Below, in pieces: positions 1 through 64,000 of a DNA stretch of 64,000 nt. The notes under the pieces are model-generated. The model was not told where the DNA came from. It saw only the letters and a list, made by a program, of their open reading frames with translations, and made no database searches. Both the position numbers and the translations under genes were made by a program. The stretch lies in the NCBI GenBank assembly GCA_963749655.1, contig CAVVOB010000022.1, positions 96,001 through 160,000 on the forward strand, in the 5' to 3' direction. The stretch comes from Nitrospirota bacterium (GTDB taxonomy: Bacteria > Nitrospirota > UBA9217). Within the stretch, counting starts at the first letter, position 1, and every line of letters begins with the position of its first letter.

Positions 1-508
1 ATAGAGCGCATCGCTCACCAGTTTTCCCGCTATGTCATCGCGATCGATGGTCTCCTGAAAGGCCTCGTGGTTCCTTATCGCGTCTGCTATGTATTGCCGT
101 TCCCTCAGCTCCATGCCGAGCCGGGAGAGGATCTTTTCCGCCTCGATGCTGCCCCGCACCGCATGATCCTGTTCTTTTCGTTTAATGTCGTGCAGGAGGC
201 CGGCGATGATAGAGGCGGTAAAGAGCGAATCGACGCTCGGGCCGGTCAATTTTGAGTGCTGAGGCTTCGATCAGGACGATCGTTCCTGCATCGCGGGCCA
301 CGGCCTCGCAGTGGCAAAGGCCATGGGCGCATTCCAGCTGGGACTCGTCCAGAAAGGTCCTGCAGGTTCGTATAAAGGGATGGGTCCGGAGGGTTTCCTC
401 AGCCCGGTTCACGAATGAGGCCTGCTCCCCGTAGAAGAGAGGCCGGGGAAGAGAACGGGCGAGCGTAAGAGCCTTGTCCTGCAGCTTCTGATATACAGCC
501 TGGGTCAT
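1..508 (-). CDS. HD-domain phosphohydrolase, frameshifted near 215-240, runs off the window start
   Basis: N-part ...HGLCHCEAVARDA... continues in another frame as IIAGLLHDIKRKEQDHAVRGS...AIRNHEAF...SDALY, the H...HD...H...D pattern of HD hydrolases. Confidence 0.7.
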
Positions 509-652
509 ACATTGATAATAATCGCTCAGAGCTCGTAATGTCAAGCGGAGAAGCGGCGGATTGAACAAATCCCCTTTCCTCTGGCGTTTATCCGTGTCTT
601 TAAATCCTGCATGAACGGCCTGCCGCGGTCAGGGTTCCGGAAAAGGTTCAGA

Positions 653-682
653 TTGACACTTCGTGGCTACATAGAGTATTAT
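653..682 (+). promoter_or_regulatory. Putative sigma70 promoter of guaA
   Basis: TTGACA-N18-TATTAT about 30 nt before the TTG start, with AAGGAG RBS. Confidence 0.5.
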
Positions 683-711
683 TCTTTACTTCGGCTTGAA
701 AGGAGAGCCCC

Positions 712-2282
712 TTGTCCGACATCCACAGCGAACGAATACTCATCCTCGACTTCGGTTCCCAATACACCCAGCTCATTGCGCGCCGGGTGCGCGAGGCCAA
801 AGTCTATTGCGAAATCCTGCCTTATAATGCGGGCCTTGACAAGGTCAAGGCTTTCCGTCCCAAGGGCCTCATCCTGTCAGGAGGCCCTTCGAGCGTCTAC
901 GACAGCGGCGCGCCGCTCATCGACCGAGCGCATCTCGATCTCGGCATCCCGGTCCTGGGCATCTGCTACGGCATGCAGCTTTTGACCCATGTGCTCGGCG
1001 GGACGGTGGCCAAATCGACCAAGCGCGAATACGGCAGGGCAGAGCTGAATCATTCACGAGAACGAAGGTCGTTTTCAAGGGAATCGGCGACGGGACGGGA
1101 TCACAACGCCAACTCGAAACTGTCGTATGGATGAGCCACGGCGACCGCATCGAGAAGATGCCCGAGGGTTTCCACGCTATCGCCCATACCGACAATTCGC
1201 CGACTGCCGCTATGGCGAACGAGCAGAGAAGGTTCTTCGGCGTCCAGTTCCACCCCGAGGTCGTTCATACGCCGCAGGGCGTCCAGATCCTGCGAAATTT
1301 CGTGTACGGGATCTGTAAATGTGAGCCGTCCTGGACCATGGCCTCCTTTGTGGAGTATTCCGTATCAGAGATTTGGAAAGCCGTCGGGGACAAACAGGCT
1401 GTCTGCGGCCTCTCGGGCGGTGTTGACTCGTCCGTGGCTGCCGTGCTGGTGCACAAGGCTATCGGCAAGCAGCTGACGTGCATTTTTGTCGACAACGGCG
1501 TCCTCAGGAAGAATGAAGCGGCATCGGTCCAGAACTCGTTCAAAAACATGGGGCTCAATCTCAAGTACGTGGACGCGTCCCGGGAATTCCTGTCCCGTCT
1601 CAAAGGCGTCGAGGACCCTGAGAAGAAGCGGAAGATCATCGGCAACACCTTCATCGAGGTCTTCGAGCGTGAGGCCCATGCGGTGGGCGGGGCCGAGTTC
1701 CTGGTCCAGGGCACGCTTTATCCCGATGTGATCGAAAGCGTGTCGTTCAAAGGGCCGTCGGCGGTCATCAAGTCGCATCACAACGTGGGCGGCCTGCCGG
1801 AAAAGATGAAACTGAAGCTTGTCGAGCCCCTGCGCGAGCTCTTCAAGGACGAGGTGCGCGCCATCGGGCGTGAGATGGAGATGCCCGACGACATTATCGA
1901 CCGCCAGCCCTTCCCGGGTCCGGGCCTTGCCATCCGCATCCTGGGCGAGGTGACCGAATCTCGTCTCGCCATTCTTCGCGAAGCAGACGCCATTGTCATT
2001 GAGGAGATCAAGAAGGCAGGCCTCTACAAGCAGATCTGGCAGTCCTTTGCCGTGCTGCTCCCCATCAAGACCGTGGGCGTCATGGGAGACGAACGGACTT
2101 ACGAGAACGTTGTCGCCATCCGCGCGGTCACGAGCCAGGACGGTATGACTGCGGACTGGGCGAAGGTCCCCTATGACCTGCTCGGCATCATGTCGAACCG
2201 CATCATCAATGAAGTTAAAGGCGTGAACCGCGTTTGCTTCGACATCTCGTCCAAGCCGCCGAGTACGATCGAATGGGAATAG
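712..2282 (+). CDS. guaA: GMP synthase (glutamine-hydrolysing), frameshift(s) near 1050-1130
   Basis: [15 protein letters not shown] in ORF 712-1134; [31 protein letters not shown] in ORF 1131-2282. Confidence 0.95.
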
Positions 2283-2338
2283 GACGTATGCCGGGCCTCC
2301 GAACCGATTGAATCCCACCCTGCGGCAGAGGAGGCACT

Positions 2339-4018
2339 GTGCCGGAAGCTGTCATTGTTTACGGAATATCGAATGCAGGGGTCCGGATCGCCCACTGCCT
2401 GCACGACCTGGGCCATCCCGTGACCCTCGTTGGATGTCCGGCTGATCAGCAGGTCCTGTCCCGAACCGAGGCCGAAGGCATCACAGTCCTCTGTGCGGAC
2501 ACCGGTGACTTCCGGCTGCTTGCCCGCCTCGGGCTCGCGACTGCCCGCTCCCTGGTCCTGCCCTCCGAGGACGAGCTTTTCAATCTCCAGGCCGCGTTGT
2601 ATGCCGTGGAGATCAATCCCCGTATCACCATTGTCATCCGTCTTTTCAACCTGAACCTGGCGAAAAAGCTCGAGGAGTGCGTAGGGAATTTTCGTGTGCT
2701 AAGCGCCTCACAGGTTGCTTCCCCCAGCTTCACAGCCGCAGCGGTCATCAAAAAGAACCTGCTTTCGTTCGAATTGCACAAAACCATCCATTCCCTGTTC
2801 GAAACGGACAGCCGGCGGTTTGCCGGAAGGACCGTTGCCGATATCCAGCAGCAGGAATCCGTCATCGTCGTATCCGTGAACCAGGACCTGTTTCCGGCGG
2901 AGAGCGTAGTTGTGCAGGCCGGTGACAGGCTTGCGCTGTTCTCCCCGCTGTCACAGGCAAAAAAACTGTCCCCGCCGGCCGGTGACGACGCTGCTGACGG
3001 AGCACCTCCCGGGCAGACCGTGACACCGGACGGTTTTCTGGCATCGTTCAAGCGCCTCGATCGCATTGCGGCGGGCACGTTAGCGATCCTGGCCGCCCTA
3101 GCGCTGCTCTCGATTGTGGCGCTTCACTTTTCAGAGGGGATGGGTTTCTTCAACGCCGCCTATGTGGTCCTGGCCATGCTGACGAGCGGCGGCTTCGAGG
3201 ACACGGCGTACCGTGATTATCACCAGCTGTCGAAATTCCTCATCATGCTGCTGATGGCCGCGGGCGTATCCGCAGTGGTGTTCCTGTTCGCCCTGGTGAG
3301 CGACGTTTTGCTTAAGAAGCGCTTTGACCTTCTCATGGGAAGAAAAAAACACAGGATTCGGGACCATGTGATCCTCTGTGGCATCGGTGACGTGGGGATC
3401 AGGATCCTTGAGGACTTGCTCGTGCTGGGCGAAAAGGTCGTGATCATCGAGAAAAACGCCGACGGCAGGTATCTGGGCGCCGTGACCCGGAGGGATGTGC
3501 CGCTGGTCATTTCCGATGCGACCCTGGAGGAGACCCTCGTCAATGCGAATATCGCCGGCGCAAAATCGATCATCTGCGCCACCGATGACGACATGAAAAA
3601 CCTGGAGATCGGACTGAACGCCAGGAGCTTTCATCCCGGAATCCAGGTTGTGCTTCGGATTTTCAACAAGGAATTCGCCGAAAAGATCGAGAAACACTTC
3701 AATATTCATGTGGCACTCAGCTCGTCCAGCATCGCTGCTCCGACCTTTGCATCCGCTGCAACGGACCTGGGCGTGATCAACATGGTGGCACTTGCAGGCA
3801 GAAGCTTGGTGCTGAAGGAGCGGATCGCGAGGGCCGGCGGGGATGGACCGATCGTCGGCCCGGGCAGCGCAAAAATCCTGCTCGTCGTCAGGAACGGAAA
3901 AGATTTTCTGTTCAGGAACGGCAGCGGGGTGGAGCCCGGTGACCGGCTCATCTATCTGGAAATGATGGAGACCGCGGTCCCGGGAGGGGCGGCCGATGCA
4001 ACATCGATGAAGAGATGA
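2339..4018 (+). CDS. Potassium channel-family protein with two TrkA-N (RCK) domains flanking a 2TM-pore module
   Basis: Rossmann-like VIVYGISNAG and HVILCGIGDVG; hydrophobic helices around a pore-like LTSGGFED segment. Confidence 0.75.
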   Translation: MPEAVIVYGISNAGVRIAHCLHDLGHPVTLVGCPADQQVLSRTEAEGITVLCADTGDFRLLARLGLATARSLVLPSEDELFNLQAALYAVEINPRITIVIRLFNLNLAKKLEECVGNFRVLSASQVASPSFTAAAVIKKNLLSFELHKTIHSLFETDSRRFAGRTVADIQQQESVIVVSVNQDLFPAESVVVQAGDRLALFSPLSQAKKLSPPAGDDAADGAPPGQTVTPDGFLASFKRLDRIAAGTLAILAALALLSIVALHFSEGMGFFNAAYVVLAMLTSGGFEDTAYRDYHQLSKFLIMLLMAAGVSAVVFLFALVSDVLLKKRFDLLMGRKKHRIRDHVILCGIGDVGIRILEDLLVLGEKVVIIEKNADGRYLGAVTRRDVPLVISDATLEETLVNANIAGAKSIICATDDDMKNLEIGLNARSFHPGIQVVLRIFNKEFAEKIEKHFNIHVALSSSSIAAPTFASAATDLGVINMVALAGRSLVLKERIARAGGDGPIVGPGSAKILLVVRNGKDFLFRNGSGVEPGDRLIYLEMMETAVPGGAADATSMKR

Positions 4019-4322
4019 CGACAGCGAGGTTATCATGACGCACGATGACGCTCGGTTCGGCAGAGACCTGTTGGTACGAAGGTCTGCCTGCGCAAGCGGT
4101 CAGGAAAAGTCATGTAGGGGCTGCGGTCGTGGAGAGCGGGCCTCGCAGCGCCGCATACCGGGCTGTATCGTGACGGGTATACGTCCAAGGCGCTCCGGTC
4201 GTCGGCGGGGGTATGCTGCAGGGCCGGAATAGGGCGAGAAATAGCGAGAAATAGCAGTTGACACAGCAGGCCGAGTCAGTGTACAAAAGAGGGCGCTTTA
4301 TTCAGGAGGTACCGGGAACAGC

Positions 4323-6005
4323 ATGGCAAACGAACCGAACAAGATCATCTACTCCATGGTCGGGGTGGGGAAGTTTTACGACAAGAAGCCTGTCCTGAAG
4401 GACATCTACCTCTCCTATTTTTTTGGCGCCAAGATCGGCGTACTGGGCCTGAACGGTTCGGGGAAAAGCTCGCTCCTGCGGATCATGGCGGGTATGGACA
4501 AGGAGCATGTGGGCGAGGCTGTGCTTTCGCCGGGCTATACCGTGGGCTTCCTTGAGCAGGAACCGAAGCTCGACCCGGAAAAGACCGTGCGCCAGATCGT
4601 GGAAGAGGGCGTGCAGGCTACAGTTGATCTCCTCGCGGAATACAACAAGATCAACGAGAGTTTTGCCAATCCTATGTCCGACGACGAGATGCAGAAGCTG
4701 ATCGAGCGGCAGGGCGAGGTGCAAGAAAAGCTGGACCACGCGAATGCCTGGGAGCTCGACAGCAGGCTTGAAATGGCCATGGATGCGCTTCGCTGCCCGG
4801 CCGGGGAAACGAAGGTGAACGTCCTTTCGGGCGGTGAAAAAAGGCGGGTGGCGCTCTGCCGCCTGCTGCTGCAGAAGCCCGACATCCTGCTGCTCGACGA
4901 ACCGACGAACCATCTTGACGCCGAGTCCGTTGCCTGGTTGGAGCACCATCTGAAAAACTACGAGGGCACGGTGATCGCCGTGACCCACGACCGCTATTTT
5001 CTCGATAACGTGGCAGGCTGGATACTTGAGCTTGACCGCGGCCAGGGCATCCCCTGGAAGGGGAACTACACGTCCTGGCTCGAACAGAAGGGTGAGCGGC
5101 TGAAGCTTGAGGAGAAAACCGAAAGCGAACGCCAGAAAACGCTTGCACGCGAGCTGGAGTGGATCAGGATGTCGCCCAAGGGCAGGCATGCGAAATCCAA
5201 GGCGCGCATCAACTCCTACGAAGAACTGCTCCGCCAGCAAACCGAAGCGCGCGGCAAGGAACTTGAGATCTACATCCCACCGGGACCGCGGCTCGGCAAG
5301 GTGGTGATCGAGGCAGAGAACGTAACCAAGGCCTTCGGCGACAATATTCTCGTGGAGAGCATGTCTTTCATGCTGCCGCCCGGAGGCATTGTGGGGGTCA
5401 TCGGGCCGAACGGTGCGGGCAAGACCACGCTTTTCCGCATGATCACGGGGCAGGACAAGCCGGATAAGGGCACGATCAGGATCGGCGAGACCGTAAAGCT
5501 CGCGTACGTGGACCAGAGCCGCGATGTGCTCGACTCGAACAAAACCATCTGGCAGGAGATCACCGGCGGTCAGGAACAGGTGCAGCTCGGCAAAATGCTG
5601 ATGAATTCCCGCGCCTACGTATCGCGTTTCAATTTCGGTGGGACGGACCAGCAGAAAAAGGTGGGCGTGCTGTCGGGAGGAGAGCGCAACCGGGTGCACC
5701 TTGCGCGCATCCTGAAGGAGGAAGCCAATGTGCTGCTCCTCGACGAGCCCACGAACGACCTCGACGTAAACACCATGCGGGCGCTCGAGGAGGGGCTCGA
5801 AAATTTTGCGGGCTGCGCGGTCGTGATCAGCCACGACCGCTGGTTCCTCGACAGGATCGCGACGCACATCCTTGCGTTCGAAGGAGACAGCAAGGTGGCC
5901 TTCTTTGACGGCAATTTTACGGAGTACGAAGAAGACCGGAAGAAGCGGCTTGGGGCCGATGCAGACCAGCCGCACCGCATCAAATACAGACACTTGACGA
6001 GATAA
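4323..6005 (+). CDS. ettA: Energy-dependent translational throttle ABC-F ATPase
   Basis: Two ABC domains ([18 protein letters not shown] twice), [19 protein letters not shown] linker, C-terminal PHRIKY. Confidence 0.93.
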
Positions 6006-6009
6006 CCTG

Positions 6010-6041
6010 ATTGCGGATTGCGAAATGCGAATTGCGGAATG
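6010..6041. repeat. Heptamer (TGCGGAW-like) tandem repeat
   Basis: gattgcggattgcgaaatgcgaattgcggaat; same family at 18340, 34050, 35001. Confidence 0.6.
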
Positions 6042-6099
6042 AAATCCGGATAAGACTGTTCGTCCGTGTCTATCCGTGTTGCTATAGGGGAGGTTTGGA

Positions 6100-6417
6100 A
6101 TGTCGGAGTTCAAGAATGTGACCGTCGTAAAGAAGGCGAACGTCTATTTCGCGGGAAAGGTCACGAGCAGAACGGTCCTTTTTCCGGACGGGTCGAAAAA
6201 GACGCTCGGCGTGATGCTGCCGGGGGAGTTTGAATTCGGCACTGCGGACAAGGAAACCATGGAGATACTGTCCGGGAACCTCGAGGTGCTTCTGCCCGGG
6301 GAGACGTCCTGGAGAAACATCAGGGGAGGCCAGTCCTTTGAAGTACGGGCGAATGCAAAGTTTCAGCTGAAGGTAACGGAGTTGACGGACTACTGTTGCT
6401 CCTTCGTCAAGGGTTAA
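6100..6417 (+). CDS. ppnP: Pyrimidine/purine nucleoside phosphorylase (DUF1255)
   Basis: [14 protein letters not shown]...[16 protein letters not shown]...E.MEI, 105 aa. Confidence 0.9.
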
Positions 6418-6529
6418 CGGAAGGAACGGCCTGACGCCGCAGGATCAGCATTCAAAGGGCTTGGGTCGGGAGGGGTGGCATTTTGCCGCTGACCTGCCGC
6501 CCGGATATTTTTCCGATAAGGGGGAAGCT

Positions 6530-7054
6530 ATGAAAAAGATCATTGTGATTAGTTCGGTTCTCCTTGCACTGGCAGCAGGTGCGTGCAGGCAGCAGGAGCA
6601 GAAACAGCAGGTATCCTACGCGCCTGCCGCTCCGCCGGCGGTCACAGATATTGAACAGTTTCAGCTGGCAGCCAGAAGCAATCCGAAGAGCGCGGAGGCA
6701 TGGACGAGGCTCGGCGATGCTATGATGGACTCTCAGCGGTTCAGCGAGGCGGTCGATGCCTATGCAAAATCCCTGGCCATCAATCCGAAGAATGTCAATG
6801 TCCTGGTCGACCTGGGGACCTGCTACCGCGGCGTCGGGAAATACGACATGGCTGTGAAGCAGTACCGGAAAGCGCTGGCGATCGACCCCGATTTTCCGAA
6901 TGCTCACCGCAATCTCGGTGTCGTGCTCGCCAACGACCTGCACAAAACCGATGAGGCGCTGAAGGAGTTCAAGCGGTACCTGGAACTCGTGCCGAGCGGA
7001 CCAGGGTCGGATCAGATCAGGCAGGCCATGCGTGAGTTATCGGGCCAGAAATAA
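6530..7054 (+). CDS. TPR-repeat lipoprotein
   Basis: Signal peptide ending LAAGAC, then TPR motifs (AWTRLGD...A, VLVDLGTCY, AHRNLG). Confidence 0.8.
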   Translation: MKKIIVISSVLLALAAGACRQQEQKQQVSYAPAAPPAVTDIEQFQLAARSNPKSAEAWTRLGDAMMDSQRFSEAVDAYAKSLAINPKNVNVLVDLGTCYRGVGKYDMAVKQYRKALAIDPDFPNAHRNLGVVLANDLHKTDEALKEFKRYLELVPSGPGSDQIRQAMRELSGQK

Positions 7055-7070
7055 CGACTGCAGGGCGACA

Positions 7071-7101
7071 GGCCCCGGACGATTTCGACCGGGGCTTTTT
7101 T
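7071..7101 (+). terminator. Intrinsic terminator
   Basis: GCCCCGG-loop-CCGGGGC followed by TTTTTT. Confidence 0.75.
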
Positions 7102-7201
7102 GTGCTCTTTGAAGAATGTGGAGTGAAAAAGGTGCTGAATCTACATTAGGTTTTCCCGATTCCGGGTCCGGCCTTCCGGCGTCGAAAGCAGGATAAACGC
7201 A

Positions 7202-8608
7202 ATGAATGATCGACAGTACAAAAAAACGGTGCTGGTCCTTATTTCCTTGTTTATCTTTCTGCATTTCCCCCTGCTGGTTCACACGGTCTCGCATTCCCAT
7301 AGCTGGCGTCAGGCAGATACGGCAGCCGTATCGAGGAATTTTTACGAAGAGTCCTTCAATTTTTTCTATCCAAGGGTCGATGCCAGGGGAGAACTGAGCG
7401 GCATAACTGGGATGGAGTTCCCGATGTATCAGTACCTGTCGGGAATACTGTATTTTGTTTTTGACACGGACGTCGACATTCCGGGGAAGCTGATTTCGCT
7501 GGTAAGCTCTGTCGTCGCCCTGATTTTTCTCATCGCGCTGGCAGCCAGCATAGACAAAACGATTACGGCTTCATCAATCGTTATCGTATATCTCACCTCC
7601 CCCTTCGTTTTCTTCTTTGCGACATCTTTCATGCCGGAACTGTTTGCTCTCAGTCTCGCACTGGCCGGGGTCTATTTTTTTACCCGTTATGAGCAGACGG
7701 GCCAGACCAACGAACTGATGGCGAGCATCCTGTTTCTTTGCCTTGCCAGCCTCTCGAGACCTTTTCTGATTTTTTTGTGCTATCCGCTGGTGCATACGTT
7801 TGTTGCCGACGTAAAAAAAGGGAAGTTCAACCGGGGGGTGTTTCTCGGAGGAACGGCGATACTCGCGGCATTCGCTTTCTGGTATTTTTACTGGTCGCCC
7901 TACCTGGTCCGGAAATTCGGTCTGGACATCTTTTTTTTCGGATCCGATTTGCACCATAACCTGGCAACCATGTCTTCATTTTCCTTCTGGTCTTTGCTGC
8001 TCAACGAAATAACCACCTCCTATCTCGGCTGGATATGGCTGCCGTTTACAGTGCACGGTTCTTGCGAATTATTTAGGAAGGGAAACCGTATCTATCGGTA
8101 TTTCCTGCTGGCCGGATTGATCGGTATTGTGGTGCTTGGATTGGTCTCGGGAAGGCACTTTTCCCCGCATTATTATTATTTGATTTGTCTCCTTCCCCTG
8201 TTGGTCATCAGCAGCGCTTTTTCCCTGGAGGCACTGTGCGGAAAGTTCAAAGTGAATCGTATGGCATTGGGCATCGCCCTCATTCTCATTATTTTTCTGA
8301 TCAAGATTCGCATCTATCGGGAAGATAGAGTTCTCATCGACACTATGGCTTCTATTCAACAGGCAACGGCGAAGAAGGACCTTGTTGTCGTAGAAACCAT
8401 AGGGGGGGTGGGCGGAGGCGGCGCAGGGAACTCTTATTCGCTCCATCATTTGAGAAGAAAAGGCTGGATTGTTACCAAGGAAGAGATAGCCTATCTCCCC
8501 TATATTCAGTTGCTGCACGATGAGGGCGCTCGATGGGTGATACCGCTGGAAAAGGGGAACTATTGCCTGTATCCGATTGCAGAGTGGGAGAAAAAAATAG
8601 CCGAATGA
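7202..8608 (+). CDS. GT-C fold glycosyltransferase (ArnT/family 39-like)
   Basis: WRQADTAAVSRNF, EFPMY motifs, multiple TM helices. Confidence 0.75.
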   Translation: MNDRQYKKTVLVLISLFIFLHFPLLVHTVSHSHSWRQADTAAVSRNFYEESFNFFYPRVDARGELSGITGMEFPMYQYLSGILYFVFDTDVDIPGKLISLVSSVVALIFLIALAASIDKTITASSIVIVYLTSPFVFFFATSFMPELFALSLALAGVYFFTRYEQTGQTNELMASILFLCLASLSRPFLIFLCYPLVHTFVADVKKGKFNRGVFLGGTAILAAFAFWYFYWSPYLVRKFGLDIFFFGSDLHHNLATMSSFSFWSLLLNEITTSYLGWIWLPFTVHGSCELFRKGNRIYRYFLLAGLIGIVVLGLVSGRHFSPHYYYLICLLPLLVISSAFSLEALCGKFKVNRMALGIALILIIFLIKIRIYREDRVLIDTMASIQQATAKKDLVVVETIGGVGGGGAGNSYSLHHLRRKGWIVTKEEIAYLPYIQLLHDEGARWVIPLEKGNYCLYPIAEWEKKIAE

Positions 8609-8787
8609 ACGGCGCGTCATTTTGTACTGAACAGTCTGCCGTTCGGAATCCCTCGTGCTGCCAGGCGTGCACGGAAAGCTTCTGCGAGCGCAACAACGGC
8701 AGGTCCTTTTTCATAGCGCTTTCGGCGATGAGCCTGGCCAGTCCTGATTCTCGTCCCTATCGGCTCAGCAGGGAGCGCGGTACTCCT

Positions 8788-10779
8788 TTACAGGTGCGTT
8801 CCCTGCCGTGCGCGCCACCAACCGATACCGTAGGCTTCATTCAGCATTTTTTTCAATTCCGTGCCGTCGGGCAGCTGCTTGGGCAGCGGTACGCCGGGAA
8901 GGGGATGGAACTGCGGCGGCTGAGTGCTCAGGTCGGCGATATAATCCCTGCCGATGATACGGTACTGGCCGATCCCGAAGAATTTTTTTCTCGGCGCAAG
9001 AAGGTCTTGTCCCACCGAATAATAGGTGAAACCCTTCGGGGCGGCGAGCTCGACGAGCGTCGGTGCAATATCGATGTGTCCCCCGGCCGCACCATCGGGC
9101 ATGGAGATCCCGCGCATGACATCAGATCCGTATAATATGAACGGCACGGCCGACCGCTCAAAGAAGCCCGGTTTCTGGTTGATGAACTTGCGTCCGAAGT
9201 GGTCACCCGTAAAGGCAAAGAGGGTCCTGGGAAGACTTTTTTCGGTTTTGCGCACAAAATCACCGAGACACTTGTCTGCATACCACAAATGGCCCAGCAT
9301 CTTGATGGTAAGCGAGTTGTCGAAAAACGGCGCAATGTCGTCGGGAACCTTTGTAAGAGGGAATCCTTTTCCCCACACGTCTACGTTGTAGGGCGGATGA
9401 TAGCTTGTATTCAAAATAAGGTTAAAGCTCGGCTGTGAATCGTCGATCTTTTCAGACACAAAGCTGAACAAATACTCGTCATCGACGCCCCATTCGTGGG
9501 TTGCAACGCCCTTGTTCATGTTCGGCGCGCCGTAGACTTCGTCAGCACCCTGGTCCCGCGCGAAATCGCCGAACCGCTGCCAGCTCAAATATCCTCCATA
9601 AAACAGGCGCGTCCGGTAGCCCATTCTTTTGAAATCTTCAAACAGCGATGACGGATAGGGTTTGTACGAGGACCGTTGGAAATTCATTTCGATCTGGGCG
9701 TAGGGGATGCTCGTCACGACCGTGGTGAGCGACTGCATCGTGCTGTCAGAGGAAGGCAGGAAGCTCGTGAAGTGCAGACCCTTCCTGCCGAATTCCGAAA
9801 GGTTGTGTGTCAGCCCGAAGGAAGCGTATTTCGGCAGGAACGGCCATGCATCGTAGCTTTCCATGATAAATAGAAATATATGCCGGGGCGGCGTTCCTTT
9901 CGGGCCCCGGGCATGTTTTTCCATATAGGAATCGAGGTCCGGATAGTTTGCATCGGTCTCGAAGAATTCGCGGGCGGCTTTTCGAACGTCTCCGTCAGGA
10001 AGGAAGGTTTCCACACCCGCTACACCGGTCTGTAATGCATGATCCTCCACTGCGAAGAGCAGCGAAAAAAAAGGATTGACGACTGATTTGTTCAAAAAAC
10101 CGTCCGCGGTAACGGCAATGTCCTTGCGCTGGGCCGGCCGGTCTCCGGCCCCGCCGCGCACGCCGGTAAGGACCAGCCCGGCAATGACCAGGGCGGCCGT
10201 GATTTTTACAACAAGAGGTATGCGGAGCGACGCGATGACGTTGTCGGACAGGAAGCCGTTTCCGACAAAGCGGTTGTTCAGTTTCTGGACCAATGCGATG
10301 ATGATGCCGATACCCGTAAAGACAAGAATCGGGTGGTAGTTTGCCCAGATGGTGAGCAGGATCGCCTTCGTGTCGTCGTAATACAGGTTGAAGATGAAGT
10401 GGTTGAACTGGTCGTCGTATTCCCTGAAGTAAACAAAGGTGAAGATCCAGGCGATCGACGTGAGAAGAACGAAGGCAGCGCCGAATCCCTTGCGCAGACG
10501 GTGAGGGAGAGAACCAAGATCAACGAACCCCGAAACCACGCCGGCCAGAAAGGGTAAGGCGATCCAGCAGGTTGAAAGCATGGAGTCGAAGCGGAGTCCG
10601 GTAAGTACGGTCAGGAGAACGCTCACAGTGCCGCTCGCAGCTTCCATTTTGTTCCGGTAGTACGCCAGGAAAGAAAGGCGAAAGAACAGCAGGTAAAGCA
10701 TGAAAAAAAGCCACTGCTTTACGTCGCGCTGAAAGTGGATGAGGAATCGGTTGAATCCTTTTGCCGGATCGGTGTTCAT
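8788..10779 (-). CDS. LTA synthase family / sulfatase-fold membrane protein
   Basis: N-terminal TM region (GLRFD), FIMESY, NTSYHPPY, YADKCLGDF, FTGDH motifs. Confidence 0.85.
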   Translation of the reverse strand: MNTDPAKGFNRFLIHFQRDVKQWLFFMLYLLFFRLSFLAYYRNKMEAASGTVSVLLTVLTGLRFDSMLSTCWIALPFLAGVVSGFVDLGSLPHRLRKGFGAAFVLLTSIAWIFTFVYFREYDDQFNHFIFNLYYDDTKAILLTIWANYHPILVFTGIGIIIALVQKLNNRFVGNGFLSDNVIASLRIPLVVKITAALVIAGLVLTGVRGGAGDRPAQRKDIAVTADGFLNKSVVNPFFSLLFAVEDHALQTGVAGVETFLPDGDVRKAAREFFETDANYPDLDSYMEKHARGPKGTPPRHIFLFIMESYDAWPFLPKYASFGLTHNLSEFGRKGLHFTSFLPSSDSTMQSLTTVVTSIPYAQIEMNFQRSSYKPYPSSLFEDFKRMGYRTRLFYGGYLSWQRFGDFARDQGADEVYGAPNMNKGVATHEWGVDDEYLFSFVSEKIDDSQPSFNLILNTSYHPPYNVDVWGKGFPLTKVPDDIAPFFDNSLTIKMLGHLWYADKCLGDFVRKTEKSLPRTLFAFTGDHFGRKFINQKPGFFERSAVPFILYGSDVMRGISMPDGAAGGHIDIAPTLVELAAPKGFTYYSVGQDLLAPRKKFFGIGQYRIIGRDYIADLSTQPPQFHPLPGVPLPKQLPDGTELKKMLNEAYGIGWWRARQGTHL

Positions 10780-10831
10780 GGAATTGTTCTTTCGTGCGGT
10801 GACATGCGGCGGCCGCTTCGGCAGCCCCATG

Positions 10832-12697
10832 TCATGATATTTCGGCAAGTCCGGCGAGCTGCTCGTCGAACTCCCGTGCTTTCGCGTCGTGTTCCGTCGT
10901 GACAGACTCCAGCTCGGCGAAGAGCTTCTCGATCTTTGTCTTGGCCTCGTTTATGCATTGGGACAACTGCCTGATGCTCAATGCCTTGCCCTTGACTGAA
11001 GCTTCGAGCATCTCCTGGGTATCGCGCTCTACTTCCTGTTCGAGCTTCGTGATCTCCTGTTCGATGACCGTGATCCGGTTTTTGAGCGAGCTTAAAACCT
11101 TTGACTTGTCCGAAATAATGGACGCGCGCTGCTTCTTCGCGTCCTTCCGGTTCCCATTCCTGGCCGCGTCCTGTTTTTTCCCCTTCTTTACGCGCACACC
11201 GCCTTCGTCGCTCCATCCGACCCGTTCGAGGAAGTCGAGGTAAGTTCCCTCGAAGACCGACACTTCGTCATTGTCGTAAATGATGAGTTTGGTCGCGATG
11301 GCCTCGAGAATGAGTTCACTGTGGGTCACGATGATGACCGCGCCGTCAAAAGCCTCGATCGCCTCGATGAGCGAATCAATAGACTCCATGTCGAGGTGGT
11401 TTGTGGGCTCGTCGAGCATCAGGAGATTCGCGGGCGAGACGAGCAGTTTGCCCAAAAGCACCCGGCTTTTTTCGCCGCCCGAGAGCACGCTCACTTTTTT
11501 GAGTGCGTTGTCTCCTTCGAACATCATAAGCCCGCAGATCGCGCGGGCCTCGCCCTGGCCGCAGTCAGGATGGGACTCCATGACCTCCTGGAGCGCCGTT
11601 TTTTCGGGGCGCAGGCGGTTGATGTTGGTCTGGCCGAAATAGGCTATCTTGGTGTTCGGGTGGTGTTTTATTTCACCGCCGAGGGGTGACATCTCCCTGG
11701 CCAGCAGGTTGAGGAGCGTCGTCTTTCCCTTGCCGTTCTTTCCGATCACGGCGACGCGGTCCTTCTTTCCGACGGCGAAGGAAAGCCCGTCGATCAGCTT
11801 CGGTCCGTCCTTGGAAAATCCGAAGGACAGGTCTTCGACGGTCATGAGCCACTTGGCTTCGAACGGGGCTGATCTGAATTTGAAGTCCAGAGTTCTGATC
11901 TCATCGAGCTTTTCGAGCTTCTCGTGCCTGGCCAGGGCCTTGACACGCGATTGGACCGCGCTGGCCTTGGTGGCCTGGGCGCGGAACCTGTTGATGAACT
12001 GCTCCACCTCTTTGCGTTTTTTCTCGTCGTTCTGGCGCGTCTTTTCGTAGATTTCCTCTTCCAGAAGGATCTGGTCGTAGAGCTTTTGGGTGCCGCCCTG
12101 CACCTTCCGCATCTTGCAGCGGTGGATGATCATGGTATGCGTGGAGACGCTGTCCATGAAGTCGCGGTCGTGGGTGATGATGATCATCTCGTTTCGCCAG
12201 GCGCGCAGGAACTGGGTGAGCCAGCGGACGGAAACGATATCGAGGTAGTTCGTGGGTTCGTCCAGGAGCAGGAGATTGGGCTCGGACGCGAGAACCTTGG
12301 CGAGGTTCAAGCGGACCTGGTAGCCGCCGGAGAGCGACGCCGGGTGCCGGTCGAAGTCGTCGTTCGTGAAGCCGAGGCCGTGCAGGATCGCCTCGGCCTT
12401 GTACGTTTCGTCGATATGGTCCTCGTTCGACGGAAGGGCCAGGCAGGCTTCGCCGAGAACGGTCTCTTCCGTGAAATGGATATGCTGGGACAGGTGGCCG
12501 ATAGAGTACCCGGACGGTACGGTGATCGTGCCGGAGTCCTGGTGTTCTTCCCCGAGGACCATTCGGAAGAGGGTGGATTTGCCGTGGCCGTTCCTGCCCA
12601 CGAGACCGACCCGCTCGCGTGGATTGACCGTGAAGCCGACGCCGTCGAACAGGACCTGTTTGCCGTAGGATTTTTCGAGATTCGTTACCTGGAGCAT
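10832..12697 (-). CDS. ABC-F family ATP-binding protein (YheS/YdiF-like) with C-terminal coiled coil
   Basis: Two ABC cassettes (GRNGHGKST, GKNGKGKTT, DEPTN twice), no TM segments. Confidence 0.9.
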   Translation of the reverse strand: MLQVTNLEKSYGKQVLFDGVGFTVNPRERVGLVGRNGHGKSTLFRMVLGEEHQDSGTITVPSGYSIGHLSQHIHFTEETVLGEACLALPSNEDHIDETYKAEAILHGLGFTNDDFDRHPASLSGGYQVRLNLAKVLASEPNLLLLDEPTNYLDIVSVRWLTQFLRAWRNEMIIITHDRDFMDSVSTHTMIIHRCKMRKVQGGTQKLYDQILLEEEIYEKTRQNDEKKRKEVEQFINRFRAQATKASAVQSRVKALARHEKLEKLDEIRTLDFKFRSAPFEAKWLMTVEDLSFGFSKDGPKLIDGLSFAVGKKDRVAVIGKNGKGKTTLLNLLAREMSPLGGEIKHHPNTKIAYFGQTNINRLRPEKTALQEVMESHPDCGQGEARAICGLMMFEGDNALKKVSVLSGGEKSRVLLGKLLVSPANLLMLDEPTNHLDMESIDSLIEAIEAFDGAVIIVTHSELILEAIATKLIIYDNDEVSVFEGTYLDFLERVGWSDEGGVRVKKGKKQDAARNGNRKDAKKQRASIISDKSKVLSSLKNRITVIEQEITKLEQEVERDTQEMLEASVKGKALSIRQLSQCINEAKTKIEKLFAELESVTTEHDAKAREFDEQLAGLAEIS

Positions 12698-13016
12698 GCG
12701 GTGACCTTTGCGGAATAAAGTTGCGAAAACACAGCCCCATATAATAACGCAGGAGAAGGACTATGGCAAATGATTTTTATTCGGATTTTTAGTACTTTTG
12801 ATCCGAAAAAAGGGACATGAATGCCTTTCAGAGGGGAGGATATGGCGACAAGTCCCTTCCCTGACCCTGTTTGCTTCCACTGCAGACTTCGTCAAGTGCC
12901 GGAAAAAATGAGTACTTAAGTATAAAGAAAGGCCCGCCAATATCGACATTGTCTCCAGCAATCACCGAAAGAGTGAAAACTTTCACGCTGCCGGCTCTGC
13001 ATGAAATCGGACTGTC

Positions 13017-13045
13017 TTGACAGTGAGCCAGCCCGTTGATATGTA
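13017..13045 (+). promoter_or_regulatory. Putative sigma70 promoter
   Basis: TTGACA followed by an AT-rich -10-like region (TATGTATAAAT). Confidence 0.4.
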
Positions 13046-13226
13046 TAAATCAGGGACGTCGACGCGCGGTATTGCTTTTTCGAACAATGGTCACTTGTGG
13101 AGCCGGTCGTCCGGCAGGCAGCCGGTATCGTGTTTGCAGAGGAGTTGCTGCAGGATGCTCGCATTAGCAGAGTCCCGCGTGCCGGCAGGGGTAGAGGATT
13201 TCACTCGCAGGGAGAAGGAGGCGGGT

Positions 13227-13433
13227 ATGCTCATTCGCGTAATATATCCTGACAACAGGTATGATTTCGTAAAAGACACTTTTCTCGACCAGTTGATCCG
13301 GAACAGATCGATCACGATGTTCCAGCGCAAGAGCGGATGGGTTCGGGTGGGTGTTGATCCCGTCCGGCTGAAGAGCAGGCGCGCCACGTTGCGGCCGGAG
13401 AAGGGGCGGAGCAGTCAGTCGCCGGGGCACTGA
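13227..13433 (+). CDS. Small GSU3473-family protein
   Basis: MLIRVIY.D..YDFVK...LD.LI....I..F.RKSGWV.VGVDPVR; strong AAGGAGG RBS. Confidence 0.75.
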   Translation: MLIRVIYPDNRYDFVKDTFLDQLIRNRSITMFQRKSGWVRVGVDPVRLKSRRATLRPEKGRSSQSPGH

Positions 13434-13482
13434 TCGTGAAGGCGGTGATTCGCTGAAAGCGGGGATGTCGACGGAAGGCTCC

Positions 13483-14448
13483 TCAGGCCTGCTCCAGAAA
13501 CTCGATGGCCCGTTTCTCCGACCAATAGCTGCCGTCGTGATTGAACTGCATAAACCCCACATGGCCTCCCCATTCCGGCATCTCGAGATGCACATATGCG
13601 CTGTCCGAGGCCTCCTGGACAGGATAGCATCGGCCGGTGAGGAAGGGGTCATCGAGGGCGTTTACGATAAGCGTAGGAACACGAATCGCGGGAATATATT
13701 GCCCGCTGCTGCACTTACACCAGTAGTCCTCGGCATCCCGGAAACCATGGAGGGGCGCGGTATACCGGTCGTCGAAATCCTTGAAATTTTTAATGCGTCC
13801 GTACCCTTCGTCGCTGATTAATCCCGGCATGACCTTCATTTTTGTTTTGATCTTCCCGTGGAGCGAAATGAGGAACTGCTGCATGTAGAGCCGGTTTCTC
13901 AGGCGGGACAGCTCATGGGCGCTTGCAGCGAGGTCGCAGGGGACCGAGAAAACGACTGCTTTCCCTATTCGCGGATCAAGGGCAGAGCTGTTCGCACCCA
14001 GGTAGACCAGGGACAGGTTCCCTCCAAGGCTGAATCCGATCAATGCCACCGTCCCGTAGGTCTGCTGCTGCAGCAGGTATCGGATGACGCAGTCCAGATC
14101 ATCGATGGCCCCATTATGGTACATGCGAAGCTTTCGATTCGTTTCCCCGGAGCATCCGCGGTAATTCCAGGCCAGCGCGTCCCAGCCGTGGAGGTTCAGC
14201 ATGCGCGCCATTCCCTTCACGTAGGGACGGCTGGAGTTGCCTTCCAGTCCGTGGGACAGGACAGCGATTCTCCTGCTGCCCGTCCGCGCCCAATCCAGGT
14301 CAAGAAAGTCGCCGTCGGGTGTGTCGATGCGTTCCCGGGTGTAGCGGCATCCGTCGATCGTGCGGAGCAGCGAAGGGACGATGGTCTGGGCATGACCGTT
14401 CCTGCAGAGGAACGGCGCGCGATATCGGGATGCAGGGACAAGGGGCAT
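13483..14448 (-). CDS. YheT-family alpha/beta hydrolase
   Basis: NGHAQT, DGDFLDLDW, HGLEG, GFSLGG nucleophile, NALDDPF, GGHVGF. Confidence 0.9.
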   Translation of the reverse strand: MPLVPASRYRAPFLCRNGHAQTIVPSLLRTIDGCRYTRERIDTPDGDFLDLDWARTGSRRIAVLSHGLEGNSSRPYVKGMARMLNLHGWDALAWNYRGCSGETNRKLRMYHNGAIDDLDCVIRYLLQQQTYGTVALIGFSLGGNLSLVYLGANSSALDPRIGKAVVFSVPCDLAASAHELSRLRNRLYMQQFLISLHGKIKTKMKVMPGLISDEGYGRIKNFKDFDDRYTAPLHGFRDAEDYWCKCSSGQYIPAIRVPTLIVNALDDPFLTGRCYPVQEASDSAYVHLEMPEWGGHVGFMQFNHDGSYWSEKRAIEFLEQA

Positions 14449-14473
14449 GGGGGCCGTCTCCTCCGGCTTTCAT

Positions 14474-14833
14474 CTACAGAACTTCCTCATCTTCCTTGCG
14501 CCAGGCCGGATCAACAATGCAGATGAATTTAAGGTCATCCTTTCCGGAGTTCGTGATGCACTGTTTTGCCCGGGGAGGTATGTACACGGTCGATCCCGGC
14601 CGGACCGGCGCCGATTCTCCGTTGATGTGCATGATGCCTTCCCCTTCTATTATATAGTATACTTCGGAGGTTTTGAGCCGGTGCTCCCAGGTCGTGTCAC
14701 CGGGCCTGACCACCGCGTGGGCCAGGCTGTAGCGGAGGTTGAGGTCTTCCTTGTCAGGGTGCAGGATCTCGCGGAGCAGGCAATTGTCGCCGGCCACGAT
14801 CTCCTCGCAGTCATTTAATTCCCGTATAAACAT
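14474..14833 (-). CDS. Cupin domain protein
   Basis: YSLAHA...H.L...EVYYIIEGEG...YIPP. Confidence 0.85.
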   Translation of the reverse strand: MFIRELNDCEEIVAGDNCLLREILHPDKEDLNLRYSLAHAVVRPGDTTWEHRLKTSEVYYIIEGEGIMHINGESAPVRPGSTVYIPPRAKQCITNSGKDDLKFICIVDPAWRKEDEEVL

Positions 14834-14908
14834 GGCGTATGTCCTTATCGTCCGCACTCGGTTTCGCGGGCCGGCAGGTGAAGAGCAGCGGCGGAGTCGG
14901 TCTATGCT

Positions 14909-14942
14909 AAAAAAAGCGCCCCGGTGAACTTAACGGGGCGCT
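14909..14942 (-). terminator. Intrinsic terminator of the DUF3617-like gene
   Basis: Minus strand AGCGCCCCG-loop-CGGGGCGCT followed by a T run. Confidence 0.7.
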
Positions 14943-14968
14943 CCGTGGACTATCCGGCCCGAGGGCGG

Positions 14969-15397
14969 CTATTTGCAGTCGCCGATCCTCCTGCCGCTGA
15001 TGTGCTGCACTATCGTTGACTTTCCCTGCTTCTTGTCCGCGGTTTCCATCTTCATGACGCCGCTGTATGCATTGTGCTGGTAGACCATTTCGCCGGATCC
15101 CCTGCTGCCGTCCTTGCACTGCATGGTCCAGTCTGCCTTGTTGCCCTGGATCTTCATGTCCTTAACTTCGCAATCGTTTTTCTTGTCCGGCGGGGGATCG
15201 TCTTTTTTGGGATCCTTCACATCATCTTTGGTGATGCACTGGGTGATTGTCGTAGGCGGCATGGAGAACGGCAAGCCCGGCATTTCCATTTTTACGGAAA
15301 TTTCCCATTTGCCGTCCTGCATCAGGGGCGGAGCGGCGAAAAGCGGTGATGCGGTCAACAAAAAACCTGCGGCAAGAACAAAAACAACGGTCTTCAT
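14969..15397 (-). CDS. Secreted DUF3617-family protein
   Basis: Signal peptide, GKWEI..KMEMPG, four Cys, C-terminal GRRIGDCK. Confidence 0.75.
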   Translation of the reverse strand: MKTVVFVLAAGFLLTASPLFAAPPLMQDGKWEISVKMEMPGLPFSMPPTTITQCITKDDVKDPKKDDPPPDKKNDCEVKDMKIQGNKADWTMQCKDGSRGSGEMVYQHNAYSGVMKMETADKKQGKSTIVQHISGRRIGDCK

Positions 15398-15495
15398 CGT
15401 GTGGCCTCCTGTCACATGGAATGGGGTGATGATAACCGAAGCCCGCCGCCCTGTCAACCGTGATTGCGATGCATCCGGCCGCGCTGCTGACTGCC

Positions 15496-15524
15496 TTGAC
15501 AATCCCCGGTGCGGAGTATATGAT
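15496..15524 (+). promoter_or_regulatory. sigma70 promoter
   Basis: TTGACA-N17-TATGAT, 30 nt upstream of ATG 15555 with AGGAG RBS. Confidence 0.65.
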
Positions 15525-15554
15525 GAAAAAATCTGATGCGAACAGGAGCAGCTG

Positions 15555-16253
15555 ATGGCGGAACCGGTCAGAATTCTCTACGATTTCAAAATGAGCAATG
15601 GAGCGGAGAAGGCATTCGATCTTCTACTCGAGAAGGACAACCTTGCCCTGGTCCGGGGCCGGACAGATGCTCCGCCGGATTGGGCACGCCTGGAATTCCA
15701 TCAGTGCGCAAACTGCCCGTTGAATACGACCCTCATCCCCTACTGCCCGATTGCCGTGAATCTTGCCGGGATCACCCAGGAATTCAGGGAGGTCGCCGCT
15801 GCAGACAAGGCGGTCGTCACCGTTACGGTGAAGGAGCGGGCTTATGTTAAAGAGACGTCGATCCAGGAAGGGCTGAGCCCCCTGCTCGGCATCATTATGA
15901 CCACGAGCGGTTGTCCGGTCATGGAGCCGCTCAAGCCGATGGTCAAATTTCATCTTCCCTTTGCCAGCCTGGAAGAGACGGTATTCAGGACGATCTCCCT
16001 GTTTCTCGTGGCCCAATTCATCCGCGCCCAGGCCGGGAAAAAGCCCGAATGGCAGCTTGAGGGGCTTGCCAGGATATATAACGAGGTAAAAAAGCTGAAC
16101 CGGGATTTCGGGCAGAGGATGATCACCGCCGCGCACAGCGATGCCAACGTCCGTGCCCTGGTCAAGCTGAATGTCTTTGCCGTAATGGTCCCCATGGAGG
16201 CCGAGAAACTGCTCAAGGAAATCACTCCCTATTTTTCCTCCTATCTCAAGTAG
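15555..16253 (+). CDS. Conserved hypothetical protein (DUF6901-like), Cys-containing
   Basis: W..LEFHQCANCPL...CP, TSGCP, FHLPFA motifs. Confidence 0.6.
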   Translation: MAEPVRILYDFKMSNGAEKAFDLLLEKDNLALVRGRTDAPPDWARLEFHQCANCPLNTTLIPYCPIAVNLAGITQEFREVAAADKAVVTVTVKERAYVKETSIQEGLSPLLGIIMTTSGCPVMEPLKPMVKFHLPFASLEETVFRTISLFLVAQFIRAQAGKKPEWQLEGLARIYNEVKKLNRDFGQRMITAAHSDANVRALVKLNVFAVMVPMEAEKLLKEITPYFSSYLK

Positions 16254-16562
16254 CCTGCGTATCCACCCGACCGGCTATCCGGGGCCCCGCGCCGTACTGA
16301 TCCTCCCGTGCCGTTTCCTGTTCACCATTGGCCGCGTTGTCGGTTTTCTGCAAAATGCTTCCGATCTTGCGTTGATATCGGCCGGGACCTGCGTGACCTG
16401 CGGCTGCCGGCCGACGAGCGCGGAATCGGGCATCGTACACCCGGTCGGACCGCAGACGCTGCGGCGCGGACGTCCGGAAACCTATTGCATGCTTGACTTT
16501 AGTGCAGGCGGGATGCTATTATCCAGCCTGTTTTCGCACAAATGAAAAAGGAGTATTGACCG

Positions 16563-18335
16563 GTGAACGCACAGAAAAAGACGCATACCTGCGGTGAATT
16601 AACGAAAAAAGACGTGGGCGCGACCGTAACGCTCATGGGATGGATCAATACGAGGCGCGACCACGGCGGCCTCATCTTCGTGGATCTGCGGGACCGGAGC
16701 GGAATCACCCAGGTTGTCTTCAATCCCGGAAAGGCGGCTGAAGCGCACGCGGCCGCCCACGACATCCGGAGTGAGTATGTGCTGGCCGTAACGGGGGAGG
16801 TGTCGCTCAGGCCGGACAAAACCGAGAATTCCAATCTTCCCACCGGCGAGATCGAGGTGCTGGTGTCGGATCTCACGATCCTGAACGCGTCCAAGCCCCT
16901 GCCGTTCATGATCGAGGATGAAACCGACGTGGCAGAGAGCCTTCGCCTCAAGTATCGTTACCTCGACCTGCGGCGGCCGGCTCTCCAGCGGACGCTCATT
17001 ACGCGCCATCAAATAACCCGGACCGTGCGCCGCTTTCTGGACAGCAGCGGATTCATCGACATAGAGACGCCGTTCCTGACCAAGAGCACGCCTGAAGGAG
17101 CCCGGGATTATCTCGTTCCGAGCAGGGTGAATCCGGGCATGTTCTTCGCGCTCCCCCAGTCGCCGCAGCTTTTCAAGCAGATCCTGATGGTGGCCGGATT
17201 CGAGCGCTATTATCAGATCGTGAAGTGTTTCCGCGACGAGGACCTCAGGGCCGACCGGCAGCCCGAATTCACTCAGATAGATCTCGAGATGTCCTTCATC
17301 GACGAGGACGACATCATTGCGCTCATGGAGCGGCTCATTGCCGAGGTCGTCCGCGAGGTCAAGGGCATCGATGTTCCCGTCCCGTTCCCGCGCCTCCCGT
17401 ACCGGGAGGCCATGGACCGCTACGGCTCGGATAAGCCGGACACACGCTTCGGCCTCGAGCTCAGGGACATTTCGGAAATCGCCAAGGCGTCGGACTTCAA
17501 GGTGTTCCTCCAGGCCGTGGAGCTCGGCGGACAGGTCCGGGGTTTTGCAGCGCCGGGCATGGCGGGCCTGTCCCGCAAAGAGGTGGACGACCTTACGAAC
17601 GAAGCGAAGATCTTCGGCGCAAAAGGACTGGCGTGGATCAAGGTCACCGACGGGGGCTTTGAATCGCCGATCGCGAAGTTTTTCAAGGACGGCCAGGTCC
17701 GGGAAATAGCCGCGCGGCTCGGGGCAAAGCCCGGCGACCTCATGCTGTTTATCGCCGACAGCCCAAAAGTCGTGTTCGAGACATTGGGATACCTGCGGCT
17801 GCTCCTGGGGAAAAGGCTGAAACTCATCGACGAGAACAGACTGAACTTCCTGTGGGTCACCGATTTTCCGCTGGTGGAGTGGAACGCCGATGAAAAGCGG
17901 TACGATGCCATGCATCATCCCTTCACTGCGCCGAAGGACGAGGACCTGGAGTTTATGAAGTCCGATCCCCTGAAGGTAAGGGCCAGGGCATACGATATCG
18001 TGCTGAACGGATCCGAGATCGGCGGGGGAAGCATCCGCATCCACCGCTCGGAAGTGCAGTCCCGGATGTTCGGCCTGCTGAACATTGCGGAAGAGGATGC
18101 GCGGAAGAAATTCGGGTTCCTGCTCGAGGCGCTTGAATACGGCGCGCCCCCTCACGGCGGTCTCGCCTTTGGTCTGGACCGGCTCACGGCTATCCTCACC
18201 GGCGCCACGTCCATCCGTGACGTGATCGCGTTCCCCAAAACGCAGAAGGCAATCTGCGTCATGACCGAAGCCCCGTCACGGGTGTCCCCGGCCCAGCTTC
18301 GCGAACTCTCGATAAAGCTGGATGTGGTAGAATAA
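16563..18335 (+). CDS. aspS: Aspartyl-tRNA synthetase
   Basis: [51 protein letters not shown]. Confidence 0.97.
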
Positions 18336-18339
18336 GAGC

Positions 18340-18371
18340 AATGCGGATTGCGGACTTCGAAATGCGGAATG
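18340..18371. repeat. Heptamer (TGCGGAW-like) tandem repeat
   Basis: aatgcggattgcggacttcgaaatgcggaatg. Confidence 0.6.
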
Positions 18372-18447
18372 AACGGCAACCCCATTCCGGAACTTCAGCG
18401 TCATTTCGCGCATCCCTGCTATCCCCGGAAGCGACGAGGTTTGTGTC

Positions 18448-18615
18448 ATGAAGTGCAAGGTTTGCGGCAAGGAAATCGAACTCCGGATCGGCTGACGTAA
18501 TGTGACATTTCGCTGCACGGCGTGCGGCAAGGAATATCCCATCCAGGCGTACATCAATGAAATAGACGAAGAGATGTGGGAAAAAATATCCCGCCGTCCC
18601 TGCAACCGGGCCTGA
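18448..18615 (+). CDS. Small dual-CXXC selenoprotein (55 aa, in-frame UGA at 18493-18495)
   Basis: Manual translation MKCKVCGKEIELRIG-U-RNVTFRCTACGKEYPIQAYINEIDEEMWEKISRRPCNRA; GAGGT RBS; SECIS-like hairpin follows the UGA. Confidence 0.8.
18507..18535 (+). promoter_or_regulatory. Bacterial SECIS element candidate
   Basis: AUUUC/GGAAU lower stem, AA bulge, GCUGCAC/GUGCGGC upper stem, G-led apical loop, starting 11 nt after the UGA. Confidence 0.7.
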
Positions 18616-18909
18616 TCCGACAGGCTTCCTGCAGGCCGCTGCTTGGTGCAGCACCTGCGTTCGCGCAGAATGTGCTGCAGTCTCCTCAGATGATTCTCTG
18701 TAAAGTATCACACCGGGTCGCTTCCCCGGACAACAATCGCGTTGAAACTCATTATTTCTTCACCGATCGAACAGATCCAAAACATCGGACCTGTCGGTTC
18801 ATGCGCCCTGCCTGATGAATCCCTCCAGCCGCAGATCTGCGGACAGGAGTGCAGCGATGTGCTATTATTGCCAAAAGAACGGGGAATCCCCTGACGGAGG
18901 TGCACGGTT

Positions 18910-19710
18910 ATGAAGCGATGGACAGCAGCGGCATTCGCGGTCTTTTTTGCCTCGGGTTGCGCAGGCACGGTCGAGAAGCACTTCAAGGTTTTTACTGAGC
19001 CGGCTGACGCTGAAATCCGGGTTCTCTCAGGCACCGAGCTCAAGGAAATAAAATACCGTTCTCCCGCCACTATCATTGCCAAAGCTCCAACCGACCCCGA
19101 TCTGGCGAAGAAAGCCGTCCTTACCGTGCAGCGGGACAGCTATAAGTCCTTTACCATGCCGCTCATCAGCATCAAAGACGGTCAGACGCTCAGTATTAAG
19201 CTGGAGAAGCTCGTCCAGGTCCGGTACCGCCTTATGATTCAGCTGGTAAAGCCCGAAGCTTCCGATACGCTTCAGTTCCGGGATAAAACCTGTGCTTTTT
19301 CATTTGCCGTGGCCGACCAGGTGTTCCAGATGCAGTTCGAAAACCTGTCGCCTTTCAGTGCAAAGATACTGTGGGACCGCACGGAATATACCGATGTCTA
19401 CGGTCGTTCACATCGACTCATGCATTCCCGGATCCGCTACCCGGAAAGGAACAACCCTATCCCGGACCAGACGGTGCCGTCTCGTGCGACAGTGCAGGAA
19501 AGCGTGATCCCGATCAGCAGTGTGGTCGTTTCCCAGAAGAACAAGGGGTATGACCTGAAGCCGCTGTTTACGCTCGACAGTGAGGCGGCAGCGGGACTCA
19601 AAGGACATGTATTCAATCTCTTCATCCCGGTAGAAATAGACCGGCAGATCGTTCCGTACAATTTCAGGTTTCAAATAACAGAAACCATCAAAGAATCCGC
19701 GGGGAAATGA
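18910..19710 (+). CDS. Hypothetical lipoprotein
   Basis: Lipobox FASGC, GGAGG RBS, PEGA-like N-terminal segment. Confidence 0.65.
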   Translation: MKRWTAAAFAVFFASGCAGTVEKHFKVFTEPADAEIRVLSGTELKEIKYRSPATIIAKAPTDPDLAKKAVLTVQRDSYKSFTMPLISIKDGQTLSIKLEKLVQVRYRLMIQLVKPEASDTLQFRDKTCAFSFAVADQVFQMQFENLSPFSAKILWDRTEYTDVYGRSHRLMHSRIRYPERNNPIPDQTVPSRATVQESVIPISSVVVSQKNKGYDLKPLFTLDSEAAAGLKGHVFNLFIPVEIDRQIVPYNFRFQITETIKESAGK

Positions 19711-19770
19711 CAGCCCTCCGGTATGACCTACATCATAGCCTTTTTCGCCTGTCGGGAGTAGAATGGATTC

Positions 19771-20013
19771 ATGTTTAAAGAAGGCTGCCCCGGAAGCGCT
19801 GAAATACGATCGCCGAAACCGGAAGACATCCGGTGCCAGAAGTGCGGCGAGAAGATCGAGATCTGGAGCGATGAGCCCGAGACCCAGTGCAGAAAATGCG
19901 GGCACATGAACTCCCGGCCCATCGGCACTTCGTGCATCGAATGGTGCGCCTATGCCAAGGAATGTGTGGGCGCCGAGAAGCTCGAAAAGCTCCTGAAATC
20001 GTCAAAGGGCTGA
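19771..20013 (+). CDS. Small Cys-rich metal-binding protein (80 aa)
   Basis: CPG, CxxC, EIWSDE, CxxC, CxxWCxxAxEC. Confidence 0.7.
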   Translation: MFKEGCPGSAEIRSPKPEDIRCQKCGEKIEIWSDEPETQCRKCGHMNSRPIGTSCIEWCAYAKECVGAEKLEKLLKSSKG

Positions 20014-20361
20014 GGTCCTGCCGAGGTCTGCGATCATTGCGGTCCCTCCGGCTGTGCCTGCGCCTTACCGCCTTGTCTCCCTTGTCAATTGTGCACAAGC
20101 GGGGTTCCCGGGAAGTCCTGCTTCTTAAGCCCTTCTCCGTTATTCTGTCCCTCCTCTGTTTTTCTCCATACCTCCTTGTCCCTGCCGGAAGCGACCCCGG
20201 CGCGGCGTCCGAGAACATGTCGCTGTCAGCCAAGGGCCGCGAGCTATGCGCTTTAATATGGCTTTTTGCGGGGAAATTATGTAACATTGTGGCAGGTTTA
20301 TCAAGGAGTACCTGAATATCCGTCTGCACTACGCGCGAATGCCCTGTGATCCCCTGAACGC

Positions 20362-22704
20362 ATGAAAGATCTTCCGATGTCCGAAGAACAACGGAACGCT
20401 GACCAGGCTTTGCAGATCCGCGCAGACCAGGTCAGACAACTTCACGAGAATGCGCCCCTCGGCATGATCGCGACGGTCGTTAACGCCGCGGCCCTGGCTT
20501 ACATTCTCAGGGACGTGGTCTCCCCTCAGCCCCTTGCCTTGTGGCTTGCCGGGCTGCTGCTTGTCACGGTGCTTCGCTGTTTCCTTGTATACCGGTTCCG
20601 CCGCCGGCCATTGTCTTCTTCAGAAACGGTCCGCTGGAGCCCGTCGTTTATCGCGGGCATGGCCCTGTCAGGCCTTGCCTGGGGCGCAGCCGGCGTCTTC
20701 CTCCTTCCCGCAGGTTCGTTGACCCACCAGGTTTTTATCGCCTTCGCTCTGGGCGGCATGGTCGCCGGCGCCGCAGGCACGTTTTCAGCCATCCGGAGCG
20801 CGTATCTGGCATACAGCATTCCGACGCTCGCCCCCCTGATCATCCGTTTTTTCGCCTTCGGCGACGAGATCCACGTCACCATGGGAGGGATGACCCTTCT
20901 CTTTGCGCTTCTCATCCATATTATGGCGCTGCGCGTACACAATATGTCCGTCCTGTCGCTCAAGCTGCGCTACGAAAACAGCAGCCTGGTGTCCTATCTG
21001 GCCTGTGCAAAGGAGCGTGCGGAGCAGCTGAATGAAAACCTCCGGGCCGAGATTGCCGAACGAACAAAGGCCGAGGAGTCCCTGCAAAAGCACCAGGACC
21101 ACCTGGAAGAAGTGGTGAAGGAGCGCACGGCTGAATGGGCCCAAGCCAACATTCGGCTCCAGGAGGAGATGGCGGCGCGCAATGTGGAGGAAGCCCTGCG
21201 CCGGTCAAGCGAGATTTATTTCCGGTCGCTCATTGAAAACGTCTCGGACCTCATCACCGTGCTGGACAGCGGCGCCAATATTCTCTTCGAGAGCCCGTCG
21301 ATCGAACGCCTGCTGGGATACCGTCAGGACGAGCTGGTCGGCACGAACGTCTTTTCGTTTCTCCATCCCGACGACCAATCGTCAGCCCGGGAGGCATTCG
21401 CCCGGATTGTCGCAACCCCCGGCAGCTCCGAGACGATCGAGATCCGGGTGCGCCACCAGAGCAGCGCATGGCGGATATTTGAATCGATCGGCAAAAGCAT
21501 TGTCGACGAGGCAGGGGCCGTGCGCATTGTCATCAATTCCCGGGACATTACGGACCGGAAGCGGATGGAAGAGGACCTCCTGAAGATCCAGAAGCTGGAA
21601 TCTCTCGGTACGCTCGCCGGCGGCATCGCTCATGATTTCAACAATATCATCTCGGGCATTACGGCCAATATCGAACTGGCCCGGATGCACGTGAACCGCG
21701 ACGATCTGCTCGCGACCATTCTCGAGAAGGCGGAGCAGGCGTCCGTACAGGCGCATGGCCTGACCCAGCAGCTTCTTACCTTTGCCCGCGGCGGCGGCCC
21801 GGTCAAGAAAACAATAAAAATTTCCGATCTGATCCGCGAAGCAGCGACCTTTGCCCTGCGGGGGGCTCCTTCCACCGCGACCTTTTCCCTCTCCGACGAT
21901 ATGCGTTCCGTCGAGGCGGATGCCGGGCAGCTTCGTCAGGTCATCCATAACATTGTAAGCAATGCCGATCAGGCCATGCCTCGGGGCGGGCAGATCCTGA
22001 TCTGCGGCAGGAACGTGACGATCGGGGAGGGCGCCAGCACGACTCTCGAGCACGGGGATTATGTCGAGGTGACCATTTCAGACCAGGGCATCGGCATTCC
22101 CCCGGAGCATGTTACGAAAATCTTCGACCCCTATTTTACGACGAAGCAGCGGGGGAGCGGTCTGGGCCTCGCTACGGCCTATTCTATCGTTAAAAAGCAC
22201 AGCGGCAGCATCACCGTGTCGTCCGAGCTGGGCAGGGGAACAACAATATCGTTCTATCTTCCGGCCTCTGCGCAGGCGGCTGCCGCTTCGGCTCCCCCGG
22301 GCAGCCCCCTGGTACAGGGAAAGGGAAGAATCCTGATCATGGACGATGAGGCCGTCGTTCGAGACGCCGCGGGGAGGACCCTGGAGAGCGCGGGCTACGA
22401 AGTGGAGTCAGCGCAGGAAGGGACCGAAGCAATAGCGCTCTATTGCCGTGCGCGCGAGTCCGGCAGGCCCTTCGACGTGGTTATCATGGACCTTACCGTA
22501 CCCGGCGGCGTCGGCGGGAAGGACGCCGTAAAAAAACTGCTTGAGATAGATCCCGCGGCAAAGGCAATCGTCTCAAGCGGATATTCTCAAGACCCGGTTA
22601 TGGCGAACTACCGCGACTACGGCTTTCTGGCGGTCATCTCAAAACCCTTCTTTGTTCGTGAAATGACCGAGATCGTCGCGAAGGTCGTGGCGATGAAGGC
22701 CTGA
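20362..22704 (+). CDS. Membrane-bound PAS hybrid sensor histidine kinase with receiver domain
   Basis: TM sensor, PAS, AHDFNN H-box, N/G/F boxes (NADQAM, DQGIGI, FDPYFTTK, GSGLGL), REC (MDDE...MDLT...K). Confidence 0.92.
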   Translation: MKDLPMSEEQRNADQALQIRADQVRQLHENAPLGMIATVVNAAALAYILRDVVSPQPLALWLAGLLLVTVLRCFLVYRFRRRPLSSSETVRWSPSFIAGMALSGLAWGAAGVFLLPAGSLTHQVFIAFALGGMVAGAAGTFSAIRSAYLAYSIPTLAPLIIRFFAFGDEIHVTMGGMTLLFALLIHIMALRVHNMSVLSLKLRYENSSLVSYLACAKERAEQLNENLRAEIAERTKAEESLQKHQDHLEEVVKERTAEWAQANIRLQEEMAARNVEEALRRSSEIYFRSLIENVSDLITVLDSGANILFESPSIERLLGYRQDELVGTNVFSFLHPDDQSSAREAFARIVATPGSSETIEIRVRHQSSAWRIFESIGKSIVDEAGAVRIVINSRDITDRKRMEEDLLKIQKLESLGTLAGGIAHDFNNIISGITANIELARMHVNRDDLLATILEKAEQASVQAHGLTQQLLTFARGGGPVKKTIKISDLIREAATFALRGAPSTATFSLSDDMRSVEADAGQLRQVIHNIVSNADQAMPRGGQILICGRNVTIGEGASTTLEHGDYVEVTISDQGIGIPPEHVTKIFDPYFTTKQRGSGLGLATAYSIVKKHSGSITVSSELGRGTTISFYLPASAQAAAASAPPGSPLVQGKGRILIMDDEAVVRDAAGRTLESAGYEVESAQEGTEAIALYCRARESGRPFDVVIMDLTVPGGVGGKDAVKKLLEIDPAAKAIVSSGYSQDPVMANYRDYGFLAVISKPFFVREMTEIVAKVVAMKA

Positions 22705-22735
22705 AGTCCGGGGGATTATTCCTACGGTCGCAGAA

Positions 22736-22768
22736 TAAAAAAAGGCGCCTTTTCAGGCGCCTTTTTTG
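22736..22768. terminator. Bidirectional intrinsic terminator
   Basis: AAAAAAAGGCGCC-loop-GGCGCCTTTTTT between convergent genes. Confidence 0.85.
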
Positions 22769-22786
22769 TGTTCAGTCAGAACTGTC

Positions 22787-24994
22787 CTACCATGTTTCCG
22801 TTCCGTGGCAGCTGGGACTGCAGGTCGCGCCGTTGAAGTTGACGGAGCTCTTTATCGTCGCCGAAGCGGTCGCTTCCGATATCGGCGCAGTCAGAGACGT
22901 AAAGTGGCTCCCTGCCAGCTTCGTCGTATCGTGGCAGTCAGTGCACGCCCTTTGTTCACTGTAAACGTGACGCCGATGCTGGCCCGAGTAGTAGCTGTTG
23001 TTCTCCGGGCTGCCTGATGAGGAGCCGAGGACGTGGCATGCGGTGCACTGCGAGTTCACATCGATGGTTCCGGTGAGCCAGGACGGAGTGGAACCCGGTG
23101 TCGACTGGGGGGGATTCTGACCGGCCTGGGTCGATGTCTGCGTTCTTGATCCTCCGTGGCAGGAGATGTTCGAGCAGGTGTAGGTCGATGCATTGTACGA
23201 GGCCGTTCCTGATTTCGCATTATAGGTCGCGTCGAGGATCACATCAACGACATTGTTGAAATGATATGCTGTGCCCGAACCTGCGCCCTGATGGCAGGTG
23301 CCGCAGACAACAGACGAGTTGACGTTTGCATGAGGAGCGTGGCTGCCGGCAACGTTGGGGAAGGTTGTCCCGGACGGCGGCGTCCCGTGGCAGGACGCGC
23401 AGTCGCTTGTATTGATCGGCCAGGAGTGGCACGAAGCACATGACGGGCCGCTCGAGGAGACGCCGGTCAGATTTGTTCCATGACAATAGACGTTCGAACA
23501 GGAAGTCGTTCCGTTTGCGTAGGCATAGGCACTGTGGTTCCGCTGTACATCGGGGTACCAGCTGAGAAGGTGGACCTTGGTCTGGTCCTGCATATGGCAG
23601 CTCTTGCAGGCCACATGGGTGCCGCCGCCAAGGTAGTCCGTGCCGTGGCATTTCTGGCAGACCGTGTTGTCTGCAAGCGCCGATGTCTTATGGTCCGCGA
23701 CGACCCAAGCTGCCGCAGGATGGTCCAGGCCCGGTCCATTATGGCAGCTGTAACAACTCGTGCCGGTTGTTCCTCCCTGGTAGTCCGAGCCGTGGCAGGT
23801 TTTGCAGACGGAGAAATCCTGTTCCGCACTGACGCCGTGTTGTGTCGGGTCGGACCAGCCGGCAGGGTGGCCGACCTGAGCATGACAGAGCGTGCTGTTG
23901 AAACACCCGGGAGCGGTCCCTGCTGCCGCGGGCGGAGAAGGCTGCACCGAGGAGTTTGCGCCGTTCGTATGACAGAGCGCGCAGACCGTGGCGTTTCCTT
24001 CATTCGTGGTCGTATGGGTATAGGTGCCGTCGCGCCAGGGCTTGGGCGGATGGGGCGCGTTCACGCCGTGGCAGGAGGAACAGGCCGTGTTGGCAATGCC
24101 GCCGGAGAAGTCGGTGCCGTGGCACTCCTGGCATGAAGCAAAGCCGTTTGCCTGGGATTTTGCGCTGGCTCCGTGCTGGGCCGGGTCGGACCAGCCCGCA
24201 GCGTGGCCCACCGTTCCGTGGCAGAGCGTGTTGTTAAAACATCCGGGAGCGGTCCTTGCTGCCGCGGCCGGAGAAGGCTGCACCGAGGAGTTCGCGCCGT
24301 TCGTATGGCAGAGCGCGCAGACCGTGGCGTTCCCTTCATTCGTGGTCGTATGGGTATAGGTGCTGTCGCGCCAGGGCGCGGCCGGATGGGGCGCGTTCAC
24401 GCCGTGGCAGGAGGAACAGGCCGTGTTGGCAATGCCGCCGGAGAAGTCGGTGCCGTGGCACTCCTGGCATGAAGCAAAGCCGTTTGCCTGGGATTTTGCG
24501 CTGGCGCCGTGCTGGGCCGGGTCGGACCAGCCCGCAGCGTGGCCCACTGTCCCGTGGCAGAGCGTGTTGTTGAAACATCCGGGAGCGGTCCCTGCTGCCG
24601 CGGCCGGAGAAGGCTGCACCGAGGAATTCGCGCCGTTCGTATGGCAGAGCGCGCAGATCGAGGCATTCCCTTCGTCTGTCGATGTGTGCGTGTACGTGCT
24701 GCTGTCGCGCCAGGGCTTGGGCGGATGGGGCGCATTCACGCCGTGGCAGGAAGAACAGGCCGTATCGGCCATGCCGCCGGAGAAGTCGGAGCCATGGCAC
24801 TCCTGGCATGAAGAAAAGCCGTCGGCTTTCTTGGCCGCAGCGCCATGGGTACCTGCGCCGGACCAGCCTGCCGCATGGCGGCCCGTTGCGGGATCGATGA
24901 CCCTGTCTTTGCTTGCCGTGCTGCACGCCGCAGCGAGCATGATCAGGCCCGCACAGGACATGATGAGAACAACTATCCTCGTTCTGGAAAACAT
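22787..24994 (-). CDS. Multiheme c-type cytochrome lipoprotein (CxxCH/CxxxxCH type), up to ~24 hemes
   Basis: Lipobox LAAAC; counted 18 CX2CH, 1 CX3CH, 2 CX4CH and 3 CX5CH motifs. Confidence 0.9.
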   Translation of the reverse strand: MFSRTRIVVLIMSCAGLIMLAAACSTASKDRVIDPATGRHAAGWSGAGTHGAAAKKADGFSSCQECHGSDFSGGMADTACSSCHGVNAPHPPKPWRDSSTYTHTSTDEGNASICALCHTNGANSSVQPSPAAAAGTAPGCFNNTLCHGTVGHAAGWSDPAQHGASAKSQANGFASCQECHGTDFSGGIANTACSSCHGVNAPHPAAPWRDSTYTHTTTNEGNATVCALCHTNGANSSVQPSPAAAARTAPGCFNNTLCHGTVGHAAGWSDPAQHGASAKSQANGFASCQECHGTDFSGGIANTACSSCHGVNAPHPPKPWRDGTYTHTTTNEGNATVCALCHTNGANSSVQPSPPAAAGTAPGCFNSTLCHAQVGHPAGWSDPTQHGVSAEQDFSVCKTCHGSDYQGGTTGTSCYSCHNGPGLDHPAAAWVVADHKTSALADNTVCQKCHGTDYLGGGTHVACKSCHMQDQTKVHLLSWYPDVQRNHSAYAYANGTTSCSNVYCHGTNLTGVSSSGPSCASCHSWPINTSDCASCHGTPPSGTTFPNVAGSHAPHANVNSSVVCGTCHQGAGSGTAYHFNNVVDVILDATYNAKSGTASYNASTYTCSNISCHGGSRTQTSTQAGQNPPQSTPGSTPSWLTGTIDVNSQCTACHVLGSSSGSPENNSYYSGQHRRHVYSEQRACTDCHDTTKLAGSHFTSLTAPISEATASATIKSSVNFNGATCSPSCHGTETW
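23880..24880 (-). repeat. Intragenic tandem repeat, three ~336-bp (112-aa) units
   Basis: Near-identical CQECH-CSSCH-CALCH-CFNxTLCH modules visible at DNA level. Confidence 0.9.
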
Positions 24995-25075
24995 ACGTTC
25001 TGGAACCTCTCTCTTTTTTTTGGGTTTTCAGGGGGTACTACTTAAGTTAGGATGAAAACTGTCCCGATTTTAATT

Positions 25076-25104
25076 ATCGTAACGCTCTCACGCATGGCCG
25101 TCAA
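25076..25104 (-). promoter_or_regulatory. Putative sigma70 promoter of the cytochrome gene
   Basis: Minus strand TTGACG-N17-TACGAT. Confidence 0.5.
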
Positions 25105-25326
25105 TAGCTAATTGTGATTTGAACGTCGATTTTTGGCCGAAAGGATTACGGCTTCAGGTCCGGTCCGTTTTCATTGTTCGGGAAAATATGTACGTCAGGA
25201 AACAGATGAGAAAAGACTATTCTGCTTCGGCGGGTACATTTTAACGAGAGTTGAAGTCCTTTCGGGATGGGGGCGCTCTGTGGCTGCGAGAAAGGTGATT
25301 GGATGCCGGTTTTATCCGGGAAATGC

Positions 25327-25361
25327 TTCGCGTCTCCGTCCGGGAGCCCGGAGACGCGAAG
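25327..25361. terminator. Strong hairpin downstream of the Ig-repeat gene
   Basis: CTTCGCGTCTCCG...CGGAGACGCGAAG 13-bp stem; weak U tract. Confidence 0.5.
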
Positions 25362-25382
25362 TGGGATCATCATTCACTCCGA

Positions 25383-27362
25383 CTACAATGTTTTCCATAC
25401 CTCGTTCGAATAGCTGCTTTCCTGGCCGGAAATGTCAAGGTCGGTCACGGCGAAATAATACGTTCCCGCAGAGAGGTTCAAAGTATAGGTGACTACCGAC
25501 ACCCCGGGATTGGGAACGTCCACGGTTTTGTTGTAGCTCAGAGACGACGTTCCATAGTAGATCCGGTAGCTGCTGACGGCTGTCAGCGAACTCAGGGTTG
25601 ACCCGTCCACATAGGTCGTCGGAGCGTCCCAGGTCAGCGTCAGCGCACTGGTTCCTGCCACGACGGTGAGACCGGTGGTTCCTGAAACGCCGCCTGATGT
25701 CGCCGTGATAGAGGCGGATCCGGCAGCTACTCCGGAAGCAAGTCCCTTGGAACCTGAAGCGTTGCTGATGGTCGCAACGCCGGTGCTGGAAGAGCTCCAA
25801 GTCGCTGAGTTCGTCAGGACCTGCGTAGAACCGTCCGTATACGCGCCCGTTGCAACGAACTGCTGTGTCGTTCCCGCGCCGATGCTTGGATTGGACGGTG
25901 TGACGGCGATGGAGACCAGGGTCGCCGAGGTCACCGCGAGAGTGGTCGAGCCCAAGACGCTGCCCGACGTTGCCGTTATCGTGGTTGAGCCGACTGCCAC
26001 GCTGGTTGCCGCGCCCCGGGCGCCTGTTGCATTGCTGATGGTTGCAATACCGGTGCTGGAAGAGCTCCAGGTCACCGAATTCGTCAGTACCTGCGTAGAA
26101 CCGTCGGTGTAGGTGCCGGTGGCTGCGAACTGCTGTGCCGTTCCCTTGGCGATGCTGGGATTGGACGGCGTCACCGCGATGGATATGAGTGTCGCCGAGG
26201 TCACCGTGAGGGCGGCTGAACCAGAAATGCTGCCCGACGATGCCGCGACTGTGGTTGAGCCGACAGCCAGGGAAGTTGCCGCGCCCTGAGAACCTGCAGC
26301 ATTGCTGACGGTCGCAACTGCCTGATTTGAAGATTCCCAAGCTACCGAGTTCGTAAGGGTCTGCGTGGACCCGTCGGAGTAGGTGCCAATGGCAACGAAC
26401 TGCTGTGCTGTTCCCTTGGCGATGCTGGGGCTGGACGGTGTGACAGCGATGGAGACCAGGGTCGCCGAGGTCACCGTGAGGGTGGTCGAGCCTGAGATGC
26501 CGCCTGATGTTGCCGAGATCGTGGTGGAGCCGACTGCCACAGATGTTACTGCGCCCCGGGAACCTGAATCGTTGCTGATCGATGCAACGCCGGTGCTGGA
26601 AGAGCTCCACGACACGCCTTCCGTCAGATCCTGCACCGAGTTGTCCGAGAAAGTGCCGGTGGCGATAAACTGCTGGGCGGTTCCCTTGGCAATACTGGGA
26701 TTGGTCGGTGTGACCGAGATGGAGGCCAGGGTCACCGAGGTTACTGTCAGGGTGGCCGAGGCCGAGATATTTTCGGACGCTGCCGTGATCGTTGTTGAAC
26801 CGGCGCTCACAGCCGTGGCCAGTCCGCTGCTGACCGTTGCTACGGCCTGGCTCGAAGAGGTCCATACTGCTGATGCCGTCAAGTCCTGCGTCGTACCGTC
26901 TGAAAAAGTGCCGACGGCCGTAAATCTCTGCGTCGTACCCTTGGCGATGGATCCCCCTGTGGGAGTGACTGCGATGGAGACCAGCGTTGCATCGGTTACG
27001 CTGACCGTGGTATCAGCCTCAATGTCGCCCGAGGAGGCCTTGATGGTGGCAGAGCCGGATTTTTTTCCCTTTACGTGGCCCGGGCTGTCGATCTCGGCTG
27101 TCGATGAGTCGGAGGAAGTCCAGGTGACGTACTTGGTCAGGTCCCGCGTCGACTTGTCGGAGTACACGCCCGTGGCAACGAACTGTTGATCGGTGTTTTT
27201 TGCCAACGCCGCATTGACCGGGGTAATAGAAATGGAGGCGAGCGTCGCTCCGTCCCCGGTTCCCTTTGACGGCCCCTGGGGGCTGCCGGCGCCGCACGCT
27301 GCCAGGCCTGCTGCAATCAGCGAAACCGTCAGTAGAAAGAAGCCCGTCCTTGACTTGATCAT
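25383..27362 (-). CDS. Surface lipoprotein with six Big_2 (Lig-like Ig) repeats and a C-terminal FN3-like domain
   Basis: GAGGAGG RBS, MIKSR...LAAC lipobox, six L.SI.VTP...I.KGT.QQF.A.G.Y.D units (~90 aa), LTWDAP...YRIYYG...YYFAV end. Confidence 0.85.
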   Translation of the reverse strand: MIKSRTGFFLLTVSLIAAGLAACGAGSPQGPSKGTGDGATLASISITPVNAALAKNTDQQFVATGVYSDKSTRDLTKYVTWTSSDSSTAEIDSPGHVKGKKSGSATIKASSGDIEADTTVSVTDATLVSIAVTPTGGSIAKGTTQRFTAVGTFSDGTTQDLTASAVWTSSSQAVATVSSGLATAVSAGSTTITAASENISASATLTVTSVTLASISVTPTNPSIAKGTAQQFIATGTFSDNSVQDLTEGVSWSSSSTGVASISNDSGSRGAVTSVAVGSTTISATSGGISGSTTLTVTSATLVSIAVTPSSPSIAKGTAQQFVAIGTYSDGSTQTLTNSVAWESSNQAVATVSNAAGSQGAATSLAVGSTTVAASSGSISGSAALTVTSATLISIAVTPSNPSIAKGTAQQFAATGTYTDGSTQVLTNSVTWSSSSTGIATISNATGARGAATSVAVGSTTITATSGSVLGSTTLAVTSATLVSIAVTPSNPSIGAGTTQQFVATGAYTDGSTQVLTNSATWSSSSTGVATISNASGSKGLASGVAAGSASITATSGGVSGTTGLTVVAGTSALTLTWDAPTTYVDGSTLSSLTAVSSYRIYYGTSSLSYNKTVDVPNPGVSVVTYTLNLSAGTYYFAVTDLDISGQESSYSNEVWKTL

Positions 27363-27404
27363 GTTGTTTTCCTCCTCTGCTAGAGCGATTAATAAACCGG
27401 TGAT

Positions 27405-27500
27405 CATCTCTGGCGGCTCGGCGGACATTGGAGCTTGATGCTCGTTAGTCCCGTTGCTCTGCGTCCCAGGGTTTCCCCTGGTTTGCTCTGAGCAGAGAAG
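27405..27500 (-). ncRNA. GEMM-I (c-di-GMP-I class) riboswitch, A20 variant (cGAMP-type, GEMM-Ib)
   Basis: Minus strand CAGAGCAAACCAGGG-GAAA-CCCUGGGACGCAGAGCAACGGGACUAA...AUGUCCGCCGAGCCGCCAGAG matches the GCAAA-P2(GAAA)-GACGC-P3 architecture. Confidence 0.85.
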
Positions 27501-27842
27501 GTCTCGAACATGGATTTCAGCGCCGGCTATCACCAGGGCCCATGCCCTTCATTCATTGGCCGCATGTTACTCGAAGCGCGAAATAGAGTCTGTGACCATG
27601 GATACAATAAATAGTGTGATCTCGATCACACGATTAAAAGGCCCTTTCGCGAGCGAAATTTTTTTCGCGCAAATTTTCGATCGTGCCTCATAGTCGGGTC
27701 TTCGGCGTACGTGCACCGAAGCGACAGGGCGGCGGTGAGGGCCTCTTTGCGGACTGCGCGGAGCAGGGGGCGGCCGCAAGAGAGTGTGTCTGAAGTGACC
27801 GGCGTTTTTCTTCTGAAAACAGGCAATTAATCTGCTTTCCGT

Positions 27843-27871
27843 TTGACAAGGACAGGTTGATAGTTTATTAT
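27843..27871 (+). promoter_or_regulatory. sigma70 promoter
   Basis: TTGACA-N17-TATTAT upstream of AAGGAG and ATG 27900. Confidence 0.7.
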
Positions 27872-27899
27872 CACAGCACGCTACACGGAAAGGAGCGCG

Positions 27900-28962
27900 A
27901 TGCAGACGATAGCATCCCTGAAAGAAGGAGACTGGGTAGAGGAGATCTACTCTCGTCACGTCGAAGCAGGTGTCGACCGCCAAGAACGGCGTTACCTATC
28001 TGTCCATCAAGCTCTCGGATAAAACGGGGGAGATCGACGGCAGATTGTGGGACAATGCCGACGAAGTGGCCGGAAAATTCGAACGTGAGGATTTCGTCCG
28101 CATCAAGGGGATGGCGTCGAACTACCAGGGCTCCATGCAGATCAAGATGAAGACACTGGAGAAGGTCGATGATTCCCGCGTAGACATCGCCAATTTTCTG
28201 GAGTGTTCGCCGCGCAGGCCCGAAGACATGGTGCAGGAACTCCGCGCGGTCGCCGCATCGCTCAAGGAAGGATATCTGCAGCAGCTGATGAACGCTTTTC
28301 TTTCAGACAACGCCTTCATGGAATCGTTCAAACGATCGCCCGCGGCCAAGACGCTTCATCATAATTATATCGGCGGCCTGCTTGAACACGTTCTGGAGCT
28401 CATCAATCTTTCCCGGGACGTGGCGAAGCATTTCCCCTCGATCAATGTCGATCTGCTGACGGTCGGGTCCTTCCTTCATGACATCGGCAAAGTGCGCGAA
28501 CTGACGGTCAAGAAATCGATCGGCTATACGACGGAAGGAAGGCTGATCGGCCATATCTCCCTGGGATATGAAATGATCGTCGAAAAGATCAAGGCCCTTC
28601 CGGGATTCCCGCAGGAACTGACCATGCTGCTTAAACACATCATCCTCTCCCATCACGGCGAGTACGAGTTCGGTTCGCCCAAGCGCCCGAAGATCCAGGA
28701 GGCGATCGTCATCAATTACCTCGACGACCTTGCGGCAAAGATCAACAATTTCAAAACGACCCTGCAAAAGGAAAACGTGGCAGAGGGCGAGTGGACGGGG
28801 TACAGCAAAATGCACGACCGGTACCTCTACCGGCCGATGAACTCCGACGCACCGGAAGGAGAGTCGCCCGCGATCGATGAAAAAAAGCCGGTCGCTGCCA
28901 GGGCGAAAAGGGGCAACCTCGGGGGTCCGGCGGAAGTATCCGGCAAGTTACCCCTGGACTGA
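27900..28962 (+). CDS. yhaM: 3'-5' exoribonuclease YhaM family (OB fold + HD), frameshift near 27951
   Basis: MQTIASLKEGDWVEEIY joins VTSKQVSTAKNG...; HHNYIGGLLEH, HDIGK, ILSHHG..EFGSP. Confidence 0.8.
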
Positions 28963-29112
28963 TCGGCTACGCTCCGGGTCTTCCGCAGCTCGACGGCCGG
29001 CAATCGCGGGCATGCGCAGCAGGCGAAGAACGGCCGGAACGATCCACTGTAATAATCCAATTCATTTTACGACGTGACCTCCGGAAGAGGACTTGTCAAG
29101 GAAAGGTGCTTC

Positions 29113-30018
29113 ATGTTCGGTGTGCTTCGCAGCCTGAGCGAGGGGCTGGCCAAAACCAGGAAGAACCTCTCGGACAAAATCGGCAATTTACTGCTCGGCG
29201 AAAAGATCGATGAAGCTTTTCTCGATGAGCTGGAAGAGGCGTTGATCACGGCCGATGTCGGCGTTGAGACTGCTTCCCTGGTGCTGAAAGACCTGAAGGA
29301 GCGCTTCAAACGGAACGAGCTTTCCACGAGGGCGCAGGTGGCGGACCGATTGAAGCAGCTTCTCTTCCAGATTGTGTCGCCGAATTCCCGCGCCTTCTCT
29401 CTTCCCGCATCACCCGCTGTCGTGCTTGTCGTGGGGGTGAACGGAACGGGAAAAACAACGACCATCGGCAAGCTGGCTCATCGGCTCCGGGCGGAGGGGA
29501 AAAAGGTCATGCTCGCCGCAGGCGACACCTTCCGCGCCGCCGCTTCGGAGCAACTTTCGATCTGGGGAGAGCGGGCCGGCATCCCGGTGATCAAGCACCA
29601 GGAGGGGGCCGATCCCGGGGCCGTGGTGTTCGATGCCGTTACCGCCGCGAAAACGCGCGGTATCGAGGTCCTTATCGTCGACACTGCAGGCCGGCTTCAC
29701 ACGAAATCAAACCTCATGGAAGAGCTGAAGAAAGTAAAGCGCATTCTGGCGCGCGAACTTCCCGGAGCCCCCCACGAAACGCTGCTGGTCCTCGACGGCA
29801 ACACCGGTCAGAATGCACTGGTCCAGGCGAAAATGTTTCATGATGCCGTGGGCGTCACCGGCATCGTGCTGACCAAGCTGGACGGAACCTCCAAGGGAGG
29901 CATCATCTTTGCCATCAGCAAAGAGCTCTCCATTCCGGTAAAGTTCATCGGCATCGGAGAAGCGGTAGGGGATCTGAGGAGCTTTGATCCCAAGGAGTTT
30001 GTCGACGCGCTGTTTTAG
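29113..30018 (+). CDS. ftsY: Signal recognition particle receptor (short, NG domain only)
   Basis: [32 protein letters not shown]. Confidence 0.96.
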
Positions 30019-30041
30019 CTGCGGAGACCGATACTGGCGCC

Positions 30042-30338
30042 ATGTCTAGCGAACGCGTTCAGGTTGAAATATACGGCCAGGTTTACAGCATCAAGGGCGA
30101 GGGCGATGCCGCCCGGATCCGTGAACTCGCCGCCTATATCGACAGCCGGATGAAAGAGGTCGAGAAGGGGACGGGGACCGTCGATCCCCATCGGGTCGCA
30201 ATTCTGGCCGCGCTGACGATCGCTGACGAGTATTACCGGCTGCGTGAACGATTCGGAGATCTGGCATTGTCCGCCGATCTCGCCGCAAAACGCATGCTCG
30301 CCCTTTTGGAAGCAGTGGAGGAGCCCGATAAAACATAG
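30042..30338 (+). CDS. zapA: Cell division protein ZapA
   Basis: V.VEIYGQ.Y.I, LA.YID..M, RVAILAALTIADE; sits before 6S RNA. Confidence 0.9.
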   Translation: MSSERVQVEIYGQVYSIKGEGDAARIRELAAYIDSRMKEVEKGTGTVDPHRVAILAALTIADEYYRLRERFGDLALSADLAAKRMLALLEAVEEPDKT

Positions 30339-30494
30339 TTTGCCGCAGTGAACACGACGGGGTATTTTTAGGGTATGTCATGTGTCGAGTGAGTTGATTA
30401 TTCTTATTTTTTAATGTTTTGCCTTTGCCCACCCATCTTTTTATCCTTGCCATTTTTCTTCGATTCTGGTATATACTAATTAACATCATAAGAT

Positions 30495-30675
30495 AGTCCC
30501 CTGCTTTGCGCGTGATGGATATAACTTGTTCCTCGTGAAAAAAAAATAACGGGAGCTGAAATGTGAAAAGGGTGTGCATGCCCAGATTAGACTGGGAAGC
30601 CTGAACTTTTCACCGAGGCACCCACCTGGTAAATACCAGGAATCAAGTCTATCTACACGGCAAAAGCGGGGGATT
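30495..30675 (+). ncRNA. ssrS: 6S RNA
   Basis: ~180-nt rod closed by UCCCCUGCUUUGC/GCAAAAGCGGGGGA, A-rich central bubble, GGGAGC and GGCACCCACCUG motifs, downstream of zapA, upstream TTGCCA/TATATACT promoter. Confidence 0.88.
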
Positions 30676-30713
30676 TTTTTACTCCCTGATTTTTGCACAA
30701 TTGTGTATAGCAA

Positions 30714-30921
30714 CTCATGGCGTACCTGGCCATGATGCCTCAAATAGAGTGAATCAGCGCTAGCCAGCCAGAAGGGAGCAGTCAGTTTTAAGGAAGGCTC
30801 CGGCGCTTGTGATAGTGTAAATGTAACAGCGGAAGAGGAGCACAAGGATGACAGGATCATCCAAGGGCTCCTTCCCGCGCGAAGATTGATTACCAGTAGG
30901 GCAACGTATTGATGCCATGGG
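30714..30921 (+). ncRNA. Candidate second 6S-like long-hairpin RNA
   Basis: Nested helices CUCAUGGCGU/AUGCCAUGGG, AUGAUGCCUC/GGGGCAACGU, AAUCAG/UUGAUU, GAAGGGAGC/GCUCCUUC, GCUCC/GGAGC; G-U pairs favour the + strand. Confidence 0.5.
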
Positions 30922-31151
30922 GAAATTTACTGTTGTACCATATAAGTACCATGAGGGAACGGGATTGAATTCACCGGGGGAGCAGTACTATCCAGCGCAG
31001 CTGAACTTTGGACAGGGAAACTCCCTTAAAAATAAACCGGTTGCCCCGCGCCTTCTCATCATCACCCCAGGGCCGAGCTTGCCTGATCCGGTCTGACCCC
31101 CTTCGCCCCCTATCACAGGTAGTCCGCGTAAGCCCTCCCGACGTATTTACC

Positions 31152-32492
31152 GTGGGCCTCAAGAATATCAAAAAGAATACCGAAGCGGAGTTATTCCCGA
31201 CAGAGCCGGCGATGCCCCCCCTTGCCTGGAGAATGCGCCCGCGCGGTCTGGACGAGTTTGCAGGGCAGGAGCATATTCTCGGACCGGGGAAGCTCCTGCG
31301 CAGGGCCATCGAGAGCGACCGGTTCATGTCGCTTATACTTTACGGACCTCCGGGAGTCGGCAAGACCGCCCTGGCCCATCTGATCGCAGAACGCAGCAGC
31401 GCTCATTTCGTATCCCTCAATGCCGTAACCGCCGGTGTTGCCGATATCCGGAGAGTGGCGCAGGACGCGGCACGGGAACGCAGCGCCAGCGGGAAGAAGA
31501 CCATTCTCTTCATCGATGAGATTCATCGTTTCACGCGGGTCCAGCAGGATGCGCTCCTTCCCGATGTTGAACAGGGGAACATCACGCTGATCGGCGCTTC
31601 GACGTCCAATCCGTTCTTCGCCATCATTCCGGCACTCTCATCCCGCTCCCAGGTCTTCGAGTTCAAACCCCTGAGCGAAGAGGCTGTCAAATCGTTGCTG
31701 CAGCGGGCTCTTGCCGACAAAGAGCGCGGGTTCGGAAGCCTGTCCGTGGCGTTGTCTTCGGAAGCGCTTGCATTTCTCGCGGCCCGTTCCGGAGGCGATG
31801 CCCGGAGGGCGCTGAACGCGCTCGAGATCGGCGTTCTTTCGACGGCGCCCGGACCCGACGGCGGCATTCTGTACGACCTGGGCGTTGCCGAAGAGTCGGT
31901 TCAGAAGAAGGCCCTCGTCTACGACGAGGACGAACATTACGATACTATTTCAGCGTTCATCAAGAGCATGCGGGGGAGCGATCCCGACGCAGCAGTGTAC
32001 TGGATGGCGAAGATGATCTTCGCCGGGGAAGACCCTCTGTTCATCGCGCGCAGGATCGTGATCGCGGCGAGCGAGGACGTGGGGAACGCCGACCCGAGGG
32101 CGCTCATGATCGCAACGGCCGCCTATCAGGCCGTGGAGCGCATCGGCATGCCGGAAGGACAGATGCCGCTTGCGCAGGCAGCCGTGTATGTCGCCTCGGC
32201 GCCCAAGAGCAATGCGGCCTATCTGGCAATCAACAAAGCAATGAAGGACATCGAGGAAGGAACGCCGCTTCCGGTGCCGGACCACCTCAAGGACGCCCAT
32301 TATAAAGGGGCGGCCCGGCTCGGCAGGGGCAAGGGCTACAAATATCCGCACGATTACCCTGGGCACCATGTTGTCCAGGAATATCTTCCGCAGAAGCGGG
32401 ACTACTACCGGCCTACGGAGCAAGGCGAGGAAAAAAGAATCAAAGAGCGCCTCGCGGGGCTGTGGGGGGAACATCAGGAGGGGAAAAAATGA
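31152..32492 (+). CDS. rarA: Replication-associated recombination protein A (MgsA); start may be 31152 or 31212
   Basis: [54 protein letters not shown]. Confidence 0.95.
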
Positions 32493-34045
32493 TTGAGTAT
32501 ATAGCACTACTGGTCGCAGGACTTGCCGGAGGGTTCGGCATAGGCTTGCTGATCAAAGGAAGGGTTGCAGCCGGCAAGATAAGGGACGCCGAAGCCGAAG
32601 CCGCGCGGATCATGTCCTCGGCAGAGCGGGAGGCCGAGACGAAGCGCAAGGAAGCCGTGCTCGAAGCCAAGGACAAGCTCTACCAGGCGCGGGCCGAGTT
32701 CGAAAAGGAAAACCGCGATAAGCGCCAGGAACTCCAGAACCAGGAGCGCCGTCTGACGCAAAAGGAAGAGAACCTTGAAAAGAAGGTCGATCTCGTCGAG
32801 AAGCGCGAGTCCGATGTCGTCCGCCGCGAGCGGGAGCTCACGGCCCGCGAAAAGATCGCCATCGAGAAAGAGGAGCGCTTCGAGAAGGGGCTCCGCGAGC
32901 AGCGTCAAATGCTCGAAAAGATCGCCAACATGACGGCCGAGGAGGCCAAGCGCCAGCTCATGGTTTCCATGGAGGACGAAGCGAAGTTCGAGGCGGCAAA
33001 GACCATCAAGCGGATCGAAGACGAGGCAAAGGACGAGGCGGACAAGAAGGCCAAGAACATCATCAGCCTGGCCATTCAGCGCTACGCGAGCGACTACGTG
33101 GCCGAGGCCACGGTGTCGGTGGTGAACCTCCCGAACGACGAGATGAAGGGCAGGATCATCGGGCGGGAAGGAAGGAACATCCGGGCCATCGAAGCAGCCA
33201 CGGGCATCGATCTGATCATCGATGATACGCCGGAGGCGGTCATCCTGTCGTGCTATGATCCTCTCCGCCGGGAGATCGCGCGGTTGACCATCGAGCGGCT
33301 CATTCAGGACGGCAGGATCCATCCCGCGCGCATCGAAGAGATCGCGGAAAAAGTGAAAAAGGACCTCGATGTCTCCATGAAGGAAGAGGGCGAGAAGGCG
33401 GCCTTCGACCTCGGCATCCACAATCTGCATCCCGAGATCATCAAGCTCATCGGCAGGCTCAAGTATCGCACGAGCTACGGGCAGAACGTGCTCATGCACG
33501 CGCGCGAAGTGGCTTATTTCGCCGGGATCATGGCTGCGGAATGCGGCGTGGACCAGAAGCTTGCGCGCCGGGCCGGCCTGCTTCACGATCTGGGAAAGGC
33601 CATCGACCATGAAGTGGAGGGAACTCATCCCCAGATCGGCGGCGACCTCGCCAAGAAATTCGGGGAGTCCGCCAAGGTGATCAATGCCATCATGACGCAT
33701 CACGGGGACGGAGAGCCGAATTGCGTGGAGGCCGTTCTGGTTGCGGCCGCTGACGCGCTTTCGGCAGGCAGGCCCGGAGTGCGCCGCGAGACGCTCGAGA
33801 GCTACCTCAAACGGCTTGAGCAGCTCGAATCGGCGGCGAACTCCTTCAAAGGCGTCGAAAAATCCTATGCCATCCAGGCCGGTCGGGAGATCAGGATCAT
33901 CGTGAAGCCCGAGGACCTGTCGGATGCCCATTCAGCCCAGCTCTCCCGGGACATCGCCAAGAAGATAGAGCAGGAGCTTTCCTATCCAGGGCAGATCAAG
34001 GTTACCGTGGTCCGCGAGAGCAGGTACGTGGAGTATGCGAAATAA
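32489..34045 (+). CDS. rny: Ribonuclease Y
   Basis: N-terminal TM, coiled coil, KH ([14 protein letters not shown]), HD (LLHDLGK), [10 protein letters not shown]. Confidence 0.97.
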
Positions 34046-34049
34046 CTTC

Positions 34050-34146
34050 AATGCGGAATGCGGAGTTCGGAATGCGGAATTAAAAACTGATTTGTAGGGA
34101 TTTGCTGTTTTTCCCATTCCGCAATCCGCATTCGCCATTCCGCATT
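34050..34146. repeat. Inverted pair of heptamer arrays
   Basis: (ATGCGGA)n...(TCCGCAW)n forming a long imperfect hairpin. Confidence 0.7.
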
Positions 34147-34216
34147 TGATCGGGCTGCAAGCAGTCTTCAGTAGCCGCATGAATGGGTTACGTTCCACAC
34201 GAGATTCGGAGGCGAG

Positions 34217-34993
34217 TTGAAGGTTCTTTTTATCGGCGACATCATCGGTGAGCCGGGCAGAAAAATGGTGAGGTCGTCCATGCGCAGTCTGGTGGATACG
34301 CATGGACCCGATCTGGTGATTGCTAATGGCGAAAACGCAGCAGGCGGATTCGGTATTACGTCCGAGATCGCCGAAGAGCTTTTCTCTATGGGGATTCACG
34401 TCCTGACCTCGGGCAACCACGTCTGGGATAAAAAAGAAATCGAAGGCTATCTTGCCAAGCAGGACCGTCTGATCAGGCCGGCGAACTATCCCGAGGGAAA
34501 CCCGGGGTACGGCAGCGTGGTCATTTCCACAGCGGCCGGAAAGGCCGCCGTGCTGAATCTCGAAGGCAGGGTCTTTATGAATAACCTGGAAGATCCCTTC
34601 CGCATGGCCGAGAGGGAGATCGCGAGGCTGAAAAAGGAAACGCCGGTTGTGATCATTGATTTTCACGCCGAGGCCACATCAGAGAAGATCGCCCTGGCCT
34701 GGCACGTTGACGGCAAGGCGAGCGCGGTGATAGGAACACACACCCACGTACAAACAGCCGACGAACGCGTGCTTACCAACGGCACAGCCTTCATGACCGA
34801 TGCGGGTATGACCGGCCCCACGGATTCAGTCATCGGCGTCAGGCGGGAACAGGCGATCGCCCGGTTCCTTTATCAGACACCTCACCGGTTCGAGATCCCC
34901 AAGGGGCCCGTTCATCTCGATGCCGCGGTTATCGACATCGATGAGAAGACGGGTAAATCGAGAAGTATCGAACGGATCAAAATGAAATCGTAG
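34217..34993 (+). CDS. ymdB: YmdB/TIGR00282 metallophosphoesterase
   Basis: FIGDIIG, NGENAAGG, TSGNH, DFHAEATSEK, GTHTHV; adjacent to rny. Confidence 0.9.
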   Translation: MKVLFIGDIIGEPGRKMVRSSMRSLVDTHGPDLVIANGENAAGGFGITSEIAEELFSMGIHVLTSGNHVWDKKEIEGYLAKQDRLIRPANYPEGNPGYGSVVISTAAGKAAVLNLEGRVFMNNLEDPFRMAEREIARLKKETPVVIIDFHAEATSEKIALAWHVDGKASAVIGTHTHVQTADERVLTNGTAFMTDAGMTGPTDSVIGVRREQAIARFLYQTPHRFEIPKGPVHLDAAVIDIDEKTGKSRSIERIKMKS

Positions 34994-35000
34994 CGGAACA

Positions 35001-35075
35001 ATTGCGGATTTCGGGATGGTCGTTTTTGACTTCATTCCGCATTCCGCAATCCGCAATCCGCAATCCGCATTCCGC
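35001..35075. repeat. Heptamer array (ATCCGCA)n abutting the xseA start
   Basis: attccgcattccgcaatccgcaatccgcaatccgcattccgc. Confidence 0.7.
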
Positions 35076-35076
35076 C

Positions 35077-36303
35077 ATGACCCAGAGCCATATTCTCACC
35101 GTATCGCAGCTGACCGGCCGGATCAAGGATCTTCTGGAAGGATCGTTTCCCGAGGTCTGGGTCGAGGGAGAGATCTCCAACCTTACGATTCCCCAGTCGG
35201 GGCATGCCTATTTCACGCTCAAGGACGGGCAGGCACAGATCCGTGCCATCCTTTTCCGTTCTTCCCAGCGGTTCCTCAAATTCACGCTTCAGCACGGCAT
35301 CAAGGTCATCTGCCGGTGCCGGGTGAGCGTCTATGAGCCGCGCGGCGAGTACCAGCTCATCGTCGATTACCTGGAACCCGAGGGAGTCGGAGCGCTCCAA
35401 CTCGCCTTTGAGCAGCTCAAGGCGCGCCTCGAGAAGGAGGGGCTGTTCGACCTTGACCGGAAAAAGCCTCTGCCCGTTCTCCCCGCCCGCATCGGGCTGA
35501 TCACTTCACCCACCGGCGCCGCCATCCGCGACATCCTGCAGGTGATCAAGCGGCGTCATCCAAAGATCCACATCCTCCTGTATCCGGTGCCGGTGCAGGG
35601 TGCTGAAGCCGCTCCGGCGATCGTTGAAGCGCTGCGGCACTTCAATGCCGGGCAATCGGCCGATGTTCTGATCGTGGGCCGCGGCGGAGGGTCCCTGGAG
35701 GACCTCTGGGCTTTCAATGAAGAACAGGTTGCCCGGGCAATCTCCGCCTCGAAAATCCCGGTCATTTCCGCAGTCGGCCATGAAACGGACTATACGATTG
35801 CCGACTTTGTCGCCGATCTGCGCGCACCGACGCCCTCGGCGGCGGCCGAAATGGTCGTGCAGGGGGAGGAACACTTCCGGGACAGCATCAGGCTCCTGTC
35901 AAGCAACCTTGTCAGAAGCATGCATCAGCGGCTGGAGTCTGCGCGAGAGGCGCTTCGAGGGCACCTGATGCTCCTCGGCGACCCGCGCAGAAGGCTCGAA
36001 CACTACGTCCAGCGCCTCGACGATCTGACGCACCGGATGACGCTCGGCCTTCGTCATAACCTTCTGCGCGATCGCACGCGGCTCGGTGCGGCTGCTGCCG
36101 GGCTCGACCATCTGAATCCCCTCGGCATCCTGTCGCGCGGTTACAGCGTAACCCAGCTGCATCCCTCGGGGCGTATCGTGAAGGACTCGCGTGAGGTGCA
36201 ACCGGGGGGCCTTATCAGGACGAAACTTCACCGGGGAGATCTGTTGTCGCGGATCGAGAAAGTCGGTGCTGAAGGGACCGCTGATCGCGAGGAGAAGGGC
36301 TGA
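35077..36303 (+). CDS. xseA: Exodeoxyribonuclease VII large subunit
   Basis: VWVEGEISN, SGHAYFTLKD, RGGGSLEDLWAFN, SAVGHETD, APTPSAAAE. Confidence 0.96.
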   Translation: MTQSHILTVSQLTGRIKDLLEGSFPEVWVEGEISNLTIPQSGHAYFTLKDGQAQIRAILFRSSQRFLKFTLQHGIKVICRCRVSVYEPRGEYQLIVDYLEPEGVGALQLAFEQLKARLEKEGLFDLDRKKPLPVLPARIGLITSPTGAAIRDILQVIKRRHPKIHILLYPVPVQGAEAAPAIVEALRHFNAGQSADVLIVGRGGGSLEDLWAFNEEQVARAISASKIPVISAVGHETDYTIADFVADLRAPTPSAAAEMVVQGEEHFRDSIRLLSSNLVRSMHQRLESAREALRGHLMLLGDPRRRLEHYVQRLDDLTHRMTLGLRHNLLRDRTRLGAAAAGLDHLNPLGILSRGYSVTQLHPSGRIVKDSREVQPGGLIRTKLHRGDLLSRIEKVGAEGTADREEKG

Positions 36304-36365
36304 GGATGCCGGAACAGTTGCCAAGGTTCTTGACAAAATGATGCACCCGGAGCCGTCACATTGTT

Positions 36366-36394
36366 TTGACACCATTTTATTCTTGTGATACTCT
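36366..36394 (+). promoter_or_regulatory. sigma70 promoter, probably giving a leaderless transcript
   Basis: TTGACA-N17-TACTCT with extended TG, ending 8 nt before ATG 36403. Confidence 0.55.
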
Positions 36395-36402
36395 ACTAGC
36401 CT

Positions 36403-38489
36403 ATGCAGGAAGACGCCAGACCAACCGATGCGCTTTCCCCGGAAGTCCAGGAGATCATGCGCACTCTCGTTTCGGCGATCAGAGCGGTCAAGCTCTATCC
36501 GCCCAATAATCCCGTTTACTCGCAGTCCATCAAGAAATCCTATGAATTGCTGAATCATTTTCTCGCGAATGCTTCCGATTACGTGGTCGGCGTTCAAAAA
36601 ATGAATTTCACCTATCGTCGAACCTCCCTGGGAAAGGACGGCCAGATCAATAGAGCCATCGCGCAGGACCTCTTTGCCAAGGGGGTCCGGGAGATCATTT
36701 TCAGACCCGGTGTCACGGAGAAGGAACTGCTCGAATTGTTTCAGGCCCTTGCCCTGTCTTCGGAGGAACTGGCGATGAGGAGCGGCATTACGTCGATTCT
36801 CTGGGAAAAGGGAGCGGAGCACATCAAGGTGACGGAGTCGGGGCTGGATGAAGTCATCACGACGACGGAGCAGGGGTGGGAGGACAAAACGCCCGCCGAC
36901 AAATCCGCCGAGGCGGCCAACGCCTCCAGCGAGGCCCAGAAAACCGGCTTCCCCGGCCGCACGCTGGTACTCGGGGACCTCATGACCGATCCGGCAGCGT
37001 TCGGCGCCAGTATGATAGAACTTGCGAAGCAGACAAAATCGGCGCACGAAAGCGTCGAGGACCGGCTCTATGCCCTGTACCAGGAAGCCGGCCGGAAAAT
37101 TCAGAAGGAACAGCCGGGCCAGAGCGAAACGCTGTTCGAAGGCCTGGCCAAATCCGTGCTCGCCCTCGATTCCCGCTACCGGGAAGGCTTTATCGCCGGA
37201 AAGCTGTACGGCCAACTGGATGCCGACATCGCGGATGAAGAGGGGATCGAAGGGAGTCAGCACCTGCCCACGGCGATTCAGGAGATCCAGACGGCGCGGC
37301 TCGTCGATAAGTGCACAGTTCAGCAGGTCGCAACGCTGCTGAAAAAAGCAACGGAGAAAAAGACCGCGCCGGCGGCGGCCGCCGTCGCTCGACCGTCTGG
37401 AAACGACACCGATTTCCGCAGAACTCCCGGGAATCGCAAAAGAGCTTACGGAGTACAGCCCCGAGGAGATGGCTTCGCTTAAGTCGCTCGGCGAAGCGGG
37501 GATGGAGTCCGACATCATCGAAGCGGCCGTCCGGACGCTGGTTTGTCTGCTTACTCTCGTCAAGAATCCGCAGCGCCCCGGGGGGGCCGAGAAGGAAATT
37601 GCGCTTTTTTCGGGCGTCGTCCGTCAGCTCGAGGACATGCTGAACTATCTCATCAAGAAGAAGGACTATGCACGCCGCAAAAAATATCATCGATGCGCTG
37701 CACAAACCCGTGGACCCTCAGTTCAGGCCAAGAATGACGGAGGCGCTGAGAAAGTCCATATCCAAGACCGCGATCGTCTCGGCAATCGGAGAGATGCGAA
37801 AGCTTCACAAGGATTCTCCCGAATATCAGACGATTTATTCCTATCTGTCATGCATGGAGCGGGAAACCACCCAGGCGCTGCTGGAGCTCCTGGCCGAGGA
37901 AAACGACCGAACGGTGCGATTGACCCTTCTCGATCTGGTGAAGGAGTTCGGAAAGAACCAGATCGCCCTGCTCGGGGAATATCTGAGCGACGGCCGGTGG
38001 TACTTTGTGCGCAATATCGTCAACATCCTCGGCGAGACGGGGACCGACCAGGCCATCGCCTTTCTGCGCAAAGCGGCCGATCACGAGAACGTCCGCATCC
38101 GGCAGGAGGTCATCAAGGGGCTCCTCGCCATCGGCGGGAAAAAGGCGGCGGCTGTTCTGGCAAAATTCCTCCGGGACAAGGACGCCGATGTTCAAATAAC
38201 GGCCGTCCGGGCCTTCGCCGACTTTCCCGGCATCGGAGCAGAGGAGTCGATTCCGCTGGCGACCTTCCTCGAAGGAAGGGAGCTGAATAAAAAGGACCAG
38301 GAGCTGACGCTCGAAGCGATCAAGGCTCTCGGAAAGATCGGCGGCCGGAGCGCGTTGGACCCCCTGCAAGGCTTTACGCGCATCCGCTGGTGGCGGTCAC
38401 GGAAACTTCAGAAAGAGCTCAAGGACGCGGCCGTGCAGGCTATGGAAGAGATAAAAAGGAGAAAGGTCGATGGCGGAAGAACAGCATGA
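36403..38489 (+). CDS. HEAT-repeat protein, split by frameshifts near 37390 and 37670
   Basis: N-terminal KLYPPNNP domain; C-terminal D.RWYFVRNIV.ILG HEAT repeats; three overlapping frames join into one gene. Confidence 0.75.
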
Positions 38490-39904
38490 CAGCCGCGGCG
38501 AGGCAAGGCAGTCGTTCTTTGCAAAGCAGCAGCTGATCGATGGCGCGCGCGCTGCGTTCCAGCAGCTGTCGGCCGTAATAAAGAACGCAACGCTCTATCC
38601 CGAAGCGCACCCCTTTCTGCTGACCTCTGCCGACAAGCTCAGGTCTACCATCGAGGGACTGATGCTGGGGCGGAAAGACGTTGCTTTTTACCTTGTGGGC
38701 GGGGAGCTTTTTTTCGAGAAGCTGTCGGTTCCGATCGACCAGAGCCTTTCGCTCCTGATGGAGGAGTTCACCCAGCGGGACATGGGCGGCATCGTTTTCA
38801 AGCCGGGATTGATCTCCCCGGAGCTCGTCCGGTTTGCCGCTCTTATGAACAAAGAGCCTGAATTTTTCGTCAAGCACGGCGGCGCCAACACGCGTGGTCC
38901 TGAAATCGGGGATCACCCATATGGAGCTCCACCGGGTGATCCTCGTCGACGAGAAGGCCGGCGAGACCATCAAGGCGGGGAAAAAGAAGGCCTCCGAGGT
39001 TTTCACCGATGCAATCGACGCGGTGAAAGAGATGGTCCAGGCGGTGAACCTGGACAAGGCGTCCAATCTGCGGAAGATGAACACGATCGTCCAGACCATG
39101 GTCGACAACATCCTGGACAACCGCGACGCCCTCATGGGACTCACGGCCATCAAGATGTACGACGATTACACCTTTGCCCACTCGGTGAACACCTCGATCC
39201 TCGCGGTGTCGCTCGGCACCTACCTGTCCCTGGAAAAGCCCCAGATCGCGGCGCTGGGCGTCGCGGGGCTCATGCACGATATGGGCAAGGTGAACGTCCC
39301 CAACGAGATCATCAACAAGCCGGGCAAGCTCTCTCCTGAAGAGTGGGAGCAGGTCAAGCGCCATCCCGTCGAAGGGGCGTTGATCCTCTCGGACGTTCCG
39401 GGAGTCACGAAACTGGCCATGGTGGCTGCGTTCGAACACCATCAGCACACCGGCGCCCAGGGCTATCCCCAGATCGAGGGCGGAGCGCACCAGCACCCCT
39501 TCTCGCAAATCGTATCCCTCGCCGACGCCTACGAGGCGCTCACGGCCGCGCGGGTCTACTACAGCGTCCAGATGCCGCCCGATAATGCCGTGCGCATCCT
39601 GCTTGCGAAGCGCGGGACAGTGTTCAATCCGATCCTTGTGAAGGCCTTCGTCAATATGATCGGGATCTACCCCATCGGCACGCTTCTCAAGCTGAATACG
39701 GGAGAGGTCGGGCTGGTCCTGCACCAGACACGGGATCTGATGCGTCCCCGCGTTCTGCTGCTCACCAAATTCGACGGCTCGGAGAAGGCGTCGGGTAAAG
39801 AGGTCAATTTGCTGGAAACGGCGGGGGGGAAGTACAAACGAACCGTCGTGGGCACGGTTGATCCCAATACTGCTCACATCGATGTGAAGAAATATCTCGA
39901 TTAG
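38470..39904 (+). CDS. HD-GYP cyclic dinucleotide phosphodiesterase, frameshift near 38890
   Basis: YTFAHSVN, HDMGK, HP..G, EHH...GYP, ADAYEALT; N-terminal LYP.AHP domain. Confidence 0.85.
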
Positions 39905-40426
39905 TCTGCCCGGTATTTTCTCCCCGGAAGCGGCATCCGCTGCATCGAGCAAGAAGCGGCGAGCAGGGATGCAGCGGCAATTCCCGACAATCCCGACCAT
40001 CCCGCGTTATGGTTGAACAGGACCAGGACAGGGTTGTTTCAATGCCCCGCGATCCGTTCTTCAGGTTACTTTTTGTATCCACCCTTCTTCCATTACCATT
40101 ACCATATGTTACGATATAATCGCATCGACACTTTTGATTACGTTCCCTTGCACGAAGTTTCATAAAAAAAAATTCGACATGTCTATTCCGAGCTCGTCAA
40201 TCATCTAAAATTACAAGTTTTTCATGGTCTTCCAAAGTGCCGAGCCTCAGAGTTCGACGGCCCTGACAGAGAAAAAAATCGCTGATTTATTGATGATTTT
40301 CTATCTTCCCGCTGAATGATTTCAGACGATCTCTCCGAGTACAACCGCACTGCGCTTCTGTCTCGGTCCGTGGTAATGCTCTCTGAGGATCACCAAATTT
40401 TCTCTTCCCCTATTCCTGCCTTTAAA

Positions 40427-40443
40427 TTGGTATCCATTTTGCT
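40427..40443 (+). promoter_or_regulatory. Putative sigma54 (-24/-12) promoter
   Basis: TTGGTATCCATTTTGCT, GG-N10-GC spacing. Confidence 0.45.
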
Positions 40444-40455
40444 TAGTTATCCCCT

Positions 40456-42393
40456 ATGAAATCCGCCTTCAAATCGGGTACTGAAAATAATTATATCCTT
40501 GAGGACGTTGTTGCATTTCTGAAAAAGGTCCCTCCCTTCCAGTTCCTTCTTGAGAAGGAGCTGCAGCTGGTTGCCAGGAACCTGTCCATGGATTTTTACC
40601 CCCAGGGCACGGTGATTCTGAAGCAGGACGGCCCCCCGAGCGATGCGCTCAGGATCATCAAGAAGGGCGGCATCAAGGTTTCCATGGTTTCCGAGGACGG
40701 CGGCGAGGTCGTCATCGATTACCGCGGGGAAGGCGATACCTTCGGATTCCTGTCGCTGGTGGGCAAAGACCGGGTGCGCTCCAACATAACAGCCGTTGAG
40801 GACACGATCTGTTATCTCCTCGGCAAGGAGATGCTCCTGCAGCTGCTCGATTCACAGCGGTCCTTTACCGAGTATTTCCTCAAGTCGCACATCACGAAAT
40901 ACATCGACCGGACCTATCAGGAGATGCACGACAAGAGCATGTTCTACGGCGGCAGCGACCGGCTGCTGTTCACGACCCGCGTGGGCGACATGGCGGTCAA
41001 GGGGATCATCGACACGCGCGAGGAAACGCCGATCCGCGATGCGGCCAGGATCATGTCCGACAACCGCATCAGCTCCATCGTGATCGTCAATGAAAACAAG
41101 CTGCCGGTGGGGATCGTCACGGACCGGGACCTGCGGGAAAAAGTCGTGGCAAAGGGCCGCAGCGTGCAGGAGCCGGTAAAGAACATCATGAGCGCGACGC
41201 TCATCCGCGTGGACGCACGGGACTACTGCTTCGAAGCCGTGCTCAGGATGATCAAGTACAACATCCACCATATCCTCGTCATCAAGGACGGGAAGCTCCT
41301 GGGCGTCATCACGAACCACGACCTCATGATGCTGCAGGGCACGTCGCCGCTGTCGCTGACCAAGGACATCGAGAGCCAGCAGACCATCGAAGGCCTCATC
41401 CCGGTCTCGAAGAAGATAAACAGCATCGTCGGACTGCTGCTTAAAGAAGGCGCAAAGGCGAGCAACATCACCAAGATCATCACCGAGATCAACGACCGCC
41501 TCGTCCGCAAGGTACTCGAGTTCGCCGAACGAAAGCACGGGAAGCCGCCGGTACCCTACTGCTGGGTTTCCCTGGGGAGCGAGGGCCGGCGGGAGCAGAC
41601 TTTTAAAACCGACCAGGACAACGCCATCATTTACGGCGATCCCGCAACGGATGCCGAGGCGGAAGCAGCGAAGAAATATTTTACGGCCTTCACCGACTAC
41701 GTTCGCGACGGACTGGTTCAGTGCGGGTTCCCGGTCTGCCCCGCCAATTACATGGCAAGCAATCCGCAGTGGTGCCAGCCGCTGAAGGTCTGGAAGAAGT
41801 ATTTCTCGACGTGGGTTTCGACGCCCACGCCCGACGCCGTACTGAATTCGCTCATCCTGTTCGATTTCCGTCCGATGTACGGCGATGTCAAGCTTGCCGA
41901 GACGCTGCGGGATTACCTGAACTCCTTTGTGAAGGACGAGAAGGTCTTCCTGGGCTACCTTGCCAACATGGTGATCAAGAACACGCCGCCCATCGGCTTC
42001 TTCAAGTCCTTTGTCGTGGAGAAGGGCGGAGAGCACAAGGATGAGCTGAATCTCAAGATCAAGGGGCTGGCTCTTCTGGTGGACATCATGCGGCTCTTCG
42101 CGCTCGAGAAGGGGATCAGCGAAACCTCGACGCTGGAGCGCATTGATACGCTTCGGAGCATACACACCATTGTCGAGGAGTACGCCGACGATTTCGAGCA
42201 GGCCTTCGAGTTCATCATGCTGCTCCGAATCCACCACCAGTACCAGCAGATCGGTTCAGGCCAGGCGCCCGACAATTTCATCAATCCGAACCGGCTGAGC
42301 AACCTCGAAAAAAGGTCCATCAAGGAGGCCTTCCAGCTCGTTACGACCGTGCAGGACCTGATCATCGAGCGGTACAAGTCGCTGATCTGGTAA
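40456..42393 (+). CDS. cNMP-binding + CBS pair + DUF294 nucleotidyltransferase-like protein
   Basis: PPFQ.L cNMP domain, GIVTDRDLR CBS, LGSEGRREQTFKTDQDNA, FDFR, C-terminal NFINP. Confidence 0.9.
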   Translation: MKSAFKSGTENNYILEDVVAFLKKVPPFQFLLEKELQLVARNLSMDFYPQGTVILKQDGPPSDALRIIKKGGIKVSMVSEDGGEVVIDYRGEGDTFGFLSLVGKDRVRSNITAVEDTICYLLGKEMLLQLLDSQRSFTEYFLKSHITKYIDRTYQEMHDKSMFYGGSDRLLFTTRVGDMAVKGIIDTREETPIRDAARIMSDNRISSIVIVNENKLPVGIVTDRDLREKVVAKGRSVQEPVKNIMSATLIRVDARDYCFEAVLRMIKYNIHHILVIKDGKLLGVITNHDLMMLQGTSPLSLTKDIESQQTIEGLIPVSKKINSIVGLLLKEGAKASNITKIITEINDRLVRKVLEFAERKHGKPPVPYCWVSLGSEGRREQTFKTDQDNAIIYGDPATDAEAEAAKKYFTAFTDYVRDGLVQCGFPVCPANYMASNPQWCQPLKVWKKYFSTWVSTPTPDAVLNSLILFDFRPMYGDVKLAETLRDYLNSFVKDEKVFLGYLANMVIKNTPPIGFFKSFVVEKGGEHKDELNLKIKGLALLVDIMRLFALEKGISETSTLERIDTLRSIHTIVEEYADDFEQAFEFIMLLRIHHQYQQIGSGQAPDNFINPNRLSNLEKRSIKEAFQLVTTVQDLIIERYKSLIW

Positions 42394-42410
42394 GTCGGTA
42401 GGTAAGTCGG

Positions 42411-42494
42411 TAAGGAGTAAGGAGTAAGGAGTAAGGAGTAAGGAGTAAGGAGTAAGGAGTAAGGAGTAAGGAGTAAGGAGTAAGGAGTAAGGAG
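42411..42494 (+). repeat. Perfect tandem repeat (TAAGGAG)x12
   Basis: 84 nt of exact heptamers followed by a degenerate inverted copy (ctcactcctgactccttac). Confidence 0.95.
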
Positions 42495-42537
42495 TAAACA
42501 CCTCACTCCTGACTCCTTACTTTTCACTGGTACTAAT

Positions 42538-43239
42538 ATGCTGGGACTCTTCGAAAGAAACGAGAAGAAACTGAAGGTTGACGGGAAGACGCCTGTCACG
42601 GAGGCGAGGTATGTTGTCTTCGATACGGAGCTTACCGGCCTGGACGACCACAAGGATTCCATCGTGTCCATCGGCGCGGTCCGCATGACGGGAGGCAGCA
42701 TCGATATCGGCAATACCTTCTACCGGCTCGTGAGCCCGCATTCGGAGCTGTCGGCGGCGAGCGTCGTGATCCACCAGATCACGCCCTCCGATGTGGCGTC
42801 CAAGCCTTCGATCGACGCGGTGCTCACGGAATTTCTCGATTTCTGCGGCGACGCCGTGCTCGTCGGGCACTTTGTCAGCATCGATCTGAGCTTTCTCAAC
42901 CGGGAGATGAAACGGGCCCGCCTGGCGAACATCGCGAATCCGGCCGTGGACACGTTCAGTGTTTACGAGTGGCTGCGGAAGCGAAACAAGTCCCGCGACT
43001 GCCCCTCGACGGCGCTCAAGGGGTACCGGCTGTATGATATCGCAAAATGCTTCGACATTGCGGTGAACGGCGCGCACAATGCGCTGGCGGATTCGTTCAT
43101 CACGGCACAACTGCTGCAGCGGTTCCTGCCTCAACTGGCCGAGGCGGGAGCGAAAGACATCGGGGATTTGATTGCACTGGGGATTCCGTTCAAAGGGGGT
43201 GATTGGATCGGATTATCAGGGGAGTTCAGCAATTTCTAG
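42538..43239 (+). CDS. DEDDh 3'-5' exonuclease (DnaQ-like)
   Basis: VFDTELTGLD, GH...D, AHNALAD. Confidence 0.9.
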   Translation: MLGLFERNEKKLKVDGKTPVTEARYVVFDTELTGLDDHKDSIVSIGAVRMTGGSIDIGNTFYRLVSPHSELSAASVVIHQITPSDVASKPSIDAVLTEFLDFCGDAVLVGHFVSIDLSFLNREMKRARLANIANPAVDTFSVYEWLRKRNKSRDCPSTALKGYRLYDIAKCFDIAVNGAHNALADSFITAQLLQRFLPQLAEAGAKDIGDLIALGIPFKGGDWIGLSGEFSNF

Positions 43240-43270
43240 CAGCGAATTACAACATTAAGGAGGAGGGACT

Positions 43271-43582
43271 ATGAGTAAGTTGAGAAAAGAAGATATTTTG
43301 ACCGACCCGGATTTCGTAGAGCTGTCCAGGCAGAAAAACCTGATCTCTACGATCCTGACGGTCCTCGAGCTGGTGCTGTACTTCGGGTTCATTTACCTGA
43401 TTGCAGAGCACAAATCATTTCTCGCACAAAAGGTGAGCGAGGGCGGATCGACCACGATCGGGATACCGATCGCCGTGGGAACGATCGTGCTGTCATGGGT
43501 GTTTACCGGGATCTACATCTGGTGGGCAAACGTGAAATATGACGAACTCGTCAAAAAAGTCAAAGAAAAGGTAGGAGGATAA
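43271..43582 (+). CDS. DUF485 membrane protein (YjcH-like)
   Basis: Two TM helices, YFGFI, IYIWWAN..YD; precedes actP. Confidence 0.85.
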
Positions 43583-43583
43583 C

Positions 43584-45368
43584 ATGCCGCATCAGACTAT
43601 TATCGGACAAACCAACCCTATTGCAGTTATGTTCTTTGTCGCGTTCGTTATCTCCACCCTCATGATAACCTGGTGGGCCGCAAAACGGACGAGGACCACG
43701 AAGGATTTCTATGCCGCAGGCAGGAGCATCACCGGTTTCCAGAACGGACTGGCGCTTGCGGGCGACTACATGAGCGCGGCGTCGTTTCTCGGCATCGCTG
43801 GCCTCGTGTCCACCAAGGGCTATGACGGTCTGATCTACTCCGTAGGCTGGCTCGTGGGATGGCCGATCATCATGTTCCTGATCTCGGAGCCCCTCCGGAA
43901 CCTCGGAAAGTACACCTTTGCCGACGTGGTCGCCTTCCGGCTGCGGCAGCGGCCGATCCGCGCAGCTGCGGCCGCCGGATCCATCGTCGTCGTTCTCACA
44001 TACCTCATCGCGCAGATGGTCGGCGCCGGCACCCTGATCAAGCTCATGTTCGGTTTGCCCTTCGAACTGGCGATCGTGGTGACCGGCATCCTCATGATCT
44101 CCTACGTGCTCTTCGGCGGCATGATCGCCACCACGTGGGTGCAGATCATCAAAGCGGGCCTGCTCCTGGGCGGCGCAACGCTCCTGGTGATCCTGACCCT
44201 CGCCAAGTTCGGCTTCAGCTACGCCTCGCTGTTCAGCCAGGCCGAGAAGCTGTATACCAACAAGTTCCTCGAACCGGGCGGTCTTGTAACGAGCCCCGTC
44301 GACGCGTTCTCACTCGGGCTCGCCCTCATGTTCGGCACGGCGGGTCTTCCTCACATCCTGATGCGGTTCTACACGGTGCCTGACGCGAAAGCAGCGCGCA
44401 AGTCCGTGTTCTACGCAACCGGGTTCATCGGCTATTTCTACATCCTGACCGTGACCATCGGGTTCGGCGCAGCAGTGCTCGTGGGCCAGAAGGTCATCAT
44501 GGGGATCGACAAGGGCGGCAACATGGCCGGTCCGCTGCTCGCCGAAGTGCTCGGCGGAAACGTCTTCCTCGGCTTCCTGTCCGCCGTCGCCTTTGCAACC
44601 ATCCTCGCGGTGGTTTCCGGTCTCACGCTGGCCGGCGCATCCGCCCTGTCCCATGACCTGTACGTGGGCGTGATCCGGCGCGGCGTTGCCAATGAGAAGG
44701 AAGAGGTGAAGGTGGCCAAAATCGCAACCGTCGCCCTCGGCGCCTGCGCGATCCTGCTGGGCATCCTGTTCAAGGGACAGAACGTGGCGTTTCTCGTCGG
44801 TCTGACCTTCGCGATCGCCGCGAGCGCAAACTTCCCGGCGCTGCTCATGTCCATCATGTGGAAGAAGTTCACGACCGCGGGCGCGGTCACGAGCATCTAC
44901 TCCGGTCTCCTGGTCGCGGTCGTGCTCCTCATCCTGAGCCCGACCGTCTGGGTGGACATCGTTCATAAGGCAGACGTTGCCAAGGTGCAGGCCCAGGTCA
45001 AGGACATCGACACTGCATCGGCTGCTATCGATACCCAGATCACGGACTTGCAGAAGCAGGTTGTGGCTGCCGACGCCGTAGCCAAGCTGAAGAAGAAGGA
45101 CAAGGCCGCGGTTGAGAAGAAGAACGCGACCGTCCTGGCCTCCGTAGCCGCGAAGACGTCGGAAAAAGATGCGCTGGTCGCGAAGAAGAAAGATGCAAAC
45201 TCCCAGATGCCGAAGGCTCCGTTCCCGCTCAAGAACCCCGGCATCTACTCCATGGCCGCGGCATTCCTGATCGGCATCCTCGTATCGCTCATGACGCCGG
45301 ACAAGGAATCGCAGGATAAGTTCGCAGACGAAAAGGTCCGCGAATATATCGGCATCGGCGCCGAATAG
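43584..45368 (+). CDS. actP: Cation/acetate symporter
   Basis: [38 protein letters not shown]. Confidence 0.92.
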
Positions 45369-45402
45369 TTTTACCCGCAGCGAAGCACAGTGACGGAAAT
45401 AC

Positions 45403-45467
45403 CGTGAACCGGTGGCAGGCCGATCAGGGGATATTCCCCTGATCACCCCGCCGGTTCACGTCTTTTT
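45403..45467 (+). terminator. Long hairpin/terminator between actP and acs
   Basis: GTGAACCGG...GATCAGGGG-loop-CCCCTGATC...CCGGTTCAC followed by GTCTTTTT. Confidence 0.55.
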
Positions 45468-45694
45468 ACCAAGGGGCAGGGCCGCCCCTGTTGCAGAAAA
45501 GAGCAACTGCCGCAGTGCAGGTTTTTTCCCTTCCGAGAACGCCGAATTTGGTCGGCACAAGGTGCTCACATCGGAGAACTTGTTTTCGGTCGGGGTTTAC
45601 AGGCGGGGTTTTTTGCGGTATGCTCTGCCTATGTCCGGACGGCTCGGGTCCCCGCACGACCGTTGCGGTTATTCAAAAAGGAGGGATACAAGGA

Positions 45695-47671
45695 ATGGCT
45701 AAAGAAAACATCGAAGTCCTTTCGACCGAGAAGCGCACGTTCCCGCCGTCGAAGGAGTTCAGCCAGAAAGCTCGCATCAAGAACATGAAGGAGTACGAGC
45801 AGCTCTATAAACAGTCCGTCGACGATCCGGAGAAGTTCTGGGCCGAGATGGCGGAGAAGAACCTGTCGTGGTACAAGAAGTGGGACAAGGTCCTCGAGTA
45901 CGATTTCATGAAACCGTCGATCAAATGGTTCAGCGGCGGAAAATTGAACGCCTCGGTGAACTGCCTCGACCGTTTTATCACCACGGCGACGCGGAACAAG
46001 GCGGCGTTGATCTGGGAAGCGGACAGCGGCGTGTACAAGACCTATACGTACCAGCAGCTGTACTGGGAAGTGAACCGCTTCGCCAACGTGCTCAGGAAGA
46101 AGGGCGTCAAGAAGGGCGACCGGATCACGATCTACCTTCCCATGATCCCGGAGCTGGCCATCTCCATGCTGGCCTGCGCCAGGATCGGCGCGATCCACTC
46201 CGTGGTGTTCGGCGGCTTCTCCGCGAAATCGCTGCGGGACCGCATCCAGGACTGCCAGTCGTCCATGGTGATCACGGCGGACGAAGGCCTCCGCGGCGGC
46301 CGTTTCGTTCCCTTGAAGGCCAACGCCGACGAAGCGCTCCTCGAATGCCCCACGGTGAAGGACATGATCGTGGTCCAGCGGGCAGGCACGGGCAAGGTCA
46401 ACATGGAGCCCGGCAGGGACTGCTGGTGGCACGAAGAGGTCGTCGCCAAGGACATCAAGAACTTCTGCGAACCCGAGAAGATGGACGCCGAGGACCCGCT
46501 CTTCATCCTCTACACCTCGGGATCGACGGGCAAGCCCAAGGGCGTGCTGCATACGACAGCCGGCTATCTCCTGTACACGAACATCAGCTTCAAGCTGATC
46601 TTCGACTATCATGAAGAAGACATCCATTTCTGCACGGCCGACATCGGCTGGGTCACGGGCCACAGCTACATCCTCTACGGTCCGCTTTCGGCAGGCGCGA
46701 CCTCGCTCATGTTCGAAGGCATCCCCACCTATCCCGATCCGGGCAGGTTCTGGGACATTGTCGACAAGCACCAGGTGAACATCTTCTACACCGCGCCCAC
46801 GGCCATCCGCGCGCTCATGAAGGAAGGCGAGACCTGGGTCGCGAAGCACGATCTGTCGTCGCTTAAGGTCCTGGGAACGGTCGGCGAGCCGATCAACCCC
46901 GAGGCCTGGATGTGGTATCACAAGAACGTGGGCAAGGAAAAACTCCCGATCGTGGACACGTGGTGGCAGACCGAGACCGGCGGCATCCTGATCACGCCGC
47001 TGCCGGGCGCAATGACGACGAAGCCCGGCTCCGCGACACGCCCGTTCCTGGGCGTCGTGCCCCAGGTCGTGAAGGAAGACGGCTCGCCTGCAGGCGCGAA
47101 CGAGGGCGGCTACCTCGTGATCAACAAGCCCTGGCCGGGCATGCTGCGCGGCACCTACGGTGACCCCGAGAACAAGCGCATCAAGGAAGTATATTTCAGC
47201 CGGTTCCCGGGCAAGTATTTCACCGGCGACGGCGCGCGCGTCGACGAAGACGGCGACTACTGGCTCATGGGCCGTGTGGACGACGTCATCAACGTGTCCG
47301 GCCATCGGCTCGGCACGGCGGAAGTCGAGTCCGCGCTGGTCAGCCACGAGGCAGTCGCGGAAGCTGCGGTGGTGGGGTATCCGCACGACATCAAGGGCGA
47401 AGGCATCTATGTCTACGTCACGCTCAAAGAAGGCAAGAAGCCTTCCGATGAGCTCAAGAAGATCCTGACCGGACATGTGCGGTCGGTCATCGGCCCCATC
47501 GCCACGCCGGACAAGCTGCAGTTCGCGCCCGGCCTTCCGAAGACGAGAAGCGGTAAGATCATGCGCCGCATCCTCCGCAAGATCGCCCACAACCAGGTGG
47601 AAGATCTCGGAGACACGTCGACGCTCGCCGATCCTACGGTGGTCGACAACCTCGTAAAGGGAAGAGTGTAG
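45695..47671 (+). CDS. acs: Acetyl-CoA synthetase (AMP-forming)
   Basis: [40 protein letters not shown]. Confidence 0.97.
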
Positions 47672-47701
47672 CAGGAAGTCTGAACGCATCAGAACAACTC
47701 A

Positions 47702-47740
47702 CGCCCGTCTGCGGTCAAACTGCAGGCGGGCTTTTTTATT
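47702..47740 (+). terminator. Intrinsic terminator after acs
   Basis: GCCCGTCTGCGG-loop-CTGCAGGCGGGC followed by TTTTTT. Confidence 0.8.
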
Positions 47741-47750
47741 GCCGATGCGC

Positions 47751-47968
47751 TTTTGATTCTTCAACTCAAAACTAAAAGTTCGCAACTCGTAACTGCTTGT
47801 CGTATTTCCGCATTTTTTTAACCTTTTGCATTGGGAAACCATATACCCTAAAAATACCCCATCGAAGTCCTTGCGTAATTCATCCAGGTATAGTACTGTT
47901 TTCCCCGGGAGGCCCATCCCGGCGCGGTTAGATGTTTTTCAACTCCTCCCACGCGAGACCGCTTGACC
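47751..47968 (+). repeat. Dispersed repeat module, longest copy (partial copies 48831-48954, 49438-49559, 50126-50187, 55451-55560)
   Basis: Shared CAACTCAAAACTAAAA..TCGCAACTCGTAACTG...GTATTTCCGCATT and CTTGC.TAATT..TCCA.GTAT.GTA.TGTTTT segments. Confidence 0.85.
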
Positions 47969-48173
47969 TGATTTCTTCATCAAGATGCTTAGCCTCTGGC
48001 TTTTATTTCTCCCAGCGGGGAGAGGAAGACGTCATACGCTTTCCTGTCGACCAATGCGCAGATTTGACGGGAAGGAGGTGAGTATCGCAAAATCGCAATT
48101 TAATTGGGACTGCTTGAGGGCCATAATGGCGCACGTTTTCAAATAAACTTGACCGTTAAAAGGAGAACTGAAG

Positions 48174-48686
48174 ATGAAAAAAGTGTTTATGATTTCTTGC
48201 ATGCTTTTATTTGCTTCCTTTACGCAGTTTGCAAATGCCGGGACAGCATTTATTCCTGCTTATAACGTATCTGCGGATTTGATACGGACTGATATATGGG
48301 TAAGCAACATTTCTAATAGCGTTCAGACCGTTACCATTACTTTGTACAACCAAAATGGAAGTCCTTTGGTAAGCCAGCCTTATTGCTACAGAATTAGCGG
48401 CAGCGATTTCGTGACATCGGCCACGGATTCAAATGGTCAAATGGTTTTCAGTTTACCCGCTTCGAATTCAGTCGGGATATCACTTTTACCGTCAAGTGAC
48501 GGGGCGGTGCATGACGGATATGGAAAGATTACCGGGACAAGTGACGGAACAGTGCATGACGGATTTCGGAAGATGCCGGCAAAACCCAACTTTGGTCTCG
48601 TAGCCCATGCATTTATGACGAATACACCTGCGTATAATACTCTTGTCCAGAACTCTATCAGCATAAATGGCGGTAACCCATTTTAA
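48174..48686 (+). CDS. AT-rich secreted hypothetical protein
   Basis: AAGGAG RBS, signal peptide (..FANA), beta-rich, internal SDG.VHDG duplication. Confidence 0.7.
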   Translation: MKKVFMISCMLLFASFTQFANAGTAFIPAYNVSADLIRTDIWVSNISNSVQTVTITLYNQNGSPLVSQPYCYRISGSDFVTSATDSNGQMVFSLPASNSVGISLLPSSDGAVHDGYGKITGTSDGTVHDGFRKMPAKPNFGLVAHAFMTNTPAYNTLVQNSISINGGNPF

Positions 48687-48978
48687 ATAGAGAAAAGCAG
48701 AGTGTACAAAAATTAAACTCCTGCAAAAAAGATAACGTTGTTATCGGCTGCGATTGTGTCGCGTTATCACAAATTTTTTTTCTCAGCTGTCTGCGCGCCC
48801 ATGACAACGTTATCTTCTCTCTTTGTTTCCCATTCCGCACTTTGAAAATCCGTTCTTGCCTAATTCGTCCAAGTATAGTAATGTTTTTCCCGGGAGGCCC
48901 TTCCCAGCGCGGTTAGTCCCTATCCCAATTTCCTCCCACGCATGACCGCTTGACACACCTTGTTGGCAAGGAGTCTAA

Positions 48979-49259
48979 ATGAAATATTTCAAAATGTATT
49001 TGATGGCCTCATCCATTGTGCTGCATGCAGCATTATAGGACTCCTGCTATGGGCAGCGCCATTTATTTCGAACGCGTCAAAAGTTGGTAAGCAATGGGCG
49101 CAAAGTAGCCAGAGCCCGCGTGAAAAAGGCATCGTTGCTGATGTTAGTGAAATTATTCGAGGCGAATATCGGTACAAAGGCTACCTGATAAAATATAATG
49201 ACCAGGACCTGTACGTTATGGTACAAGCAAAGATAATATTGAAAAAGGTGACCACGTGA
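48979..49259 (+). pseudogene. Small AT-rich membrane-protein ORF, apparently frameshifted
   Basis: AAGGAG + ATG 48979 (MKYFKMYL...) is out of frame with the downstream IIGLLLWAAP... frame. Confidence 0.4.
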
Positions 49260-49348
49260 ATGTGATGATTCAAGAGCACCCTTATGCTTCAACAAAGTCG
49301 CTTATGGTTGTTGTTACGAAGTCAGAAATGAGATAAACCTGCAGTTCC

Positions 49349-49433
49349 GCAGGTTGGGCTGAACGTTCTTCGTAAAGCCCAACGTTTTGACCGAGAATCT
49401 GTTGGGCAAGGTGAGCCTTTTTGCCCAACCTAC
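49349..49433. repeat. GTAG-family REP doublet (inverted pair)
   Basis: GCAGGTTGGGC...GCCCAAC and GTTGGGCAA...TTGCCCAACCTAC; second is nearly identical to 60229-60261 in reverse orientation. Confidence 0.75.
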
Positions 49434-49680
49434 GCGACTTCAACTCAAAACTAAAAACTCGCAACTCGTAACTGTTCTTAGTATTTCCGCATTTGGAAAG
49501 TTTCGCATTTAGAAAATGCGTCCTTGCCTAATTTGTCCAGGTATTGTAATGTTTTTCCCTAGATGTTATGGTGCTCAAAAATGTTATATATATGTGATGG
49601 TTTCGTAAAAAGTCGGAAATCGGAAACGAAGAACCAGCTTAAAAATCAATTTTTTTACAGATTCGTTAGAATAAAAAAGT

Positions 49681-50076
49681 ATGAAATCATTAATATTGTT
49701 AATAATGGTTTTGAATTTATTTGCTTGTAATGCAATTGTGGAGGATAAAATGAGTGAAAAGCCATCCATTCAAGATGAGGATATTCAATTTGAAGGAAAT
49801 CAAAAGTCAAAAAATGGTGCAATAAAATTACTTAGTAAAGTTTTAAAGGAGCAAGGGGATTTGGGAGTGTATGGAAACTTAAGTAACGGAATGGAAGGTA
49901 TAAAGAAAGATATGAATATTAAAATAAAAGAAGAAGAAAATTATTATTCAATTGACATATATCCAAAGTCAACTTCAGGCGGGCATGATTTCGGATTTAC
50001 TATAGACAAAAAAACAGGAAAAAGATCCGATGTCGTGGTCGGGGAAATTTTACCTCCCCCGAAATTTGATAAATAA
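49681..50076 (+). CDS. AT-rich hypothetical lipoprotein, gene-cassette-like
   Basis: Lipobox LFAC; flanked by GTTAGAA (49665) and ATCTAAC (50081). Confidence 0.7.
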   Translation: MKSLILLIMVLNLFACNAIVEDKMSEKPSIQDEDIQFEGNQKSKNGAIKLLSKVLKEQGDLGVYGNLSNGMEGIKKDMNIKIKEEENYYSIDIYPKSTSGGHDFGFTIDKKTGKRSDVVVGEILPPPKFDK

Positions 50077-50211
50077 AAGCATCTAACAACTCAATCCACC
50101 GGACGTAAGCGGTCCCCTCGTGCGCTTTGATTCTTCAACTCAAAACTAAAAACTCACACTCGTAACTGTTCTTAGTATTTCCGCATTCCTCGTTTGAAAT
50201 TTTTTTTTCAC

Positions 50212-52605
50212 TTATTGTCCGGAATTGTTCACGTCCTCATAGAGCAGATAGCGCGACCGCAGCGCGAGGAATCGTTCGAGAGACGCCTCCCAGAGGGACG
50301 ATACGGACTGCAGGTCCTTTGCCGCTCTTGAGTGCATCAATTACCTCCCGCGACCCTACAAGGTCAAGCGTTTTATCGATTTTGAAGGACCGGGGGTAGA
50401 GCCGGTAGAGCGCCTCCACAAGACCGAGGCCCAGGGATGCCGTGTCCAGGGACTGACGGTCTATAAGCGTGATCCGTACGCCGCGGCATACTTTGCTCTT
50501 GTATCTGTCGGCTCCGGGTGTGAACGTTATCGGCGCGAACGTTACTCCGGCAATTCCGCGGCTGTTCAGATAGCCCGCGAGTTTCCCGGCATTCACCCAG
50601 GGCGCACCGACGATCTCGAAAGGCGTGTCGGTCCCCCGGCCCACGCTTATATTCGCGCCCTCGATGAGGGCCACACCGGGATAGAGCGTCTCTTCGACAA
50701 GCGTGCGAAGGTTCGGCGACGGCGGCGTCCACTGCAGGCCTGTCTCGTCGTACCATGAAGAGCGGCGGTATCCCTGCATCGGGATGACATGAAGCTTCGC
50801 GCCTACTCCTCCCTCGACATTGAACATCCCGGCAAGCTCACCCACCGTCATCCCGTGCCGCACCGGCAGGGGGAAGTACCCGGTAAAGCTTTTCAGCTCT
50901 TCGTCCAGGAGCGGGCCCTGCACAACCGAGGCGTTGATGGGGTTGGGCCGGTCGAGGACGTAGAAATCCACTCCCTTTTTCGCGGCAGCCTCAATGGCGT
51001 ACCCCATGGTAGTGATGTAGGTGTAAAAGCGCGTTCCCGCGTCCTGCATGTCGAAAACCAGGGCGTCCAATCCTTCGAGCATCCGGTCCGTCGGTCGCAG
51101 TGTATCTCCATATAAACTGTACACAGGCAGACCAGTAACCGGTTCGGTAATGGATGCGACTTTGTCGTCTTCTCTTCCAGACAATCCGTGCTCGGGACTG
51201 AAAACGGCCAGGAGTTTCACTCCTGGCGCGGTATAGAGCAGGTCTATCGTACTTCGTCCCTGGGAATCAAGTCCCGTATGATTCGTGATGAGGCCGATCC
51301 TCTTGCCGGCAAGTTCCGAGAAAGCCTGCCCTTCAAGCACATCGATGCCGGTCCTTACCCCAGGGGGCGACTCCGCAGACACTGCGAGGGCGCCTGCAGC
51401 CACGTTTTCCGTTGACAGAGGATTAAGTGCATTCGACACGGCCTCTCTAATGCCGCGCGAAGTGTTTTCACGTCACCTTTGTCGTTCGGGTAGACCCTGT
51501 TGGTCAGAACAATGACATAGGTTTTCGTGAACGGGTCTATCCAGAGCGCTGTGCCGGTGTATCCGACATGGCCGTAAGCAGCTGTCCGCGATGTCTCGTT
51601 GTTGTCTGACAGGAAGGAAGGAACAAGGTCCCATCCCAGGCCGCGCGGAGTCTTGCGCAGAGGCGACTGGGGAGAGGTCATTTGCAGAACGGTTTCCGGC
51701 TTCAGGATCGATGCGTTGTTCAGCGTTCCCTGGTTCAGGAACGCCTGGGCAAAACGAGCAAGATCGTCTGCAGTGGAGAAAAGCCCGGCATGTCCCGAGA
51801 CTCCTCCCATGCGATAACAGGTGGGATCGTGGGGTTCGCCGCAGAACACCTTGTTGTACGCGAATCTGGTCGGGGCGGTGCGGTCCTTAAGACCGGGCAG
51901 GGGATGAAACCCCGTGTCCTTCATGCCCAGGGGCTTGAAGATGTTGGTCTCGCAATATTCATCCAGCGGCAGGCAGGAAACGCGGCGCACCAGTTCCCCC
52001 AGCGCTTCGAAATTGATGTCGCTGTACACATACGCCCTGCCCGGGGGAAAAACAGGCCGCTCGGAGAGTATCTTGTCCATCGCCGTTGTGTAGCCAGTCC
52101 AGGCGGGCCGCATCGACAGGTCGGGCTTGAGGCCTGAGTAGTGTGTCAGGAGCTGGCGGACGGTGATGGCATTTTTGCCGTTTGCTGCGAATGCCGGCCA
52201 GTAGCGGGAGACAGGGTCGTCTATGTTCACCTTCCCCTGTTCCGCAAGCTGCATCACGGCAACGGCTGTTGCAATCGGTTTGGTCAGAGACGCAAGATCG
52301 AAGACCGTGTCCTCGGTCATCGGCGCCTTTGTTGGAAGGAGGGAGCGAAACCCGAAGGCGCGCCGGTATACGATTGTTCCGCCCTGCCCGATCAGAACGA
52401 CGGCGCCGGGGGTCTTGCCGTCGCGTATCGCTTTGGCAACGATATTTGCAACGGGGGCCAGTCGTTGTTCCAGGGAAGGCACATCGGAGACAGCAGGTGA
52501 TGGAGAAGGGGAAGCTGGGGCTGAGACGAGGAGAACAAGCAGGAAAGCGGCGAACATCGGGGTCCGCGCGAGCAGCATATATGTCCGTGGCCGTTTCTTC
52601 AACAT
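50212..52605 (-). CDS. Serine hydrolase (beta-lactamase/AmiE-like) + DUF1343 exo-beta-N-acetylmuramidase (NamZ-like) fusion, frameshifts near 51440 and 50295
   Basis: FDLASLTK (SxxK), YSDINF, GHVGYTG; GLITNHTG, FSPEHG, DRPNP, RHGMTVGEL, PSPN; typical R.RYLLY end found in a shifted frame. Confidence 0.8.
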
Positions 52606-52615
52606 TGGCTCAGCA

Positions 52616-52779
52616 TGATTTCATAATAATCTGTACGCCGCCCTGTTCGTCATTCCTGCGAAGGCAGGAACCCAGGGGCTTATTTGTCATTCCGGCTTGT
52701 CCGGAATCCTTCTTTTTCAGTGATGTGCAGCGAGACGATTCCCGACGTAGCGGGAATGACGATTTATTACGAAACCATA
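52616..52779. repeat. Palindromic repeat cluster (GTCATTCC...GGAATC type) inside GAT(G)GTTTCGTAA-type inverted ends
   Basis: gtcattcctgcgaaggcaggaaccca, gtcattccggcttgtccggaatc, gattcccgacgtagcgggaatgac; similar end motif at 49595-49613. Confidence 0.65.
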
Positions 52780-52798
52780 AACAGTAGACGCCTTTGTG

Positions 52799-54358
52799 TC
52801 AGTTCAACCCCTGCGAGAGATATACGTCACTCGGCTTCCCGGGCAACAGGACTGTAGCTACTGAGTCCTTCGAGAAAGAGACCCGTGCCCGTTTCTCCGG
52901 AGTGGGGAATTCTTTTCTGCCGAAGGCATAGTCGCTGAATCCCTCCACCGGAGGCTCGAAGCGGACCGCGGCTGAGCCGGAGCGCTGCGTCTTCGCGGCC
53001 GCAGGGGGAACGATTTCGACGGGGTGCTCGACAGCGCTGGTATTTTCCCCTATCCCTGCTTTGCTCATGATAATCTCTCCGGGCGCACTTTTCAACCCCT
53101 CTGCCATATAGACATTCCTCGGGTTCCAGAGCATCCAGCCTCCGGCCCCGAAGGACTCTGCGGCATCGATCTGGGTCCTTATTTCCGGACCGAGGAAATA
53201 TCTTTTGTCGAAAGCATAGTCTTTGAATCCCTGCAGCCAGGGCCTGAACCGGACGGCTGGGATGCCGGTGCGCTGCCGCGCCCGCTCAAGCGAGCGGGCA
53301 ACGATTTCGTGGGAGTGCTCGACCGGGTTCGTGCATCCCGGTATCCCGAACTGGAAGCCCGAGGGATAGAGCATCAGGGCAAGATAGTCGACCGTGGCTG
53401 CCATGCTGTCAAGCCGCTGGCCGATCGCCGTATCATTGAGGTTCCAGGCGACATACCCGAAGACGTCGGCGGACAGAAATACATTGTAAGGGACCAGCCT
53501 TCTGTGTGCCTCGTCAAGGAAGCCGGAGATGGCGGCAACCCGATTCGGTTCCGTGTTCGCTACGCTGAAGGTCGGGCCTTTCTGGTCGGGAAAGCGCACA
53601 TAATCGAACTGGATCTCGTCAAAGCCGTTCCGTGCGGCCTCCTCGGCAATGGCGATGTTGTATTCCCAGACTTCCTGCTTCGACGGGTCCACCCAGATGA
53701 GGCCCTCGCGGTCGCGCCAGAGCTCCCCGCTCCTCGTCTTTATTGCCAGATCGGGGCGCGCCGCGCCGAGCACCGTGTCCTTGAACACCACGATCCGGGC
53801 AATGGTATAGATGCCCCGTTCCTTCAGCGATGCGAGCAGTCCCTTTATGTCCTTTACGATGACGAGCTTTTGCGCGCCGATCTCCGTTGCAAGAGGGATG
53901 TCGCTCTTGTACGTTATCACCCCGCGGTCTCCCTTCACATCGATCACCAGGGCGTTGAGCTCCGTCTCGGTGATCAGCCTGAGCGCGTTCCCCCGCAGGG
54001 ACCTGTCCGCTATGCCGTAGTTCGTGAGATAGAGCGCTTTTGGCAGGAAGGGTTTCAGCCGCACTTCGAGCGGCGTACGGGAAGATTCCGGGACAGGCAT
54101 CGTGGTTCTCCCGTACCCGTGGGCACGGAAACCTATCGAGTCCGCCTCTCCCTCGATTGCGAACATGCCGTTCTCATCGGTAAGGGTGATTTTGTTCCCC
54201 ACCGTTACCATCGCGGCCTTGATCGGTTTTCCTGTGTCGGCGTCCAGGACCGTGCCCCCGGCCTCTCCGTTCGCGGTCCTTCCCTTGGTTGCGTTGGCCA
54301 AGGAGAAAATGAACAGCACACAACAGGTCATCACCAATCTCGCTCTTTTTGTATTCAT
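52799..54358 (-). CDS. Putative glycoside hydrolase (DUF4015-like) with N-terminal carboxypeptidase-regulatory-like domain
   Basis: Own RBS and signal peptide (MNTKR...SLANA); NALVIDVK, GFDEIQFDYVRFP, RPWLQGF, WMLWNP. Confidence 0.75.
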   Translation of the reverse strand: MNTKRARLVMTCCVLFIFSLANATKGRTANGEAGGTVLDADTGKPIKAAMVTVGNKITLTDENGMFAIEGEADSIGFRAHGYGRTTMPVPESSRTPLEVRLKPFLPKALYLTNYGIADRSLRGNALRLITETELNALVIDVKGDRGVITYKSDIPLATEIGAQKLVIVKDIKGLLASLKERGIYTIARIVVFKDTVLGAARPDLAIKTRSGELWRDREGLIWVDPSKQEVWEYNIAIAEEAARNGFDEIQFDYVRFPDQKGPTFSVANTEPNRVAAISGFLDEAHRRLVPYNVFLSADVFGYVAWNLNDTAIGQRLDSMAATVDYLALMLYPSGFQFGIPGCTNPVEHSHEIVARSLERARQRTGIPAVRFRPWLQGFKDYAFDKRYFLGPEIRTQIDAAESFGAGGWMLWNPRNVYMAEGLKSAPGEIIMSKAGIGENTSAVEHPVEIVPPAAAKTQRSGSAAVRFEPPVEGFSDYAFGRKEFPTPEKRARVSFSKDSVATVLLPGKPSDVYLSQGLN

Positions 54359-55219
54359 CTTTCCCTCTCCTACCGTACACTGCCTGCAGAACTGCTTTAA
54401 CAAGCCCACGTGAACCTTTCCTGCATTTCCTTCGACGATCCTCTCGAAAGCCTTGCCGCTGACCGCGTTCGTGAGCAGATACCGCGGCAATTTCATGACC
54501 GAGTCGCCATCAGTTGTAGGGCGCGCCTCGATCGAGAACGTGGCGATGTAGCCTGCTTCCTTTGCTTTTTCCAGAAGCCTGTCGTTGTAGATGCCGAAGG
54601 GCCATGCAAGCATATCTACGCGCACGCCCAGTTCTTTCTCGAGTTTTGCTTTTGATTTTGTGAGCTGCAGGTCCACAGACTTTTCGTATTCCGATGGGGA
54701 CATCCGCTTTTCATCGTGCTTGAAATTGGGATGCCAGTAGGTGTGCCCCTGAAAATCGAACAACCCGGTCTTCTTCAGGTCCCTCAGCTGGTCCCAGGTC
54801 ATTGCATAGGAAGCGTTCGATATGGCCGAGGGATAGAGGAAAAGCGTCACCGGCACGTGGAATTCTTTGACGAGGGGAAGCATGTGCTGGTAGACCGATT
54901 CATGTCCGTCATCAACGACGATCACGACTGATTTGGGCAGGGGTTTGGGGCTCTTATTGAGATAATAATCGACGAGCTGTTTTAAGGGGATCACCTGATA
55001 GCCGTTCTCTTTGAGGTATTTGAGGTGAGATTCGAAAACAGCGGTCGTTACGGTCATACCATCGGCAACCACGGGGCCGAAACGATGATACAGAAGGATG
55101 GGGACGCTAAATGGGACGGGGTTTCCTGCAGTGTCAGCGCTTGCTATGCCTGAAAACGGAGAGAGGAGAAGAAAGAAGATAGCGGCCCGGAGGAGCAGCC
55201 GGTCAAAAAGTTTATTCAT
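54359..55219 (-). CDS. Polysaccharide deacetylase (CE4), in frame with the next gene
   Basis: PILLYHRF, VVDDG, GHTYWHP, AWPFG, LPRY. Confidence 0.85.
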
Positions 55220-55695
55220 ACCACTTCACCTAACCATGCTACATCAGTGGTGCCGTTATTCCCAGTGATTTTATAGTACGTTTTCGCTGAGATAGGGGCT
55301 GTGAGCGGGGTCACAATACAGTGTTAATATATAAGGAAGGAAACAACGGCAGATTTGCGACAGTTATGCTTTGGTTCAATCTGCAAGATTGAACCAGCGT
55401 GAGAAACAACGATAGCGGAACGACATAAACAAGGATGCACTCGCAGGACCCAACTCATAACTCATAACTAAAAACTCAAAACGTAGCTACGGCCTTTTCC
55501 GCATTTGGGGTATACCCCAAAAAACCCCATCAACCCTCTTGACACCGGGGGTAAGATACTATATATAATTATACGAAAATGCGTAAATGAGTTGACGCTC
55601 CTGTCTTGCCCTGGGAGTAGCGCGCGATTGGCCGGGTGTGGTTGGATGGCAGGCGAATGACTGGGGAGGGATCACGTGCAAAGAGGTCTTGTACT

Positions 55696-56685
55696 ATGAC
55701 GGACAGTCTCTTCCTGGCTATGTGGAACGTTGAGAATCTGTTTGATGTCGAAGGTGCGAAACGGCCCAAGAAGATCAGGCGGATCATAGCCAAAGACATC
55801 GCAGGCTGGAATGAGCAGCTTTTGGACGCCAAACTTCGTCAGCTCTCGATAGTCATCCGCTCGATGAACTCCGGAGCCGGCCCGGATGTGCTGGGGGTGT
55901 GTGAAGTAGAGAACAGGAATGTTCTCAAAAAGCTGGCTGACAGAATTTCCCTGGACGGCGGCCGGACTTACAGCATCGCCCATGCCGATACAAGCGACAA
56001 CAGAGGTATTGACGTCGCGTTCCTTTATGATTCGGGAATCATGAAAACGTCCCACGACAAGATGTTCCAGCACTGGGTGGTCAAGCGATATGCGACGCGT
56101 GAGCTCTTTCAGGTGAATTTTACGATCGATGGCGGGACCCTCGTCCTGATTGGAAACCATTGGCCTTCGCGATCGGGAGGCCAGTACGAGTCTGAACCCT
56201 ACCGCATGACCGCTGGCGAGACGCTTTCGTACTGGATCGAGCGAATTCACGAGGAACTGGGGGAAGACGCGGCGATCGTCGTCCTGGGAGACTTCAACGA
56301 TGAGCCGTTCAACCGCGCCCTAACGGAATATGCCCTTTCAATAAACGACAGCCGCGTTGTGTTGAGCGGAACAAGCCACTATCTGCTGAACCTCATGTGG
56401 CCTCTTCTTGCGCAGGGGAAGGGCTCGCATCTTTTCGAAGGACGCTGGAACATGCTCGATCAGATCATGGTGAGCAGGGCCGTGGTCAACGGCAAGTGCG
56501 GTTGGACCGCACAAGACAGTCCGCGCATCGTGGGTGCAGAGCTCATGACGCATCCGACTTCACGGGGGCCCCATCGGTTTGGGATCAAGCCGATGGAGCG
56601 CGATATCTCGGGATTCAGTGACCACTATCCTGTCAGCATCACTTTGAAAAAAGAAAACAGGATCTTCAGGCTTTCCTATGGGTAG
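55696..56685 (+). CDS. Endonuclease/exonuclease/phosphatase (EEP) family protein
   Basis: WNVENLFD, CEVEN, RGIDVA, NHWPSR, GDFNDEP, SDHYPV. Confidence 0.88.
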   Translation: MTDSLFLAMWNVENLFDVEGAKRPKKIRRIIAKDIAGWNEQLLDAKLRQLSIVIRSMNSGAGPDVLGVCEVENRNVLKKLADRISLDGGRTYSIAHADTSDNRGIDVAFLYDSGIMKTSHDKMFQHWVVKRYATRELFQVNFTIDGGTLVLIGNHWPSRSGGQYESEPYRMTAGETLSYWIERIHEELGEDAAIVVLGDFNDEPFNRALTEYALSINDSRVVLSGTSHYLLNLMWPLLAQGKGSHLFEGRWNMLDQIMVSRAVVNGKCGWTAQDSPRIVGAELMTHPTSRGPHRFGIKPMERDISGFSDHYPVSITLKKENRIFRLSYG

Positions 56686-58037
56686 CTAAGAAGATTAAAT
56701 ATGCATCGTAGGCCCATTTGAAGCTGCTTTTATAGCTTTAACGTTCTTTGATAACTTGACACGTTTAGATGCAAAGGGTATCGTCTTGCCTTATGAAGAA
56801 GACTACCCTTAGCACGCTTTATAGTTTTCCTGGTTTTCGCGCCCAGTCTCGGTTAAAGGATGATCCGGACGATCCCGGTGGCCGCATTATTGTCCTTCGA
56901 CGACGGCAAAAAAAACTACCTGTTCATGTGGCCGTAGTCAGCGAGGCTTCTACGATCGCATCATGCATCGGGTCAGGGACCTTGACTCCGGCGGCATTCG
57001 CATCCATCTCGAGTTTGAATATCGGCGCATGTTCTGCCGGAGGTGTCAAACTGTGAAGCGCGAGACCCTTGCCTGGCTGGCATCATCCAAGAGATTTACC
57101 GGACGATTCGAACAGGCCATCGGGCGTCAGTGTCGTGAGATGTCTATATCCCGAGTGGCTGAAATGAACCGTTTGAGCTGGGACCAGGTCCAACGCATCG
57201 AGAAAAACTACATGCGCGATCTGCTGGCGAAGCACCCGCCGTCCAAGGACCTTCGCGTGATCGGCATCGACGAAGTCTCGATTCGGAAGGGCCATACCTA
57301 TGCGATCGTTGTAGCTGATCTGGATCAGCATCGCCCTATCTGGATTGGCGGCAACGGCCGCAAGGAAGAAGACTTGGACCTCTTCTTCAATGAAATCGGG
57401 CCGAATACGGCCAAGGGCATCAAACTGGCAGTCATGGATATGTGGAAGCCTTTCAGAAACGCTACCAAACACCACGCGCCGGACGCTCAACTCGTCTTCG
57501 ATAAGTTTCACGTACTCCAGCACCTGTCGTTTGCCTTGGATGAGGTCAGACGGAGCGAATATAAACGTGTCAATGACAAAGAACGACGGTTCATCAAGGG
57601 CCAGCGCTATACGCTGCTTTCAAACCGGGACAACCTGGATATGGATGGCAGACGGGCCTTGCAACTCTTACTCAAGGCCAATAGCCGCCTTCACAAGGCC
57701 TATCTACTCAAGGAATCCTTCGGGCAGCTGTGGTCATACAACAATCCAGCCTGGGCGCGAAAGTTCTTTGAGAACTGGAAAGCGCAGCTCCGATGGAGCC
57801 GCTTGGAACCGTTTCAAAAGTTTGCTGCAATGATCGAACGTCACTGGGATGGCATCGTCAGTTACTGTCATCCCGACAATAAGGTGTCCCTCGGATTCAT
57901 GGAGGGACTAAACAACAAGATCCGGGTGATTCAGCGTCGGGCTTATGGCATTAAAGATAAAGAGTATCTTCGATTGAAGGTACTGACTTCCTTTCTCCCA
58001 GATGCCAAAAGTGACCCACACTAAACCCGGAAGACCC
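56660..58037 (+). mobile_element. Complete ISL3-family insertion sequence (1378 bp)
   Basis: Imperfect IRs GGATCTTCAGGCTTT / AAACCCGGAAGACCC; 8-bp target duplication AGAAAACA at 56652-56659 and 58038-58045. Confidence 0.9.
56793..58024 (+). CDS. ISL3 transposase, -1 frameshift at an A8 run (56908-56915)
   Basis: IGIDE, VMDMW, FDKFH, EGLNNKIRVI.RRAYG; the Zn-finger CSC...CRRC is completed only by the -1 shift. Confidence 0.9.
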
Positions 58038-58230
58038 AGAAAACATATCCTGAACGGAAGAACCCGAAAAGAAACGGGGTTCTTCCAAATTCATCCGTTA
58101 AACCGGCCCGCACAGCGGGTGTCGACATATTCGCTTCGCACAACCCGTGCGTCATACAGCAAGCCACATACGGCAGTAAGGCCGTCTCCAAATAACATAT
58201 CCAAATAACATACAGGAAGGAGATCATCAC

Positions 58231-59262
58231 ATGGGAACAAAGTCAAGTGTTCTCTTGGACTCGCCCGAAATCATGGAGGGGATAGGCCCTTTACGCTCTG
58301 CTGCATTGACGCAGGCAGGAATTACGACGATTGCAGCCATGATCGGAGCGGGCGTCGGTAAGGTCCGCAGCATCTGCCCTGACGCCGGCGAGAGTGAAGT
58401 CCGGCGCTGGTTGTGTGCAGCCGCGCTTCTGCGGATAAAAGGCATGACGCCCGCCCTGGCCGACGCGCTTGCACGGGCTCAGGTATGCTCGTCAGCGAGT
58501 GTTGCGGATGCAAAGCTCAAGGATCTGGAGGACGCGGTTAAGGCCGCCTATGCGGGAAGCCGTGCGGTGAAAATCCCGAGCATCTATGATCTGGCTGCTG
58601 TGCAGCAGGCAGCATGGAAGGTGTGCGAAAAGGGAATGATGGCGGGGAGGATACTGACCTCGACCGGCGCCCCCCTCGCGCAGGTTCGGGTGGACATCGG
58701 CAGTCAGGAGGCGCTTACGAATGACGCCGGATGGGTCGCCTTTGACGCGGTACCCGTCGGAAAGGTGAAATTGCAGATCTACCCGCAGGGCCGAAGCGTT
58801 GCCATGCAGCCGCCGCCCCTGGACGTCAGTCCGGACGGACTAGCGGGGCCCGTGGTCGTGCGGATCGCTTCGCTTGGCAAGCCCGAACAGTTCGCGAGGC
58901 GGGAGATTGACGGATACCCCGTCTTCATCACGAAGGCGTCGATCCTGCGAGCGGCATGGCGGGAAATCGGCGACCTGCCGGAGGGCGATCTTCTGCAGGT
59001 GCGCGACCTCGACAAGAACGGCGTGTTCCGGCTGCTTAGCCTCTACAAGGAACGGCAGGGCACGGTGATCACCGTGTTCCGGACAAAGGCGGGGGCCGCC
59101 GATCTTCCGGCCGGGACGAAGCCGGGCGACATTGTGACGGTTGCCGGGGGCCGTCTGCAGTCTACCAAACTGACGGTAGAAGGGGTGTCGGCAGTCAAGC
59201 GGGAGAAAACCGAGGCCTTAGGCCGGCGGACGAGCCGCCGGGTAGTGCGGTTAGCACTGTAA
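58231..59262 (+). CDS. Hypothetical protein: helix-hairpin-helix (DUF4332-like) N-terminus + carboxypeptidase-regulatory-like beta domain
   Basis: EGIGP....L..AGITT, LLRIKGM....A..L; GRI....GAPL..VRV.I...TN..G. Confidence 0.55.
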   Translation: MGTKSSVLLDSPEIMEGIGPLRSAALTQAGITTIAAMIGAGVGKVRSICPDAGESEVRRWLCAAALLRIKGMTPALADALARAQVCSSASVADAKLKDLEDAVKAAYAGSRAVKIPSIYDLAAVQQAAWKVCEKGMMAGRILTSTGAPLAQVRVDIGSQEALTNDAGWVAFDAVPVGKVKLQIYPQGRSVAMQPPPLDVSPDGLAGPVVVRIASLGKPEQFARREIDGYPVFITKASILRAAWREIGDLPEGDLLQVRDLDKNGVFRLLSLYKERQGTVITVFRTKAGAADLPAGTKPGDIVTVAGGRLQSTKLTVEGVSAVKREKTEALGRRTSRRVVRLAL

Positions 59263-59282
59263 AACACAAGGAGGGATGACCT

Positions 59283-59867
59283 ATGCCGGACGATGGGGGA
59301 GCTACTTATCAATTTATACCAAGCGCTGATGCCTGCGATACTTGCGCAGGGCAGGCAGGAGAATATGATTTTCCTCCCGCGGTACCTGTTCACGATAACT
59401 GCAGGTGTCAGGTCGTGCAGAAAGGATTGGATTGCAAGGACGGAAGCGTTCGTTATGAAGTCCGAAATCTCGAAGTCTCGGAAGATTCATACACCATAGA
59501 AGATGTTTTTATAGGGGACTACACCAACCGAGGCGAAGAATCCCTCGCGGCGACCGTAGCGATAAAGTGCGAAATCGAACAAGAGTCGTTCGACGAGGGA
59601 GTTGAGGCGGAACTGAACTGGTCCCCCATGTGCGGTTCTGTTTCCGAATCGGTTGTGTTTCCGGCGAGATCCACAGGGGAAATCAGAGGAGAGATCGAAT
59701 ATCAACAGATCATGTGTATCGGCGAACTATGGAAAATCTGCGAAACACCTGATCCGGTCGCGGGCTTCAACTCCGAGGAGTGTTATGTAGGAGAGGTCGG
59801 CGGTATCGCAGTAGCGCGTACCGGTTTGAACGGCGCTTACGTGGTGGCGGAACCGCTGGGGGAATAA
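59283..59867 (+). CDS. Acidic Cys-rich hypothetical protein with MuF-like CxxC...PxHxNCRC motif
   Basis: DACDTC...PAVPVHDNCRC at the N-terminus; AGGAGG RBS 20 nt after the previous stop. Confidence 0.6.
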   Translation: MPDDGGATYQFIPSADACDTCAGQAGEYDFPPAVPVHDNCRCQVVQKGLDCKDGSVRYEVRNLEVSEDSYTIEDVFIGDYTNRGEESLAATVAIKCEIEQESFDEGVEAELNWSPMCGSVSESVVFPARSTGEIRGEIEYQQIMCIGELWKICETPDPVAGFNSEECYVGEVGGIAVARTGLNGAYVVAEPLGE

Positions 59868-59972
59868 GATCAGGCACATGCCGGAGATTTCCGGAATACA
59901 CAGAGAAATCCACAACTGCGTTTTGTGAGCTGATGGATCGGAATCGAAAATCGTATCGGCATGGGAGACCAG

Positions 59973-60087
59973 GGGGATGTAGTGACCGAAGTGGAGCAAT
60001 GCGTGGGAGGAATTAATCAAGAATGCAATAGACTTAACTTAGTATCAGTATCCGAAGAAGTTAGTCCATTTAGGTCACTACGTCCCC
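59973..60087. mobile_element. MITE-like element with ~24-bp terminal inverted repeats, copy 1
   Basis: GGGGATGTAGTGACCGAAGTGGA ... TCCATTTAGGTCACTACGTCCCC. Confidence 0.65.
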
Positions 60088-60228
60088 TGTGGCGCCCAGA
60101 ATCTTCGCAATTTTCAGGCGATTAACGATCCGAAGGAGGCTCTTATCCTTCTTGCCGAGGGCGACCAAGAGAAACACTATGACGCACTGACGGCGGAAGT
60201 TGAGAAGACATTACAGAGGGGCTAGCCG

Positions 60229-60304
60229 GTAGGTTGGGCAAAAGGCTTCACCTTGCCCAACAGAATTCAAAAGATGTTGGGCTGTGATGCGTAGGCCAAC
60301 CTAC
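60229..60304. repeat. GTAG-family REP doublet
   Basis: GTAGGTTGGGCAA...TTGCCCAAC and GTTGGGCT...GCCAACCTAC. Confidence 0.75.
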
Positions 60305-60319
60305 AGACTGGTTGTACAA

Positions 60320-60766
60320 ATGAAAATATACGTCGTTGACACTTGCTTGATTAATAAACTCGTCGATGGCTCTGTAGGCTCTGATGAATTGCCGAAGGAT
60401 GGACAGTTTGTCGCGTCACATATTCAACTTGACGAATTGAGCAAGACAAGAAACACGGAACGAAGGGAAAAACTCCTGAATAAGTTTAGCGAGCTTATTA
60501 GTGAAGTATTGCCGACGGAGTCATTTGTATTAGACATTTCGAGATTGGACGAAGCTCGTCTTGGCGATGGTGTCAGATATCATGCGATAAAAGAAGACCT
60601 TGATGCACGAAATAAGTCAAAGCCAAACAATACACATGATGCACTTATCGCTGAAGTTGCAATGAAAAATGGCTACACTCTGCTTACAACGGATTTTGAT
60701 CTTTACCAAACTGCATATAAGCAGGGTATCGGGGTAATGTACTGGACAACAACATCTCGCAAGTAA
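60320..60766 (+). CDS. PIN-domain protein
   Basis: YVVDTC, E, HDALIAE, LLTTD..L acidic tetrad pattern. Confidence 0.7.
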   Translation: MKIYVVDTCLINKLVDGSVGSDELPKDGQFVASHIQLDELSKTRNTERREKLLNKFSELISEVLPTESFVLDISRLDEARLGDGVRYHAIKEDLDARNKSKPNNTHDALIAEVAMKNGYTLLTTDFDLYQTAYKQGIGVMYWTTTSRK

Positions 60767-60786
60767 ACTACCATCAAAACAGCCGG

Positions 60787-61240
60787 GTAGGTCGGGTAGA
60801 GCGCAGCGAAACCCGACGGAATCGCAATGATTGACCAAGCCTTCGAGATATCATGCGATACAAACGATCAATTGCAAAAGGGCTTCATTCTTTCTCATCG
60901 TTGTAACGGATAAGCGAAGAAAATTTCTGTGTCATGATGCTAATGTCCGTCTTCTTCGCGAAGCTTTCCGGACGGTCAGGTCCCGTCACCCGTTTACCAT
61001 AGACGCTTTCGTGTTGTTGCCGGATCATCTGCACTGCATTTGGACTTTACCGGAGCAGGATAGTGATTTTCCCATGCGCTGGGTCAGATCAAGAGTCATC
61101 TCAGCAGATATTGCAGTGATGAGTTCAAGGGACAACGAACGGCAGTGTATCTCGCCAAGTCATTTGGCAGAAAAGATATTGGGAGCATCATATCTGGGAT
61201 GAGGCCGATTTGATCCATCATGTAGAGTACATTCACACCC
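60787..61240 (+). pseudogene. REP + degraded REP-associated tyrosine transposase (RAYT)
   Basis: GTAG REP at 60787-60817; FF.IVVT..R, HPFTIDAFVLLPDHLHCIWTLP HUH motif; WQKRYWEH and HVEYIH in a shifted frame, truncated. Confidence 0.8.
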
Positions 61241-61894
61241 GCATCACGAATACGATCGGAACACCGCGCTCAAGTTAAAATTTTACGTTGCACTGTGGAA
61301 TAATAATATGATACGGTAGCTGCCGGGAGTGGAGATATCCTCCCAGTCAAATTGTTCCTTTTTTCAGGGGATATGTTGTGATTACGGCCAGGGTTGCTCT
61401 ACAGATATCGGTTGATCCGCCTTTGATACGCATACCGGAGAATGTCATAGACCTGGTGCCGGACCGCGAGGCAAACACCTATGCTATGGCGGATAACGGG
61501 TTGCGGCAGGAAAAGCCTGAACACTATCGGATAAGCCTGATGAGAAGAGCTGATGCTGTCGTCGATAGAGTTACCATCAGCGGAACGTCTACGCCCGCAG
61601 GGGTTGCCCTGTTGCAGCCCGGTTATTTACCCCTCCTGCCGCTACCTTAAGGAAACGCTGTCGAACGTTATATGGCTATTCCAAACCAGCAGGGTTTTTG
61701 CGAATGAAAATCCGTGAGATTTGGACTGCACATGGTCCATTTGAGTTTAAAGAAGCCCGTAAAGAAATTGAGGACAGAAAAGATGAAGATCGTGACGGGG
61801 ATTTAAGCATTTTCGATGATACGATCCGTGTCATTCGGCAAGTTGCATCGGGTAATATTGAGAAACGCGACTTTGAATTTAACGGATAAATTTT

Positions 61895-61994
61895 GAGGAC
61901 GAAGTGACCGAAATGGAGAAATGGGCTGGAAGTAATGGGATAGGCTTGGAATCAGTATTTGAAGAAGTTAGTCCATTTAGGTCACTACGTCCCC
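61895..61994. mobile_element. MITE-like element, copy 2
   Basis: GAGGACGAAGTGACCGAAATGGA ... 34 bp identical to the right end of copy 1. Confidence 0.65.
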
Positions 61995-62043
61995 GTCCCC
62001 TGTTGTGCCCCAAATTTGTCACCGTGCTGAGAATAGTTATCTC

Positions 62044-63494
62044 TCAACGAAGAACTTCCACGTAGACTGGGTTTGTGTTGAGCGTGATCGTTGCGCTGTT
62101 GTTCTTTACCGGCAGCAACGTGACCGTGAAGGCCGTTGAATAGCTTTCGACGTTTGCCCCCGAGGATTGAAAAGGCACTGCCTCGGTTATCCTGAAACTT
62201 GTCCCTTGCAGGTCGGCAAGGATGGTCTGCTTCGTCATACCCGGCGTATAGCCGGGATCGCGCAGATAGTCCCACCATGCAGTGTACACGCTCCCTCCAT
62301 TCTTGGTAAACCGGTAGACGCGGACGTTGTCTGAATCCTGCTCGGCCCGGATGGTTTTCCAGTCGCAGTCTTTCAGCATCTCGGCCATCTTTTTGTAGGA
62401 ATAGTACGCAAGTTTCCTGTGAGAGTACCCATCGGCGTTTTCAGGATTGTTGACCAACCCGACATTATCGAAGTAGCCGTTCACAATGCCGCCTGCATCA
62501 TGCGACTCGTAGGCCTGCGCCCAGAAGATCTTCTCGACGCCCGCGGCCAGGGCATAGACATATCGTTTGATCACGGCAGCAGCGTGATAGGCCTCGGTAT
62601 GGGCCGTGTATCCTTCGGGGCTGTCGCTGTAATCGGACATTTCGGTGATGTAAAGGGGGACGGTTCCGTAGCCGATATTGTCGAGCCCGGTCCTGATGTC
62701 CGCAAGGAACGGCAGAAGGCCGTAGGTCCCGGACGGAAGGTTTATCACATCGTAATCGTCGTCTCCGGCGAACTGCCCTGACCAGTGCAGGTCGAAGACA
62801 TCGAAATACCGGTCTTCTGCACTGTCCCTGATTCTGTCCAGTTCGGCCAGCATCGGCTATGTAGAAACCGGCGAGTCCCGCAGGGGTAGCAACGCCTGCC
62901 ATGGCGACCTTCATGCCCGGAGCAGTCTGTTTAATGGCCTGATAGGAAAGCTTGAGCAGGAGGGCGTAATTCTCCGGTGTGTCCTGCCAGAACGCGGCGT
63001 TGTCTGCCTCGTTTTCGATCTGCACGACGTCTATCATTGGAGAACCGGGAGCATCTTCAGCGCCGTCGCCGTCATAGCGCTCGACCGCTCTCCTGAGGAA
63101 CTCGAGGTATCGGCCCATATCTTTCGGCAGGCCTCCGGAGCCCGGCTGTGTGCCTTCCAGCCTGTTTTGCGCTTTCACTCCGACGAACAGCTTGATCCCG
63201 GCGGCTGCTCCGGCGCCGATGACTTCGTCCGAAGCGGTCCAGTCATAGACGCCTCCTTGCTGTTTCGATTTGGTCCCAGATGAGGCTGCCGTAGGACGAT
63301 ATCCGAGCAGTTGTCGCGCCGGTCTCATGCATGATCCCGGCCTCGTCAACGACTTGATTCTCGAATCTCACCTCGTGTATGCCGAAGGGAGTGCTTGACG
63401 GAGAGGAGCTCGGTCCTGATACGACGTCGCAGGCTGCAAGAAACGATGCGCTCAGGACAGATACGGCAAAGAGGAACCATATTCCTTTTGACAT
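62044..63494 (-). CDS. Clan GH-A glycoside hydrolase-like lipoprotein, frameshifts near 63260 and 62850
   Basis: Lipobox LAAC, PFGIH, WDQIE, VERYDGDG, QIENE (acid/base), FDLH, YITE (nucleophile). Confidence 0.7.
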
Positions 63495-63777
63495 TTGCTG
63501 AACCCCCGTTTGAGGAATTTCACCATCGGTGAGGCCGGAATAGTATACTACATCTGTCGTTGAGACACGACTTGTTGAACAAAGTTGAATAAGCGGGTGG
63601 AGGTAGCTTTACTGGTCCTCGTCTGCAGCCTGAACCGCCCGTTAAGCAATCTGCAAGATTGAACCAGCACAATATAACCGGCCGCACTCGTGAATTTACA
63701 GAACGGTATGTTCTCCTGTCCCTGAAGGAATCGCCCCATCCGCTTCTGCTATAATAATTACACAAAGGGGGTGCCCA

Positions 63778-64000
63778 GTGAAAAAGACCGCGTTCGTGCT
63801 GCTCCTCATGCTTCTTGCCGCTCCCGGCATTGCCGATGAAAAGCGCCACTCCGTTCCTCTCGACGACTCACCGTCCATCGGCCCAGCAACCGCTCCTGTC
63901 ACCATCATCGAATTCCTCGACTTCCAATGACCGCACTGCGTGGCGGCCGGTCCGACCGTCAGGAAGATCATGGACGTCTATAAAGGAAAAGTACGGCTCG
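63778..64000 (+). CDS. DsbA/thioredoxin-fold selenoprotein (UxxC), partial at window end
   Basis: MKKTAFVLLLMLLAAPGIA...GPATAPVTIIEFLDFQ-U-PHC-VAAGPTVRKIMDVYKGKVRL; UGA at 63928-63930; hairpin with GGUC loop region follows. Confidence 0.85.

Follow-up and report, generated by a model that had tools for sequence, protein, structure and literature searches.

The 64,000-nucleotide stretch of DNA analysed here (the window) carries on its minus strand an RNA that, judged by its sequence, is a genuine member of the GEMM-I class of cyclic-dinucleotide riboswitches. It lies upstream of a gene encoding a lipoprotein with Big_2 stretches. With moderate confidence, we predict that this RNA is a translational ON riboswitch of the lipoprotein gene, whose aptamer is bispecific for 3',3'-cGAMP and c-di-GMP. 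The GEMM-I fold class is already known; the RNA described here is a natural member with A at the position equivalent to G20 of the Vc2 aptamer (hereafter, position 20), and it precedes the gene for a surface lipoprotein in a Nitrospirota-like host. Features are listed in Table 1.

Table 1. Positions in the window of the riboswitch elements and neighbouring genes
Feature	Position	Strand	Details
GEMM-I aptamer, full length	27409..27497	minus	cmscan
Aptamer 5' segment CUCUGCUCAGAGC, then AAACC	27497-27485	minus	
A at the Vc2 G20 / Gs1761 A14 equivalent	27487	minus	Model position 11, top posterior probability
P1 5' strand UCUCUG	27493..27498	minus	Partner 27412-27407 (aptamer fold) or 27379-27374 (OFF fold)
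P1 3' strand CAGAGA, immediately 3' of J1/3	27407..27412	minus	Folds
P2 hairpin	27461..27486	minus	Closing pairs G27486-C27461 and C27485-G27462; 6-bp stem; GAAA tetraloop 27475-27472; cmscan structure line
J2/3 A, equivalent of Vc2 A47 / Gs1761 A41	27460	minus	Model position 38, consensus A; J2/3 is A41 in Gs1761 (PMC6274999)
P3 hairpin with tetraloop-receptor-like CUAA / AAUG internal loop	27415..27459	minus	cmscan alignment
J1/3 (G27414, C27413)	27413..27414	minus	Model positions 82-83 (consensus gC); J1/3 is G74-C75 in Gs1761 (PMC6274999)
Switching strand GCUCUAGCAGAGGAGG, holding the SD GAGGAGG (27377-27371)	27371..27386	minus	16 pairs, one bulged C
Segment GCUCUAGCAGAG, complementary to the aptamer 5' arm	27386-27375	minus	Sequence
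AACAUG, including the start codon (27362-27360)	27360..27365	minus	Pairs with CAUGUU; MFE and duplex folds
Upstream CAUGUU, partner of the start-codon segment	27506..27511	minus	MFE and duplex folds
Regulated gene: 659-aa lipoprotein with six Big_2 (bacterial Ig-like) stretches	25383..27362	minus	Pfam PF02368, E 1.4e-66
13-bp hairpin just past the lipoprotein stop codon, weak U run after it	25326..25361	minus	Fold
735-aa multihaem c-type cytochrome, next gene on the same strand, 18 CXXCH motifs	22787..24994	minus	Pfam Cytochrome_C7 and c3; NCBIfam CxxxxCH/CxxCH domain

The aptamer and its ligand pocket

The covariance model of Rfam family RF01051 (c-di-GMP-I, GEMM-I) matches the minus strand at 27497-27409 over its full length (model positions 1-87 of 87). 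The match scores 59.3 bits, the gathering score being 35, with an E-value of 4.7e-9 for a search of both strands of the 64 kb with 4227 families. The original prediction of a GEMM-I aptamer is thus upheld by the covariance model. RF01051 also stays the best member of its clan in a permissive scan, in which two lower-scoring clan matches were suppressed. Posterior probabilities are top-valued throughout the 5' part of the aptamer.

The hairpin P2 is formed in every minimum free energy (MFE) structure that we computed. Its GNRA cap (GAAA) and the receptor-like loop of P3 are both present, with CUAA and AAUG of the latter aligning to the consensus CUAAg and uAuG. At the base of P3, two pairs are marked by cmscan as non-standard, namely A27458/C27415 and A27455/A27418, which makes this end of the hairpin weaker. 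Five of the six P1 pairs, U27498-A27407 through U27494-A27411, occur in the MFE structure of the aptamer alone, and the sixth, G27493-C27412, is probably the counterpart of the G8-C76 pair reported for Gs1761 (PMC6274999). P1 is missing from the ligand-free MFE structure once the upstream leader is added. The aptamer lies in a 5' leader: it ends 46 nt upstream of the AUG, and both the SD and the AUG pair with its 5' arm.

At model position 11, where the consensus is an upper-case G, the RNA has A27487, the last unpaired base before the GC/GC closure of P2. It reads CAG-A-GCAAACC, against CAG-G-GCAAACC as given for the Vc2 c-di-GMP aptamer in the original prediction. This substitution had been noted originally, and both a direct reading of the sequence and the cmscan alignment agree with it. 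Because the G is strongly conserved at this model position, A27487 is a marked departure. J1/2 of Gs1761 is described as A9-A14, with P2 beginning at C15-G40 (PMC6274999), and A14 is reported to correspond to Vc2 G20 (PMC6140456); by the numbering in these sources, model position 11 is therefore the equivalent of Vc2 G20 and Gs1761 A14. A27487 ends a J1/2 of 6 nt, the length also given for Gs1761 (PMC6274999). At A27487 the RNA departs from the consensus at a known variant position, which makes it a variant within the GEMM-I fold class.

Outside position 20, we compared the ligand pocket with those of known aptamers. The bases equivalent to Vc2 A47 and C92 are both present (A27460 and C27413), and C27413 is the counterpart of the Vc2 C92 and Gs1761 C75 that are reported to pair with G-beta of the ligand (PMC6140456, PMC6274999). 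At model position 39, a G replaces the consensus A. The first P2 pair is G27486-C27461, and A27487 is preceded by C-A-G, placing C at -3 relative to it. The Gs1761 pocket is described as involving A11, A12, A14 and C15-G40 (PMC6274999); this Geobacter-type context, with a C-G first P2 pair and A at both -3 and -2, is not that of the window RNA. A GEMM-I RNA in a Geobacteraceae metagenome-assembled genome (locus L004) does follow the Gs1761 pattern, having A-A-U before A20 and a C-G first P2 pair. The window and L004 aptamers were compared through their cmscan alignments, as a MAFFT alignment was out of register and was discarded. Read from these bases, the pocket outside position 20 is of the Vc2 kind and not of the Geobacter kind.

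Pairing of the ribosome-binding site with the aptamer

It had been proposed that the 5' arm of the aptamer is complementary, with one bulged C, to 27386-27375, overlapping the SD. We find this pairing, and it is longer than was proposed. The switching strand can pair through its 5' part with J1/2 and the base of P2 (27489-27485 and 27492-27491), and through its 3' part with the P1 5' strand plus four bases upstream. An 11-pair helix runs from C27501-G27371 through U27491-A27381 with one G-U pair; C27490 is bulged; and five pairs follow, A27489-U27382 through C27485-G27386. Six more pairs join CAUGUU (27511-27506) to AACAUG (27365-27360). In total, 22 pairs (5 + 11 + 6) cover J1/2, the P1 5' strand, GAGGAGG and the AUG. 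The spacing from SD to AUG is 8 nt.

Such complementarity is improbable by chance. The duplex energy is -32.4 kcal/mol, whereas 2000 dinucleotide-preserving shuffles of the target gave a mean of -13.9 (sd 3.0; z -6.2), and none of the 2000 was as good. Among 4410 tiled 58-nt segments from both strands of the 64 kb, the switch site ranks third as a partner of the arm, and the two better-ranked segments are the arm's own complementary strand. One other place, 1190-1276 on the plus strand, lies within 1.5 kcal/mol of the duplex energy of the switch site. A terminator scan found no terminator between the aptamer and the AUG. The P1 and OFF-helix pairings are both read from one sequence at a single locus.

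The OFF helix engages 27501-27485, bases that also belong to P1, J1/2 and the foot of P2. The 5' arm can therefore pair either within the aptamer or with the SD, so ligand binding should free the ribosome-binding site. These mutually exclusive pairings support the translational ON switch of the original prediction, although we infer the direction of switching from the pairings themselves. A translational ON switch is our best reading. In the proposed mechanism, without ligand the strand 27386-27371, with its SD, would invade the single-stranded J1/2 and the P2 base, and would then zip along the P1 5' strand, after which six further pairs would hide the AUG and the ribosome site would be closed. 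With ligand, J1/2 (including A27487), A27460 and C27413 would grip the dinucleotide, and P1 would form with the proximal strand 27412-27407, covering the site of invasion, such that the SD and AUG would remain single-stranded.

The aptamer fold has a predicted energy of -30.6 kcal/mol and the OFF fold -49.9. The unconstrained MFE is -57.4 kcal/mol, with the OFF helix included, and it is -40.4 kcal/mol when 27386-27363 are held unpaired. In the ensemble, the SD bases are unpaired with probability 0.00-0.01. By nearest-neighbour energies the closed fold is thus about 17-19 kcal/mol below the aptamer fold, and we infer that the decision between them must be kinetic. In folds of the growing transcript, P2 and the core pairs last until the 3' end reaches 27380, and the OFF helix dominates from 27376. 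The decision would accordingly fall during transcription of about 30 nt, from 27408 to about 27380. The pilM cGAMP switch provides a precedent, being reported to work under kinetic control with a binding window of 25 nt (PMC9262584). It is important to consider that, given the large stability of the OFF fold, the ligand might not hold the SD open for long; this fold also carries an outer 4-nt toehold (27501-27498).

Ligand range and alternative interpretations

Because a Vc2-like pocket accompanies the A at position 20, we predict, from the analogy of a single mutant in a different aptamer, that the aptamer is bispecific. G20A Vc2 is reported to bind c-di-GMP at 53 nM and cGAMP at 120 nM, and bispecificity is said to be frequent among natural A20 members (PMC6140456). 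Selectivity is also said to be altered by mutations in lower P2 (PMC9262584, citing Ren 2015). Tight cGAMP binding requires A at position 20. A27487 should permit tight binding of 3',3'-cGAMP, and in the cell the RNA would respond to whichever dinucleotide is made, at least to c-di-GMP. The label "cGAMP-type" given in the original prediction holds in part, in that A20 is present and should permit tight cGAMP binding. However, it need not imply membership of the Geobacter GEMM-Ib subclass, given the Vc2-like pocket and the bispecificity of G20A Vc2. That cGAMP, and not c-di-GMP, is the natural signal does not follow from the sequence by itself, nor does use of cGAMP by the organism.

The RNA shares with G20A Vc2 of Vibrio cholerae its fold class and the A at position 20, and with Vc2 it shares G-C as the first pair of P2 as well as the bases at -2 (A) and -3 (C), where the Vc2 bases are those given in the original prediction and in PMC6140456. 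However, G20A Vc2 is an engineered mutant, whereas the window RNA is natural. The P1 and P3 sequences are unlike those of Vc2, and the G at model position 39 is a further difference. Moreover, Vc2 is reported to act as a translational OFF switch by masking a remote ribosome-binding site (PMC9262584, citing Inuzuka 2018), while the window element appears to be built as ON. Cbe 1-2 of Clostridium beijerinckii and other natural A20 GEMM-I members are also close systems, which we liken to it by their description only.

An alternative is that the RNA is a cGAMP-selective GEMM-Ib riboswitch, in an organism that makes 3',3'-cGAMP with a Hypr GGDEF or another cyclase and that, as in Geobacter, switches on surface and electron-transfer proteins with it. 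We consider this unlikely. Its A at the G20 position and its ON logic are shared with Geobacter GEMM-Ib RNAs such as Gs1761/pgcA, Gmet_0970 and pilM (for ON direction, PMC6456294, PMC9262584), and A20G is reported to convert a Geobacter riboswitch from cGAMP to c-di-GMP (PMC6456294). Gs1761 has in common with it a three-helix junction, the length of J1/2 (6 nt), closure of P1 by a G-C pair and the GC of J1/3 (PMC6274999). The genomic setting is also similar, with surface and multihaem cytochrome genes nearby: the neighbouring 18-haem cytochrome has a Geobacter-type CxxxxCH/CxxCH domain, and in G. sulfurreducens GEMM-Ib RNAs are reported to precede cytochrome operons, e.g., GSU2885-2882 (PMC6456294). 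However, the other pocket features described for Gs1761 (PMC6274999) and seen in L004 are absent, with G-C in place of C-G as the first P2 pair and C in place of A at -3, and in a Vc2-like pocket G20A is reported to be bispecific (PMC6140456). Geobacter GEMM-Ib RNAs are described as acting through an intrinsic terminator (PMC9262584), and in L004 a terminator overlaps the 3' strand of the aptamer; the window element instead masks the SD and AUG and has no terminator. The hosts also differ, being Geobacter in one case and Nitrospirota-like in the other. A GGDEF domain was found in none of the 55 ORFs scanned in the 64-kb window, the cytochrome apparently has its own promoter behind a hairpin, and a literature search combining Nitrospirota with riboswitches or signalling returned nothing relevant.

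Another possibility, though not a probable one, is an ordinary c-di-GMP riboswitch that switches on an adhesin-like surface lipoprotein, with c-di-GMP as its sole physiological ligand and A20 tuning affinity for it down to a useful range. A20 RNAs are reported to bind c-di-GMP through a protonated adenine, stable above pH 8.3 (PMC6140456). The gene under direct control encodes a Big_2 lipoprotein, not a cytochrome, and, among cyclic dinucleotides, c-di-GMP is said to be the most widespread, governing attachment and biofilm formation (PMC8835794). On the other hand, the A departs from a G that the consensus strongly conserves, and A20 would let cGAMP in too if the cell makes it. It is also conceivable, but very unlikely, that the long helix is constitutive, serving translational dampening or RNA stability, or that the aptamer is a decaying relic, in either case without ligand-dependent switching. 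The energetic lead of the OFF fold and the two mismatches at the base of P3 would be consistent with this. However, the model is matched over its full length far above threshold, and all pocket bases except G20 are retained. Moreover, the invading strand matches exactly the ligand-contacting J1/2 and the P1 strand, which plain masking of a ribosome-binding site does not need, and the growing-transcript folds include an interval during which the aptamer fold is the stable one.

Our preferred reading remains the bispecific ON switch, which even under a cautious view offers a clean, compact translational ON platform for GEMM-I. Since its masking strand is aimed at the ligand-contacting junction, it would lend itself to tests of kinetic control and possibly to use as a sensor part. 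Were the switch truly cGAMP-selective, a Nitrospirota lineage with Geobacter-like multihaem cytochromes would deploy surface proteins through a cGAMP pathway of the Hypr type, which we regard as quite unlikely. In that case, cGAMP signalling through riboswitches would reach beyond the Geobacter group and would here use a translational platform in place of a terminator-based one. If A20 does reflect real cGAMP sensing, this would be a second bacterial phylum with RNA-read cGAMP, and the signal would be tied to surface proteins beside cytochromes of extracellular electron transfer.

Regulated gene, neighbourhood and related loci

The N-terminus of the lipoprotein has a hydrophobic stretch ending in LAAC. 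Its protein matches are mostly driven by the Big_2 repeats, the best being 42-63% identical, and its own cluster has one member. The hairpin past its stop codon was not called by the terminator scan. A spacer of 388 nt separates the lipoprotein gene from the cytochrome gene, upstream of which is a promoter-like TTGACG-17-TACGAT (25104-25076); the cytochrome gene probably has its own promoter.

We considered a neighbouring HD-domain protein as a dinucleotide phosphodiesterase, and rejected this assignment: the protein matches a YhaM-type exoribonuclease (229.8 bits, short of the 460 that the model sets as its cut-off) and contains an OB fold. The guaA gene in the window is apparently frameshifted, so single-base indel errors are possible in the assembly.

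Related loci were collected by searching genome contigs with the downstream cytochrome, which gave 17 loci. At the Rfam gathering threshold, GEMM-I occurs in one of the 17, the Geobacteraceae locus L004, where it is located downstream of the cytochrome. The four Nitrospirota loci that are closest (L001, L002, L003 and L008) were scanned permissively with Rfam, which yielded six weak matches, none to GEMM. L002 has only 1.1 kb of upstream DNA, too short to reach the equivalent place; the three related Nitrospirota cytochrome loci with enough upstream DNA (L001, L003 and L008) are without such a riboswitch. In L001, the upstream neighbours are sensor proteins encoded on the opposite strand.

Aptamer identity and predicted ligand range

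On the minus strand, positions 27497-27409 match the Rfam model of the c-di-GMP-I (GEMM-I) riboswitch (RF01051) over its entire length, scoring 59.3 bits where the gathering score is 35, with an E-value of 4.7e-9 for a search space comprising both strands of the 64-kb window and 4227 Rfam families. In a permissive Rfam scan of the whole window, only this element and a 6S RNA scored at or above the gathering score; the other eight matches listed fell far under theirs, and two weaker matches of the same clan were suppressed beneath GEMM-I. The model alignment (see table) places the conserved single-stranded bases of GEMM-I in the element, along with non-standard pairs at the base of P3 (A27458/C27415 and A27455/A27418) and a G at model position 39, where the consensus has A.

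It was originally predicted that this aptamer has A in place of G20 of Vc2, the Vibrio cholerae GEMM-I riboswitch, and this is correct: A27487 occupies model position 11, the final unpaired base 5' of P2, with top posterior probability, while the consensus has an upper-case G. In PMC6274999, the structure of Gs1761, a Geobacter GEMM-Ib cGAMP riboswitch, has P1 formed by G1-G8 with C76-G84, J1/2 by A9-A14, P2 starting from C15-G40, J2/3 at A41, P3 starting from A42-U73 and J1/3 at G74-C75. Because the window RNA maps onto this scheme without gaps, the assignment is free of alignment ambiguity. PMC6140456 equates A14 of Gs1761 with Vc2 G20, and has C92 of Vc2 pairing with G-beta of the ligand.

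However, the label "cGAMP-type" stands only as regards A20, and not as regards a Geobacter-like pocket. Outside position 20, the first P2 pair is G27486-C27461 and the bases before A20 are C-A-G, whereas Gs1761 has a C15-G40 pair with A11 and A12 (PMC6274999), and a GEMM-I aptamer in a Geobacteraceae locus, L004 (7623-7699, 45.3 bits), shows A-A-U ahead of its A, with C-G as the first pair. In view of this pocket context, the window RNA appears from its sequence to correspond, as a natural RNA, to Vc2 G20A and not to the Geobacter subclass. According to PMC6140456, Vc2 G20A binds c-di-GMP at 53 nM and cGAMP at 120 nM, and Cbe 1-2 and other naturally occurring A20 members are bispecific via a stably protonated adenine. 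By analogy, we predict that the window RNA accepts both dinucleotides. A truly cGAMP-selective switch, which would reveal cGAMP signalling in a Nitrospirota lineage, is unlikely. A change of selectivity from cGAMP to c-di-GMP upon A20G is described for the Geobacter riboswitch Gmet_0970 (PMC6456294).

Features of the riboswitch and its surroundings
Feature	Position	Strand	Basis
P1-closing pair	G27493-C27412	-	mapped on Gs1761 scheme
J1/2, six bases CUCAGA	27492-27487	-	mapped on Gs1761 scheme
P2 two-pair closure	G27486-C27461 and C27485-G27462	-	Rfam model alignment
P2 stem, 6 bp, GAAA cap	27475-27472 (GAAA)	-	Rfam model alignment
J2/3 adenine	A27460	-	mapped on Gs1761 scheme
P3 hairpin, receptor-like internal loop CUAA / AAUG		-	Rfam model alignment
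J1/3	G27414-C27413	-	mapped on Gs1761 scheme
SD GAGGAGG, 8 nt 5' of AUG	27377-27371	-	
Start codon AUG	27362-27360	-	
Closed helix, 11 pairs (one G-U)	C27501..U27491 with G27371..A27381	-	fold/duplex
Closed helix bulge	C27490	-	
Closed helix, 5 pairs	A27489..C27485 with U27382..G27386	-	fold/duplex
Outer helix beyond 5 x 5 internal loop	CAUGUU 27511-27506 with AACAUG 27365-27360	-	fold/duplex
13-bp hairpin	3' of lipoprotein gene		fold
388-nt spacer with promoter-like TTGACG-17-TACGAT	between lipoprotein and cytochrome genes		
18-haem cytochrome	next gene beyond 388-nt spacer		

Expression platform and proposed switching

In L004, a strong hairpin followed by a U6 tail overlaps the aptamer's 3' strand, i.e., a terminator-type platform, whereas a terminator scan found none between the window aptamer and its gene. 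The mechanical ORF opens at GTG 27533, but we take AUG 27362-27360 as the true start because a lipoprotein-type signal, ending in LAAC, begins there. The originally proposed complementarity between the aptamer's 5' arm and the SD is real and more extensive than first given, as it runs from C27501 to C27485 and is joined by a helix that buries the AUG. The duplex of the 5' arm with the RBS region has an energy of -32.4 kcal/mol, which none of 2000 dinucleotide-preserving shuffles of the target reached (mean -13.9, sd 3.0). When 4410 windows were tiled across both strands of the 64 kb, the only better duplex score came from the complement of the arm itself, and one unrelated site, 1190-1276 (+), approaches the observed energy.

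P2 and P3 are retained in both open and closed folds. Since the closed helix takes up the P1 5' strand, the entire J1/2 including A27487 and both P2 closing pairs, it and the ligand-bound pocket are mutually exclusive in the modelled structures. Nearest-neighbour energies are -30.6 kcal/mol for the aptamer fold with P1 and -49.9 kcal/mol for the closed fold; the unconstrained MFE is -57.4 kcal/mol and includes the closed helix, the MFE with 27386-27363 held open is -40.4 kcal/mol, and the SD bases have unpaired probabilities of 0.00-0.01. When growing transcripts are folded, P2/core pairs stay in the MFE up to a 3' end at 27380, and the closed helix dominates once the 3' end is at 27376. Five of the six P1 pairs form in the isolated aptamer, and P1 is missing from the apo MFE with extra leader attached.

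We infer from these folds that the element is most likely an ON switch under kinetic control. The aptamer would capture its ligand during a transcription window of ~30 nt. With ligand bound and J1/2 thus occupied, GCUCUAG (27386-27380), the start of the switching strand, would have no landing site. With ligand absent, it would pair with the free J1/2 and oust the proximal P1 strand, and the SD and later the AUG would be pulled into the closed helix. The wide energy gap and the presence of a 4-nt outer toehold (27501-27498) are grounds for doubting this direction and scheme. A comparable binding window of 25 nt, with kinetic control, is reported for the pilM cGAMP switch, and the translational Vc2 switch has been suggested to be kinetically controlled as well (PMC9262584).

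GEMM-I riboswitches, A20 variants and translational platforms are already published (PMC6140456, PMC9262584), and this element is a further example. It is mildly unusual in its host phylum, in the ON-type masking of both RBS and AUG, and in a masking strand that targets the ligand-contacting junction. A literature search of limited coverage found nothing relevant on Nitrospir* with either GEMM riboswitches or Hypr GGDEF proteins.

Regulated gene, neighbours and host

The regulated gene encodes a lipoprotein of 659 aa with six Big_2 stretches. Because a hairpin, a 388-nt spacer and a promoter-like sequence intervene before the cytochrome gene, the sequence suggests that the riboswitch is tied to it by adjacency, perhaps with read-through, rather than by a demonstrated operon. 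The GEMM-Ib regulon of G. sulfurreducens includes cytochrome operons and lipoproteins (PMC6456294), and the likeness of the window's neighbourhood to it is suggestive only. The closest cytochrome relatives, at 62, 53 and 50% identity, come from Nitrospirae/Nitrospirota MAGs; a GEMM match was absent from the related loci with sufficient upstream DNA (L001, L003 and L008). The window's aspartyl-tRNA synthetase is 84-91% identical to proteins among the matches listed, and of those with an organism label, seven are designated Nitrospirae or Nitrospirota bacterium and one Betaproteobacteria bacterium. No GGDEF domain was found in the 55 window ORFs scanned (32 at E <= 1e-5 and 23 at E <= 1e-3).

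Other observations

A near-perfect palindrome (27614-27631) lies 117 nt 5' of the aptamer, between the riboswitch-bearing gene and a divergent yhaM-like gene. It comprises TGTGA (27615-27619), a six-base gap and TCACA (27626-27630), the half-site pattern of the CRP/FNR family; the terminator scan also scored it as terminator-like (-), and no gene ends there. The 6S RNA (RF00013, 100.6 bits; 30495-30676, +) immediately follows the ZapA gene (30042-30338), and this zapA-ssrS order is the E. coli arrangement. Several terminator-like sRNA models of Rfam match weakly on both strands at 22672-22822, between convergent cytochrome and histidine-kinase genes, which probably marks a bidirectional terminator.

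The GMP synthase gene (712-2282, +) is split over two reading frames, with ORF 712-1134 covering GATase profile positions 1-130 and ORF 1131-2282 covering 127-188 onward. The frame shifts at ~1040-1075, which reflects either a single-base indel wrongly introduced during assembly or a genuine frameshift in this essential gene. The protein encoded at 40456-42393 (+) has CBS pairs and a DUF294 nucleotidyltransferase as well as a cyclic-nucleotide-binding domain, and its gene is followed by that of an RNase T-like exonuclease. An ISL3-family transposase gene lies at 56963-58024 (+), and the match at 60831-61202 (+) to an IS200-like Y1 transposase is weak and adjoins a PIN-domain ORF. L004 carries a T-box leader (2291-2504) ahead of a LeuA-like gene, and its A20-type GEMM-I with terminator (7623-7735) precedes an NHL-repeat beta-propeller gene.
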